A model generated the notes under the pieces. That model was given only the letters and a program-made list of their open reading frames with translations, did not search any database and had not been told where the DNA came from. This document shows, in pieces, positions 1 through 64,000 of a DNA stretch of 64,000 bases (position 1 is its first letter; every line of letters starts with the position of its first letter). The translations under genes and the position numbers were made by a program. The stretch spans positions 96,001 through 160,000 of the forward strand of contig OZ246423.1 in NCBI GenBank assembly GCA_965231215.1, read 5' to 3'. The DNA is from Candidatus Altimarinota bacterium (GTDB lineage Bacteria > Patescibacteriota > Gracilibacteria > UBA4473).

Positions 1-1362
1 ATCGGTGATATCACCTTTTTCTGGATCCCCTCCTCCAACTTTAGCTTGATAATATTCAATTCTTTCCCATTCTTCAGCATCAGAATCACTACTAAAGAGA
101 TCCCAGAACTGACCAAGCAGCCCTTTAACCATCATAATAAGTTTTCTAATCATTCCTACTTCCCCCAAAAACCCTCTATCTAGAGCGTCCATAAAGTCAT
201 AAGAATCAGGTCCATTTTCTAATACATAATCTTCATAAAGCTTTGCCTCATCTGTATTTTGCCAATGTTTTGGAACACTTCGAAGCTTTTTAACCATAAT
301 TTCACGGTCCTTTTTAATTCGTTCTAGATCATCATGAGACCCCTCTTTTGTGTATAAATTCCTAAAGTGATTATCAATGTCAGCTACAGTTTTGCCTTCA
401 AGTTTACCTTCAATAGCTTTTTTCACTTGTTCTCGAAGATCTGCAGGGATAGTCGCTACATGCCCTTCTTTTCCAGCCGTAGCAATTAATGATTTATTAA
501 TAGCCGATCTTTGTTCTGGAGATAGCACACTCACCAATAAAGGGTTATCATTAATATCTTTAAAACCTCCAGATCCAACCAGAAGTCGTTTTATATTCCC
601 AGCATGTTCAGTCAGGTTGTTTATACCTGCAATTCCTTCAACTCTTACCTCTAGTTTTTCTTTAATTTCTTCATTCATTTTTTCCTGAGCTTCTTGCCGT
701 TTAATGCTAGCAATAAACTCCAGGTTAGTTCTAAATAACTTCTCTAGCTCTGCATAAGCTTTATCAGTCAAAAGGTCTACAAGAATTTCTTTAGCTTTTT
801 CACTTCTCAAAAAAGCTTCTGGATCTGGCATATTTCGAGCATGATCTCGAACCTCCTCTACTAACTGACCAACATTAGGAATGTCTCGCAGCATTCTAGA
901 TTGTTCAAAGCTGAGATTAAAACTTTCAACTCGAGCTGTTTCTAAAGCTCCTGTAGCATTCTGCTTTACAATAGTCTGATGATTAGAAACTCTAACAAGA
1001 AGTTTTTCTTTAATTTTTTCAAATGCTGCATCATCTACAGCATTAACTTTAGTGGTAATTTCTGACTTAATTGACCCCTTAAAAAATTCAGCTAAAAATA
1101 AAAAATCTACTTTAAACTGATCAATTGTATAAGCATTTACGGCTTCCTTGTTTGTCTTGATGTCACTTAACCGCTGCATCAAGTTTTTAATTCTATTGAA
1201 TTTAGCTCTATCAATATTATCTAAAGCCGTTTGATCAATATCACTATCAATTTTATTCGCCAAATTATCGAGTGAAAAATCAGCCATCTCTACACCAAGA
1301 GTCGTTCCCCTTTTCAGGAGTTCTTTGGTTTCGTTTCTTTCATTTTGATTAAGATCGCTCAT
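1..1362 (-). CDS. Large acidic, helical hypothetical protein (runs off the window edge; >454 aa)
   Basis: Absent from the ORF track. Manual translation gives ATG at 1362 (MSDLNQNERNETKELL...) and an open frame to position 1; it starts 10 nt after the stop of the 1014-aa ORF. Confidence 0.85.
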   Translation of the reverse strand, partial: MSDLNQNERNETKELLKRGTTLGVEMADFSLDNLANKIDSDIDQTALDNIDRAKFNRIKNLMQRLSDIKTNKEAVNAYTIDQFKVDFLFLAEFFKGSIKSEITTKVNAVDDAAFEKIKEKLLVRVSNHQTIVKQNATGALETARVESFNLSFEQSRMLRDIPNVGQLVEEVRDHARNMPDPEAFLRSEKAKEILVDLLTDKAYAELEKLFRTNLEFIASIKRQEAQEKMNEEIKEKLEVRVEGIAGINNLTEHAGNIKRLLVGSGGFKDINDNPLLVSVLSPEQRSAINKSLIATAGKEGHVATIPADLREQVKKAIEGKLEGKTVADIDNHFRNLYTKEGSHDDLERIKKDREIMVKKLRSVPKHWQNTDEAKLYEDYVLENGPDSYDFMDALDRGFLGEVGMIRKLIMMVKGLLGQFWDLFSSDSDAEEWERIEYYQAKVGGGDPEKGDITD

Positions 1363-1372
1363 TTTGACTTAA

Positions 1373-4300
1373 TTATTCTTCAGTGCCAGGGACCGTTTTT
1401 GCTCCTCCTGCTATATGAACGAAAAAAGCTTTTACATTTTCAAAGTTGTCATCCCACACATACCCAGTTCCATCTACATGGAGGAATTTTTTATCTGAAA
1501 GAGACTTTTTGGTTCCATCTGCCATATAAACATCATTATCCCAAGTATACCAAGAGTATTCATCTTCACGGAAAGTCATACCATCAAGGCTCCCTGAGTC
1601 TTCACAGTACTTAAGGAAATTTTTCAAATCATCTGCATCAATTTTTCCGTGAGAGTTATCTTTATTCATATAGTTCAATAAAGAGCTTAATGATTTTACG
1701 AATTGACCATCCTTAACTAAGCTTTCAGGAATAGAGCTAATTGGATTATCCAATACAGAGGCATCAAATTTATCCTTATGAGATCCAAGTAGAGCAATGC
1801 GCTGCTCCACAACCTCTTGCTGCTTAGCAATAGCCTCAGCATCAGGTACTTTTCCATCTTCACCTGGTTTAAACTCCCTGGCCCATTGTAATTTAGTGGC
1901 TAGTGTCTTATCAGCTTCTGGAGAATTCCAATCTCCAAAGTCATCGAGTACTTCCCCACCTTCTTTCAATTTAAATTCAAAGGCATCACCGTTAACCGCT
2001 AGATCAATATGTTCTGATTGGAAGTTCCCAAGGTTATCAAGGGTTCGCCAATCTAGACCTTTATTTAGGGCCATTTTTATATTTGGTTGATCTTGTTTAT
2101 CCAGAACCCCTTCCTGAAGTTTTTTACGATCTTCAGGCGTCAGGTCTTTAATAAATTTGTAGACATCTTTTCCACTTGGATTTGGCCCAAGTCCTTTAAT
2201 GTTTGTTTTTTTGAATTTTGGCATATTTTCTTCCAAGAATTTTTTCACGTCTTCCGGAAGTTCTTTGTAATCATCTGGGCTTAGATCTAAAGCGGCAGCT
2301 CTTAGAGCATCTTTAACCGCTTCTTTATCTTCATTCGCAATGCCTCGTTCTTTTTCTAGTGGGTCTTTACCAGTGAGTTGTCCTGTAAGTTGTTTGAACA
2401 TCAAGATAAACTTACGGAGCAATATAAAGAGTCCTTCTAGTCCCTTAATAGGCTCATCTTCTTGAATATATTTATCAAAAGATTTAGTAAATTGACCATT
2501 TTTAAGTCCTTCAATCCATCGATTCCACCGAGGAGTCCCTACATGTTCTGGGAATTTATCAAAGGCTGTATTAATAAGCTCATCTATTTTTTTAAATTTA
2601 TCTTTTGAAAGGTCTTGTTTAATACCTTCTTTCACACTATCCCATGTTTCATGCTCTTTAGCTAAAGCTGTAGCATAGTCCTTGATACGAGGCATGATTT
2701 TAGCTCTTAAGGCATCTATAAGAGCTTTAGCTTTACTTGGGTCTGCCTGAATTCCAGCCACCAAAGTATCAAATTCTCCTTGTAGATCTAAAGCCCTCAT
2801 AAGCCGGTCAGCCGTTGGCGTTTGTGAGGCTTTATCTTCTTTTCCAAAAAGTTCACTAATTCCTCCCAAATTACTCACAGAAGTAATAGCTCCTCCTAAA
2901 GGATTACTCATAGCATCTTTTACACGTTGAGATGGATCTGTAGCTGTGGCGTCAGGATCAGTTTTGGGTAGGCTTTTAGCAAATTTTTGTAGTTCCCCAA
3001 AGGCTAATTCTAACTTAGCCGTTAATTGAGCGGTTAGTTTTTCGGCGCTAATTTTTCCGTTTTCCAAAGATCCCTCTAGGAACTCTTTATCATCTTGGAA
3101 TTCTCGCCAAATTTCACGAGCTCTTTCTAAGTGTTCAGTTTCAGGCACAATCTCCATATTAGGTGAACGTGTTGGTTGTTTAGCAAGTTCATCCATAGCG
3201 TTTAAAAGTTGATCTACATCGGCTTCCGCATCTGCTTTTTTCTCTATTGGTTTAAACTTGTCCGGAGAAACCAATCGATCAAAACCAAATTCTAATCCTG
3301 CTTTTACCTGAGCCTCACTCGCTCCAAGCTTATTAGAAAGCTCTTTCGCAAATTCAGGATCTTTAATAAGTTTTTGAACCGCATTATATTGAGCTTGGTA
3401 AGCTTCTTTACTCATAATAGCGTCTACTAGTTTCCCTCGAATGGCCTCTTTCGTACCTTCCACTCCCAAGGCTTTACCAAAGAGTTCATAAAACACTTGT
3501 TTACGAACATCTACCGTTTCATTGGTCTCAACCGAAGTTGTAGCTACTTCTTTTCCTTTTAATTCTGGGAAAGCTTGTTCAAAGATTTTCGCTTGAGCCT
3601 CAGGGTTAGTAGAGTCTTTAAGCCCTTCAGCCATATTTCTAATATCTGTATCAGTTAGTTTGCTAAAGTCTAGATTTCCAACCTCAGCTTTAAACGGCCA
3701 CTTAGACTTAACGAAATCAATATTCTGTTGTCGGTTAGCCTTTTCAGGATCCTGTACTTTTTCAGGTTCTGTATCTGGATTGACGGGTCTAGTTGGTTTA
3801 CCTTTAAAAATAGATTCAAGAATCGTTCCCTTAATAGTATCGGTAAATATTGTTTGTTTTTCAGCTTGAGTTTTAAATCCATCATCCCCTAGTTGGTTTT
3901 CATAAATATCCTCTAGGATTGCTTGTAAATCTTGATTTAGAGGAAAGCCTCTTTCGAGTTGATCAATAACCAACGCTAGATCCGTAAGTTGAAGCGCTTG
4001 TTTTAGTTGTTTAAGACCCTCAATTATAGCCGCTTTATCTTTTTGTTCTAAACCAGCTTCAGATAAGTCATCTGTTCCAAAGTTTCCAGTATTCTGAAGC
4101 TTTGTAATATCGATTCCCAACTGAGAAGCTAACCACATAGCTTTTTCCGCATTGTTTCCAGCCGCAATATTAAGAGCCTCTAAAATAGCTGCCTCTGGAA
4201 TATTAGTGTCACCAGCTTGGATTATCATTTGCCTTACAACTCCAATTTCTTTCTTGATATCCTCATCAGAACATTCGACATCTTGTTCACATTTCTCTAG

Positions 4301-4417
4301 ATGTTGTCGCGTGACTAAGTTTTCTTTTAGACGCTCTTTGTCACGAGCTGGATCTTTATCAACATCTTTAACTTCGATATCTCCTAAAGCCGTAATTTCT
4401 TTTTTTAGATCTGCCAT
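1373..4417 (-). CDS. 1014-aa acidic, mostly helical hypothetical protein
   Basis: Long E/D/K-rich ORF with no signal peptide and one amphipathic segment (GLEGLFILLRKFILMFKQLTGQL). Confidence 0.85.
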   Translation of the reverse strand: MADLKKEITALGDIEVKDVDKDPARDKERLKENLVTRQHLEKCEQDVECSDEDIKKEIGVVRQMIIQAGDTNIPEAAILEALNIAAGNNAEKAMWLASQLGIDITKLQNTGNFGTDDLSEAGLEQKDKAAIIEGLKQLKQALQLTDLALVIDQLERGFPLNQDLQAILEDIYENQLGDDGFKTQAEKQTIFTDTIKGTILESIFKGKPTRPVNPDTEPEKVQDPEKANRQQNIDFVKSKWPFKAEVGNLDFSKLTDTDIRNMAEGLKDSTNPEAQAKIFEQAFPELKGKEVATTSVETNETVDVRKQVFYELFGKALGVEGTKEAIRGKLVDAIMSKEAYQAQYNAVQKLIKDPEFAKELSNKLGASEAQVKAGLEFGFDRLVSPDKFKPIEKKADAEADVDQLLNAMDELAKQPTRSPNMEIVPETEHLERAREIWREFQDDKEFLEGSLENGKISAEKLTAQLTAKLELAFGELQKFAKSLPKTDPDATATDPSQRVKDAMSNPLGGAITSVSNLGGISELFGKEDKASQTPTADRLMRALDLQGEFDTLVAGIQADPSKAKALIDALRAKIMPRIKDYATALAKEHETWDSVKEGIKQDLSKDKFKKIDELINTAFDKFPEHVGTPRWNRWIEGLKNGQFTKSFDKYIQEDEPIKGLEGLFILLRKFILMFKQLTGQLTGKDPLEKERGIANEDKEAVKDALRAAALDLSPDDYKELPEDVKKFLEENMPKFKKTNIKGLGPNPSGKDVYKFIKDLTPEDRKKLQEGVLDKQDQPNIKMALNKGLDWRTLDNLGNFQSEHIDLAVNGDAFEFKLKEGGEVLDDFGDWNSPEADKTLATKLQWAREFKPGEDGKVPDAEAIAKQQEVVEQRIALLGSHKDKFDASVLDNPISSIPESLVKDGQFVKSLSSLLNYMNKDNSHGKIDADDLKNFLKYCEDSGSLDGMTFREDEYSWYTWDNDVYMADGTKKSLSDKKFLHVDGTGYVWDDNFENVKAFFVHIAGGAKTVPGTEE

Positions 4418-4427
4418 TTTTTAAATT

Positions 4428-4550
4428 TTATGAAAGAGTGGGACTTACATTTTTTTCGTTCATCAGCTGAATCAAGTGATGTTCTAGTGCTGATAACATT
4501 TTCATTTTTTCATGATTATCGAAATCGTCAGCCGCTACTTTAATATCCAT
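4428..4550 (-). CDS. Small hypothetical protein (40 aa)
   Basis: Manual translation MDIKVAADDFDNHEKMKMLSALEHHLIQLMNEKNVSPTLS*; fills the gap with about 10-nt spacing on both sides. Confidence 0.5.
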   Translation of the reverse strand: MDIKVAADDFDNHEKMKMLSALEHHLIQLMNEKNVSPTLS

Positions 4551-4559
4551 TTTCAGGGT

Positions 4560-4736
4560 TTAGAGATTTTTAAGTTGTTCATCGAAATCCTTTTCAAATT
4601 CCTCCATTTCGGCTTCTTCATGAGCTTCGATACGCTTGTTGAGCTTGCGCACCTCCTCCTGGCTGGCAATCTTTCCACCGAAAATTCCTCGGTTTTTGCT
4701 GCCTCTGCGCCAAAATTTTTTGTAGAATCGGGCCAT
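4560..4736 (-). CDS. Small hypothetical protein (58 aa), basic N-half and acidic C-half
   Basis: Manual translation MARFYKKFWRRGSKNRGIFGGKIASQEEVRKLNKRIEAHEEAEMEEFEKDFDEQLKNL*; first gene of a minus-strand run divergent from ligA. Confidence 0.6.
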   Translation of the reverse strand: MARFYKKFWRRGSKNRGIFGGKIASQEEVRKLNKRIEAHEEAEMEEFEKDFDEQLKNL

Positions 4737-4749
4737 AGGATTTAAATAA

Positions 4750-6858
<2,109 letters not shown>

Positions 6859-6952
6859 AAATATGTATACGCGTGAACTTTTTGAGTTCGTTTTTTGCCT
6901 TTACAAAAAATGAGTCAGGTAAAAGAGCTGATATGAGCGTTTGTTTTTTACT

Positions 6953-6980
6953 TTGACCTTAACTAAAATCTTTTTACAAT
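6953..6980 (+). promoter_or_regulatory. Putative sigma70 promoter for secDF
   Basis: TTGACC-N16-TACAAT, 30 nt before the ATG. Confidence 0.55.
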
Positions 6981-7010
6981 CTCGCAAGAAATTATCCACA
7001 TTATACATAA

Positions 7011-9176
7011 ATGCGAAAACAGATTTTAAACCGTTTTGGATTTGTAGTGCTTATAGGCCTCATCGCTGGAAGCTTAAGTATCCCTGCTACCTATTACGCA
7101 AAAGTTTTGGGTGAAGATCACACCATTACTCAAAAAATTGAAAGTCTCAAAGTAACCCTTGGCCTCGATCTCGCTGGAGGAACTGAACTAGACTATCGAA
7201 TTGATATGAGCGAAGCTATCGCCAAAAACAATGACGATGATGCCCTTAATGATATCGTCCTCAATGAATTAGCTGAGTCTGTGAGAGATAAAGTAGAACA
7301 AAGAGTTAACCCTGCCGGGATTGGAGAGATTATTGTAAAAAGAGCACAGGTTAATCAAGAAGAACATATCCTGGTTCAAATGCCTCCTTCTATTAATGTA
7401 GAAAAAGCCAAACGTGATGCTGAAAAAGACAATCGATTGGAATTTTTTGAAGAGAATGAAAGTGCTGTTGTGGCTAAAAGACTCGAAATTGCCGAACTTA
7501 TCACCTTTGATCTAAGCGCTGAAAAATGGGATCAGAACGCTCCAGAAGCCGCTAAGCGGTTTGAGGGAAGTTTTGAAAGTTTTGAAGCGACATTTAAAGA
7601 TGAAATGACCGATAGCGAGTTTGCCGACAAGTTATTTGCCGCAAACCAAGGTGAGGTGATTCAAGAAATTATCGAAACAACTATCCAGCCTCAATATACA
7701 CTCACCGAAGACGGAGAACTCCAATTTGATGGAGTCCCTTACCCACGGCAAGTGTTAGCGGTAGTGCGCGTAACTGACAAACAAAACGTTGAAAGAGAAA
7801 AAACTACAGAAGCAGAAGCAGAAGCGAGACATATTCTCTTCGCCTACCCTGGCGCTCTGAGAGCCGGCGAAGACCTTCCCTACGATTCAAAAGAAGCCGC
7901 TAAAGCCAAGGGAGAAGAAGTGCTAGAATCTATTAAAAATGGCGCTGACTTTGCCGAAGCTGCCAAAGACTTTTCTACTGGTCCTTCTAGTGTCAACGGA
8001 GGCGATCTTGGGGCTTTCGGTCCTGGAACTATGGCTACTAATTTTAACGATGCCGTGTTCCAATCGGAAGGTCCACAACTGATACCGGATCTCATAGAAA
8101 CCGATTTTGGATACCATATCATCGAAGTGACAAAACTTACCCAAGAAACCACCCAAACAGTTAATGAACCTAAAGTCACCTATGAAGCCGTTGTTTGGGA
8201 TACCAATGACATTGCCTGGCTCAAAACTGACCTTTCAGGAGCCCAACTTGATAATGCTCGAGTTGGATACAGCGAAGTAGGACAGCCACTTGTAGACCTC
8301 CGACTTAATGGAGAAGGCGGCCAAATCTTTGCTAAAATCACCGAAAACTTAGCCGCCCGAAACTGCCGAGGTGATGATTCTTGTAGACTCGGAATTAAAG
8401 TTGGTGGTGAATGGATCAGCCAGCCGTACGTACATGAGAAAATTACCGGAAGAAACGTCCAAATCACCGGTCAATTCACTTATGAATCAGCCAAGGCTTT
8501 AGCCAATGATCTAGAGCTTGGCGCTATTGATGCTCCTATTATCCTGAGTGGACAAGTAACCGTTCAGCCAGAACTAGGAGCTGACCAACTAGAAAAAAGT
8601 CTCAAAGCCGCTAGTTTTGGACTTATTGCTACTATCTTATTTATGATCTTGATGTACCGGTTAGCCGGATGTATTGCGGCTATTTCCCTCATCCTTTATA
8701 CCGGGATCTATATAGCCCTGCTTAAACTCTGGCCCATATCACTGGGAGGCCCCATTGTGCTGAGCCTAGCAGGAGCCGCTGGTATTGCCCTTTCTATTGG
8801 GTTGGCAGTGGATGGAAATATTCTTATTTTCGAAAGAATGAAAGAAGAAATCCGTCGAGGTCGAAAACTAGATCAAGCCATTGATCTAGGATTTGAAAGA
8901 GCCTGGAGCGCTATCCGAGACTCAAATCTTACGACCCTCATCACGTGTATTATTCTTTTCTCACTTGGAAGTTCTGTCATCAAAGGATTTGCAATTACGC
9001 TGATTGTAGGAACACTGCTTTCAATGTTTACAGCCATCAACGTTTCTCGAAATTTACTCAGAGCTTTACTACTTTTACCAGGCACAGAGAACCCCAAATT
9101 CTTTGGAGTAAAAGCCGATCATATTGGTAAAAAATCTGTTGGAGCTAAAATCCGAAAAAGAAAATCTAAATCATAA
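7011..9176 (+). CDS. secD: Protein translocase subunit SecD with an inserted parvulin (PpiC) domain
   Basis: LGLDLAGG, GLAVDGNILIFERMKEE, AIRDSNLTT, KGFAITL; internal ARHILF...GGDLG...TDFGYHII. Confidence 0.95.
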   Translation: MRKQILNRFGFVVLIGLIAGSLSIPATYYAKVLGEDHTITQKIESLKVTLGLDLAGGTELDYRIDMSEAIAKNNDDDALNDIVLNELAESVRDKVEQRVNPAGIGEIIVKRAQVNQEEHILVQMPPSINVEKAKRDAEKDNRLEFFEENESAVVAKRLEIAELITFDLSAEKWDQNAPEAAKRFEGSFESFEATFKDEMTDSEFADKLFAANQGEVIQEIIETTIQPQYTLTEDGELQFDGVPYPRQVLAVVRVTDKQNVEREKTTEAEAEARHILFAYPGALRAGEDLPYDSKEAAKAKGEEVLESIKNGADFAEAAKDFSTGPSSVNGGDLGAFGPGTMATNFNDAVFQSEGPQLIPDLIETDFGYHIIEVTKLTQETTQTVNEPKVTYEAVVWDTNDIAWLKTDLSGAQLDNARVGYSEVGQPLVDLRLNGEGGQIFAKITENLAARNCRGDDSCRLGIKVGGEWISQPYVHEKITGRNVQITGQFTYESAKALANDLELGAIDAPIILSGQVTVQPELGADQLEKSLKAASFGLIATILFMILMYRLAGCIAAISLILYTGIYIALLKLWPISLGGPIVLSLAGAAGIALSIGLAVDGNILIFERMKEEIRRGRKLDQAIDLGFERAWSAIRDSNLTTLITCIILFSLGSSVIKGFAITLIVGTLLSMFTAINVSRNLLRALLLLPGTENPKFFGVKADHIGKKSVGAKIRKRKSKS

Positions 9177-9207
9177 ACCCCCTCACCTCACTTATAAACT
9201 TTAAATA

Positions 9208-10107
9208 ATGAATATTACTGCTTTACGTCGAATTTGGATCAGTTTCTCTGCCTGTTTAGTAGCGCTGAGTCTAGGAGCTTCACTGTTGATAGGACTTAAA
9301 CTTGGGCTTGATTTCACCGGTGGTGCTCGTTGGGACATGCAATTTGAGGCGCCTACAACCCCTCAAGCAATTCAGACCTTCTTTGACGGTCGTACAGAGC
9401 TCACGCAAGAAGTGGATGTGCAAAGATCAGAAGATCAAACCTTTTTGGTAACCATTGAAGATCTAGATGATAAAACTATTCAGACTCTAGCCAGCGACCT
9501 TCGAACTGAAGTCGGAAATTTCACGGAAGTTTCCTATCGAAAAGTCGATGCCACTATCGGGCAAAGTTTTAAACAAAAATCTCTTTATGCCATTGTAGCC
9601 GCACTAACAGGTATTATTCTGTTTGTGGCTTTTGTCTTTCGACGTATTCCCGAAGCCATTAACCCTTGGCGATTTGGAGGGGTGGCCATTATTGCGTTAT
9701 TTCACGATATCGCGATTGTCTTTGGACTGTTTGTGGTTCTTGGAATGATAACAGGTGTCGAACTTGATCTCCCATTTATTACTGCACTATTGGCCACGCT
9801 TGGATTCTCGGTCAATGATACGATTGTGATTTTAGATCGAGTACGAGAAAATATCCGTGTACAAAAAGCTCATGAAACTTTTGAAGATACGGTAGAAAAC
9901 TCAATCCAGCAAACCCTTATGCGATCTATCAACACTTCTATTTCTACTCTACTGCCACTACTTGGGCTCCTATTTCTCGGAGCTGAAGCTATTTTTTACT
10001 TCGTACTAGCCCTTACCGTAGGCATCTTGATTGGAACCTATTCTTCTATTTTCCTAGCGGCTCCATTACTAGTTGAATGGAAATATTGGGCCGATAGACG
10101 CGGCTAA
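9208..10107 (+). CDS. secF: Protein translocase subunit SecF
   Basis: GLDFTGG, ALFHD, GFSVNDTIVILDRVRE, RSINTS, GTYSSIF. Confidence 0.97.
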   Translation: MNITALRRIWISFSACLVALSLGASLLIGLKLGLDFTGGARWDMQFEAPTTPQAIQTFFDGRTELTQEVDVQRSEDQTFLVTIEDLDDKTIQTLASDLRTEVGNFTEVSYRKVDATIGQSFKQKSLYAIVAALTGIILFVAFVFRRIPEAINPWRFGGVAIIALFHDIAIVFGLFVVLGMITGVELDLPFITALLATLGFSVNDTIVILDRVRENIRVQKAHETFEDTVENSIQQTLMRSINTSISTLLPLLGLLFLGAEAIFYFVLALTVGILIGTYSSIFLAAPLLVEWKYWADRRG

Positions 10108-10173
10108 AATTTAGGTTTTGAAAATTAAACAAAAGTAATTAGTATTAAGGCATAATTTAAACACAAAAAAATC

Positions 10174-10770
10174 ATGCCCCCAATTTTAGGTCCGCTTCGT
10201 ACTATGTGGTTCCAACCTAGAGCCACCGCCAAAGACGTCCTCAATTTTGAAGCAACCGAAGGCCTGATTATGTTTATGGCCTTTTTGGCTGGGACATTAG
10301 GCGCTCTCCCAACAGCGGTTCCCCAAATGCTAAGCGAAAATAACACCGCCGTTACCGCCTCTATAGTAAACATTATTGTCGCTGGAATCGTGAGTGTCCC
10401 ATTCTTTTATATAGGGACTTGGATTGTCCAAAAAATAGGCCAGCTCTTAGGCGGTACTGCCGAATTTAGTGATGTACGAATGGCCACTGCTTGGGGGAAC
10501 CTGCTCCCAGGAATGCTGGTAGTCATACTCGTTTCGATTATGGTAGCTCTATCCTTTAAGGCTGAGAATGAGGGTCTTGGACAAATTTTTGGACTCATCC
10601 AACTGATTCTAGGATTTTGGATATTTATGATTTATTTGAACTTTATAGTAGAAGCCAATGACTTTTCTCTACTCAGAGGTTTGATCACCATTATGGTAAG
10701 TTTGATCCTCATTTTTGGTATGGTTATGATAGCAGGAATATTAGCCGTTAACATCGGGCTAAGCTTTTAA
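10174..10770 (+). CDS. Yip1-family membrane protein
   Basis: MWFQPRAT N-terminal motif, about 5 TM helices, LLGG.AEF and AWG motifs. Confidence 0.75.
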   Translation: MPPILGPLRTMWFQPRATAKDVLNFEATEGLIMFMAFLAGTLGALPTAVPQMLSENNTAVTASIVNIIVAGIVSVPFFYIGTWIVQKIGQLLGGTAEFSDVRMATAWGNLLPGMLVVILVSIMVALSFKAENEGLGQIFGLIQLILGFWIFMIYLNFIVEANDFSLLRGLITIMVSLILIFGMVMIAGILAVNIGLSF

Positions 10771-10798
10771 GAAGTAATAAAGAAATTCACAGTTTTTT

Positions 10799-11536
10799 AT
10801 GGGGCAATTTAACCTTTTTGAAAACAAAGAAAATATCAAGGCCACTTACCCGCAAGACGTCAAACCTCCAGCTATTGAAGATGGCTGGAAAACCGCTCTA
10901 TCAGCAGAGTTTCAGGCTGATTATTTTAAAACACTAAAAGCCTTTTTAACCGCTGAAATAAAGGCAAAAAAGGTCATCTATCCTCATCCAAAAAATATCT
11001 TTAAAGCCTTTAATCAGTGTGCCTTTGATAACACCAAAGTCGTTCTTTTAGGACAAGATCCCTATCATGGCCCAGGACAAGCAAATGGTCTTTCTTTCTC
11101 CGTAAACAAGGGCGTCAGAATTCCACCCAGTCTACAGAATATTTATAAAGAAATTCATGATGATTTAGGGTACCCAATCCCTACACATGGGAATTTAGAA
11201 TACTGGGCCAATCAAGGCGTTTTATGCCTAAACGCTACCCTTACCGTAGCACATAAAAAGCCTACTTCCCATAGTGGGCAAGGCTGGGAAATTTTCACCG
11301 ATAACGTTATAAAAATCTTGTCAGATAAAAAAGAAAATGTTGTCTTTCTCTTGTGGGGTAGTTTTGCTAGATCCAAAAAAACACTCATAGATCCTCAGAA
11401 ACACCATATTCTAGAAGCTCCACATCCATCCCCTTTTTCAGCCCACAGCGGCTTTTTTGGGTGTAAACATTTTTCACAGACTAACCAGCTTTTAACCCAA
11501 AACAATTTAACTCCCATTGATTGGCAAAATCCCTAA
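10799..11536 (+). CDS. ung: Uracil-DNA glycosylase (family 1)
   Basis: GQDPYH, PPSLQNI, GVLCLN, HPSP motifs. Confidence 0.97.
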   Translation: MGQFNLFENKENIKATYPQDVKPPAIEDGWKTALSAEFQADYFKTLKAFLTAEIKAKKVIYPHPKNIFKAFNQCAFDNTKVVLLGQDPYHGPGQANGLSFSVNKGVRIPPSLQNIYKEIHDDLGYPIPTHGNLEYWANQGVLCLNATLTVAHKKPTSHSGQGWEIFTDNVIKILSDKKENVVFLLWGSFARSKKTLIDPQKHHILEAPHPSPFSAHSGFFGCKHFSQTNQLLTQNNLTPIDWQNP

Positions 11537-11695
11537 TTATATAAATACAATTTTTTAAAAATAAAAAAACTTTACAAATATAAAATTTTATCAATAGTAG
11601 CTTCGTAACATAAAAAATAAATCCAAAAAGAAATCCTTATCAAAAAGGGTTCCTTTTTTATTTTTTACCACAAAATTCTTTAATTTTTTTCACCC

Positions 11696-12385
11696 ATGAA
11701 AAATTTCTTTGCCGCTCTAGTGGTGTTTGCTGGGAGCTTTATCTCACTTTCTGCACTAGCTCATCAAGCCGATAGTGATGGAAGTCGTGATCACTATCAT
11801 CCTCATTATCATCAAAACCACAGCATTTCTGATCATTTTAGAGGCAGTCGTAACTACGATTATAACCAATACCAGTACAAAACTCACAATAGAGTTGATG
11901 TTTTTGAGGCCTTTAATAATGGAAATGCTGTACTTTTTACGCATGATAATGATCACCATTTTGATTTTTTCAAAAAATCTCAGTATGAAAAACCTACTTA
12001 CAATCATCAAAATAAATGTAACCTTTATCCAAAACAAGCTACTTACTACTCACGAGAAGTTCCCGTTTACCGATATGCTCTGATTGCCCCTCCACAAAAA
12101 AATGTAAATCAAACTTACCACCAACCGCCTTACGCTTATTCAAGCTGTGCAGGCAAAAATTGTTGCCAAGACTGTAAACCCGCTCGACCTTGGCAGCTAA
12201 AAAGTCTTGTTGGCTACCAAAACCGAAGCTACCGAGCCCCTTCTGAATACAACCCAGACTGCTACAAAAACCGAGTTTATACTCCAAACGCCTACCAAAA
12301 CTACCGCCACTATGATGATAGGCATAGATACCAAAGCCACTCACCGTACAAGACTCACAAAACTTACACCTGTGATAATTGTTAA
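11696..12385 (+). CDS. Secreted His/Tyr/Cys-rich low-complexity protein
   Basis: Sec signal peptide ending ALA; H/Y/N/Q-rich mature part; followed by a terminator. Confidence 0.75.
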   Translation: MKNFFAALVVFAGSFISLSALAHQADSDGSRDHYHPHYHQNHSISDHFRGSRNYDYNQYQYKTHNRVDVFEAFNNGNAVLFTHDNDHHFDFFKKSQYEKPTYNHQNKCNLYPKQATYYSREVPVYRYALIAPPQKNVNQTYHQPPYAYSSCAGKNCCQDCKPARPWQLKSLVGYQNRSYRAPSEYNPDCYKNRVYTPNAYQNYRHYDDRHRYQSHSPYKTHKTYTCDNC

Positions 12386-12409
12386 GCCCCAGCTCTCGAG
12401 ATTTACAAC

Positions 12410-12440
12410 AAAACCCAAGACTAAGATCCTTGGGTTTTTT
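12410..12440. terminator. Bidirectional intrinsic terminator
   Basis: AAAACCCAAG...CTTGGGTTTTTT between convergent genes. Confidence 0.75.
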
Positions 12441-13200
12441 GTTTGCGCTCCCAGATAAACGATTGAAAAAACGAAGCATAAAGCAAAAACATGATCGCCA
12501 TCAGGTCAAATATTTGAGCTAGCTTAAACCCAAAAAATACGGAAGGTTCTCCCCCTCTCCAGAACTGCAGTACAAAATCAATAAGAAAGAAATACAGGAG
12601 TGTTTGATAAAAAAGTTTCCCTGGAATCTTACTAAAACTATTAAAATTCTTTCGCACCCACTGTAATAAAAAAAAGTGGCAGATAAATCCATACAAGGTT
12701 ACTGGATGAACAGGGTTGAGAATTTCTACTCCAAAAGTTTCATACTGAACTCCCCACGGCAGAATCGTTTCGGTACCATAGACTCTTCCCGTCAAAAACC
12801 CAGCCAGATCAACTACCAGCACCGCTAACAAAAAAGACGGCATTCCTACATCTATCCATTTATAAAAAGGTTTATTATGCCTTTTAAGGTCGATATACAT
12901 AGTGAGTAAAAACCCCGTCAACACCCCAAAGAAATTTAGTTCTCCTTCCCAAAACGCGGCGTAGGTAAAAATTCCGTATTGATCAAAGGCTCCAACATTC
13001 AGTATTACCGCTACTAACCTTCCCAAAAGAATCCCTCCTAAAAGCCAGCGCCAATAGTGATGTAAGAAAAAATCTTTAGAAAAATTATGCTGTTCTAACG
13101 CTCTATAATAGTGCCAAGAGCCTAAGGCAAACGCCAAACTCAAAAATATCCCGTAAATTTTCAGGGCAAAAACACCAAAGTTTATCTGTGAAAAATTCAT
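12421..13200 (-). CDS. lgt: Divergent prolipoprotein diacylglyceryl transferase (Lgt-like)
   Basis: IYG, GRL, YG...LPWGV and HPVTLY motifs with a multi-TM pattern; likely start is ATG 13200; several catalytic positions are substituted (see findings). Confidence 0.75.
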   Translation of the reverse strand: MNFSQINFGVFALKIYGIFLSLAFALGSWHYYRALEQHNFSKDFFLHHYWRWLLGGILLGRLVAVILNVGAFDQYGIFTYAAFWEGELNFFGVLTGFLLTMYIDLKRHNKPFYKWIDVGMPSFLLAVLVVDLAGFLTGRVYGTETILPWGVQYETFGVEILNPVHPVTLYGFICHFFLLQWVRKNFNSFSKIPGKLFYQTLLYFFLIDFVLQFWRGGEPSVFFGFKLAQIFDLMAIMFLLYASFFQSFIWERKQKTQGS

Positions 13201-13310
13201 CGAACCTATTTTTAAGTATCCCCAAACAATCTTCAACTCAAAAACCATTTTAATACTCAGAGTCTTGTGGGTTCCCTAAGAATTAAAATACCTATTTTAG
13301 AAAGGGGTTT

Positions 13311-13338
13311 CGTAGGGAGAAACTAGTTTTCCCCTACG
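13311..13338. repeat. Palindromic hairpin (REP-like or terminator)
   Basis: CGTAGGGAGAAACT / AGTTTTCCCCTACG inverted repeat just after the 388-aa ORF. Confidence 0.5.
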
Positions 13339-13343
13339 CATTC

Positions 13344-14510
13344 TTACACCCAATAAAAAATTACCGGGAACTGCACTGAGTACACAAATATCGCCAATCC
13401 TGTACTTCCTAAAACGATAATTCGATCGCGCCAAGAAAACCCAGGATAAAAACGATAAAAGTAAAATGAAATCAGCATAATCATCGATAATCCAATCATA
13501 TACCAAATCAGTGACGAATAGAGAAAAAAACTACTTCTCTCAATATCCTTCTCAAAAACAATTTGGGCCAAATTCCAAATCAAAAATCCGCCACAAACCA
13601 AAAATAAAAAGCCAAAAGTAAGATAGAAAATATTAACCAGTGCCTCAAAAAATTTAATCTCTGAGACTGTTTCTTTAAGCCCCTCCGTATCAATTTTGGC
13701 TAGTTGAACCTGAAGATCAATAAGTCCTTTACTAATAGCCTTATCAAACTTGGTTCCAACTGCCTGAAATTTAGATCTACGGCGATTAATTTCTTCTTTT
13801 AGTTCGGCCGGAATATTGGCATCCTGCAAGAAAATTTCATCACTCGTAATTTGAGTCAAAAGGCGCTTTGTGAGACTTTTAAGATGGGAAACTGAATTCG
13901 AATGTTTCAGCCTCATTAAAAGGTTAATCCGCTCCTCAATTTCTCGTTTTTTTCCAGAATCAATAAACTCAGAGTTTTCTTCTAGCAGTGGAATTACTTC
14001 AGAAAGCACTGAATCAATCTTTTCCATCATAAATTTCCGCTCTTCTTCATTCGCCTCTACCGCTTCTTGAACCTCATCATGCTTTACTTCTACTTTTTTA
14101 CCTTTCTTTTTGGCTCGTCTTTCATCCAGTTTAATTTCTACCTGAAGACGGTCTTCAAGTTCTTTTTCAATTCCAGCGGCTTTTTGAGCCTCTTTTTGGC
14201 TCGGCGCCATAGTGGTATCGATCAGATAGTACACCTCTAATTCATATTCCCTTCTCAATTTTTTATACGCTCCGTAACGATCCTCGGCTTCTATCGTTCC
14301 TCGAATCTTTTTATGCATTTGGTTCATAGCCTCAAAGTCAAAGACTTTAAGCCCTGAAGCCATTTGCTCATCTTTTGGTTCTTCAAGAGTCAAAATAGAC
14401 AACCCCCCTGCCTTTAACTTATCTCGTGCAGCATCCAAAGATGCGGCACTCACATACCCAGAAATTTGTTTTCCTTCGGGAGTTACGGCCTGAAAATAAT
14501 ATTTTCTCAT
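13344..14510 (-). CDS. Membrane protein with two tandem PilC/GspF-type N-terminal domains, a coiled coil and 3 C-terminal TM helices
   Basis: YYFQAVTPEGKQISGYVSAASLDAARDKLKAGGL and FDFEAMNQMHKKIRGTIEAEDRYGAYKKLRREYEL. Confidence 0.7.
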   Translation of the reverse strand: MRKYYFQAVTPEGKQISGYVSAASLDAARDKLKAGGLSILTLEEPKDEQMASGLKVFDFEAMNQMHKKIRGTIEAEDRYGAYKKLRREYELEVYYLIDTTMAPSQKEAQKAAGIEKELEDRLQVEIKLDERRAKKKGKKVEVKHDEVQEAVEANEEERKFMMEKIDSVLSEVIPLLEENSEFIDSGKKREIEERINLLMRLKHSNSVSHLKSLTKRLLTQITSDEIFLQDANIPAELKEEINRRRSKFQAVGTKFDKAISKGLIDLQVQLAKIDTEGLKETVSEIKFFEALVNIFYLTFGFLFLVCGGFLIWNLAQIVFEKDIERSSFFLYSSLIWYMIGLSMIMLISFYFYRFYPGFSWRDRIIVLGSTGLAIFVYSVQFPVIFYWV

Positions 14511-14603
14511 AAAAATATAATCCCGCGATTATAGCATAAATTACATTAATCTTCCAGCTCCTAGAGCGGGTTTAGACAAAGTTTTGATTGACTTTAATTA
14601 TTC

Positions 14604-16211
14604 TTATTTTATTGAGGCTCCCACAAAATCTCTAAACAACGGATGTGGCTCAAATGGTCTGCTTTTCAGTTCTGGATGAAACTGTCCCGCTACCATAAAT
14701 TTATGTCCTTTTATCTCTACAATCTCTACGAGTTTTGATTGTGGATTTCTTCCAGAAATTACAAAGTCACTCCCTTCAAATTTTGGTAAAAATTCATCAT
14801 TAAATTCATATCGGTGTCGGTGTCGCTCAGATATTTTTGTCGTTTTATAAACAGAATAAGCTTTAGTCCCTTTCCTAATTTCACAATCATAAGCTCCAAG
14901 CCGCATGGTCCCCCCTTTTCTTCGAATATTTTTTTGTTCAGGAATAAAGTGAATCACATGATGTTTCGATTTGCCTTCTTTATCAAATTCTTCTGATGTA
15001 GCATCTTTAAGACCTAAGGCATTTCGAGCATATTCTATAGCCATAATTTGGCTTCCAAGGCACAACCCTAGATAGGGTTTATTATTGGTTCTACAGTAGT
15101 TGGCGACCTGAATTTTCCCCTCAATACCTCGATTTCCAAATCCTCCGGGGACTACCACTCCAGCCACACTTTTTAGTTTTTCCCATTCATCCGTATCTTT
15201 TTGTTCAATCAGTTCTGTATCGATCCATTCAATATTTACTTTTTTCCCATGGAAATAACCGGCCGATTTAGCGGCCTCAATCACCGATAAATAAGCGTCA
15301 TCAAGGTCGTTGTATTTTCCAGCCAGACCAATCGTAATTTCACTTTTAGTTCTGATAATTTTTTGAACCCCTGCCTCCCAGGATTCGAGGTTAAATTTTT
15401 TCGTTTTAAGATTTAGTTTCCGAGCCAATACATCTCCTACTCCATGTTTTTCAAACCGAAGTGGCACTTCATAAATAGACTTTACAGTTTCGGCTGGTAT
15501 CACACATTCTTCTGGCACATCGCAAAAGTACGCGACTTTTTTCAGCAATTTCTTCGGAATTTTTACATCGGCTCTTGTAAAAATCATATCTGGATGAATT
15601 CCTACACGTCTAAGTTCTCGAACTGACAATTGAGTTGGTTTAGTTTTCAGTTCTCCAGAGGCCGCTAAATATGGCAGTAAGGTTAAATGAAGTGAAACCA
15701 AATCACTTCCATATTTATTTTTCATCTGCCTAATCACTTCCAAAAATGGTTCTCCTTCAATATCCCCAACCGTTCCTCCAATTTCTACTACTAGCACATC
15801 TACCTCCATTTTTTTCGCAGCTAGTTCCACCTTCTGAATAATCTTATTGGTAATGTGTGGCACTACCTGGATCGTTCCACCAAGGTACTTCCCTTCTCTT
15901 TCTTCGGCTAACACTTCACTATACACTCTTCCTGTCGTTACCGTACACACCCCGCTCAATGGCGTATCAATAAATCTCTCATAGTGTCCCAAATCTAGAT
16001 CCGTTTCACTTCCATCATCCAACACAAAAACCTCTCCATGCTGAAACGGACTCATCGTCCCTGGATCTACATTCAAATAAGGATCAAGCTTCATTATAGC
16101 TACTTTGACCCCTCCGGATTTGAGTATTGCCGCAGTACTAGAAGCCACTATTCCCTTTCCTAAACTACTACAAACTCCACCCGTAACGAAAACAAATTTT
16201 GTATTAACCAT
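14604..16211 (-). CDS. pyrG: CTP synthase
   Basis: FVTGGVCSSLGKG, DPYLNVDPGTMSP, GLCLG, ERHRHRYE, QFHPE. Confidence 0.99.
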   Translation of the reverse strand: MVNTKFVFVTGGVCSSLGKGIVASSTAAILKSGGVKVAIMKLDPYLNVDPGTMSPFQHGEVFVLDDGSETDLDLGHYERFIDTPLSGVCTVTTGRVYSEVLAEEREGKYLGGTIQVVPHITNKIIQKVELAAKKMEVDVLVVEIGGTVGDIEGEPFLEVIRQMKNKYGSDLVSLHLTLLPYLAASGELKTKPTQLSVRELRRVGIHPDMIFTRADVKIPKKLLKKVAYFCDVPEECVIPAETVKSIYEVPLRFEKHGVGDVLARKLNLKTKKFNLESWEAGVQKIIRTKSEITIGLAGKYNDLDDAYLSVIEAAKSAGYFHGKKVNIEWIDTELIEQKDTDEWEKLKSVAGVVVPGGFGNRGIEGKIQVANYCRTNNKPYLGLCLGSQIMAIEYARNALGLKDATSEEFDKEGKSKHHVIHFIPEQKNIRRKGGTMRLGAYDCEIRKGTKAYSVYKTTKISERHRHRYEFNDEFLPKFEGSDFVISGRNPQSKLVEIVEIKGHKFMVAGQFHPELKSRPFEPHPLFRDFVGASIK

Positions 16212-16544
16212 TACGGGCTTTAAGTGTAACCCGGAATGTTAGGAAATCAAAAAAAATAGTGTAGTTTTTACAATAAACTATTTTATTTCAATGAATGCAG
16301 GATACACCTACCCCTACATTAAATAGGCAAATGCAACGAGGAGGAAGCGCCACTAAGCAATACAGAAATCAAAAAATTAAACGAAACCATGAGAACTTCA
16401 AAGAAAGTAAGATATATTGCAAGCAGATCGGATTTTTAGTTACAAATAAGAGTTAGATTGATAACTTTTTAAAATAACTATAAAGACACTTTCCAAAGTG
16501 TTTGTTTTATGATATAATGAGCTATTAAAAATAAATACAAACCC

Positions 16545-18206
16545 ATGAAATCCCACCAACATATCGTTTTTGCTCCAGAGGCAAAGTACATTTTTAAAGA
16601 CCCAGAAGCAGGGCGAGATCATCACACAGGGAGTGGCGAAAAAACTATCCCAAAAATTGAAGATCTAATGAAACAGCATCATGAAAATCCTACACCTGAA
16701 ACTCAGGCGGCTATTGATGCTTTTATTAAACAAAAAATTCAAGAAATCCAAAGAGGACGTGATCCAAAAAATGGAGTATTAATGGCAGAAGCGTTAAATC
16801 AACAAATTGCAGATGCAAAAGCAAAATATCCAAATGCCGCTGAAGTCGTAGAGAAACATGCTCCAGCAATTCAAAAACATTTGGATAAAACAGATGAAAA
16901 AGACCAACCAGCGGCTAAAGATGCCTTGAAACCTGAAGAAGTAACCAAACTTCAAGAAGAAGCGAAGACTATTAAACCTGAAGAATTTTTAAAAAAAGAC
17001 AAAAAGTCTCAACTGGCTATGGTAACTGAAGGGGGTGAAACTCCAGGAGCCATTAAACCTGGAAAAGAAATAACCTTTAAATTTGATGAAGCGGGAAATG
17101 AAGATCTCTATAAGAAAACAACCCTTGGTACAGTGATGCCAGCCAACGTACGAGCTGTAGAAGCTGATGGAGTCAAATATATTCGTCGAGGCATGACTGG
17201 TGAATTTTTTAATGAGCAAGGCGTTCGTCTTAAAATTCATAACGGAACAAAAGTAAAAGTTGCTTCAGAAGGGGGATACATAAAAGAAGACAGTGAAGAG
17301 TTCAAAAAATTACAGGATGCGGCTAAAGCCAAAGCAGATACAGCGATTAAACAGCACGGTGTAGAAAAAGGACATAAATTCTACGAAAGGTATAACAAAG
17401 TGGCTCAAATGGCATCAGAAAAAGGAGTTGATCCGCAACTCGCTCTACTTTTGGCTAAAAGTAAATCTTTCAATGCCATTGCCGATGATAAAGACTTTTT
17501 ACCAAAATTTGAAGACGCTCTTACAGAATTCCACAGGGGAACTGACGGTTCAAGTAAAGATAAAATTTATGATAAAGATGGGAATTTAAACTTAAATGAA
17601 GCATCAAATTGGATTCGAACTTTTGTAGAGGATAATGAAACGGGAAAAGAAATACTAAAAGCTATAAAAAACAAAGAAGGTAAAGCTCTTTACGATAACA
17701 AAGATATTGAAGAGGCTTTCAGCCTAACAAAAGCCACTCAGCTTAGTAAAGCTGAATTTGCAAAGTTTGCCTGGGAGCAGGGTAAAAAAGTAGAAGCTAA
17801 ATATCCAGGCGTTCCAACAGAGGCCGTATTTGCAACTGCTGGTCTAGAGTCTGGATGGGGAACTAGTTCCTTAGCTAAAGACGTTAATGCAGTTTTTGGA
17901 ATAGGAGGCAATAATGGGAAAGGAAGATTTTCTACTGGTGATGGGCATACAAAAAGAGGTTATGATTCACTAGAAGCATCCTTTATGGATTATGGAAGTT
18001 TTCTTCAAGGAAAACGATATAAAGGCATAGTTACAAAGTACGCACCAATTTTTAAAAAAATTCCAATAGGAAGTGCAGAAAGGAAGCCGCATGTAAGACA
18101 ATTCTTAACAGAAATTGCACAAGCTGGATACAACCCTAAAGGAGCCACCTATGCAGGTCATGTAATGAAAATGCTTGAAGGAAGCATGGCTAATAATATA
18201 ACCTAA
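16545..18206 (+). CDS. Large protein with a C-terminal GH73/FlgJ-type peptidoglycan hydrolase domain
   Basis: ATAGLESGWGTS...NAVFGI, YDSLEASFMDY, AGY; no signal peptide. Confidence 0.75.
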   Translation: MKSHQHIVFAPEAKYIFKDPEAGRDHHTGSGEKTIPKIEDLMKQHHENPTPETQAAIDAFIKQKIQEIQRGRDPKNGVLMAEALNQQIADAKAKYPNAAEVVEKHAPAIQKHLDKTDEKDQPAAKDALKPEEVTKLQEEAKTIKPEEFLKKDKKSQLAMVTEGGETPGAIKPGKEITFKFDEAGNEDLYKKTTLGTVMPANVRAVEADGVKYIRRGMTGEFFNEQGVRLKIHNGTKVKVASEGGYIKEDSEEFKKLQDAAKAKADTAIKQHGVEKGHKFYERYNKVAQMASEKGVDPQLALLLAKSKSFNAIADDKDFLPKFEDALTEFHRGTDGSSKDKIYDKDGNLNLNEASNWIRTFVEDNETGKEILKAIKNKEGKALYDNKDIEEAFSLTKATQLSKAEFAKFAWEQGKKVEAKYPGVPTEAVFATAGLESGWGTSSLAKDVNAVFGIGGNNGKGRFSTGDGHTKRGYDSLEASFMDYGSFLQGKRYKGIVTKYAPIFKKIPIGSAERKPHVRQFLTEIAQAGYNPKGATYAGHVMKMLEGSMANNIT

Positions 18207-19258
18207 AACAGACCTTTCTGCCCCACAGGCGCCCCCAAACCTAAATGCATAAAAGCACTCTCCGTTGCCATCCGGCCTCGGGGGGTCTTTTGTAAAAGCC
18301 CTTCACGGATAAGAAAGGGTTCAATACTGTCTTCTAAAGTGGCTTCTTCCTCTCCTATCGCTGAAGCGAGGGTAGAAAGTCCTACTGGCCCTCCACCAAA
18401 TTTTTCACATAAAATTTTAAGATATTCTTGATCCGAAAAATCTAAACCTTTTTCATCAACTGATAGATCTTTGAGGCCATCATCAACTACTTTTTTAGTG
18501 ATATGTCCTTCATGCAGTACTTCAGCAAAATCTCGCATTCGTCGAAGCAACCTATTGGCTACTCGTGGTGTACACCGACAACAATGAGAGAGTTTTTCCG
18601 CCGCATCATCATTGATCTGAATTGCTAAAATATCAGCCGATTGAGCCAAAATAGACTGAATTTCTTTGGGTTCGTAAAATCGAAGTTTTTCAATATGACC
18701 AAATCGGTCTCTAAGTGGATTTGAAACTTTTGATATCTGTGTTGTAGCCCCCACCAAAGTAAACTTAGGCACATTAATACGCATTGTTCTGGCACTTGGC
18801 CCCTTACCAATAACCAAGTCAATCGCAAAATCTTCCATAGCCGTATACAAAATTTCTTCCACGGGCATCCTCAGTCTATGAATCTCATCAATAAACAAAA
18901 AATCTCCTTCTTGCAGGTTAGACAAAATAGAAGCTAGATCCCCTGGTTTTTCTAACGCTGGGCCAGAGGTCACACGCAGATTCGTTTCCATTTCACTAGC
19001 CAAGATCATAGCCAGCGTTGTTTTTCCCAGGCCAGGAGGGCCATAAAAAATAGTATGATCCAGCGCTTCTCCCCTATTTTTGGCGGCCTTTAAAAATACT
19101 TTTAGGTTCCTCTTTACTTCCTCTTGTCCCACATAACCTGAAAAATCTTTAGGCCTGAGTTGGTTTTCAAACACTTCGGTCTCTGAATTCCCAGCAGTAG
19201 AAACGACGGAATCTGATGTGGAATTTTTGGATGTATTTTCTTCTTCTATAATCGCCAT
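18203..19258 (-). CDS. ruvB: Holliday junction branch-migration helicase RuvB
   Basis: LRP, GPPGLGKTT, FIDEIHR, LRDRFG, TPRGR. Confidence 0.98.
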   Translation of the reverse strand: MAIIEEENTSKNSTSDSVVSTAGNSETEVFENQLRPKDFSGYVGQEEVKRNLKVFLKAAKNRGEALDHTIFYGPPGLGKTTLAMILASEMETNLRVTSGPALEKPGDLASILSNLQEGDFLFIDEIHRLRMPVEEILYTAMEDFAIDLVIGKGPSARTMRINVPKFTLVGATTQISKVSNPLRDRFGHIEKLRFYEPKEIQSILAQSADILAIQINDDAAEKLSHCCRCTPRVANRLLRRMRDFAEVLHEGHITKKVVDDGLKDLSVDEKGLDFSDQEYLKILCEKFGGGPVGLSTLASAIGEEEATLEDSIEPFLIREGLLQKTPRGRMATESAFMHLGLGAPVGQKGLF

Positions 19259-19273
19259 CTACCACATTATGGT

Positions 19274-19537
19274 TTATTGATGACCAATGATCAATTGTTT
19301 CTGAGCTTCAATAACCGCTGGTTTAATAATTACTTTTTTTACATTCATAAAATGAACAATTTTTTTGTTCAAAAAAGAAAGTTTATCCAAGGCTTCAACT
19401 TCCTTAACCACATATCCACCTCTACCTGAAGCTTTTTGATGAGTATCAAAAACCAGCCTACCATCCTGAACCGTAAACCGAAAAAAAGTTTCGGCTTCAT
19501 CTTTTTTCCCCGTAACTAGGCAGGTTCTAAGAGGCAT
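19274..19537 (-). CDS. ylxR: YlxR/DUF448-family RNA-binding protein
   Basis: PLRTC...GRGGYV motif, 87 aa. Confidence 0.75.
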   Translation of the reverse strand: MPLRTCLVTGKKDEAETFFRFTVQDGRLVFDTHQKASGRGGYVVKEVEALDKLSFLNKKIVHFMNVKKVIIKPAVIEAQKQLIIGHQ

Positions 19538-19597
19538 TTTTATAAAAATGAGTCCCTAAACCGAAATTCAGGAACTCAATACAAAATATTAGTAAAA

Positions 19598-20665
19598 CTA
19601 AATTTTTTCTAGTTCTAACCGGTGAGAATCCGTATTTACTGAAAGGACTTTCCCCGTAAGCGTTTCGCCTTCTTTCACTGCGTTTCCAAGGTCTGTTGCT
19701 TTTTCTACACCAAATTGGCTTAATTCAAAGAGCCCTTGTACGTCTACTTCAATCTCAATAAATACTCCGTTGTCATTCCATCGAGTTACTTTCCCACTTA
19801 CTTCTTGACCATCGCTATATTTTTCAGCGTATTGTAACCAAGGATCTTCAGAAAGTTGTTTGATAGAGAAAGAGAGTTTATCTCCATCTTTTCCAATAAT
19901 GAGTACTTCTACTTTGTCACCAATATTGAAATTTCGTCCAGGATCAGAAACATGACCCCATTCAAGTTCAGACACATGAACCAATCCTTCTACTCCACCA
20001 AAGGTTACAAAGATTCCGAATTTAACGACTCCAGAAACCACACCCTCAACTACATCTCCTATTTGGATGTTTTTGAGCGTTTCTCCCATTTGAGATTCAT
20101 GTGCTAGTTTTTCAGAGATAATAATTTTTCCTTGTTCTCGGTCGACATTCAAGACTCGTACGGCAAATTCTTTACCGATATGGGTCTGAAGACGTTTAAG
20201 AATTTCTCCAGCGTCTGCCCCTTCTACCCGTGGGTAATTCATTGGCATAAGCTGAGAGACTGGGAGGAAAGATTTAAGCCCTTTGTATTTAGCCATAAGG
20301 CCTCCTTTATTGGCTTCTTCAATTTTAACTTTAATGATGCGTTCCTCTTCCATAATAGCGCTGAGCTCGGCCCAAGCGGTGTCTTGAGAAGCTCGTCTCA
20401 GTGAAAGCATTACCAACCCTTGATCATTCTCCGGATCAACGACTGTAGCTTCAATTTGCACTCCCGCTTCAAGCTCTTCCCCTTCAGTGCCAAACCCAGA
20501 AGCTTCACGACGAGTAATAAGCCCCGTAGTGCCACCAGGCAGTTCCATAATTACACGTGATGCATTTGCATCAAGCACCGTTCCCTTTACTGATTCTCCA
20601 GCTTTAAACGATACCAAAGCACCGTCATCTTTTGACAGTAGGTTATCCATTACATTTGTTGCCAT
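19598..20665 (-). CDS. rpsA: 30S ribosomal protein S1 (four S1 domains)
   Basis: Repeated S1 motifs (NKGG, FLPVSQL, FGIFV, EGLVHVSEL). Confidence 0.92.
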   Translation of the reverse strand: MATNVMDNLLSKDDGALVSFKAGESVKGTVLDANASRVIMELPGGTTGLITRREASGFGTEGEELEAGVQIEATVVDPENDQGLVMLSLRRASQDTAWAELSAIMEEERIIKVKIEEANKGGLMAKYKGLKSFLPVSQLMPMNYPRVEGADAGEILKRLQTHIGKEFAVRVLNVDREQGKIIISEKLAHESQMGETLKNIQIGDVVEGVVSGVVKFGIFVTFGGVEGLVHVSELEWGHVSDPGRNFNIGDKVEVLIIGKDGDKLSFSIKQLSEDPWLQYAEKYSDGQEVSGKVTRWNDNGVFIEIEVDVQGLFELSQFGVEKATDLGNAVKEGETLTGKVLSVNTDSHRLELEKI

Positions 20666-20977
20666 ATTGTTTTACGACGTGAAATTAAAATATTTTTACA
20701 GCTTCCTTCTCCAAATGGGTACACGTCAAAACCAAAATGTTGTCGAAAGCCCAAGAAATTTAGTTTATAAAAGGGAAAAGTCAAATATTTTTAAAGGACA
20801 CAAAAAGGCCTCATTTCGTCCTCTGAATAATTTAAAATACTGTCGAGCTCCACAGACTAACCCTCAAAATCACAGCTTATTTCCATAAGGTTCTCCCTCA
20901 AAAAGAGTTCCATTACCCTAAAAATCAAAGGCTAAAACCACTTGAAGTAAACCGCAAAAAATGTAGTATGTGAGCGA

Positions 20978-22057
20978 ATGCACCCGATAAAATACGACAT
21001 ATACGAGGCAACCAAAAGTTATGAAGAAAACTATAATTTTGGTCCTTTTTTTGAAGGTGAAATTCCAGAAAGAAAGTTAAATCCAGACAAAAAAATCAAA
21101 CTCTGGGATTTTGAGCTAAACTCCCCATTAGGAATTCCTGCAGGCCCTTTACTAAATGCCAAGTGGGTAAAATTTTATGCTCAAATGGGATTTGATGTCC
21201 CCGTATACAAAACAGTGCGAAGTATACCCACTCCAAGCCACCAAGCTCCTAATTGTGTGTACGTAAATCCACCAGAGCAAATTCAACTAGGACATAAGCC
21301 GGATTTAGTGACGACTGACAGACCCCAAAATTTAGAACAACTTACCATTACCAATTCCTTTGGAGTCCCATCGAAAGAACGAAATATCTGGATGGCCGAT
21401 GTACACAAAGCTAATGAAAGTCTAGACGACGGACAAATAATGATACTCTCTTTTATGGGGACCCATGGAGCTGAAGGCCGAGACCTCGTCGCAGACTATG
21501 CCTATACTGCCAGCCTAGCCAAAGAAGCTGGGGGAAAAATTTTGGAAACCAATTATTCCTGTCCTAATCTTTGCGGAAGCAAAGCCGGAGCCCTCTACCA
21601 AGATCCTGAAAGTTCTAGCCAAATATCCAAAGCTATTCGCAAAGCTATAGGCTCTGACCAAAAATTCATCATCAAAATTGGCAACCTTCCCTACGATCAA
21701 CTCAAGGCAGTGGTGAGCGCCAACCTTCCCTATGTAGATGGGATTGCGGGCATAAACACCATGCCCGGGAATGTAAGACACCCCAATGGACAGCAAGCTC
21801 TTCCAGGCAAAGGAAGACTGACCTCTGGCATCTGTGGAGCCAAAATCAAAGCCGTCTCACACAATTTTGTGGAAAACATGGTTCACATAAAATCTGAACT
21901 CAAATCAGACTTTGTAATCTGTGGAGTGGGAGGCATCATGAGCGCCGAAGATTTTAATGACCGCTTAAAGGCTGGAGCTGACATTGCTATGAGTGCTACT
22001 GCCATCATGTGGGATCCCTTCCTCGCCCATCGTTATCACAATAAATATTCCACATAA
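20978..22057 (+). CDS. Divergent dihydroorotate dehydrogenase-like flavoprotein
   Basis: PLGIPAGP, YKT, NSFG, NYSCPN, INT, SGICG, GVGGI (FMN TIM-barrel motifs). Confidence 0.8.
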   Translation: MHPIKYDIYEATKSYEENYNFGPFFEGEIPERKLNPDKKIKLWDFELNSPLGIPAGPLLNAKWVKFYAQMGFDVPVYKTVRSIPTPSHQAPNCVYVNPPEQIQLGHKPDLVTTDRPQNLEQLTITNSFGVPSKERNIWMADVHKANESLDDGQIMILSFMGTHGAEGRDLVADYAYTASLAKEAGGKILETNYSCPNLCGSKAGALYQDPESSSQISKAIRKAIGSDQKFIIKIGNLPYDQLKAVVSANLPYVDGIAGINTMPGNVRHPNGQQALPGKGRLTSGICGAKIKAVSHNFVENMVHIKSELKSDFVICGVGGIMSAEDFNDRLKAGADIAMSATAIMWDPFLAHRYHNKYST

Positions 22058-22123
22058 CCCCCATTGCGAAGAAATTTTAAAGCTCGGAGTGGCTTTTTTG
22101 GTCATCCCAAAAATGAACAATAC

Positions 22124-23482
22124 TTACTCTAAAGGTGGTAAGAACCGTATTGGATCAGCAAATTTACCATTTTTGAATACCTCAAAATGTAAATGAGGCC
22201 CACTGGTAAAGAAGCCCGCCCCGGGAGTTCCTGGAGCACCTCCAGTCAGCGCAATAACCTCTCCCTGTTCCACTACCTGATCAACCTCTACCAATATTTT
22301 GGATACATGTCCAAAGACCGTAAATAGGTCATTTTCATGCTCTAAAATAACGTAAGAGTACCCAAATCCATTTGAAGCTACTTTTTTGACGCTCCCCGCT
22401 TGAGGCGCATAAACCTCAGTCCCCTGCGGAGCCTCAAGATCAATGCCATCATGGTCCCGCCCAAAAGCCGCTTTATAGGCTTTATCTCTAAACGTAGCTG
22501 AAATATGTATTGGAATCTGTAATGGCCAATAAAGAGGATAGACTTTTAGTTCTTGGGTGGTTTCGGCTATCGGCTCTACTAACTCCGAGTTGACTTCACC
22601 CAAAGTCTCTAATTGCTGCCTTAGATTTTGTAGAAAGATGGTTGATTCTGCCTGCTGGTCTCTGGCTAGCTCTAAAGCATCTTGAGTCTGATACTCATCA
22701 GATTTAATATTCTCAAGCAAACGAGCCTTCCCCTCAGCCATATCTTGTAAGACCAACTTTTCACGAGCAATTTGATCTCCTAGATAAGCCATTCGATTAT
22801 AAAACAGGGCTGCATTTTTTTCTTTATTCTCAAACGCTTTTTTGAGGGATCGAAGCCGGTTAAGTTTTTCTTTTTTTTGAGCTGACTCCGTACTACTTCG
22901 TTTACGATCCTCTACAATACGACTCACTGGGCGCGCTGAAAACAACCACTGCAAAATCGACATCTCTGGAGAACGATCAAAATTCTCTTGTCGAACAAAT
23001 TTTTTACTCATATAAGCACTATATTCTCTCTCTGCCTGTCTCATCTCGGCCCTTAGAGCTGATTTTTCACGAGTAATTTGTTCTAATTCTTTTTTCCATT
23101 GCGCCTCTAAATCCTGATATTTTGTAAGTTTTTCAGTATTAAACCCAATCTGAGTATCCAATAAATAAATTTGGTTTTCCGCCGAATTCCGCTGTGACTG
23201 GATACGCCAGAGATCTTGTTCTTTTTCTCTAATATCGCTCTCAAATTGTTCAAGCACTGCTTCTTCTGTAAAAATCTGCCGGCGTACTTCTGTCGCATCC
23301 AAAGCCTCTAAAAAAACTTGATCTGAATCTTCGTTCAAATCTTCCGTTGATGCTGCCTCAATAAGTGGATCCTGACCACTTCCAAAAAATTTTTCTAACA
23401 ACCCATTAATATCATCACCAATATTGGCCTGAGCCATAAAAGGGAAAACAAGGAACGCACACACAAGGAAAATTCGGGACAT
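22124..23482 (-). CDS. Secreted coiled-coil M23 metallopeptidase
   Basis: Signal peptide, long coiled coil, HDGID and GPHLHFE with intact Zn ligands. Confidence 0.9.
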   Translation of the reverse strand: MSRIFLVCAFLVFPFMAQANIGDDINGLLEKFFGSGQDPLIEAASTEDLNEDSDQVFLEALDATEVRRQIFTEEAVLEQFESDIREKEQDLWRIQSQRNSAENQIYLLDTQIGFNTEKLTKYQDLEAQWKKELEQITREKSALRAEMRQAEREYSAYMSKKFVRQENFDRSPEMSILQWLFSARPVSRIVEDRKRSSTESAQKKEKLNRLRSLKKAFENKEKNAALFYNRMAYLGDQIAREKLVLQDMAEGKARLLENIKSDEYQTQDALELARDQQAESTIFLQNLRQQLETLGEVNSELVEPIAETTQELKVYPLYWPLQIPIHISATFRDKAYKAAFGRDHDGIDLEAPQGTEVYAPQAGSVKKVASNGFGYSYVILEHENDLFTVFGHVSKILVEVDQVVEQGEVIALTGGAPGTPGAGFFTSGPHLHFEVFKNGKFADPIRFLPPLE

Positions 23483-23546
23483 TTACATTTATTCTACAGA
23501 ACTTTAGGTAAAATCGTGACTCTTTTGCTATGATTTTATACGAAAA

Positions 23547-24188
23547 ATGAGCAAAGCTATTCCTGTACCCATCTTCACCGAAAGGTTAGAAGCCCACTAC
23601 CAAAATGAAATCTGCCATCTAAACTGGGACAAAAATCGGCCTTGGACACTCCTATTTGCCGTCATTATGTCTGCTCAGTGTACGGATAATATGGTGAACA
23701 AAGTAACCGCTAAACTATTCGTCGACTTTCCAGATTTAGAAAGCTATGTCGCTCGCCCTATCGAAACCTTGGAAACCGCTATTAAATCTACAGGGTTTTA
23801 TAGAGCCAAATCTAAAAATCTTAAAAAGTGTGCGGAACAACTCTTACTCTATCACGATGGTCAAGTCCCAGGCACTATGGACGAGCTGGTCAAACTAGCT
23901 GGCGTAGGACGCAAAACCGCTAATGTTATTCTCTGGAATATCTTTAGCAAAAATGTGGGGTTTGTCGTCGACACCCATGTGAGTCGTATTACCCAGCGTA
24001 CAGGGCTAACCAAAAAGAAAACACCCGAAACAATAGAAAAAGACCTCATGAAAAAAATTCCAAAAAATCTCTGGGGAACATCTTCGCATCGTTTAGTACA
24101 ATTTGGGAGAGATTTTTGCAAAGCCCCAAAACCTAAATGTGATGAATGCTTTTTGAATGATGTGTGTCCCAAAAGAGGGGTTAAATAA
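23547..24188 (+). CDS. nth: Endonuclease III
   Basis: SAQCTD, GVGRKTAN, VDTHV, Cx6Cx2Cx5C Fe-S motif. Confidence 0.97.
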   Translation: MSKAIPVPIFTERLEAHYQNEICHLNWDKNRPWTLLFAVIMSAQCTDNMVNKVTAKLFVDFPDLESYVARPIETLETAIKSTGFYRAKSKNLKKCAEQLLLYHDGQVPGTMDELVKLAGVGRKTANVILWNIFSKNVGFVVDTHVSRITQRTGLTKKKTPETIEKDLMKKIPKNLWGTSSHRLVQFGRDFCKAPKPKCDECFLNDVCPKRGVK

Positions 24189-24273
24189 AAAATTCCACAG
24201 GAGAGCGTACTAGGTTTGTACACGTCTGCAGAATTTTTTGTGGAGCGATAGAGTTCGTCCTTTTTTCCTTTTT

Positions 24274-25020
24274 CTAAATAGCCATTCGGATAAATCCAAC
24301 CAACTTGGCTTCACCAAGATATTCCTGAACACTCATACTTGGATCTTTTACAAACGCTTGAGAAGAGAGGGCTTGTTCAGCACAGAATTTTTTAGTTTTT
24401 CCAGCCAAAATGTTATCAATAATGTTTTCTGGTTTCCCTTCCGTAATGAGTTGTTCTCGAGCAATTTTCATTTCAGCATCAATCGCGTCCTGGCTTACAT
24501 CTTCTGGATTAGCTACAAGCGGATTCATAGCCGCCGCATGCATGGCTACATCTCGAGCTTTATCCTCATCACCTCCTTCTAAAGCGACAATCACTCCGAT
24601 TTTTCCATTGGTATGTACATACCCAGCAACGGTATCACCACCTTCAATGCTTTCTGATCCACCAAAGACGATGTTTTCCCCAATCTCTTGGATTTTATCA
24701 GTTTTCACAGCTTCAAAATGACTTTCCGCATCAGCACCTTTATCAGCGAGTTCTTGAGCCAGCGCTTTGAAACTTTCATTTTTAGCAACAAAGTCAGTCT
24801 CACACATAAGTTTTGCAATGGTACGTCCAGAGACAGCTACTAGACCTTCTCCTGTGGATCGGTCAGCTTTTTCAGCGGCTTTGGCCGCGCCTCGTTTTCG
24901 GAGGATTTCAATAGCCGTGTCCATATCACCGTTAGCTTCTTCAAGCGCTTTTTTACAAGCCATCATAGCTACACCGGTTCGGTCTCGGAGTTCTTTTACT
25001 TGGGCAGCACTTACTGTCAT
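24274..25020 (-). CDS. tsf: Elongation factor Ts
   Basis: VKELRDRTG..MMACKKAL, CETDFVA, AMHAAA. Confidence 0.98.
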   Translation of the reverse strand: MTVSAAQVKELRDRTGVAMMACKKALEEANGDMDTAIEILRKRGAAKAAEKADRSTGEGLVAVSGRTIAKLMCETDFVAKNESFKALAQELADKGADAESHFEAVKTDKIQEIGENIVFGGSESIEGGDTVAGYVHTNGKIGVIVALEGGDEDKARDVAMHAAAMNPLVANPEDVSQDAIDAEMKIAREQLITEGKPENIIDNILAGKTKKFCAEQALSSQAFVKDPSMSVQEYLGEAKLVGFIRMAI

Positions 25021-25211
25021 TTTTTAGTTGGGTTAAATTCGCGGCCGAGTGTATTGGTACATCACAAAAAATCAAGGCAATCTAAAAGGGCTCAAAAACA
25101 AGAGCCTTTAAAAATTGGTAACAGGGAGCATTTCAAGGCAATAAAAATATCCCCACCAAATACGTGTATTAAAAACACACGACCGATCGCATTCACGGCT
25201 TTCCCAAACTT

Positions 25212-25715
25212 TTATTTAGCTTGGTTATCCCAATTGAGCAGCTTGGCCACATCGCCAAATCCAGGAATTTTGGTCATTTTCCCTTTGTAGGCTTGAACCA
25301 TTCCAAACAGAGCTAATGAAACCCAAAGCACCGTTACAAAAATATTTGAAGCTAAGAAGTATTTCCCCATAAATTTGGTAAAGATTCCAAAAAGCAAAAA
25401 ACACATAGTAATCACTAATCCCTGTTTCCCATGAAACTGACAAAATTTAGATTCCTGTCTCAGGATCAAAGGCAAAATGCAGGCAAAATGCAGATATCCA
25501 AGCATCCCTAAAATTTTATCTCCTTGCGGAATTTCATCTGGATTCACTTCAGGAATCTGAGTTGGAACGTTATTTTCTTTAGCTATTTGGGCATTGGCTT
25601 GTTGTACTTGCTGAGCCTGAGCCTGAGCTTGAACCGCTTCCTGTTTTTTAGTTTCCACTTGTTCCATTAATTCGGACATAGAAACGCTCTTCTTCGTTTT
25701 TTTAGCAGGAGACAT
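25212..25715 (-). CDS. DUF4870-like membrane protein with a Q/A-rich N-terminus
   Basis: LGYL, FHGKQG, AYKG...IP motifs; 3 TM helices. Confidence 0.65.
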   Translation of the reverse strand: MSPAKKTKKSVSMSELMEQVETKKQEAVQAQAQAQQVQQANAQIAKENNVPTQIPEVNPDEIPQGDKILGMLGYLHFACILPLILRQESKFCQFHGKQGLVITMCFLLFGIFTKFMGKYFLASNIFVTVLWVSLALFGMVQAYKGKMTKIPGFGDVAKLLNWDNQAK

Positions 25716-25782
25716 GTATATTTATTTTTAAATTCACTCCCAATTATACCAGAAGTCTTTTGTTTTCTCAAGCCCTGCAAAA

Positions 25783-25827
25783 GCAAAAAAGCCCAAATTT
25801 CTTAATCTAGAAATAAGGGTTTTTTGC
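25783..25827 (-). terminator. Terminator after rpsB
   Basis: GCAAAAAAGCCC...GGGTTTTTTGC inverted repeat. Confidence 0.7.
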
Positions 25828-25845
25828 AAATTTTTAAAATAAAAT

Positions 25846-26514
25846 TTAGCTCAAGGCTTCAAGCATTTTATTGAGCATGTACTCAATCGCTTTAACCGCA
25901 TCGTCATTAGCTGGGATAGGATAATCCACGCCTTCTGGATCAGCGTTCGCATCTAAGACAGCAACCGTAGCAATCTTGGCTTTATTAGCTTCATCAATCC
26001 CAATTCGGTCTGTAAAAGCATCCAACACAATAACCGCATCGGGCTTAGACCGCATTTGCGCTACTCCTCCATAAGAGGCTTCTAGTTTTTCTAGGTCTTT
26101 TTTAAACTGAGCGATTTCTTTTTTGGTGTACTTGTTAATTTCTCCACTTTCAAATTGGTCTTTGAGATCAAGGTAGTAATCTACTCTTTTTCGCAGTTCT
26201 TTAAAGTTAGTCAGTAAGCCTGGGGTCCACTTTTTATCTACATAGTAGTACTCATTCGGAGCCACTAGCTCTTGGATTTTCCAAGCAATTTGAGGTTTAG
26301 TTCCTACAAAAAGTACTTTTTTATTTTGAAGCTTGAGCGCTTTCAAAAACTTAGTTGATTTTTCCAAACACGCCTCTGTTTTAGCGAGATCAAAAACCCA
26401 TACCCCATTCTTTTTAGTGTGAAGGTACGTTTTCATTTTTGGATTCCATCGTTCGGCTTTGTGCCCTACATGAACGAGGTTTTCAAACATTTCTTGTGTA
26501 GTGTCTTGTGCCAT
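25846..26514 (-). CDS. rpsB: 30S ribosomal protein S2
   Basis: HVGH...WNPKM, VLFVGTK, GLLTNF, IPANDD; the true start is likely ATG 26514 (MAQDTTQEMF). Confidence 0.97.
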   Translation of the reverse strand: MAQDTTQEMFENLVHVGHKAERWNPKMKTYLHTKKNGVWVFDLAKTEACLEKSTKFLKALKLQNKKVLFVGTKPQIAWKIQELVAPNEYYYVDKKWTPGLLTNFKELRKRVDYYLDLKDQFESGEINKYTKKEIAQFKKDLEKLEASYGGVAQMRSKPDAVIVLDAFTDRIGIDEANKAKIATVAVLDANADPEGVDYPIPANDDAVKAIEYMLNKMLEALS

Positions 26515-26802
26515 TTTTTTTAAGGTTAAGAAGTGGTTACCACTGCGATTTCTTACATCAGAAATACGTGGAAGGCGCGCGCAATATAAAGAAAGCAGTA
26601 ATTCGTGCAAATGTTTTTTTATAATTATTCTGTTCCTAAAAGTTGCCTTGGGAAAACTTTGTCAATCTTCCAAGTGAAATAAACGTAAAAGACTCAACTG
26701 TTTGAACGAATCGATTTTTGAGCCTTTAGTAAATAAACTTCTGGAAGATCCAAAAATTTAAAAGTGCAACGATTTTTTTGGCTCTTTTTCAAAAAAAGGA
26801 TC

Positions 26803-27681
26803 TTAGAGAACTATCCTTGGCTGCAAATTACCACTCGCAACCTCCCCTACTCCTACCGTTTCTCCATTCACTAAAACCAGTATTTTTTCACCATTAGGCT
26901 TGTTTCTTAGTGATTCTTCAAAAACCGCTCGCCCACCTTGAAAATCAGGTAAACGCTCTTCAGAAATTTCAATATGATCAAAATTTTTGATCAAAAATTG
27001 AGCGTCTATTAAATCCCCCTCCGAAATTTTCTCTAGAGCCTCAACCACTGGCAATTCAGTCGATTCTAAATCAACATCCCCCACACCTATCCGATGCAAT
27101 GCCTGACACATACCTCCACCGCACAATTGTGTCCCTAGGTCTCTAGCGAAACTTCGCACATAAAACCCTGCCGCCACAGAAAGCTCAATTTCTACTACAG
27201 GAAAATCATAGTCTACCACTTTGACTGAAAAAACTTCTGCCTCTCTAGGTTTCATTTCAACCTCTTTTCCCTGCCTCGCCAGATCATACGCCCTTTTACC
27301 ATTAATTTTTAGCGCTGAATATTTAGGAGGAATTTGATCAATCTTGCCCGTAAATTTATCTTCTAAAATTTTTTGAATTTCCTCTAAAGTAGGCTCAACA
27401 CCATTAAAGACATCTTCAACCGCCGACTCTGGATCAAGGGTTTCAGAAGTTTTTCCGAACAATATTTTTGTTCGATAAACTTTTTGATCCTGCTCTAAAA
27501 AAGGAATCATCTTGGTACACTTTCCTACCGCTACCACCAGTAAACCCGTCGCAAATGGATCAAGCGTTCCCGTGTGTCCTATCCGCTTTACCCCTAAAAG
27601 TTTTCGCGCTTTTGCACATACATCAAAACTCGTCCAACCCACTGGTTTATTTACCAGCAAAAATCCATTGAGGTTTTTCAT
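26803..27681 (-). CDS. truB: tRNA pseudouridine(55) synthase
   Basis: NKP.G.TS, GHTGTLDPFATG, PPKYSALK, GFYVRS. Confidence 0.97.
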   Translation of the reverse strand: MKNLNGFLLVNKPVGWTSFDVCAKARKLLGVKRIGHTGTLDPFATGLLVVAVGKCTKMIPFLEQDQKVYRTKILFGKTSETLDPESAVEDVFNGVEPTLEEIQKILEDKFTGKIDQIPPKYSALKINGKRAYDLARQGKEVEMKPREAEVFSVKVVDYDFPVVEIELSVAAGFYVRSFARDLGTQLCGGGMCQALHRIGVGDVDLESTELPVVEALEKISEGDLIDAQFLIKNFDHIEISEERLPDFQGGRAVFEESLRNKPNGEKILVLVNGETVGVGEVASGNLQPRIVL

Positions 27682-27723
27682 CTATTAATTTACAAATAAT
27701 TCGAGCAACAATATACTCATAAT

Positions 27724-28092
27724 ATGTTCAAAGAACTAGGCAATCTTGGATATGATAGAAACTGGGTACAAGCCATGGGTTTTTATATCGCTTATATGCT
27801 TCTAATTATGGCTATAGCTATGGTTTTAGCAATAGGGATCTCCAGAGTTCTTCCTCCAGTTGAGGGTTCTTTTGAAGCTGGGTTTAAATTGGGGGTTCAA
27901 ACCGGCGCTATTATAGCAGGAATAAGTTGTATTGCCTTATCCTTAACCATTCTACATCAAAAAAAGAGAAGTAATGACATCCTGCTTCTACTGCTAGCCT
28001 TATTTTCTGGAGGTATAGGCTTTCTTCTTGGAGCTCTAGGCGGTCTTATTCCCGTCGCTTTTCTAACTACCAGAAAGAAGCTTAAAAAGTAG
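27724..28092 (+). CDS. Small membrane protein (3-4 TM)
   Basis: Hydrophobic helices; TTTACA-N17-TATACT promoter 6 nt upstream. Confidence 0.7.
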   Translation: MFKELGNLGYDRNWVQAMGFYIAYMLLIMAIAMVLAIGISRVLPPVEGSFEAGFKLGVQTGAIIAGISCIALSLTILHQKKRSNDILLLLLALFSGGIGFLLGALGGLIPVAFLTTRKKLKK

Positions 28093-28199
28093 TATTTTTA
28101 CTTGCACAACACTGTTTTTCGCCTAAATTCACCACGCTTTGCCTACCACAGACAAGTGGTACGCCAATAAGACACTTTATTTCTTAACGTCCAAAAAGC

Positions 28200-28727
28200 A
28201 TGCAAACCTATGAATTGATGGTCATCATTGAGAATTCTCTGGATGAAAAGACCGCAGAAACGCACTACAAAGACCTAAATAGTCGACTTGAAAAAGAATT
28301 TGGAGCTCATGTTGGCTTCAAAGACTTTTGGGGAGCCCGTGGCTTTGCTTACATCATTAAAAAGCAAAAATGGGGTTACTACGCTGTAAGTCAGTTTGAA
28401 ATGGATGGTTCTCACATAACGGAGCTAAAGCGCGAACTAAATCTTGATCAAAAGCTGGTTCGATTCCTTCTCATGAAGGTAGATCAAAGAGCTCCCGCTC
28501 CAAAGCCATACCAAGAAATAAAAGCCGAATACGAAGCGCAAGAAAAAGCGAAAGCCAAAGAAAAATCAGAACCTAAAGAAGACACTCCTAAACCAGGAAA
28601 AAAAGAAAAGCTTACAACTGTAAAAGCCGAAGAACCTAAAGCAGAGGCCCAAAAAGCCGAAGAACCCAAAGATGATGTAGACAAAAAGCTCGATGCTATT
28701 GTCGATGAATCTACAGAAAACCTATAA
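28200..28727 (+). CDS. rpsF: 30S ribosomal protein S6 with a charged C-terminal extension
   Basis: YELMVI, WG.R.FAY.IKK, GYY, VRFL. Confidence 0.93.
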   Translation: MQTYELMVIIENSLDEKTAETHYKDLNSRLEKEFGAHVGFKDFWGARGFAYIIKKQKWGYYAVSQFEMDGSHITELKRELNLDQKLVRFLLMKVDQRAPAPKPYQEIKAEYEAQEKAKAKEKSEPKEDTPKPGKKEKLTTVKAEEPKAEAQKAEEPKDDVDKKLDAIVDESTENL

Positions 28728-28746
28728 TCACTAATCACCCTTTACT

Positions 28747-28971
28747 ATGCCTCCAAGACCTAAAAAATATATCTGCCCATTTCAAAAATCAGGGATTCAA
28801 TACATTGATTACAAAGATCCTAAAATGCTAGCAGAATACATTACTTACTACCGATCTATTCAGAGTCGTTTCCACACTGGAGTGTCTCTAAAGATGCAAA
28901 AACAGCTTTCTAAAGCGATCAAAAGAGCTCGATTTATGGGACTACTTCCATACGTGAGACACGAAGACTAA
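28747..28971 (+). CDS. rpsR: 30S ribosomal protein S18
   Basis: IDYKD, TG, AIKRARFMGLLPY; only one Cys (zinc-free type). Confidence 0.95.
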   Translation: MPPRPKKYICPFQKSGIQYIDYKDPKMLAEYITYYRSIQSRFHTGVSLKMQKQLSKAIKRARFMGLLPYVRHED

Positions 28972-28995
28972 GAAAATTAGTAAAAAAATATTTAC

Positions 28996-29027
28996 AAAGA
29001 CCTGTCTACAAAGATAGGTCTTTTTTT
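28996..29027 (+). terminator. Terminator after rpsR
   Basis: AAAGACCTGTCT...AGATAGGTCTTTTTTT. Confidence 0.75.
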
Positions 29028-29091
29028 GGCTCTCTGGGAGTTGTTTTTGTGCCTTAAGTGTGCTATAATAACCAGATAAATAAACACAAAA

Positions 29092-30246
29092 ATGTTTAAA
29101 AAAATCGCATCACTCATTCCCGGAAAGAAAAAGGCAAATGACGTGCAAAACGTTAAAAAAGTAACCAATACTGCCGACAATATTATTTCAAAAGCCGTTG
29201 CAGACGCCGGTAATATTTCAAATATCACACTCTCAAAAGAAGAACAAAAAGCACTACTTGAACAACGAAAAAAAGTGCCGTTCTACATCATAGTGATGAA
29301 GTATAGCTCTATTTTACTGTTTGCTATACTGTTTGGAGTAGCGCTTTTTGTTAAGGCTGACCTAGACACAAACAACACCTACTTCGGAGCCCTTGGACTA
29401 CAAGATAATACCGGCTCTAAATACAAAAAACTAAAAACAGAAAACAATCAATTCAAAGAAGAAATCAACCGTATTGAATCAGAAACTCAGGAACTTATTA
29501 CCCGAATGGAAGAAGGAAACTACGGTATCTACACCGACCAAATTGATGAAATTAAACAACAACAAAAACACTGGTTTACCGCTTCTGAAATTACAACCAA
29601 CATTGAAACTGGCGAAAGTGAAGTAAAAACTCATTACGGAATCCTTGATGCAGTCAATGAAATGATTGATTTCTTTCAAGATGCAAACTACCAAATCAGG
29701 TATTTTGCCAAAAAAGAGAAAGAACTGCTTGGAGACAAATGGGAAACTTGTAGAAACCCTTATATTTCAGCGGCTAAAAAAGCTGAAATCAAATGTCCTC
29801 CACCAATCATGATTGCCATGAAAAATGAAGTTAATGTGCGAAGTATAAATATTAATCCTACGGGCGCCAATATTAGTGTGAATGTAAGCGATATTTTGAG
29901 CAAAGTATTCACCCTTGGATCTGAATTTGTAGACATGATGAATAGTTTTCCATTTTACCGAGATGGCTCTATCCGAAGTTTTACTCGTAGAAAAGCTTCT
30001 AGTGGTGAAGAAAATATGGAAATTTCACTTCGGCTCGAGTTCCAAGATCAAGGCGAAGACGCAATTCCAGATCCAGCCGATGAAAACTTCCAGTATTTTG
30101 AAGCCTGGAAAAATCTAAACAAAACTATCAACAATACACTCGAACAAGCTAGAGCCCAAAGCGCTAAAAGCCAAAGTGAAAATAGCTCAGCCTCAGAAAA
30201 AAGTTCGGCTCCTAGAACTAGAACTTCTAATACTTCTCGTAACTAA
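29092..30246 (+). CDS. PilN-like bitopic membrane protein
   Basis: One TM, coiled coil and beta-rich C-domain; first gene of the pilB-pilC cluster. The call is mainly contextual. Confidence 0.5.
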   Translation: MFKKIASLIPGKKKANDVQNVKKVTNTADNIISKAVADAGNISNITLSKEEQKALLEQRKKVPFYIIVMKYSSILLFAILFGVALFVKADLDTNNTYFGALGLQDNTGSKYKKLKTENNQFKEEINRIESETQELITRMEEGNYGIYTDQIDEIKQQQKHWFTASEITTNIETGESEVKTHYGILDAVNEMIDFFQDANYQIRYFAKKEKELLGDKWETCRNPYISAAKKAEIKCPPPIMIAMKNEVNVRSININPTGANISVNVSDILSKVFTLGSEFVDMMNSFPFYRDGSIRSFTRRKASSGEENMEISLRLEFQDQGEDAIPDPADENFQYFEAWKNLNKTINNTLEQARAQSAKSQSENSSASEKSSAPRTRTSNTSRN

Positions 30247-30252
30247 TTTAAT

Positions 30253-30972
30253 ATGCCTCCTGTTGTTAAAAAAAATCGAAAACAAACCCTTTCTAGGCAA
30301 GAAAAAATACGTCGAAACCCAATCCCTTGGGTCGTCGTATACATAATCTGTATAGGCATCTTATACTTTATTTATGGCGATATTGGCAGCTGGCTCTCAA
30401 AACGGTCAGAAATTGGCGATCTAGAACCTTCTAACGCTCAAATGGAAACACGAAAAAAGACCGTTCAAGCTAAAAAAGCTGAAGTAGAAACTCAGTTTAA
30501 TGATCAAGCTGCTGAATTCCTGAGAGAAGAAAAACAACTTTTCCCAGAGCATATTGATACTTCCAGAATCGCTCAGATCATTGAAATATACTCAATTTTA
30601 CTACAAAGAAATAGTTCTAGTAGTTCTGTAGTAGAGCTAAGTTCATTAAATGTGGGCCTTACCACACCCGCAGAAACTGCTAACTTTGACGAAACGCCGC
30701 TCAACCTTTCTCTAACGCTCGATAAAGTCAGCTTCAAAAAATATATTAAGTTCCTTCAAGACGGAAAAGTAGCAGATGAACTAAGAAACCGTGTAATTAG
30801 TAGAAAAAATAAAGGGGATGCCGCTTCAATTGAGTTTTTGGAAAATAATAGACTCCCCATTATGTCTATCAGATCTATTAACATGACTGAAGACCGATCT
30901 TCAGTTGATAGACCACTCCAAACCTATAACGTTCAAATGCAAGTGGTTCTTTATTCACGATCTCAACAATAA
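30253..30972 (+). CDS. PilO-like protein
   Basis: N-terminal TM, coiled coil, 'LFP', FKKYIKFLQ and IMSIRSIN patterns; operon context. Confidence 0.6.
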   Translation: MPPVVKKNRKQTLSRQEKIRRNPIPWVVVYIICIGILYFIYGDIGSWLSKRSEIGDLEPSNAQMETRKKTVQAKKAEVETQFNDQAAEFLREEKQLFPEHIDTSRIAQIIEIYSILLQRNSSSSSVVELSSLNVGLTTPAETANFDETPLNLSLTLDKVSFKKYIKFLQDGKVADELRNRVISRKNKGDAASIEFLENNRLPIMSIRSINMTEDRSSVDRPLQTYNVQMQVVLYSRSQQ

Positions 30973-30984
30973 CCCACATTTTTG

Positions 30985-32232
30985 ATGCCTACACAAGGAA
31001 ATGCCCTAAAGAAGCTGAAAGAAGCCATTATTCGAGGAGAAGTCCCTGCTATCCTGGAAGGAACGATGCTCCTTTCTCTAGAAAAAGGGGCTTCAGATAT
31101 TCATATTGAACCTCGTAGGAACAATGTAGAACTTCGTCTAAGAGTAGATGGGGTATTGACTCATATTGTAGAGTACCCAAATAACATGCATCCAGGTTTG
31201 GTGTCTAAGACCAAACTGATGTCGAATCTTAAGATTGATGAATCTCGAGTGCCTCAAGATGGACGTATTTCTACTTGGGTTGGCGAAAAAGAAGTGGATC
31301 TACGGGTCTCAACTCTACCAACCGTGAATGGAGAAAAAATCGTAATGAGGGTTTTGGATAAATCGAAAAAAATTCCAACCTTAGATAAATTGGGTATTGT
31401 TGGAAGAAATCTCAAACTCTTTCAATTCGCTATTGAACAGCCCAATGGAGTGATTTTAACCTCTGGACCGACTGGGTCTGGAAAAACAACCACGATGTAC
31501 TCAGCCATGAGTTATGTAAATAGTCCTGAGGTAAACATCATGACGCTTGAAGATCCGGTGGAAAATCAAATGGAAGGACTCAATCAAAGCCAGATGAAAC
31601 CTCTCATTGGGTATACTTTTGCTTCGGGGTTACGTACGGCTCTCCGTCAAGATCCTGACATCATTATGGTGGGGGAAATCCGGGATAAAGAAACCATTGA
31701 TATTGCTATTGAAGCCTCCCTTACAGGACATCTGGTACTCTCTACCATCCATACCAATTCAGCGGTAGAAACCATTACCCGTATTCTCAACATGAAAGTA
31801 CCAGACTTTCTGCTTACCGCTGCCGTAAATCTGATTATTGCCCAAAGACTTTCAAGACGCCTTTGCCCTTACTGTAAACAGCCTTCTAAACCCAGTCCTG
31901 ATGCGATTAAAAAGGTAAAAGAAGCCTTTAAAGTTTTTAAGCCCTATGAAGGATTTGATACCTCTATCTTTACTGATCCTAAATTCTATGTAGCTAAAGA
32001 AGGCGGATGTGAAGAATGTGAAGGACAAGGATACAAAGGCCGAATCGGTATTTATGAAATTTTAGTAATGAGCGAACCTATCAAAAAAGCTATTCTAGAA
32101 GGAATGCCTTCACTAGAGGTTCAAAGAGTCGCCCAAGAAGACGGTATGATCACCTTAGAACAAGATGGTTTGATCAAGGTTATGCAGGGCGTAACTTCTA
32201 TGGAAGAGGTTTACAAACTTGTTAAAGAGTAG
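30985..32232 (+). CDS. pilB: Type IV pilus/GspE-family assembly ATPase, short form
   Basis: ASDIHIEP, PQDGR, GPTGSGKTT, EDPVE, RQDPD, TGHLVLSTIH, tetracysteine motif. Confidence 0.95.
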   Translation: MPTQGNALKKLKEAIIRGEVPAILEGTMLLSLEKGASDIHIEPRRNNVELRLRVDGVLTHIVEYPNNMHPGLVSKTKLMSNLKIDESRVPQDGRISTWVGEKEVDLRVSTLPTVNGEKIVMRVLDKSKKIPTLDKLGIVGRNLKLFQFAIEQPNGVILTSGPTGSGKTTTMYSAMSYVNSPEVNIMTLEDPVENQMEGLNQSQMKPLIGYTFASGLRTALRQDPDIIMVGEIRDKETIDIAIEASLTGHLVLSTIHTNSAVETITRILNMKVPDFLLTAAVNLIIAQRLSRRLCPYCKQPSKPSPDAIKKVKEAFKVFKPYEGFDTSIFTDPKFYVAKEGGCEECEGQGYKGRIGIYEILVMSEPIKKAILEGMPSLEVQRVAQEDGMITLEQDGLIKVMQGVTSMEEVYKLVKE

Positions 32233-32244
32233 TATAATCAGGAG

Positions 32245-33597
32245 ATGGCAGAAAATATAAATCAAAATCCAAGCCCTCAGCCACAAGTCCAATCAGGACT
32301 TGGGGGAGGCGCTGCCGCAAACCCTTTTGAAGGGGTACAACTTCCAAATGCTTTTAATAGCCCTGCTCAAGGGACAGTGCCACAAGCTCAAAATACTAAC
32401 GCCGTTACAAACGTAGCCAACCAATCTAACACCAATGGAAATGAAACTATTGTCTTAGATATTAAAGAAGACAAGACCAAGAAAATAGAAGCCCAAGAAG
32501 AAGCCGCACCATCAATATTGGATGCTATTAACAACTATTTGATCAACCTCTCTGGGATTAAACTAGATGAAAAATTACTTTTCTTCCAGCTTCTTGGATC
32601 AATGGTAGGAGCTGGACTTCCAATTATTGATGCCCTCAATCTTTTGATTGCTCAGACTAAGAATGAAAAATTCAAACGAGTAATCACCGATATGCGACAC
32701 CAAATTGAAGATGGGGAAAGTCTAGCCGCTGCCATGCGGAATAATGATGATGTATTTGATGAAGCCACGTGTTCCGTAATTGAAGCCGGTGAAAAATCCG
32801 GGAAACTGAACGCCATTCTAAAAGAACTAGTAGACCAATACGAACAACTCAGCACCCTTACTAAAAAAATGAAATCAGTAATGACCTACCCCGTAGTGGT
32901 AATCATTACGATGTTTGTACTTACTGGTGTAGTCCTTATTTTTGTAGTACCAAAACTAGAAGAACTTTTCGGTGGGGCGAGTAACCTTCCCCTTCCAACC
33001 CGAATTCTGATTACGGGTAGTAATATTATGCTCAGCTACTGGTACTATATCATCATTGGGATTATTGGATCTGTATATGCCTTCTTTAAATGGAAAAAAA
33101 GTAAGGTTGGAGGGAAACAATGGGCTGGATTACTACTCAGAGCGCCCATATTTGGGCAGATCCTTCAAAAAATGATTCTGACTCGAGTAACTCGTATTTT
33201 TGGATTTCTTATTTCAGCTGGAGTCCCCGTAGTAGAAAGTCTCAAAATTGCTTCACATATTGCCGAAAGTCCAATGTACCAAGAAAAACTTCTACTAGCT
33301 GCAGACGATCTAACCAAAGGTATCTCTATTGCCGAAAACCTTTCTGATGATGAAAGACTCTTTCCTACTATGCTCGTAAATATGATGGCCATTGGAGAAA
33401 AAACAGCTTCTCTTGATACCGTCATGGGGAAAGCCGCAGACTTTTATAAAGAAGAACTTGAACGAAAAATTGATGGTCTATCTAAAATGATGGAACCCAT
33501 TATTCTGGGAATTATTGCCTGTGGGGCCGTATTTATGATTTTAGCAATTTATCTCCCAATCCTGAAAATGAACGACCAGGTTGTTGGTGGATTTTAA
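32245..33597 (+). CDS. pilC: Type IV pilus platform protein (GspF family)
   Basis: AGLPI..AL, GE.SG.L, TYP, LPLPT, GEKT..L, EP, AIYLPI; low-complexity N-terminus. Confidence 0.95.
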   Translation: MAENINQNPSPQPQVQSGLGGGAAANPFEGVQLPNAFNSPAQGTVPQAQNTNAVTNVANQSNTNGNETIVLDIKEDKTKKIEAQEEAAPSILDAINNYLINLSGIKLDEKLLFFQLLGSMVGAGLPIIDALNLLIAQTKNEKFKRVITDMRHQIEDGESLAAAMRNNDDVFDEATCSVIEAGEKSGKLNAILKELVDQYEQLSTLTKKMKSVMTYPVVVIITMFVLTGVVLIFVVPKLEELFGGASNLPLPTRILITGSNIMLSYWYYIIIGIIGSVYAFFKWKKSKVGGKQWAGLLLRAPIFGQILQKMILTRVTRIFGFLISAGVPVVESLKIASHIAESPMYQEKLLLAADDLTKGISIAENLSDDERLFPTMLVNMMAIGEKTASLDTVMGKAADFYKEELERKIDGLSKMMEPIILGIIACGAVFMILAIYLPILKMNDQVVGGF

Positions 33598-33657
33598 GCA
33601 CCGCAAAAAAAACCCTGATTCTTTGACTTTTTTATTCCAAATTCTACCTTCTAAGGG

Positions 33658-34248
33658 ATGGAAGATTTAGTCGCGGAATACGGTGTATGGGCGATTGCTT
33701 TCTTTGTTTTAGGGGATGACTTTGGACTCCCCTTTTTTCCCCCTGGGATTATGCTTTTTGCCTATAGCGCCATGGCAAAAACTCATACCCTAAACCTTTG
33801 GCCTATTATCTTCATTGCTTTAACGATTCCCCCCTTCGCCAACTACTGTCTATTTTTTGCAGGAAAAAGAGGATTAAGAATCTACCTAGAGCATCACGGA
33901 CACAAATTTTATCTCCCAAAACATCGTATAAAAAAGGCTGAAGAAATCCTTTCCAGACATGGAGAAAAAGCTATATTTTTTGCCGCATGTTGGAGCACTA
34001 TTCGGCCATTTTGCTCGTTAGTAGCTGGATCACTCGGGATGAATACCTCTAAATTTATGTTCTACCATTATCTGGGGGTAATGACCTGGGCTACCTTTTT
34101 AATAGGAGGCGGATACTACTTCGGAGCTGACGCTTGGGTCTGGGTAGAAACTAACTGGAAATATGTATTGCTTGGACTCATGGGATTAATTCCCGCCTAT
34201 TTTTATTGGTACAGTTACTTCCATAAGACCGAAACCAAAAAGAAATAA
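33658..34248 (+). CDS. DedA-family membrane protein
   Basis: GLPFFPPG, HGEKAIF, IR...SLVAG...M, W...GGYYFG. Confidence 0.88.
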   Translation: MEDLVAEYGVWAIAFFVLGDDFGLPFFPPGIMLFAYSAMAKTHTLNLWPIIFIALTIPPFANYCLFFAGKRGLRIYLEHHGHKFYLPKHRIKKAEEILSRHGEKAIFFAACWSTIRPFCSLVAGSLGMNTSKFMFYHYLGVMTWATFLIGGGYYFGADAWVWVETNWKYVLLGLMGLIPAYFYWYSYFHKTETKKK

Positions 34249-34289
34249 GCTTCGAAAAAAATCCTATTTGCGTATGATGTCGTCGTTAT

Positions 34290-35624
34290 ATGCCACAAAT
34301 GACCAAAAAAATTTTAGTAATCGGAAACGGAGGACGTGAACACGCTATCATCGAAGCCCTATCACGTTCACCACAAAACGTCACTATCTATAACTTTGCC
34401 AATGCTTTAAATCCAGGGATTAATGCGTTATGTGAAGAAGTTATTGTAGGCGATTATATGGATATGGAAGCGGTAAAGACCATAGGCGCAAAAATTCAAC
34501 CAGACTTTGCCATCGTTGGGCCAGACGATCCTATCGGGGCCGGAGCAACAGATGCCTTAAATGAAATAGGAATACCAAGTTTTTCTCCGAACAAAAATTG
34601 TGCTCAACTTGAAAGTTCTAAATCTTTTACCCGAAACCTCTGTCATAAATACGACATCCCAGGACAACCCACCTACATGGTGTCTCAAAAATCAGACGAA
34701 ACTAAAACTCGAAAAACCTTCTTTAATCAGCTCGAAGGTCAGGTTGTAGTCAAAGCTGATGGGCTCCTGGGTGGAAAAGGCGTAATCGTCGCAGGAGATC
34801 ACTTTGAAACATTCGAAGAAGCTGAAGATTTCGCCCTGCAGTCTATTGAAAAATTTGGTCGCGTAGTCCTAGAAGAAAAACTTATCGGAGAAGAATTTTC
34901 CCTTATCTCCCTTGTCGATGGGGAAACCGTTCTGGACACCCCTGCTATCCAAGACCATAAAAGAGCTTTCGAAGGTGACACCGGCCCCAATACCGGGGGC
35001 ATGGGATGTATTTCAGATGAAAATCATTCCCTCCCCTTTCTTACTCAAAAGGATTTAGAAGCAGCCCACGAAATTACCGTCCAAACTATGAAAGCGGTTG
35101 AAACCGAGACTGGTACTAGATTTATAGGGGTTATGTACGGAGGGTTTATGGTCACCAAAAATGGAGTCAAACTCATTGAATACAATGCTCGATTTGGTGA
35201 TCCAGAAGCGCTTAATATTCTCCCAATACTGGAAACTGACTTTGTAAAAGTGTGTGAAAAAGCTATAGCTAAAGATCTAAAATCAATCGGAAAACTTCAG
35301 TTCAAACCCGTAGCCACGGTCGTCAAATACCTCTGCCCAGAAGGCTACCCCACTAAAGCTGTCAAAAACGTGCCTATCGAATTTAACGGTAACGATACGG
35401 AAGGTATCTACTACGCCTCTGTAGAGGAAAAAAATAAGGAAAAGCTCTTAAAAGGTTCCCGAGCGGTCGGAATCTTAGGAACAGGGGTCCATTTGGAAGA
35501 AGCCCGAATCAACTGTGACCAAAAAATAAAACAATTCAGCGGTCCCCTCTTTTCACGAAAAGACATTGGAACCCAGGCATTAATCCAAAAACGAATCGAT
35601 CATATGCATCAGGTTCGAGGTTAG
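34290..35624 (+). CDS. purD: Phosphoribosylamine-glycine ligase
   Basis: IGNGGREH, LESSK, KADGL.GGKGV, QDHKR...GPNTGGMG, EYNARFGDPE. Confidence 0.97.
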   Translation: MPQMTKKILVIGNGGREHAIIEALSRSPQNVTIYNFANALNPGINALCEEVIVGDYMDMEAVKTIGAKIQPDFAIVGPDDPIGAGATDALNEIGIPSFSPNKNCAQLESSKSFTRNLCHKYDIPGQPTYMVSQKSDETKTRKTFFNQLEGQVVVKADGLLGGKGVIVAGDHFETFEEAEDFALQSIEKFGRVVLEEKLIGEEFSLISLVDGETVLDTPAIQDHKRAFEGDTGPNTGGMGCISDENHSLPFLTQKDLEAAHEITVQTMKAVETETGTRFIGVMYGGFMVTKNGVKLIEYNARFGDPEALNILPILETDFVKVCEKAIAKDLKSIGKLQFKPVATVVKYLCPEGYPTKAVKNVPIEFNGNDTEGIYYASVEEKNKEKLLKGSRAVGILGTGVHLEEARINCDQKIKQFSGPLFSRKDIGTQALIQKRIDHMHQVRG

Positions 35625-35721
35625 GCAAAAATGGCTCTGTATGGAGAAATAGGTTGTTTTTGTCACCCTCTACCACTTCACCTTGATATCGGAATACAAG
35701 ATCGGTAAGCTGCTCACACTT

Positions 35722-36831
35722 ATGGGAAACATAGATAAAGGACTCTTTTTTGCCTTCGTGGGCCTCACCGTTTTTGGATTAGTGATGATGAGTTCTATGA
35801 GTGTGGCAGGGAGTTTTGAAGTAACCGGAAGGAACGATTACTACTTCCTCAGGCATCTTTTATATATCGTGCTCGGAATCCCTGTTTTTTTGATTGCCCT
35901 CAAATTCCCCTATGACTTGTTGCGGAAAATTTCTCCATTAGGATTTGTCTTTGCCATTACCTTACTGCTTTTGGTACTAATTATTGGCCAAGATTTTGGT
36001 ACCGCGGCAAAATCCTGGCTCCGTATAGGGCCTCTCTCCTTGCAACCGGTAGAAGTCGCAAAATTAGCCGTAATAGTCTTTTTAGCCGCCATCTATTCTA
36101 GTGGGAAAAATCGTGTAGACACACTACAAGGCGGATTCATGCCCTTCGTATTTGTATTGGGAATACCAACATTATTGATTATGGCACAGCCTGATTTTGG
36201 ATCACTACTAGTAATGACCACTATCGCTGGAACGCTTTATTTTGTAGCTGGAGCAAATTTAAAACACTTTTTTGGAGGTATTATTGCCGGAGTTTTGGGG
36301 GCCACACTCGTCATTCTTACCAATCCTTATATCGCGAAAAGATTTCAAGTATTTATGAACCCAGAACTAGACCCCTTAGGCGCCGGATTTCAGGTAAAAC
36401 AAGCCCTTATTGCCATTGGTTCTGGAGGACTTTTTGGACGAGGATTCCAAAACTCTATCCAGAAATTTGATTACCTTCCAGAAGTACAATCTGACACTAT
36501 TTTCGCAGCTATTTCTGAAGAAATGGGATTTGTACGAATCTTATGCCTGATTGGCATTTACTTTTATATTGGGTACCGAGGATTATACGTAGCGCGGAAT
36601 GCTCCGGACAAGTTCACACAGTTGCTCGCTATAGGTATTAGCGCCTGGATTGTAGGACAAGCCTGTATCAATATTGGCGTAAATCTAGCGCTCCTCCCTA
36701 ATACCGGGATCACCCTACCCCTCCTTTCCTACGGAGGAAGTTCCCTCTGGGCGACCTTTGCTGGTATGGGAATACTACTCCATATATCAGCCAATATTAA
36801 AACTCCTGGAAAACGTCGCTACAACTTCTAA
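35722..36831 (+). CDS. ftsW: SEDS-family peptidoglycan polymerase FtsW
   Basis: QPVEVAK, QPDFG, GSGG, YLPE..SDTIF, GITLPLLSYGGSS; upstream of murG; ATG 35722 preferred over TTG 35683. Confidence 0.93.
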   Translation: MGNIDKGLFFAFVGLTVFGLVMMSSMSVAGSFEVTGRNDYYFLRHLLYIVLGIPVFLIALKFPYDLLRKISPLGFVFAITLLLLVLIIGQDFGTAAKSWLRIGPLSLQPVEVAKLAVIVFLAAIYSSGKNRVDTLQGGFMPFVFVLGIPTLLIMAQPDFGSLLVMTTIAGTLYFVAGANLKHFFGGIIAGVLGATLVILTNPYIAKRFQVFMNPELDPLGAGFQVKQALIAIGSGGLFGRGFQNSIQKFDYLPEVQSDTIFAAISEEMGFVRILCLIGIYFYIGYRGLYVARNAPDKFTQLLAIGISAWIVGQACINIGVNLALLPNTGITLPLLSYGGSSLWATFAGMGILLHISANIKTPGKRRYNF

Positions 36832-36834
36832 ACT

Positions 36835-37977
36835 ATGCCTAAGAAAATATTACTGGTTGGTGGAGGTACGGGGGGGCATATCCTCCCACTCAAAAACCTG
36901 GCCCAAGAATTACTGGATAAAAAAGCCACCGTACATTTGGTAGTAGCCGACACCTTTTTGGACAAAAAAATTATTCAAGAAAACTTTAATACCAAGCACC
37001 TCAAAGTCCATTACCTTAAAGCGCATAAGATAGACTATCACTTTAGTCTCAGAAATTTCGTAGCCCCATTTAAAATTATAGGTTCACTCTGGGCCGCTAG
37101 AAAATTAGTGAAATCTATAAATCCTGATGTGATATTTTTTAAAGGGGGATTTGTGGGCTTACCAATTCTGGTTGCCGTAAAATTTCTGATAAGTTCAACC
37201 TATTGGAGATCCTCAAACACAAGTAATTCGAAGAATGTCGAAAATTTACGAGATAAACGTACCAAATCCGTACGCGTTCAAAAAAATTCTTCCAGTGACG
37301 AAGAAGGACGAGCTATTTCAGGGGTTCCAAAAATTTACCTACATGAATCAGATATAACCAGCGGCAAACTCACCCAAATTTTTACTAAATATGCTGACCG
37401 GATATTCCAAAATTTTGGGAAAAATCCAATGCCTCTTTTCTATTGGCCAAAGAAGCTGCCAAAAGTGAGCCAAAAAACAAAACCTCAAATTCTTATTTTT
37501 GGAGGATCTCAAGGGGCACAGTTTCTAAACAAAATCATTACTAAAAATGGAGAAGCGTTATGCAAAAATTTTTTTATTACATTAGTAACAGGCCCCAATA
37601 ATAGCGTCTTATTTGAGAACAAAAATTTTGAACAATATGAATTATTACCACAAGCAACCTTAATCCAAAAAATTCTCGAATCTGACATTGTCATAGCCAG
37701 AAGCGGCGCTTCTATCTTCCAAGTTTTAGCCGCACGAAAACGCCTTATTTGTGTCCCCCTTCCTACTTCAGCGCGAAACCATCAGCTTCACAATGCACAG
37801 TACTTTGAACGTCAGGGGCTGGCCTATACCCTCAAACAGAATGCCCAAACCAACCAAAAACTCATCCCCACCATCAAAAAAATTTTGAAAGACCCACACC
37901 TTTCAAAAAACCTGAAAAAGGCTCCTATAACTGAAGCCTCTAAAGATATTGCCCAAGCCATTTTACATTCATCATAA
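36835..37977 (+). CDS. murG: MurG glycosyltransferase with an internal insertion of about 44 aa
   Basis: GGGTGGHI, KGGFV, HESD, GGSQGA, RSGA, HQ..NA. Confidence 0.9.
   Translation: MPKKILLVGGGTGGHILPLKNLAQELLDKKATVHLVVADTFLDKKIIQENFNTKHLKVHYLKAHKIDYHFSLRNFVAPFKIIGSLWAARKLVKSINPDVIFFKGGFVGLPILVAVKFLISSTYWRSSNTSNSKNVENLRDKRTKSVRVQKNSSSDEEGRAISGVPKIYLHESDITSGKLTQIFTKYADRIFQNFGKNPMPLFYWPKKLPKVSQKTKPQILIFGGSQGAQFLNKIITKNGEALCKNFFITLVTGPNNSVLFENKNFEQYELLPQATLIQKILESDIVIARSGASIFQVLAARKRLICVPLPTSARNHQLHNAQYFERQGLAYTLKQNAQTNQKLIPTIKKILKDPHLSKNLKKAPITEASKDIAQAILHSS
37201..37332. repeat. Palindromic element inserted in frame in murG
   Basis: Imperfect terminal IR (TATTGGAGATCCTCA / TCAGGGGTTCCAAAA) with nested IRs GAAGAAT/ATTCTTC and CGTAC/GTACG. 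Confidence 0.55.
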
Positions 37978-38001
37978 AACACTTAAACTCAGTGCACCCA
38001 C

Positions 38002-39591
38002 ATGGCCCTTTTTCTTAAATACAGACCGCAGACTTTTGCTGATCTTGTTGGACAAGACAGTGTGAGAAGAACCTTGCAAAATGCGCTTAAGGCTGAACGG
38101 CCATCACACGCCTATCTTTTTGCCGGCTCCAGGGGTACCGGTAAAACTTCTACAGCTCGTATTTTTGCTAAAGGGCTCAACTGTACCAATCTTGTAGACG
38201 GCAACCCGTGTGGTAAATGCGACTTTTGCGTCGGAACGGCCAACGGAACCCTCGTTGATGTAATTGAAATTGATGCCGCTTCAAACCGAGGCATTGATGA
38301 AATCCGTGACCTTCGAGAAAAAATACAATTCGCCCCAAACCTCGCCCAGCGAAAAGTCTACATCATTGATGAAGTGCATATGCTAACTAAAGAAGCTTTT
38401 AATGCCCTCCTCAAAACCCTAGAAGAACCACCAGATCACGCTTTTTTCTGTTTAGCCACTACTGAAATTCACAAAATCCCTGAAACCATCGTTTCACGAT
38501 GTCAGACATTTTTGTTTCAACGATTCACCCTAGATCAACTCATAGATAGGTTGATCAAAATTTGTGAACAAGAAGGAGTTACCTTTGAAAAAGAAGCCCT
38601 AGATCTTATCGCCAGAAAAGCCGAAGGAGGCCTTCGAGACGCTATCTCATTGCTAGAACAAACGGCTAGTGAAATGGATCAAAATCTTACAACTGACAAT
38701 GTACGAGAAAGTCTCGGCATTGCCTCAAGTCAAACCCTGACAGACCTCTATAAGGCCCTCGAAAAACAAGATACTCAAGCTGGTATTGAATTGCTCAAAA
38801 GTGTCGCCATGAATGGACAAGACTTTAGATCTTTTGGACATGATTTTTTAGGATTCCTAAGAGAACAGATGTTTAAAGCTCTGAAGGAAGGGCAAGAAGT
38901 ACACTTTATTCTACACGCTATTGAGGAATTTGAAAAAGCCCTTCAAAGGCTCAAAACCTCCCCTATTATTGAACTTCCCCTCGAAATTGCCGTTATCAAC
39001 CTGACTCAAAGTGTATCGCAAGCCACTCCTCTCCCTCCAAAAACCGTAACACCTCCCCCCTCAGTTGCCAAACCCATTGAAGGAACCACCGCATCTGAGC
39101 CGGAACCAATGCCTTCTAAGTCAGAGTCAAAAGCCAAAACTGAACCGGAACCTAAAGCCAAAGTAGAAAATTCAAATAATAATGGGTTTGTCTTTGAAGA
39201 TGAAGACCCCGCTACCGCTCCTAAACCCCCAACAGTTGAACCCAAAACGAAACCCGAACCGGTATCCTCAAACAGCCCTAGTGATCTCTCTCCACAGGGG
39301 ATTAGTGCTCAAATGGAAACCATTGCCCAAAAGGCCGAACTACCAGTATTTGTAAAGAAGTCGTTTCTTACTACCACCCCAGAAGTAGTAGGCAATGCCG
39401 TAACCTTCAATACTGACTCTGAGTTTCATAGAGAAAAACTAGATACCCCAGAAATAGTCGGAAGAATTATCAGCATTATAAATGCTCTTTTTAATACAGA
39501 GTGTCAGGTAAAATTTCAAAAAAAAGGAGGCACTTCAAATAGTACACCACAAAGCCAAGCAGCCACGGCTGATGATTTTTTGAACTTTTAG
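38002..39591 (+). CDS. dnaX: DNA polymerase III subunit gamma/tau
   Basis: KYRPQTF, GSRGTGKT, EIDAASN, IIDEVHML, NALLKTLEEPP, SRC. Confidence 0.98.
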   Translation: MALFLKYRPQTFADLVGQDSVRRTLQNALKAERPSHAYLFAGSRGTGKTSTARIFAKGLNCTNLVDGNPCGKCDFCVGTANGTLVDVIEIDAASNRGIDEIRDLREKIQFAPNLAQRKVYIIDEVHMLTKEAFNALLKTLEEPPDHAFFCLATTEIHKIPETIVSRCQTFLFQRFTLDQLIDRLIKICEQEGVTFEKEALDLIARKAEGGLRDAISLLEQTASEMDQNLTTDNVRESLGIASSQTLTDLYKALEKQDTQAGIELLKSVAMNGQDFRSFGHDFLGFLREQMFKALKEGQEVHFILHAIEEFEKALQRLKTSPIIELPLEIAVINLTQSVSQATPLPPKTVTPPPSVAKPIEGTTASEPEPMPSKSESKAKTEPEPKAKVENSNNNGFVFEDEDPATAPKPPTVEPKTKPEPVSSNSPSDLSPQGISAQMETIAQKAELPVFVKKSFLTTTPEVVGNAVTFNTDSEFHREKLDTPEIVGRIISIINALFNTECQVKFQKKGGTSNSTPQSQAATADDFLNF

Positions 39592-39841
39592 TTTCCGTTG
39601 GAATCTCCTCTTTATCTGTAAGAGGAAAAAATAAGAAAATCTGTAACGAAACTAAACTAGAGCCGTTTCACTCTATAGTATGAAAAATCTTTACGCATCT
39701 GGAATTTTCTGGTGAGGCTTGTGTTTGCCCCAAGTACTCACTTTTCAATTTTTATGTGAGTACGCCGTAAAATTTTTCATAAAATCCACAAAAGGCGCAG
39801 GCTCGCATAAGTCGGCCTTTTTTGTTATAATACTTCAACCT

Positions 39842-49261: not shown

Positions 49262-50967
49262 GCGGCCGCTTGTTTTGAGGCTCTATAGTGTGTATAGGCC
49301 ACATGGCCAAAGGTTTTGATGAGTCTTTTTTGTTCTCGTGTAAACTTTCTATCCAGGGTCCGCTCTAGCGCCTCTTCAGCTACTTCAGTAGCAAAGTGAG
49401 CAACCATCCTCCCACCGATAACATAATCTAACACCGAAGACAAACCTGACAAAGCCGCATAACCTCCAACAAGTTTTGCACTAGTAGTACTAAAGAGAGA
49501 TTCTTTAACTTTCCGTGGAAGCGTTTTAACAAAACCCGAAGCAGAAAATTTACCAGCTCGGGCAGCGGCCTTCGCAAGCCCTTTCTTGACCATTTTTTTA
49601 GCGCTTTCTTTAGCCGTAACTTTTGTAGCAGCTCCAATAACAGACCGTGCCACCCAGGTTTTGGCTCCGCCACCAATAGCCGCCACAGCCGGAGCGGCTA
49701 TACCACCGGTTCCAAATACTGAAGCCCCAATACCGACAACCGTAGCGGTATCTAACACTAAATTCGTCCCTAATATTGAATATTTAGCCCAGATCGGCAG
49801 GTGATCTAAGTCTGAAGTACCGTTATACAAATACTCAAAAGGCACAAGCCCCCAAACCACTTCCCCAACTTCTTCAGTCAGAGAATCATTTCGTCGGTGA
49901 GAAGGAGCTAAATACCAATCAAAAATTCTTGTACTAAGTTCAAATACAGCAGCCCTTCCTCTAATTTTACGAGCCTTCAAACCATAGTCTTCGGCCATAG
50001 AGGCAAAGGTACGTGGGAATTTTTTTTGTAGCTTTTTTAACTCGGTCATATCTATTTGCTGCATCAGATATTTTTTTGGGGACATCCCTTTGTGTTTTCC
50101 ATGGACAATATCCATAAGGGCTTGTTTTCCTGCACTTGAAGCGGCTTTTCTAAATTTAGTAAACCCTTGTTTCACGATCAGTACAGCTTCGGCTCCTTCT
50201 TTTTCTATTTCTTTTTTATGTCTTAGCCCTTTCTTAGTTTTTTTAGCTGCTTCCTCTGCGTCTTCTAGATAAGGATCATATTTATCACGAAATTGTTCAT
50301 AGCGTTTTTTCCCAAACTCAGCAGCATTTCTAAGTGGCACTACTTTTCTCATCGCTCCGTATTCAAAAAATACATCGGTAAAACTACGCTTCACAAATTT
50401 CCAAAACCCAATATCTCCAGCTTGGTATTCGGCCCAATTGTTTTTGAAAATTTCACCACGAGTTCGTATTTTAAACTTTCCACGAGCATCTTGGTACATA
50501 AATCTGTCCATTTCTGCCTCTACCTTGGCTAAAGCCTCTTGCTTGGTAAGCCCTCCCCCCGCTTTGGCCGCCTCTTCTTGTGTTTCAACAATCTTTTCTT
50601 CTAAAACATCATTGCCTTGCTTGAGAAGTTTTTCATCTTTCCATACTTTTTCCCCTAATTCAATATTATCATTAGCGACTTTAAGTGCTGGATCTACCTC
50701 CCCTTTAGCCGCTTTTACCTCCCGAGATAAATGATTTCTATGCGTATCAAAAAAGAAATCCCAGGTATGCCTTTCTACCGTATGATTTTTTAAATGTTCA
50801 GTATGTCCTGCGGTACTTCGTCTTACTCTCTCCCGATCTAAATGAACCACATTTGTTTCATTATCATTGGCTGACTCTCGAGGCATAAAAACCTCAAAAA
50901 CATGCCCTAAAAGTCCTGTGTTTTCACTAGGTTCAGTTTCATTCGCACGTTTAGGCGCAGTAACCAT
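49258..50967 (-). CDS. 569-aa hypothetical protein with Gly/Ala-rich hydrophobic segments
   Basis: No signal peptide; LVLDTATVVGIGASVFGTGGIAAPAVAAIGGGAK; own TGnTATAAT box. Confidence 0.8.
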   Translation of the reverse strand: MVTAPKRANETEPSENTGLLGHVFEVFMPRESANDNETNVVHLDRERVRRSTAGHTEHLKNHTVERHTWDFFFDTHRNHLSREVKAAKGEVDPALKVANDNIELGEKVWKDEKLLKQGNDVLEEKIVETQEEAAKAGGGLTKQEALAKVEAEMDRFMYQDARGKFKIRTRGEIFKNNWAEYQAGDIGFWKFVKRSFTDVFFEYGAMRKVVPLRNAAEFGKKRYEQFRDKYDPYLEDAEEAAKKTKKGLRHKKEIEKEGAEAVLIVKQGFTKFRKAASSAGKQALMDIVHGKHKGMSPKKYLMQQIDMTELKKLQKKFPRTFASMAEDYGLKARKIRGRAAVFELSTRIFDWYLAPSHRRNDSLTEEVGEVVWGLVPFEYLYNGTSDLDHLPIWAKYSILGTNLVLDTATVVGIGASVFGTGGIAAPAVAAIGGGAKTWVARSVIGAATKVTAKESAKKMVKKGLAKAAARAGKFSASGFVKTLPRKVKESLFSTTSAKLVGGYAALSGLSSVLDYVIGGRMVAHFATEVAEEALERTLDRKFTREQKRLIKTFGHVAYTHYRASKQAAA

Positions 50968-51028
50968 CCCTTCATTATACCATATAAAGCCCTAATTTAA
51001 AAGCTTTTCTAAAGCCTCAAAAATAAGG

Positions 51029-51583
51029 TTAAAACTCAAAGAGTACCGCTTTTTCGAAATCAAAAAGGGCCGCCGAAACGCTATTGGGAAAATCACTAAT
51101 ATAGACATTGTATTCTTCGGCAATTCTATTGTAATCTTTTTGTAAAACTTCTATCTGGTCTTCTATTGCTTGAAGCTGAGATTTTAAATCTAAAAAATCT
51201 GGCTTTCCTTTAAAATTAGGATCGCTTTCCATTTCTAGTAGCAGCCCTTGCAAAGCCGCCTTTAAATTTGATTGATGTTGATTAAACTGAGTCAATGAAA
51301 CTAAATCATTTACCGGTACATTGGCATTTTGAACTTTATCCAAAGCCTGAGCTACCGCTTCCAAAATTTCAGGCTTATGGCCCCTTTCTTTTGAAGCCAT
51401 CGCTAATAAATGAGTCACAATCTCTGAGCGTTCCTGATATTGGTCTTGTATTTTTGTCCAAGTATTTTTAACCGATTGATCCAAACCCAGCATGGTATTA
51501 TAAGGCGAACTTAAAAACAGGATAATACAAAAACCACCAACAATAGATATCAACAGAAATGGGTTACTTTTAGCAAGTTTCAT
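51029..51583 (-). CDS. lemA: LemA-family protein
   Basis: N-terminal TM, YN, W..I...YQ.R, F..L..QL..IED, YN....FP...A. Confidence 0.85.
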   Translation of the reverse strand: MKLAKSNPFLLISIVGGFCIILFLSSPYNTMLGLDQSVKNTWTKIQDQYQERSEIVTHLLAMASKERGHKPEILEAVAQALDKVQNANVPVNDLVSLTQFNQHQSNLKAALQGLLLEMESDPNFKGKPDFLDLKSQLQAIEDQIEVLQKDYNRIAEEYNVYISDFPNSVSAALFDFEKAVLFEF

Positions 51584-51708
51584 AGGCTAATCTAAGAGAA
51601 ACAAAGATATTATAACTATTTTTACAATGAACAAAAATATTGATCAAAAAAAATTAGAAAAACATCAAAATTTTATTAAACTAATTATAGCTTATAAAAA
51701 CTTAATAA

Positions 51709-52401
51709 ATGAAAAAAATCTGTATACTTTTTTGTATTACACTCTTTCTAGGAGGATGTGGTGACAATCCGCCAGAAACACCAAAATCTGTCACAGTAAC
51801 CCCTGTAGAAACACCCCAAGCCAGCGAAGAAACTCAAGCTGAAACCCCGGAAGAAACCGAGGCTCCTGATACTATTCTCGGAAAAACAGAAAACGAGTGG
51901 ATTACTTGGCATAATGCGCTACAGAGAGAGCTAGAAAACGAAGAACTCATCTGTGAAGCAGGTGAACGAAGCTTTGATCGTGTAGAAGTTCTAGACGTTA
52001 GTGAAGATTCTGAACTCATTCAAATAACCTGTAACGTGTATGCTTACCAAGCTGACTTTATTTACTACCACCACGCCAAAAAAGCTCCATTAGATGAAGA
52101 ATACTTTGGAATTCTATCCTTTGAGGAAATGGTAGGAGAAAAGTTAAGACCTTCTAAAAGACTTGTTGGAGTCTTTTTTGATAAAGAAACCAAGATTTTA
52201 GAATCCATCTCAAAAGGACGAGGTTTGGGGGATTGTGGAACCGCGGCTAAATATCAATGGAATAAAAATTCTGGAAATTTTGAATTAACCGAATACCGCA
52301 AGAAGGCAGACTGTGATGGAGATATAGAAAGTGATTGGCCCGTGGTATACCCATACAAAGGAAATGGAGAGTCCATCTTAAATGACGACCCAAATTCTTA
52401 A
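51709..52401 (+). CDS. Lipoprotein with a DUF1176-like domain
   Basis: Lipobox LGGC; AYQ, KGRGLGDCG, CDG...WP motifs. Confidence 0.75.
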   Translation: MKKICILFCITLFLGGCGDNPPETPKSVTVTPVETPQASEETQAETPEETEAPDTILGKTENEWITWHNALQRELENEELICEAGERSFDRVEVLDVSEDSELIQITCNVYAYQADFIYYHHAKKAPLDEEYFGILSFEEMVGEKLRPSKRLVGVFFDKETKILESISKGRGLGDCGTAAKYQWNKNSGNFELTEYRKKADCDGDIESDWPVVYPYKGNGESILNDDPNS

Positions 52402-52406
52402 TTTCC

Positions 52407-52438
52407 AAAAAAAAGCCTCCACCTTGTGGAAGCTTTTT
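52407..52438. terminator. Bidirectional terminator
   Basis: AAAAAGCCTCCAC/GTGGAAGCTTTTT between convergent genes. Confidence 0.75.
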
Positions 52439-52443
52439 AAGCC

Positions 52444-55400
52444 TTAATTACGAGCTACTTCTTCCCTGTAGCGTATCAATGAACCTTGAGATTCTTGTCT
52501 GAGCCCTCTTAGTACACTTGCTACCTTAGAAGTGTTTTTAATAATTTTTAGATTTTTTTCTCGACTAATTCGTGAAGGTTTTGGATTAAGGTATGATTTA
52601 CGGGCAAATTTGTCTGTTTTAGCCGCTACATAGTTATTTCGGTTCTGCACAGAAACCACCATATTACCTCTATTAGGTCGAATTATTTTGGGCATTGCTT
52701 TGCCTTTCAGCGCATAAAGACGTCGCATAGATTCATATCTATTAGTTGTGGCTACACTTTTATGCTTTTTAGATTGAGCATTAAGCTTGTTATTTATGGC
52801 GTTATAGTTTTTTTCCACACTCGCCTGGTCTACATCATAACTCTGCCTATGACGTCGGTACCCTCGGTATACGATGGGGACCCGAGAATATTGGTTAAAG
52901 ACCATAATTGATACTTTACCTTTAATGTAACCGGCAAATATCTTATATCCATTTCGGTTCGTGTAGTAGAGAGTTTGTCCTTCTCTTCCCTGGTTAAGGG
53001 TTCTTATAAAATCCATACTTTCTTCATAACTTAAAAATCTTCCAGATCCCAAAGCTTTTTCGGCACGAGTCATCCCAGAAAATCCCCCAGTATGACTTGA
53101 ACCAGCAATAGTAGCAATCCCTACAGGTGAGAACAATGCTGAAGACTTAGTCACCACATTGCCGATATTTTTAACCAAATAAACATTGTTCCCTTGGCCT
53201 ATAATTTCAGCTTCGGGATTGTTACTGCTAAGGCCTGTAATTCGAGCAAAACTAGTAATCTCAATTCCTGCACCAGTATTGGTATAAGTAGCTTCACCCG
53301 AAAAACTATTAACTGTAATTTGGCTTGTTTGCCTTATACCGTTGATACTAAAAGTCTTACTGGTACTCAAAATCACCGCCTGATTTCCTGTTTGAATTTT
53401 ACCAGACTCTACTAAATCTAATTGAGCATTAAAGACAACAGCAGAAGTTCCAATCGTAAGAGATTCTTTGGCAATATAGTGTGTTGGGACTTTAATAACG
53501 TCTATCTTGTATTCTTGTCCAGGAGCTACAGAAGTTGAAAATTCCCCATTAACATCACTCACTACAGTACAAATTTCCCTTCCTGGCTGACAGTATTCAC
53601 CAAATTTAGAAATAATATTAATGTAAGCCCCTTCTATTGGGAGACCGGAATCTTTATCTACTACAGTTCCAGTTGACGACGTTCCATAGGCTTGAGCGTA
53701 AAGTAACTGTTCTCCTGAAGTATTCCCAGCTTTATCAACTGTATTAATGTAGAAGTTATAAACATCACTATCTGGAATAACACTAGCAGGAGTAAAAGTT
53801 CTAGCAGGCAGAACCACTGTACTAGATTCATTAATAGCGGTGTTTGTATTCTCAAACCGAACTTGAAAATTAATCACTCCAGAACCAGCAACTAAATCCA
53901 GAGCATCTAAATCTCCTTCCCCACTCCAGTTAAACACCGCATCGGCAATAGCTTTAAAATTAGCTGTCGCTATCCCTTGAGCATCCAATACCGTGGTAGG
54001 ACTATCTGGAGCCGTACGATCATAAAAAACTGAGGTCCCATCCATAGTGGAAATGATATTCAAGCTGTTATTCCCAGCTAGATCCAAAATATGAATATCA
54101 ATCCCCGCCGTTCCCTCTGGGTCAACCGCATCACCAACAACCGAGGCCGTCCAAACATTTCCAGATGTATTGACAAAAGCTGGCGTTTTTCCAAGCAGTG
54201 TTCCGGTAGGTGTCTGAATCGTTTCTACAGTTTCAAAAGTAAGCGTAAGCGTATCCCCTACTCGAGCATAATAAACCGGTGCATCAGCTATGTATGAATT
54301 CGTAGAAGCCATAGTAACACTCCCTCCAACCAAAGTCGGATTAGTTCTATCAAAAGTCACTGAACTTCCATCAGTTACACCCGTAACTTGAGTTCCTGTA
54401 TTCCCTGCTTGGTCTTGGAAATCAATAGTAAAAGGGGTTAACCCTTCCGTCTCATTTCCATCCGTAAGCAATGACAAAGTCCAGTTATCTCCCGAAGGAT
54501 TAGCCGCTACCCCCGCTTCAGTAAAGAGTGTACCACTAACTCCCGTAAGCGTTTCACTTCCCGTAAAACTTACCGTAACCGTATCATTGGTTTTGGCAAA
54601 AGCTGGGTTTATATTATTAGAGGCAATAGATACTGGATTCAGGGTTGGATCAACCGTATCGGTAAGAATTGGACCTCCCGTAATGGCGCCAAGACTCGTA
54701 ATCGTTGCCGTATTCCCCGCCGCATCTGTTAGGTCAAAATTTACGGTTGGAACCACCGATCCATTATCTCCATCAACGACCGTAAAAATAAGCTGATCAG
54801 AAGTAGAGGCCGTCGCATCCATCTCTTGAGTAAGAGTTGTAATATTAGTTGCCGAACTAGCTGTATTAATCGCTGAAACCGTAGCCGATTCATCAAAATT
54901 AACCGTGAAAGTAACCGATTGTCCTTCACGAGCAAATCCAGGATTTCCATTTGTTGCAATACTAACTGAATCAAGAGAAGGCGCCTGAGTATCAACACTA
55001 AACCCCGTAACATTTAAAGTTGAAGAACTGTTCCCTGTAGCATCGGTCACTATAACCGTACAATTAGTGTGAGGGCCGTCAGGCAAAGTATTAAACGTAA
55101 CCGTATTATTCCCTGAAGAAGCCGCGGTTGTCACACTTGAACAATCTCCTCCATAGCTAATTGTTCCCGCTTCATCTGAACTAAACGTATAATCTGGTGT
55201 ATTGTCATTCGTTAGTGTAGACACTGGAGTAACTTCTGCAACAACAGGCGATGTTGTATCAACTGTGACATTACTAGGGGTCGGAGTATATGGAAAAAGT
55301 GGTGGATTAGTCAGGTCTTCATTAAGTCCATTTTGAAAAGTAATATTCGTCACGCTTACCGTTCCATTTTGTCCGCCCAAAACTGTATAAGTAGCACTAT

Positions 55401-55659
55401 GGGTTGTGCTAGAACCCACTAAAGGAAACGTTGCCGTTAGCCCTGTAGAAGCTCCCACATCAAAGGTAACCACTCCAGTTCCATTAGCATCATCCGAAGC
55501 AGTAAGCGTCAGGGTGAACGTAATGGTATCTCCAGTGGTGGCCAGAGTAGTTGTGACATTATCAGATACCGCCGTCATACTTGAAAAATCAGGCGCCGCA
55601 TACACACTCCCAAGACCCAGAGCCATAAAAGACATCATTCCGAAAGCCAGTTTTTTCAT
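52444..55659 (-). CDS. Large secreted surface protein with Ig-like repeats
   Basis: Signal peptide (MKKLAF...VYA), T/S/D-rich repeats ending D.AGN and starting D...P, a CarboxypepD-like module, and a basic C-terminus. Confidence 0.85.
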   Translation of the reverse strand: MKKLAFGMMSFMALGLGSVYAAPDFSSMTAVSDNVTTTLATTGDTITFTLTLTASDDANGTGVVTFDVGASTGLTATFPLVGSSTTHSATYTVLGGQNGTVSVTNITFQNGLNEDLTNPPLFPYTPTPSNVTVDTTSPVVAEVTPVSTLTNDNTPDYTFSSDEAGTISYGGDCSSVTTAASSGNNTVTFNTLPDGPHTNCTVIVTDATGNSSSTLNVTGFSVDTQAPSLDSVSIATNGNPGFAREGQSVTFTVNFDESATVSAINTASSATNITTLTQEMDATASTSDQLIFTVVDGDNGSVVPTVNFDLTDAAGNTATITSLGAITGGPILTDTVDPTLNPVSIASNNINPAFAKTNDTVTVSFTGSETLTGVSGTLFTEAGVAANPSGDNWTLSLLTDGNETEGLTPFTIDFQDQAGNTGTQVTGVTDGSSVTFDRTNPTLVGGSVTMASTNSYIADAPVYYARVGDTLTLTFETVETIQTPTGTLLGKTPAFVNTSGNVWTASVVGDAVDPEGTAGIDIHILDLAGNNSLNIISTMDGTSVFYDRTAPDSPTTVLDAQGIATANFKAIADAVFNWSGEGDLDALDLVAGSGVINFQVRFENTNTAINESSTVVLPARTFTPASVIPDSDVYNFYINTVDKAGNTSGEQLLYAQAYGTSSTGTVVDKDSGLPIEGAYINIISKFGEYCQPGREICTVVSDVNGEFSTSVAPGQEYKIDVIKVPTHYIAKESLTIGTSAVVFNAQLDLVESGKIQTGNQAVILSTSKTFSINGIRQTSQITVNSFSGEATYTNTGAGIEITSFARITGLSSNNPEAEIIGQGNNVYLVKNIGNVVTKSSALFSPVGIATIAGSSHTGGFSGMTRAEKALGSGRFLSYEESMDFIRTLNQGREGQTLYYTNRNGYKIFAGYIKGKVSIMVFNQYSRVPIVYRGYRRHRQSYDVDQASVEKNYNAINNKLNAQSKKHKSVATTNRYESMRRLYALKGKAMPKIIRPNRGNMVVSVQNRNNYVAAKTDKFARKSYLNPKPSRISREKNLKIIKNTSKVASVLRGLRQESQGSLIRYREEVARN

Positions 55660-55783
55660 ACAGTTCATTACCAGATTCAAGACATAAATCAGATTATAAT
55701 AACATATATTTTACAAAATTTCAATAATATTGTTATGTAGTCAAGAATGCCATCAGGCGATTTGATAAAGGCTATATATCTAT

Positions 55784-55814
55784 CGCGTGGTGGATTACTC
55801 AGTACGAGTATGAC
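55784..55814. repeat. Possible degenerate copy of the tRNA-derived repeat
   Basis: CGCGTGGTGGATTACTC-N10-TGAC versus CGCGGAGGGATTACTC-N10-TGAC at 57440. Confidence 0.4.
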
Positions 55815-56037
55815 AAAAAAGTGACTCCCCTTCTGCGTATAAGACCTCAGCAAGAAGGTGATTACTTTCTTTAAGATTTAAACTTTTTGGGCTTCATAAA
55901 TCATTTTGTTTTATCATTTTTTGAATGATTTTGCAATGCTCCAAACAACTACATTTCGCACTATTCTTAAAATAAACACTTGCACTATTTTACTTTTACT
56001 AATAAAATTAAAATAAATACGGTTTTAATTTTACTTT

Positions 56038-57162
56038 ATGCACAACTTTACCGCAGGCAGGTACCAACAGCAGTACGAATATAAAAGCTTTTCACCGAGT
56101 TTGATGGCTGAACTCAACTTTAACTGGAAGAGCGATAAAACCGTGCAAATGCTAGCTGAAGCCAATCGTTATTTAGGCGAACTGAATGCTTCGTCACAAT
56201 TTGTGCCAGACATCGATTTTTTCATCGAGATGCACATTATCAAAGAAGCCACGACTTCTAGCCGTATTGAAGGCACAAAAACAGAAATAGATGAAGCCGT
56301 GCAGCCTGAAGACAACATTACTCCCGAAAAACGAGACGACTGGCAGGAAGTTAAAAACTACATTCAGGTAATGAATGAAGCGATTGTAGATTTAGAAGAA
56401 CTACCACTTTCAATGCGACTGATTAAAAAGGCTCATAAAACTTTGCTTTCAGGGGTTCGTGGTCACGGCAAAGCCGCTGGTGAAGTCCGTAAAAGCCAGA
56501 ACTGGATTGGTGGAGCGAGTCTTAAAACGGCTTCGTTTATCCCACCACACCACAATGAACTGAAAGAGCTTTTAAGCGATTTAGAAAAGTTTTGGCATCG
56601 CAGCGACTTACCTGAGCTCATTCGGATTGCCATTGCCCATTACCAGTTTGAAACCATCCATCCTTTTTTAGATGGTAACGGTCGAACGGGGCGAATGATT
56701 ATGACGCTCCATTTAGTAGATTTAGGCATTTTAGCCCGTCCAACACTGTATTTATCAGAATTTTTAGCGAGTCACCGCCAAGCCTACTTTGATGCCCTAA
56801 TGATGGCACGAGAAAGTAATAACCTTGAACACTGGCTCAACTTCTTTTTAGAAGGCGTGATTCAAACCAGTAAAAAAGGAAAACAGACCTTTGCTTCTAT
56901 TGTAAAACTTCGCCAACAATACGAAGAGAAACTATTGGTATTTGGTAAGCGTGCTACTACTTATCAAAAGCTGGTGTATCGTTTGTTTCAGAATCCCATT
57001 ATTTCGCCCCGAGAAACTGAAGCTTTTTTAGAAGTCTCGCCTCGTACAGCTAATAAAATGCTCCGAGATTTAGAAGCAATTGGCATCTTGAGTGAAATTT
57101 CACAAAGCCAGCGTAACCGCTCTTATGCCCTACACGATTACATTCAGCTTTTTAAAAATTAA
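56038..57162 (+). CDS. Fic-family protein (N-terminal inhibitory motif, C-terminal wHTH)
   Basis: HPFLDGNGRTGR; SSRIEG. Confidence 0.95.
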   Translation: MHNFTAGRYQQQYEYKSFSPSLMAELNFNWKSDKTVQMLAEANRYLGELNASSQFVPDIDFFIEMHIIKEATTSSRIEGTKTEIDEAVQPEDNITPEKRDDWQEVKNYIQVMNEAIVDLEELPLSMRLIKKAHKTLLSGVRGHGKAAGEVRKSQNWIGGASLKTASFIPPHHNELKELLSDLEKFWHRSDLPELIRIAIAHYQFETIHPFLDGNGRTGRMIMTLHLVDLGILARPTLYLSEFLASHRQAYFDALMMARESNNLEHWLNFFLEGVIQTSKKGKQTFASIVKLRQQYEEKLLVFGKRATTYQKLVYRLFQNPIISPRETEAFLEVSPRTANKMLRDLEAIGILSEISQSQRNRSYALHDYIQLFKN

Positions 57163-57165
57163 GCG

Positions 57166-57354
57166 ATGAAGGACTACAACTACTTTCAACTTCAACGACA
57201 AAGTGACAATTTAGTTTACAAATTTGATAAAGCTAAGCTTCCAAACAGCGAAAAAATACGCCCTATCAAACAACAGATAAAAGACCAAGAACTCAGTCTC
57301 AGATTCAATAAATGGTTAGAGCCAATTGAAAAGGAGAAAGAAAATATTGAATGA
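57166..57354 (+). CDS. Small hypothetical protein or gene remnant
   Basis: 62-aa ORF 3 nt after the Fic gene; no motif recognised. Confidence 0.35.
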   Translation: MKDYNYFQLQRQSDNLVYKFDKAKLPNSEKIRPIKQQIKDQELSLRFNKWLEPIEKEKENIE

Positions 57355-57432
57355 GAATTTAAAAGGTTAGAACCAAAGAAAAACCGCTCTAGGATTAATC
57401 AGAACGGCTATTGCAAGGATAAGTTTTCAAGT

Positions 57433-57567
57433 TGGTACACGCGGAGGGATTACTCGCTTCGCTCGTGACGGTGTATCGAACCCCGCGCTTCGCGCTGATG
57501 GGGTTCTAATCCCTCATAAAATCAAAAAACCTCAGACCTAAAGGTCTAAGATTTTTTGATGGTACAC
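57433..57567. repeat. tRNA-Arg 3'-end duplication with an inverted T-arm copy and hairpins
   Basis: The 19 bp TGGTACACGCGGAGGGATT are identical to 57976-57994; GGGGTTCTAATCCCTC (57500-57515) is an inverted T-arm copy; hairpin 57521-57560; TGGTACAC again at 57560-57567. Confidence 0.85.
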
Positions 57568-57672
57568 CCTACGAAACAGATTACGAACTTTTCATAATTT
57601 TTGGGTGAGCAGGAAAGAGCAGGTTGAGTTTCTTGATTTGACAAAATAGAAAAAAAATAATAAAAGAGGTTT

Positions 57673-57903
57673 ATGGAAAAAGGTAAATGTGAACGCTTAG
57701 AAGAAATTCTAAATCTGAAAAAAGGATTAGAAGACAATTCTACGACTCTAGCAAAAGCTGCTACTACAGGTCAAGTCCTTGAACCAGCTCTAGCAAATGT
57801 AACTTTGGATCTAGCTTCAGACATACGTTCGAAATTAGCGAATCTTATTTTAGCTTATCGAAGGGATTTTGGTGAAAATCCCTACAAGATTTTAAGCAAA
57901 TAA
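57673..57903 (+). CDS. Small hypothetical protein (76 aa)
   Basis: Helical ORF with a GAGG SD-like motif upstream and a terminator downstream. Confidence 0.6.
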   Translation: MEKGKCERLEEILNLKKGLEDNSTTLAKAATTGQVLEPALANVTLDLASDIRSKLANLILAYRRDFGENPYKILSK

Positions 57904-57923
57904 GTTTATTTTTTGTAACGAAG

Positions 57924-57957
57924 AAAAAGAGTCTAGATCTGATCTAAACTCTTTTTT
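57924..57957. terminator. Bidirectional terminator (tRNA / 76-aa ORF)
   Basis: AAAAAGAGTCTAGATC/GATCTAAACTCTTTTT. Confidence 0.75.
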
Positions 57958-57975
57958 GAACAAATAATTTATTCA

Positions 57976-58052
57976 TGGTACACGCGGAGGGATTCGAACC
58001 CCCGACACCCGGTTCCGAAGACCGGTGCTCTATCCAGCTGAGCTACGCGTGC
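57976..58052 (-). tRNA. tRNA-Arg(UCG)
   Basis: GCACGCG acceptor stem, D-loop GGA (A20), anticodon arm CCGGT-CT-TCG-GA-ACCGG, GTTCGAATC T-loop, encoded CCA. Confidence 0.97.
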
Positions 58053-58338
58053 ACTGTTATTAGTAATTTTGCTACTGCATTTTTTGGCTCCTCACAAAAA
58101 CATCATCTTTGACTACACTGTTTTTGTTAAGTCAAACTGCAAATAGCTGCGCGATTGTATTGAGGATGATACTTTGAATCAAGTTTTTTCTTCTTTAATC
58201 ACTTTTTGGTGAGGCTAAAAAAAAGCTTAAAAAAGTGCCTATCTGTGTACATCCGTGAGAAAATCTCAAGTTTTTCAGTACGACGACACTTTTAATTTTA
58301 GGCCAAATATGGTACAATGGCGGGATTTATTTACCTTT

Positions 58339-60405
58339 ATGCGAAAAATTTTTGAATTTATTTTGTTTGTTATAGGAATTTTGGTGGGATTCTTCCTTGG
58401 ATCGCATCAAAAAGGGAAACCTTCACTCAAACCTCTCCCTGCAGGTTTTAGTCTACAAAAAATCAGCAAACCGCGTACCAATATTTGGAACTTTTTCCGC
58501 CAAAATCCTACCACTATAGGCCTTATCACCTTAGCGGGGATGATGCTTTTTGCGGGAGATTATTTGGACAAATACAGCTTCCTTTTCAAAGCCAGCCTAT
58601 TAAACCTCCCCGAAACTGAATTTACAGGAACTACTACGCCTGTAACTCACGTTCCTAAATGGACAGAGCTCACCGCCGAAGAAAGAATGAAGCCCTTTGA
58701 TCAAATTCCAAAATCAAAAATTATACCTCTTCCTGAATACAACCTCCTCGCTATGAGGAACGGAAAAGAATGGAAACCTGACAACGAAGTAGAACGAAAT
58801 ACGTATGTCACTTACCCCGTACCGAATCTAGGAAATTATCGCCTAGACGGAACTGAAAACAGCGGCTCTCATCCAGGAATCGATATCAAAATTCCTATTG
58901 GAACCCCTATTCACTCAGTGGCTAACGGCATTGTGTACAAAGTCGGAAACCTTTCCACTGGTTTTGGGAAATCTGTATCAGTAGCACATATCAACATCCC
59001 AGACCCTCGAAATTCAAGTCAAAAAGTAACTCTTGTTTCTACCTATGCTCATCTGTCAAAAACAGAAGTTAAAGAAGGGGACGCTGTACAAAAAGGACAA
59101 AGAATAGGCCTTTCTGGAGACACTGGATTTGCTACCACTCCACATCTACACTTTCAAATTGATCGATCTGATGCTCCATTCATCCCCTACTGGCCCTTTA
59201 GTTGGAACGAGGTTCAAAATGCTGGATATAGCTCATTTTTTGACGCTGTAAAAAACGGACTCGGAAAACACAAAGCCGTTAAATACACTGAACACCCCAT
59301 AAATTTTATTGCTAAATATCAAAACTACATTGATGAAAAAAATCTCGTAGTACTCGACAGCAGCAAAGTTCCTGAAACTCGAGAAGACAACCGAATCATC
59401 AAAGAAGAGACGCCAAAATCAAGCGCTCCCAAACCAACTAATCCAAATAATGTTGAGTTAGTGGAAGTCGCGCCAGATTTTTCGGAAGCTTCACCCCAAG
59501 CCCCTGAAAGTCAAAACACCACCAATCCAACTCAGGTAGAAATTGTACCTGAAGCCCAGGTAGAAAATCGCCAAATCCGTAAGCGAGGCCAGCTCACTAT
59601 CGAGTTTGATACAGATAAAAGTTATGTCCCAGGTGAGAAAAAAATAGTAAAAATCAAAGTAAATGAAGCCGCACTAGTCGCAAGTGCAGGCATTGAACTC
59701 TCTTCAACCTTGAAAAACCGCGCCTGGATAACCCCAAACACTTTAAATTCTGATGACTTTATAAATGGAGCAGCCGAAGTAGTGGTAGAAACTCAGAGCG
59801 AATACCCATTCCGAATTATTGCTGAAGGTGATTTTGGGACAGTAAAATCAGACCGCCTTCGTCCAGAGATCTTCGCCGACGTCTCAGGAAATCATACCTA
59901 CAGTGAAGCTATTAAATTTCTAAAAGAAAATAAAGTCGTACAAGGCTACGGTGATGGAACCTTCAAACCAGACAACACCCTCAACCGAGCTGAAGCCCTC
60001 AAACTCATCCTTGAGGCCAATGAAATCCAAACTTCAGAACAAGAACACCCTTTCCCGGATATAGAGAAAGGCACTTGGTTTATGAAATATGTGAGTACCG
60101 CCTTCAAAAGATCAATCGTAAAAGGCTACGGTGACGGAAATTTCAAACCAGGCAACACTGTTAGCCGAGCTGAGTTTATAAAAATGGCTATCGCCACACG
60201 TGGTTTTGAGCCAACAACAGACTTTACCAGCGATCCTTACGATGACGTAAAAAAAGATCTTTGGTATGCCAAATACTTCCACTTTGCTAAAACCCATAGC
60301 CTTCTCCGGCTTAAAAAAGGCGGATTTATGGTACCAAATAATCCTATTACTAGAGGAGAAGCCGCTGATGTGATCTACAAATTATCTAAAATTAACAAAC
60401 GTTAA
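58339..60405 (+). CDS. M23 peptidase with three C-terminal SLH domains
   Basis: HPGID, YAHL, TPHLHFQ; GY.DG.FKP...NRAE/SRAE/TRGE SLH repeats; two N-terminal hydrophobic segments; likely start ATG 58339. Confidence 0.92.
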   Translation: MRKIFEFILFVIGILVGFFLGSHQKGKPSLKPLPAGFSLQKISKPRTNIWNFFRQNPTTIGLITLAGMMLFAGDYLDKYSFLFKASLLNLPETEFTGTTTPVTHVPKWTELTAEERMKPFDQIPKSKIIPLPEYNLLAMRNGKEWKPDNEVERNTYVTYPVPNLGNYRLDGTENSGSHPGIDIKIPIGTPIHSVANGIVYKVGNLSTGFGKSVSVAHINIPDPRNSSQKVTLVSTYAHLSKTEVKEGDAVQKGQRIGLSGDTGFATTPHLHFQIDRSDAPFIPYWPFSWNEVQNAGYSSFFDAVKNGLGKHKAVKYTEHPINFIAKYQNYIDEKNLVVLDSSKVPETREDNRIIKEETPKSSAPKPTNPNNVELVEVAPDFSEASPQAPESQNTTNPTQVEIVPEAQVENRQIRKRGQLTIEFDTDKSYVPGEKKIVKIKVNEAALVASAGIELSSTLKNRAWITPNTLNSDDFINGAAEVVVETQSEYPFRIIAEGDFGTVKSDRLRPEIFADVSGNHTYSEAIKFLKENKVVQGYGDGTFKPDNTLNRAEALKLILEANEIQTSEQEHPFPDIEKGTWFMKYVSTAFKRSIVKGYGDGNFKPGNTVSRAEFIKMAIATRGFEPTTDFTSDPYDDVKKDLWYAKYFHFAKTHSLLRLKKGGFMVPNNPITRGEAADVIYKLSKINKR

Positions 60406-60529
60406 TAGGCATTCTGATGCTTCGATTGTTTATGTAAAATTATTTGCCTCACAATGACATAAATTTAGTTTTAAAAATTTATAAAAAAATAATTTGCAAA
60501 AAAAGCAAATTTTGGTAAAAAAATCCTAG

Positions 60530-61432
60530 ATGAAATCATTTTTTCTAGGTTTATTTTTTCTTTCCAGTATCGCTATTACGGGTCTCCAGGCACAAAACCT
60601 GGAATACGAAGTCATTCGCACCCATGAAGCCCCTGGGTTTTTTGCCGTTCGAGTTTTCCCAGGAGAAGGCCTCAAGCCCCTCTCAATTGAAAATGTATTC
60701 GTTGAAAACTTTCACAGCAAACGTGACAGAAAAAAATATTCCCCACTCCTCAAAACACTTAAAGAAAGTGGGGCTATTGTAGTACCCAGCAAAGAAGGTC
60801 TAGACTACACTAACAAATCAGAATTCCGAATCGTACTAATCGGAGGCCCAAAACAAAATCAATTTTTACAATTTCGATTACTAAAAGGACAACCTCTGGA
60901 TGAAGCGTTCAAAACCTTTAACGCAGAAAACCTTGGCGCCGTTTACCTGCTCAACCTAAAACCTCATTTTGGTGGAAATATTTCAGATGTTCTTCCTGAA
61001 GAAATCCCCTATTTAGGTGAACGATCTGGCTACTTTATCGGAAAATTTGATAAAGAACAAAAAACCAAAATGCACCTTACCGGCACCCATGATGAATTTG
61101 ATCTAGAAGCCGACACTGCCTTAAACTTGGAAAAATACAATCCACATGAAGCCGTCCTGGCCCTGCCATTCATTTGGGAAAAATTAAAATTCCCCAAAAC
61201 CATGGACGAGGCCAAATCCAGCCCCTGGGTTATTGGCGCCTTTCCATTTTTATTAGTCATTATCGGACTAGGGTTTATTGCGTATTCCATATTTGGATTC
61301 CGAAAGCAAAAACAAACCACTAACACAGATCTGATTGATGACAAGTTTTGGCACACCCCCATTGAAGAAACTCCACTCTACAAAAACTGGGAAAAAGACC
61401 TACCCTTTGAAATAGAAAGTGAAAAACACTAA
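60530..61432 (+). CDS. Secreted protein with a C-terminal membrane anchor
   Basis: Signal peptide; C-terminal TM followed by RKQK. Confidence 0.75.
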   Translation: MKSFFLGLFFLSSIAITGLQAQNLEYEVIRTHEAPGFFAVRVFPGEGLKPLSIENVFVENFHSKRDRKKYSPLLKTLKESGAIVVPSKEGLDYTNKSEFRIVLIGGPKQNQFLQFRLLKGQPLDEAFKTFNAENLGAVYLLNLKPHFGGNISDVLPEEIPYLGERSGYFIGKFDKEQKTKMHLTGTHDEFDLEADTALNLEKYNPHEAVLALPFIWEKLKFPKTMDEAKSSPWVIGAFPFLLVIIGLGFIAYSIFGFRKQKQTTNTDLIDDKFWHTPIEETPLYKNWEKDLPFEIESEKH

Positions 61433-61588
61433 GGTCTTTTATTCAGAAAGCTTCTGTTACCGACACCTGTGTCATCATCTTTTGCACCCTCAAAACATCC
61501 TTTGAAAATCTGCTTAAACGGGAATACTTTCATTTTTAGCAAACCGCTCAAACTCAGGCAAACCCACACAATCTTGGAACCCTCGGCC

Positions 61589-61870
61589 TCATTCGGCGAT
61601 AGTTTCTTCAACTAATGAGAAATAGCCGCGCATATGCAAAACTACAGGAGATTGAGATGGTAATTTTTTCAACCTAGCGGCCATTAATTCGGCGATAACT
61701 TTGGGGGATACCTTTTCAGCTACTAACGCATTAAAAATTCTAACGACTTCAATTATCTGTGAATCTTTAAGTTTTGAGGGATCAATTTGAGCCATGTCAT
61801 GCTCCATTTCAAAACCATCTACCCCTCCATACGTTCCTACTTCCTTAACATTCGGATTTGAATCATTCAT
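61589..61870 (-). CDS. Hypothetical protein (93 aa)
   Basis: Protein-like composition with an AT-rich upstream region; TGA stop. Confidence 0.55.
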   Translation of the reverse strand: MNDSNPNVKEVGTYGGVDGFEMEHDMAQIDPSKLKDSQIIEVVRIFNALVAEKVSPKVIAELMAARLKKLPSQSPVVLHMRGYFSLVEETIAE

Positions 61871-62077
61871 AAATATAACAAATAAGTAACAAAGAAATGC
61901 TATCTATAACAAAACCCAAAGTCAAAAAAATTTACTAAAAATAAGCATAAAAATATTTTAATTTATTTTTTAAACAAAAATAATCTTTTCAGTTTGACTA
62001 AAAAGTAAAAAAACAAAGAATAAAGGCAATTATAAATGGCAACAAAATATTCATTAACAAATATTTTCATCTTTTAA

Positions 62078-63811
62078 ATGCCTAACACCCCAACTGAAAC
62101 TCTGCCAGTCCCACACACATTACCTGGAATTTTTGATCCGGAAACTGGCCTTGAGTACCAGGAATTATCTGATCCAACAAGAGGCTCCGTTAATGCATGC
62201 ATCGGAGCCTCTAGCGTTTTAGACCAAACAGCATGGGTAACACCCAAAGAACTCTCATCTCTGAAGAAAACAATGGAAGACTCTAGGGCCTGGCAAACCA
62301 ATCCTACTGACAAATATGGAGCCGCTCATATTTTCTCAAAAACTACAGGAGGGAAAAAAAGAACTGTCACCTTTGTAGCAGAAGATGACCCTAAGGTAAG
62401 CCCCCAAATAACAATAGAGGAATCCAAGATCAAAGAAAGCATCGGTGGCGGTGCCCAAAATGGAATGATGGATGCTGCAGTCATAAAAAAGGCTCTTAAA
62501 GCTTTATTTGGACTAACTAATATCCCAAGAGACACCCTCACCTTTAGTGCTCCGATCAAAATCCGAGAAGAAGTTATCAAAAGGGTTACCAACGTAGGGC
62601 TTCCTGAACTTACCGTAAATGCCCAAGATGGAACTATCAGAGAAACATATGCTCTTAATGACGGAACAGATAAAATAACCATCTCCACCCAATCTGGGAA
62701 CCTAGCAGAAGGTGAAGATCTACCACCAATAGATCCAAAAACTGGATATATTCTTTTCAACAACGAAGTTAGCCCTAGAGTTTTTCAAGACATGATAAAA
62801 CATGCCAGACAAAATCCAGCAACGCCACAGAATTTTATCTGGGCAGTTGGCAGCAATCAACTCAACCAAGATCCTAATAACTTTGATGTTTTTCTTCAAA
62901 AGTGCAATACAGTAATCCTAAATCTAGACGAGGCTGTAAAATGGATACTCAACCATTCAGATCCTGCGTTTTCACAAGACAAGGCCTTACTCGATCTATT
63001 AGAAGACATTCCAGAGGGAGACTCCAAAAAAGCGGCAAAACTTTATGATAAGGCTAATAAAGCTCTAGAAGTTTTAGCTCAAGGATTAACTAGGATAGGG
63101 CTCAATACCCCTCAGAAAAAAACTCTACCCATAAACAAAAAACGAATCCCTTCACCTCCTAAAGAACCAAAATCAGGGAAACCCAGAAGCGAACAAATCA
63201 CTAAGGCGTGGTCAGATTACAAAGTAGAATTAGATGAATATAAAAAAAGAAGAACCACTATAGCCCAAAGAATTGCTGACATTATCCATAGTATGGGGCT
63301 GGAGCTTGGAACGGTTTATATTACTGATGGTGGAAATCCAACCATCTCTAGTAGGAGATATAACAGCAAAAAAAGAAAAGAACCAAGAAAAAAACAGCTC
63401 TATATCCCTCCACTAAGTGACAACGAAACTGAAAAGATAAAAAACATAATTAGACAATTCACAGAGAGTGAACCTGCAGAATACACTATCGGATGTGGAG
63501 ACTCTGTAGCTGGAACTATTTTGGCATTAAAACAAATGACAGGCGATCAGGCTCTCCCAAGCACCATTAATATTGTAGCTAACTACATTAGCTGTCTTAT
63601 CCGTTGGATGCCCTATCCAAATCTCTTAGAAATTGAAGCAGTCTACCCAGGGATGACTCAAGAAGTGATCAAAATCGCTCTTCAAGATTTAGACAAAAAT
63701 GATAAAAATACATTTGAACAACGAAAACTAGAGCCTATTCCACCAGAAGCCAAAGGCAGAAAAATTTCTCCATTCATGAGAATGATCCAAGCCCATAAAA
63801 GCCCATCTTAG
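62078..63811 (+). CDS. Enlarged, divergent PfkB/ribokinase-family kinase
   Basis: GGGAQN, LNLDEA, ITDG, YTIGCGDSVAG. Confidence 0.7.
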   Translation: MPNTPTETLPVPHTLPGIFDPETGLEYQELSDPTRGSVNACIGASSVLDQTAWVTPKELSSLKKTMEDSRAWQTNPTDKYGAAHIFSKTTGGKKRTVTFVAEDDPKVSPQITIEESKIKESIGGGAQNGMMDAAVIKKALKALFGLTNIPRDTLTFSAPIKIREEVIKRVTNVGLPELTVNAQDGTIRETYALNDGTDKITISTQSGNLAEGEDLPPIDPKTGYILFNNEVSPRVFQDMIKHARQNPATPQNFIWAVGSNQLNQDPNNFDVFLQKCNTVILNLDEAVKWILNHSDPAFSQDKALLDLLEDIPEGDSKKAAKLYDKANKALEVLAQGLTRIGLNTPQKKTLPINKKRIPSPPKEPKSGKPRSEQITKAWSDYKVELDEYKKRRTTIAQRIADIIHSMGLELGTVYITDGGNPTISSRRYNSKKRKEPRKKQLYIPPLSDNETEKIKNIIRQFTESEPAEYTIGCGDSVAGTILALKQMTGDQALPSTINIVANYISCLIRWMPYPNLLEIEAVYPGMTQEVIKIALQDLDKNDKNTFEQRKLEPIPPEAKGRKISPFMRMIQAHKSPS

Positions 63812-63833
63812 TGAAAATTATATACATCAAAAA

Positions 63834-64000
63834 TCACTCCCAAACCCCCAATTCAGCTTCTTTGGCCTTATTTTCGTACTCACGAAATTCTGATTTCCGC
63901 TCAAACGGAAAACCAAAATAGCCTCGTGCCAGACCAGATTTTATCATTTCAGCATTTAGATCTTGCCCTTCTTGAGTAAAAACATAAGCAAGCTTTCTTC
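63834..64000 (-). CDS. Thermonuclease (SNase) family protein, C-terminal end
   Basis: Manual translation RKLAYVF...LNAEMIKSGLA...ENKAKEAELGVWE*TGA. Confidence 0.85.
   Translation of the reverse strand, partial: RKLAYVFTQEGQDLNAEMIKSGLARGYFGFPFERKSEFREYENKAKEAELGVWE

What the first reader, a model, noticed from the sequence alone, without database searches (positions are those of the whole stretch)
13344..14510. Apparent PilC fission: the N-terminal domain is missing from pilC but present twice in a stand-alone membrane protein
Seen: this ORF starts with two tandem ~45-aa units matching the PilC/GspF N-terminal pattern (F/Y.Y.A...G....G.i.A.s...A...L...gl), then a coiled coil and 3 TM helices. 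The PilC at 32245 lacks this domain and begins with ~90 aa of Q/N/P/A low-complexity sequence. Known: cytoplasmic PilC domains contact the motor ATPases. Inference: a separate adaptor or regulator subunit of a modified type IV pilus motor.
Basis: partly seen in the sequence, partly recalled or inferred. Interest (0 to 1): 0.7.

Follow-up and report, generated by a model that had tools for sequence, protein, structure and literature searches.

The report
Membrane protein with two PilC N-domains
A small uncultivated bacterium keeps the little N-terminal domain of the pilus platform protein PilC, twice over, on a separate membrane protein while its PilC proteins lack it, but comparison across relatives shows this is an old, loosely linked arrangement and not a simple gene split.

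Summary
The 388-aa ORF (13344-14510, minus strand) starts with two tandem beta-beta-alpha-beta units. They are homologous to the PilC/GspF N-domain (Pfam 38.1 PF28597, T2SSF_N). Long helices and three TM helices follow. Both PilC genes of this 1.33-Mb genome lack the domain, and a six-frame scan finds it nowhere else.

The "fission" reading is only partly supported. The protein belongs to an old family found in 155 of 301 genomes of its class. In 35 loci it sits next to lgt in 28 and pyrG in 23, and never next to pilB or pilC. PilC without the N-domain is the usual form in this class, including in lineages without this family. In 18 genomes a relative coexists with a full-length PilC. Three genomes have a short relative but no detectable PilC. 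Published work on PulF shows the N-domain is peripheral and dispensable.

Best guess (about 0.45): a membrane-anchored accessory that presents T2SSF_N domains to the still unknown partner of PilC's N-domain. A pilus-unrelated envelope role is nearly as likely. No partner was identified.

The parts
13344..14510 (-). Whole ORF, 388 aa: tandem T2SSF_N domains, helical middle, three TM helices ('X' in this report)
14364..14510 (-). T2SSF_N repeat 1 (residues 1-49), beta-beta-alpha-beta; the best-conserved part of the family
   Evidence: TIGR02120 positions 1-46; 45.0 bits to the canonical PilC-N HMM; hhalign E 1.1e-9; AF2 E2-9 E15-22 H25-34 E38-43
14217..14348 (-). T2SSF_N repeat 2 (residues 55-98), more diverged
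   Evidence: 14.4 bits to the canonical PilC-N HMM; AF2 E55-62 E68-75 H78-88 E92-98; internal repeat score
13701..14204 (-). Charged helical middle (residues 103-270), 40% K/R/E/D
   Evidence: AF2 helices; composition; only generic helical-bundle fold matches
13881..13913 (-). Family signature RLKHSNSVSHL (residues 200-210); R200 L201 S204 N205 H209 L210 are invariant in 23 sequences
   Evidence: position; a related motif is visible in the 455-482-aa class relatives (by eye)
13359..13670 (-). Membrane module (residues 281-384) with three TM helices; C-terminal FPVIFYW motif
   Evidence: hydropathy; AF2 helices 281-318, 333-354, 360-384; alignment
12421..13248 (-). lgt (prolipoprotein diacylglyceryl transferase), conserved downstream neighbour
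   Evidence: PF01790, E 1e-22; adjacent in 28 of 35 loci
14604..16211 (-). CTP synthase-like gene (pyrG by reading the translation; not scanned against a family library), conserved upstream neighbour
   Evidence: translation; adjacent in 23 of 35 loci
32245..33597 (+). PilC without the N-domain: 100-aa non-homologous N-terminus, then two T2SSF repeats
   Evidence: PF00482 E 3.3e-54; GspF profile from position 58; hhalign from residue 101; composition
30982..32232 (+). Short (416 aa) PilB-type ATPase directly upstream of pilC
   Evidence: PF00437 E 7.7e-126

Best explanation
What is shown. X is a conserved inner-membrane protein of one class of Patescibacteria. NCBI and atlas labels on its relatives read Gracilibacteria, Peregrinibacteriota and Altimarinota. 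Its N-terminus carries two cytoplasmic copies of the T2SSF_N domain, the small beta-beta-alpha-beta domain that normally opens PilC/GspF. Next come a charged helical region with an invariant R-L-x-x-S-N motif and a three-helix membrane anchor. The family is old in the class and is inherited vertically in a pyrG-X-lgt gene order. It is not a recent piece broken off this genome's pilC.

What is inferred. X most likely holds T2SSF_N domains at the cytoplasmic face of the membrane, where they bind the same partner that PilC's own N-domain binds in other bacteria. That partner is unknown. On this view X is an optional accessory or tuner of the type IV pilus machinery, not an obligate missing part.
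For: Domain identity. Same secondary-structure order in AF2 models of X and of a canonical PilC.

Topology. The only known context of the domain is the cytoplasmic N-terminus of platform proteins. The R-rich loop at residues 353-363 fits an N-in topology (sequence; inference).

Constraint. Repeat 1 is the most constrained part of a fast-evolving protein. X is about 30% identical across its family, while the neighbouring pyrG is 70-87% identical.

Uniqueness. In G000 the domain occurs only in X. In the family it occurs only in X orthologues: 38 of 43 genomes, 55 of 56 matches cross-checked.

Phyletic hints of a pilus link.
- In family f5 the same 5 of 12 genomes have both PilC and an X-like protein, and 7 have neither.
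- None of 19 listed genomes without any PilC match has an X-like protein.

Family restriction. The C-terminal module always follows about 100 N-terminal residues. It has only 110 matches in 1.84 billion representatives, so the architecture is one coherent family.

Literature. The PulF N-domain is peripheral, sits on a flexible linker, is not needed for stability or oligomerisation, and its deletion lowers but does not abolish function (PMC10790770, section 8 read in full). This fits a detachable accessory module.
Against: - No pilus gene lies next to X or an X-like gene in 0 of 35 loci. The neighbours are lgt (28 of 35) and pyrG (23 of 35), often with touching or overlapping ORFs.
- G002, G406 and G669 have a short X-like protein but no PF00482 match. 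They do keep T2SSE ATPases.
- Many pilus-bearing lineages lack the family: f153 0 of 40, f162 3 of 20, f166 2 of 16, f2 8 of 40.
- The co-occurrence counts come from related genomes, so they reflect few independent events.
- No binding partner was identified by any method here.
- The function of the T2SSF_N domain is itself unknown.
Confidence: 0.45

Rival explanations
1. The N-domain was split off PilC, and X is the obligate trans-acting subunit that restores it to an N-truncated PilC motor.
For: Complementary domain content in G000 and throughout family f1. None of the 115 ORFs of at least 200 aa in the 30 f1 pilB loci, PilC orthologues included, matches the N-domain HMM (best E 0.25), while 15 of 15 positive controls match. 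All N-domain matches in f1 fall in X.
Against: - N-truncated PilC occurs without X: 12 of 12 PilC matches in 5 closed X-less genomes start at profile position 36-62. Family f153 has PilC in 40 of 40 genomes and X in 0 of 40.
- X-like proteins coexist with a full-length PilC in 18 of 20 genomes where one was listed.
- Platform proteins work without the domain. PulF lacking it is still functional. The ComGB model of 332 positions begins at PilC residue 110.
- X is not in a pilus operon.
Confidence: 0.15
2. X has nothing to do with pili. It is an envelope or membrane-biogenesis protein that reuses the T2SSF_N fold as a general interaction module. Its real partners are suggested by its conserved operon-like position between pyrG and lgt.
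For: The pyrG-X-lgt order is kept across several families of the class, with X and lgt ORFs abutting or overlapping. X-like proteins are present in 3 genomes without detectable PilC. X is never adjacent to pilB or pilC.
Against: The domain is otherwise known only from platform proteins (Pfam name; TIGR02120). PilC and X-like are lost together in 7 of 12 f5 genomes. Conserved gene order among housekeeping genes in reduced genomes need not mean shared function (general knowledge).
Confidence: 0.3
3. X-type proteins are themselves a minimal alternative platform for PilB/PilT-family ATPases. They replace PilC in some lineages.
For: G002 (100% complete), G406 and G669 have T2SSE ATPases and a short X-like protein, but no T2SSF match.
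Against: X lacks the Cyto1 and Cyto2 T2SSF repeats, which are the parts modelled to contact the ATPase (PMC10790770 passages). G000 has two ordinary PilC genes. Absence of T2SSF in draft genomes may be an assembly gap or divergence.
Confidence: 0.05

Closest known systems
N-domain of GspF/PilC/PulF platform proteins (Pfam 38.1 PF28597 T2SSF_N; TIGR02120 positions 1-46)
   Same: Sequence-homologous domain of about 45 aa with the same beta-beta-alpha-beta order. It sits at the cytoplasmic N-terminus of a polytopic inner-membrane protein.
   Different: Two tandem copies instead of one. It is followed by an unrelated helical and three-TM module instead of the two T2SSF repeats. The gene lies outside pilus loci.
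Full-length PilC of other Patescibacteria (loci L020-L034)
   Same: The X family profile finds their N-termini at positions 1-47, and their N-terminal HMM finds X.
   Different: They are about 400-aa proteins with one N-domain plus Cyto1, TM and Cyto2. The neighbouring ORFs read like PilB/PilT ATPases by eye (not scanned).
Platform proteins that naturally lack the N-domain (ComGB type; PulF with residues 2-54 deleted)
   Same: The window's PilC resembles these. The ComGB model (332 positions) aligns from its position 3 at PilC residue 110. PulF without the N-domain is stable, oligomerises and still works at lower efficiency.
   Different: The window's PilC has a 100-aa non-homologous, partly low-complexity N-terminus in place of the domain.
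455-520-aa and 283-322-aa X-like proteins of sister families in the same class
   Same: Tandem T2SSF_N, a helical middle with a related R-(I/L)-K-x-S-x-N motif (by eye), 2-3 C-terminal TM helices, and mostly the same pyrG/lgt neighbours.
   Different: Only profile positions 1 to about 100-300 align. The middle and membrane parts differ in length and sequence.

Membership tests
T2SSF_N domain-containing proteins (PF28597) | Significant sequence match to the domain | tested here: met
   PF28597 is precomputed on 43 of 45 homologues, including the window protein. TIGR02120 positions 1-46, E 4.4e-7. Own HMM 45.0 and 14.4 bits. hhalign E 1.1e-9. The local Pfam copy lacks this model.
T2SSF_N domain-containing proteins (PF28597) | Three strands and one helix in the order beta-beta-alpha-beta | tested here: met
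   AF2 models of X and of a canonical PilC give the same element order and lengths. PulF is described as one helix and three strands. No 3D superposition was possible.
GspF/PilC platform protein (T2SSF, PF00482) | Two T2SSF cytoplasmic repeats | tested here: not met
   No PF00482 match at E up to 1. hhalign against a PilC profile aligns only the N-domain.
GspF/PilC platform protein (T2SSF, PF00482) | Encoded with pilB/pilT and pilins in a pilus locus | tested here: not met
   0 of 35 loci have PilB or PilC within 1.5-2 kb.
Fission product of PilC (split gene) | Complementary domain content within the genome | tested here: met
   G000: both PilCs lack the domain, and only X has it. Family f1.
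Fission product of PilC (split gene) | Phyletic complementarity: X present where PilC lacks the domain, and absent where PilC has it | tested here: not met
   18 of 20 genomes with a listed full-length PilC also have an X-like protein. X-less closed genomes have only N-truncated PilC, 12 of 12 matches.
Fission product of PilC (split gene) | The two parts interact physically | not testable with these tools
Needs binding assays.

The most novel reading that the evidence does not exclude
In this class of ultrasmall bacteria the platform's N-domain has been outsourced. A dedicated membrane protein presents two T2SSF_N domains to the pilus motor, one for each of the pseudo-repeated Cyto domains or for neighbouring ATPase subunits. 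N-truncated PilC machines would then be tuned in trans, and one X could serve both pilus systems of the cell. X would be the first stand-alone subunit built from the N-domain, and it would give a handle on that domain's unknown function.
Probability: 0.2. Interest if true: 0.7.

Novelty: new variant of a known kind. Interest (0 to 1): 0.45.

Why it matters
The role of the N-domain of PilC/GspF is an open point in type IV filament biology. In PulF the domain is peripheral and dispensable but improves efficiency (PMC10790770), and no partner is known. A natural protein that carries only this domain, duplicated and tethered to the membrane, is a clean reagent for finding that partner. It occurs in organisms whose PilC has lost the domain. 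Type IV pili matter for the episymbiotic lifestyle of cultivated Patescibacteria (abstracts listed). If the link to pili is false, the finding is still a conserved class-specific membrane protein family of unknown role that sits next to lgt.

Tried and rejected
- PDB by sequence, single protein and profile: only chance-level rows (Pup E 0.38; YmoA E 0.42).
- Foldseek against the PDB on the whole model: 0 matches at E up to 0.001. The best rows were eukaryotic ribosomal protein chains at E 0.018.
- VIA-align wide search: best Z 10.3 (BDLP stalk, residues 145-274). Other rows were generic helical bundles, BAR domains and membrane helices. All are below the tool's stated noise level for helical proteins. 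The N-domains were barely tested by this run.
- Complex prediction with X 1-100 as partner, PilC 60-450 and PilB 1-416: verdict 'no answer', score 0.01 against a mark of 0.32, controls not run. This is no evidence either way.
- hhalign of f1 PilC against canonical PilC, to test whether the conserved I-L-D-I strand upstream of Cyto1 is a relic of the N-domain's third strand. The alignment starts only at residue 101, so there is no support.
- X as a diverged PilC paralogue: rejected. Nothing beyond the N-domain aligns, and the C-terminal module has no relatives outside the family.
- Promoter and terminator scan of 12300-16600: promoter-like sites were fewer than in shuffles (7 against a mean of 11.2). 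Nothing usable for operon structure.
- Protein atlas on residues 1-100: only short T2SSF_N fragments at scores below 0.8.
- Literature. Searches for PilC/platform/N-terminal domain, for CPR type IV pili, and for 'T2SSF_N', 'GspF N-terminal', 'PilC N-terminal', 'N-domain of PulF' and 'PF28597' found no paper on stand-alone T2SSF_N proteins. From I saw listings and abstract starts only. PMC12632996 passages say nothing on the PilC N-domain. Supplements were not opened, and those of PMC10790770 may hold more on the N-domain.
- Expression (sequencing runs) was not tried.

Rows dropped.
- A1 uses 23 of the 45 homologues.
- A2 and A6 omit the 292-aa L031 ORF.
- A4 omits L052.
- A5 omits L037 and L038 (they run off the locus), L048 (no PilC) and L052.
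- Searches list only 150 of 703 and 150 of 252 match rows. Counts of full-length PilC are therefore lower bounds.

Full report
**What is there.**

The window lies in a closed 1.33-Mb genome that is 99.3% complete. The ORF at 13344-14510 is on the minus strand and encodes 388 aa.

Several results identify its first 100 residues as two copies of the PilC/GspF N-domain:
- NCBIfam's GspF model matches residues 4-49 with its positions 1-46 (E 4.4e-7, two stretches). The window's PilC (32245-33597) matches the same model only from position 58.
- I built an HMM from the first 55 residues of 15 ordinary PilC proteins of other Patescibacteria. Those proteins were found because the X family profile hit their N-termini. 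The HMM scores X residues 1-49 at 45.0 bits and 55-85 at 14.4 bits.
- hhalign between the X family and a canonical PilC alignment aligns 43 N-terminal columns (probability 96.4, E 1.1e-9) and nothing else.
- 43 of 45 homologues carry the precomputed Pfam PF28597. My local Pfam lacks this model. The atlas names it T2SSF_N, Pfam 38.1.
- AF2 on a 23-sequence alignment (pLDDT 78.8) gives two beta-beta-alpha-beta units at 2-43 and 55-98, helices from 103 to 270, and three membrane helices. An AF2 model of a canonical PilC has the same unit at 2-43 before a low-confidence linker.
- Hydropathy confirms three TM segments.
- The internal repeat alone is modest: 10 of 1000 shuffles reach its score.

**The PilC side.**

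The genome has two PilC genes. The second, 410 aa at about 512 kb, also begins with a non-homologous His/Pro-rich stretch.

hhalign places the start of homology of the window's PilC at residue 101, which corresponds to canonical position 57. Residues 1-66 are 58% Q/N/P/A.

A six-frame scan of the whole genome with the canonical N-domain HMM finds only X (E 4e-17). The next hit is at E 0.68.

**The family and its spread.**

X has 45 relatives of 35-100% identity and about 388 aa in the 5.8-billion-protein set. One is labelled Candidatus Gracilibacteria.

I also searched a profile of residues 101-388 alone against 1.84 billion representatives. It finds only 110 proteins at E up to 1e-3, of which 48 are at 1e-30 or better. 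In full-length hits the match always begins near residue 100. The membrane module therefore never occurs with another N-terminus.

In 301 genomes of the class, 155 have a match at E up to 1e-5. Full-length matches occur only in the organism's own family f1, in 37 of 40 genomes plus G000. Other families have variants:
- proteins of 455-520 aa that match profile positions 1 to about 225-300;
- proteins of about 400-420 aa that match positions 1-135;
- proteins of 283-322 aa that match positions 1-107.

All the variants I read have tandem N-domains and 2-3 C-terminal TM helices.

**Gene context.**

I examined 35 loci with X or X-like genes: 15 from the phylum search and 20 fetched from f1.
- lgt is adjacent in 28 and pyrG in 23.
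- PilB or PilC is adjacent in 0.
- The only BLAST hits from canonical PilC are 43-46-aa alignments to X's own N-domain, in 3 loci.
- In sister families the pyrG, X and lgt ORFs abut or overlap.
- lgt is PF01790.
- X evolves fast. It is about 30% identical across f1, against 70-87% for pyrG and 44-65% for lgt in the same loci.

**Test of the fission idea.**

Within f1 the pattern is clean.
- 42 of 43 genomes have the PilB orthologue.
- In 28 of the 30 fetched loci a PilC follows it on the same strand. One locus is cut by a contig end, and one has its PilC on the other strand.
- None of the 115 ORFs of at least 200 aa in those loci matches the N-domain HMM (best E 0.25). 15 of 15 positive controls do.
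- A search of the 43 f1 genomes with the N-domain alignment gives 56 matches in 38 genomes. 55 of them coincide with X orthologues or their contig-end fragments. One, in G678, lies in a 390-aa frame that I could not cross-check.

Across the class the pattern breaks in both directions.
- I used a profile spanning the N-domain and the start of Cyto1. 20 of the 150 listed rows (of 252) run from position 1-2 to at least 105, which means a full-length PilC, in 20 genomes. By family: f4 has 8, f6 has 4, f169 has 3, f163 has 2, and f9, f8 and f155 have 1 each. 18 of these 20 genomes also have an X-like protein.
- Conversely, in five closed genomes without an X match at 1e-5, all 12 PilC-length matches start at profile position 36-62. 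Family f153 has PilC in 40 of 40 genomes and X in 0 of 40.

Loss of the N-domain from PilC is therefore the common state of the class. It does not depend on X, and X does not exclude a full-length PilC.

**Hints for and against a pilus link.**

For a link:
- In f5 the same five of 12 genomes have both PilC and an X-like protein, and seven have neither. The seven belong to two genera.
- None of 19 listed genomes with no PilC match has an X-like protein. A twentieth, G462, does have a T2SSF fragment.

Against a link:
- G002 (100% complete), G406 and G669 carry a short X-like protein but have no PF00482 match. They do have T2SSE ATPases.

These genomes are related to one another, so the counts reflect few independent events.

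**What is known.**

In Klebsiella PulF the N-domain (residues 2-54) is joined by a flexible linker and is peripheral in all oligomer models. It is not needed for stability or self-interaction. Its deletion lowers but does not abolish secretion and pilus assembly (PMC10790770, section 8 read in full; passages). The same paper models the ATPase contacting Cyto1 and Cyto2, not the N-domain. No partner of the N-domain is reported there.

I found no paper on stand-alone T2SSF_N proteins.

G000 has five T2SSE-family ATPases, including a tandem PilT-like pair, so it does build pili. The only PilM_2 match is marginal.

**Verdict.**

However, X is an old, vertically inherited family in a pyrG-X-lgt context and not a coupled fission product.

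My estimates for its function:
- About 0.45: a membrane-anchored presenter of T2SSF_N domains that acts as an optional accessory of the pilus machinery.
- About 0.30: an envelope role unrelated to pili.
- About 0.15: the strict trans-complementation reading.
- About 0.05: an alternative minimal platform.

It is a new architecture built from a known domain, in a narrow uncultivated group. It is moderately interesting, mainly as a route to the unknown function of the N-domain.

Noticed in passing
window 32245-32550 (PilC residues 1-100); alignment A5: In f1 PilC orthologues the N-terminus varies from about 0 to 115 low-complexity residues. A short motif, (D/E)-x-(I/L)-(I/V)-L-D-I at window residues 67-73, is nearly invariant about 30 residues before Cyto1 (L71 and I73 conserved in at least 90% of 26 sequences). 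Its role is unknown. hhalign does not align it to the N-domain's third strand.
   Followed up: partly
window 30982-32232: The PilB next to this PilC is only 416 aa, and its Pfam T2SSE match covers residues 28-411. It therefore seems to lack the N-terminal extension of longer PilB/GspE proteins. The genome's second PilB-like frame is 569 aa. Both the motor and the platform of this locus are thus N-terminally minimal.
   Followed up: no
window 29092-30972: Two ORFs (384 and 239 aa) directly upstream of pilB have no Pfam match. By position they may be the PilM/N/O-like alignment parts of this pilus system.
   Followed up: no
G002, G406, G669 (handles): These genomes have T2SSE ATPases and a short tandem-T2SSF_N membrane protein, but no T2SSF (PilC) match. 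Either PilC is unassembled or too diverged, or these ATPases work without a classical platform.
   Followed up: partly
G525:C1:36075-37094: Both T2SSF repeats of this PilC lie in a 698-aa open frame, much longer than usual. The same genome has a lone N-domain match in a 211-aa frame at C1:748502-748630.
   Followed up: no
window 11696-12385: A 229-aa ORF with a signal-peptide-like start and a very His/Tyr/Asn/Gln-rich sequence. It has no Pfam match and weak relatives in only 2 other same-genus loci.
   Followed up: no
class-wide searches: Several families of the class (for example f162, f153, f166) show many in-frame TGA codons inside PilC and X-like matches, up to 20 per gene. This fits the known recoding of TGA in part of this class. 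G000 and f1 show none.
   Followed up: no
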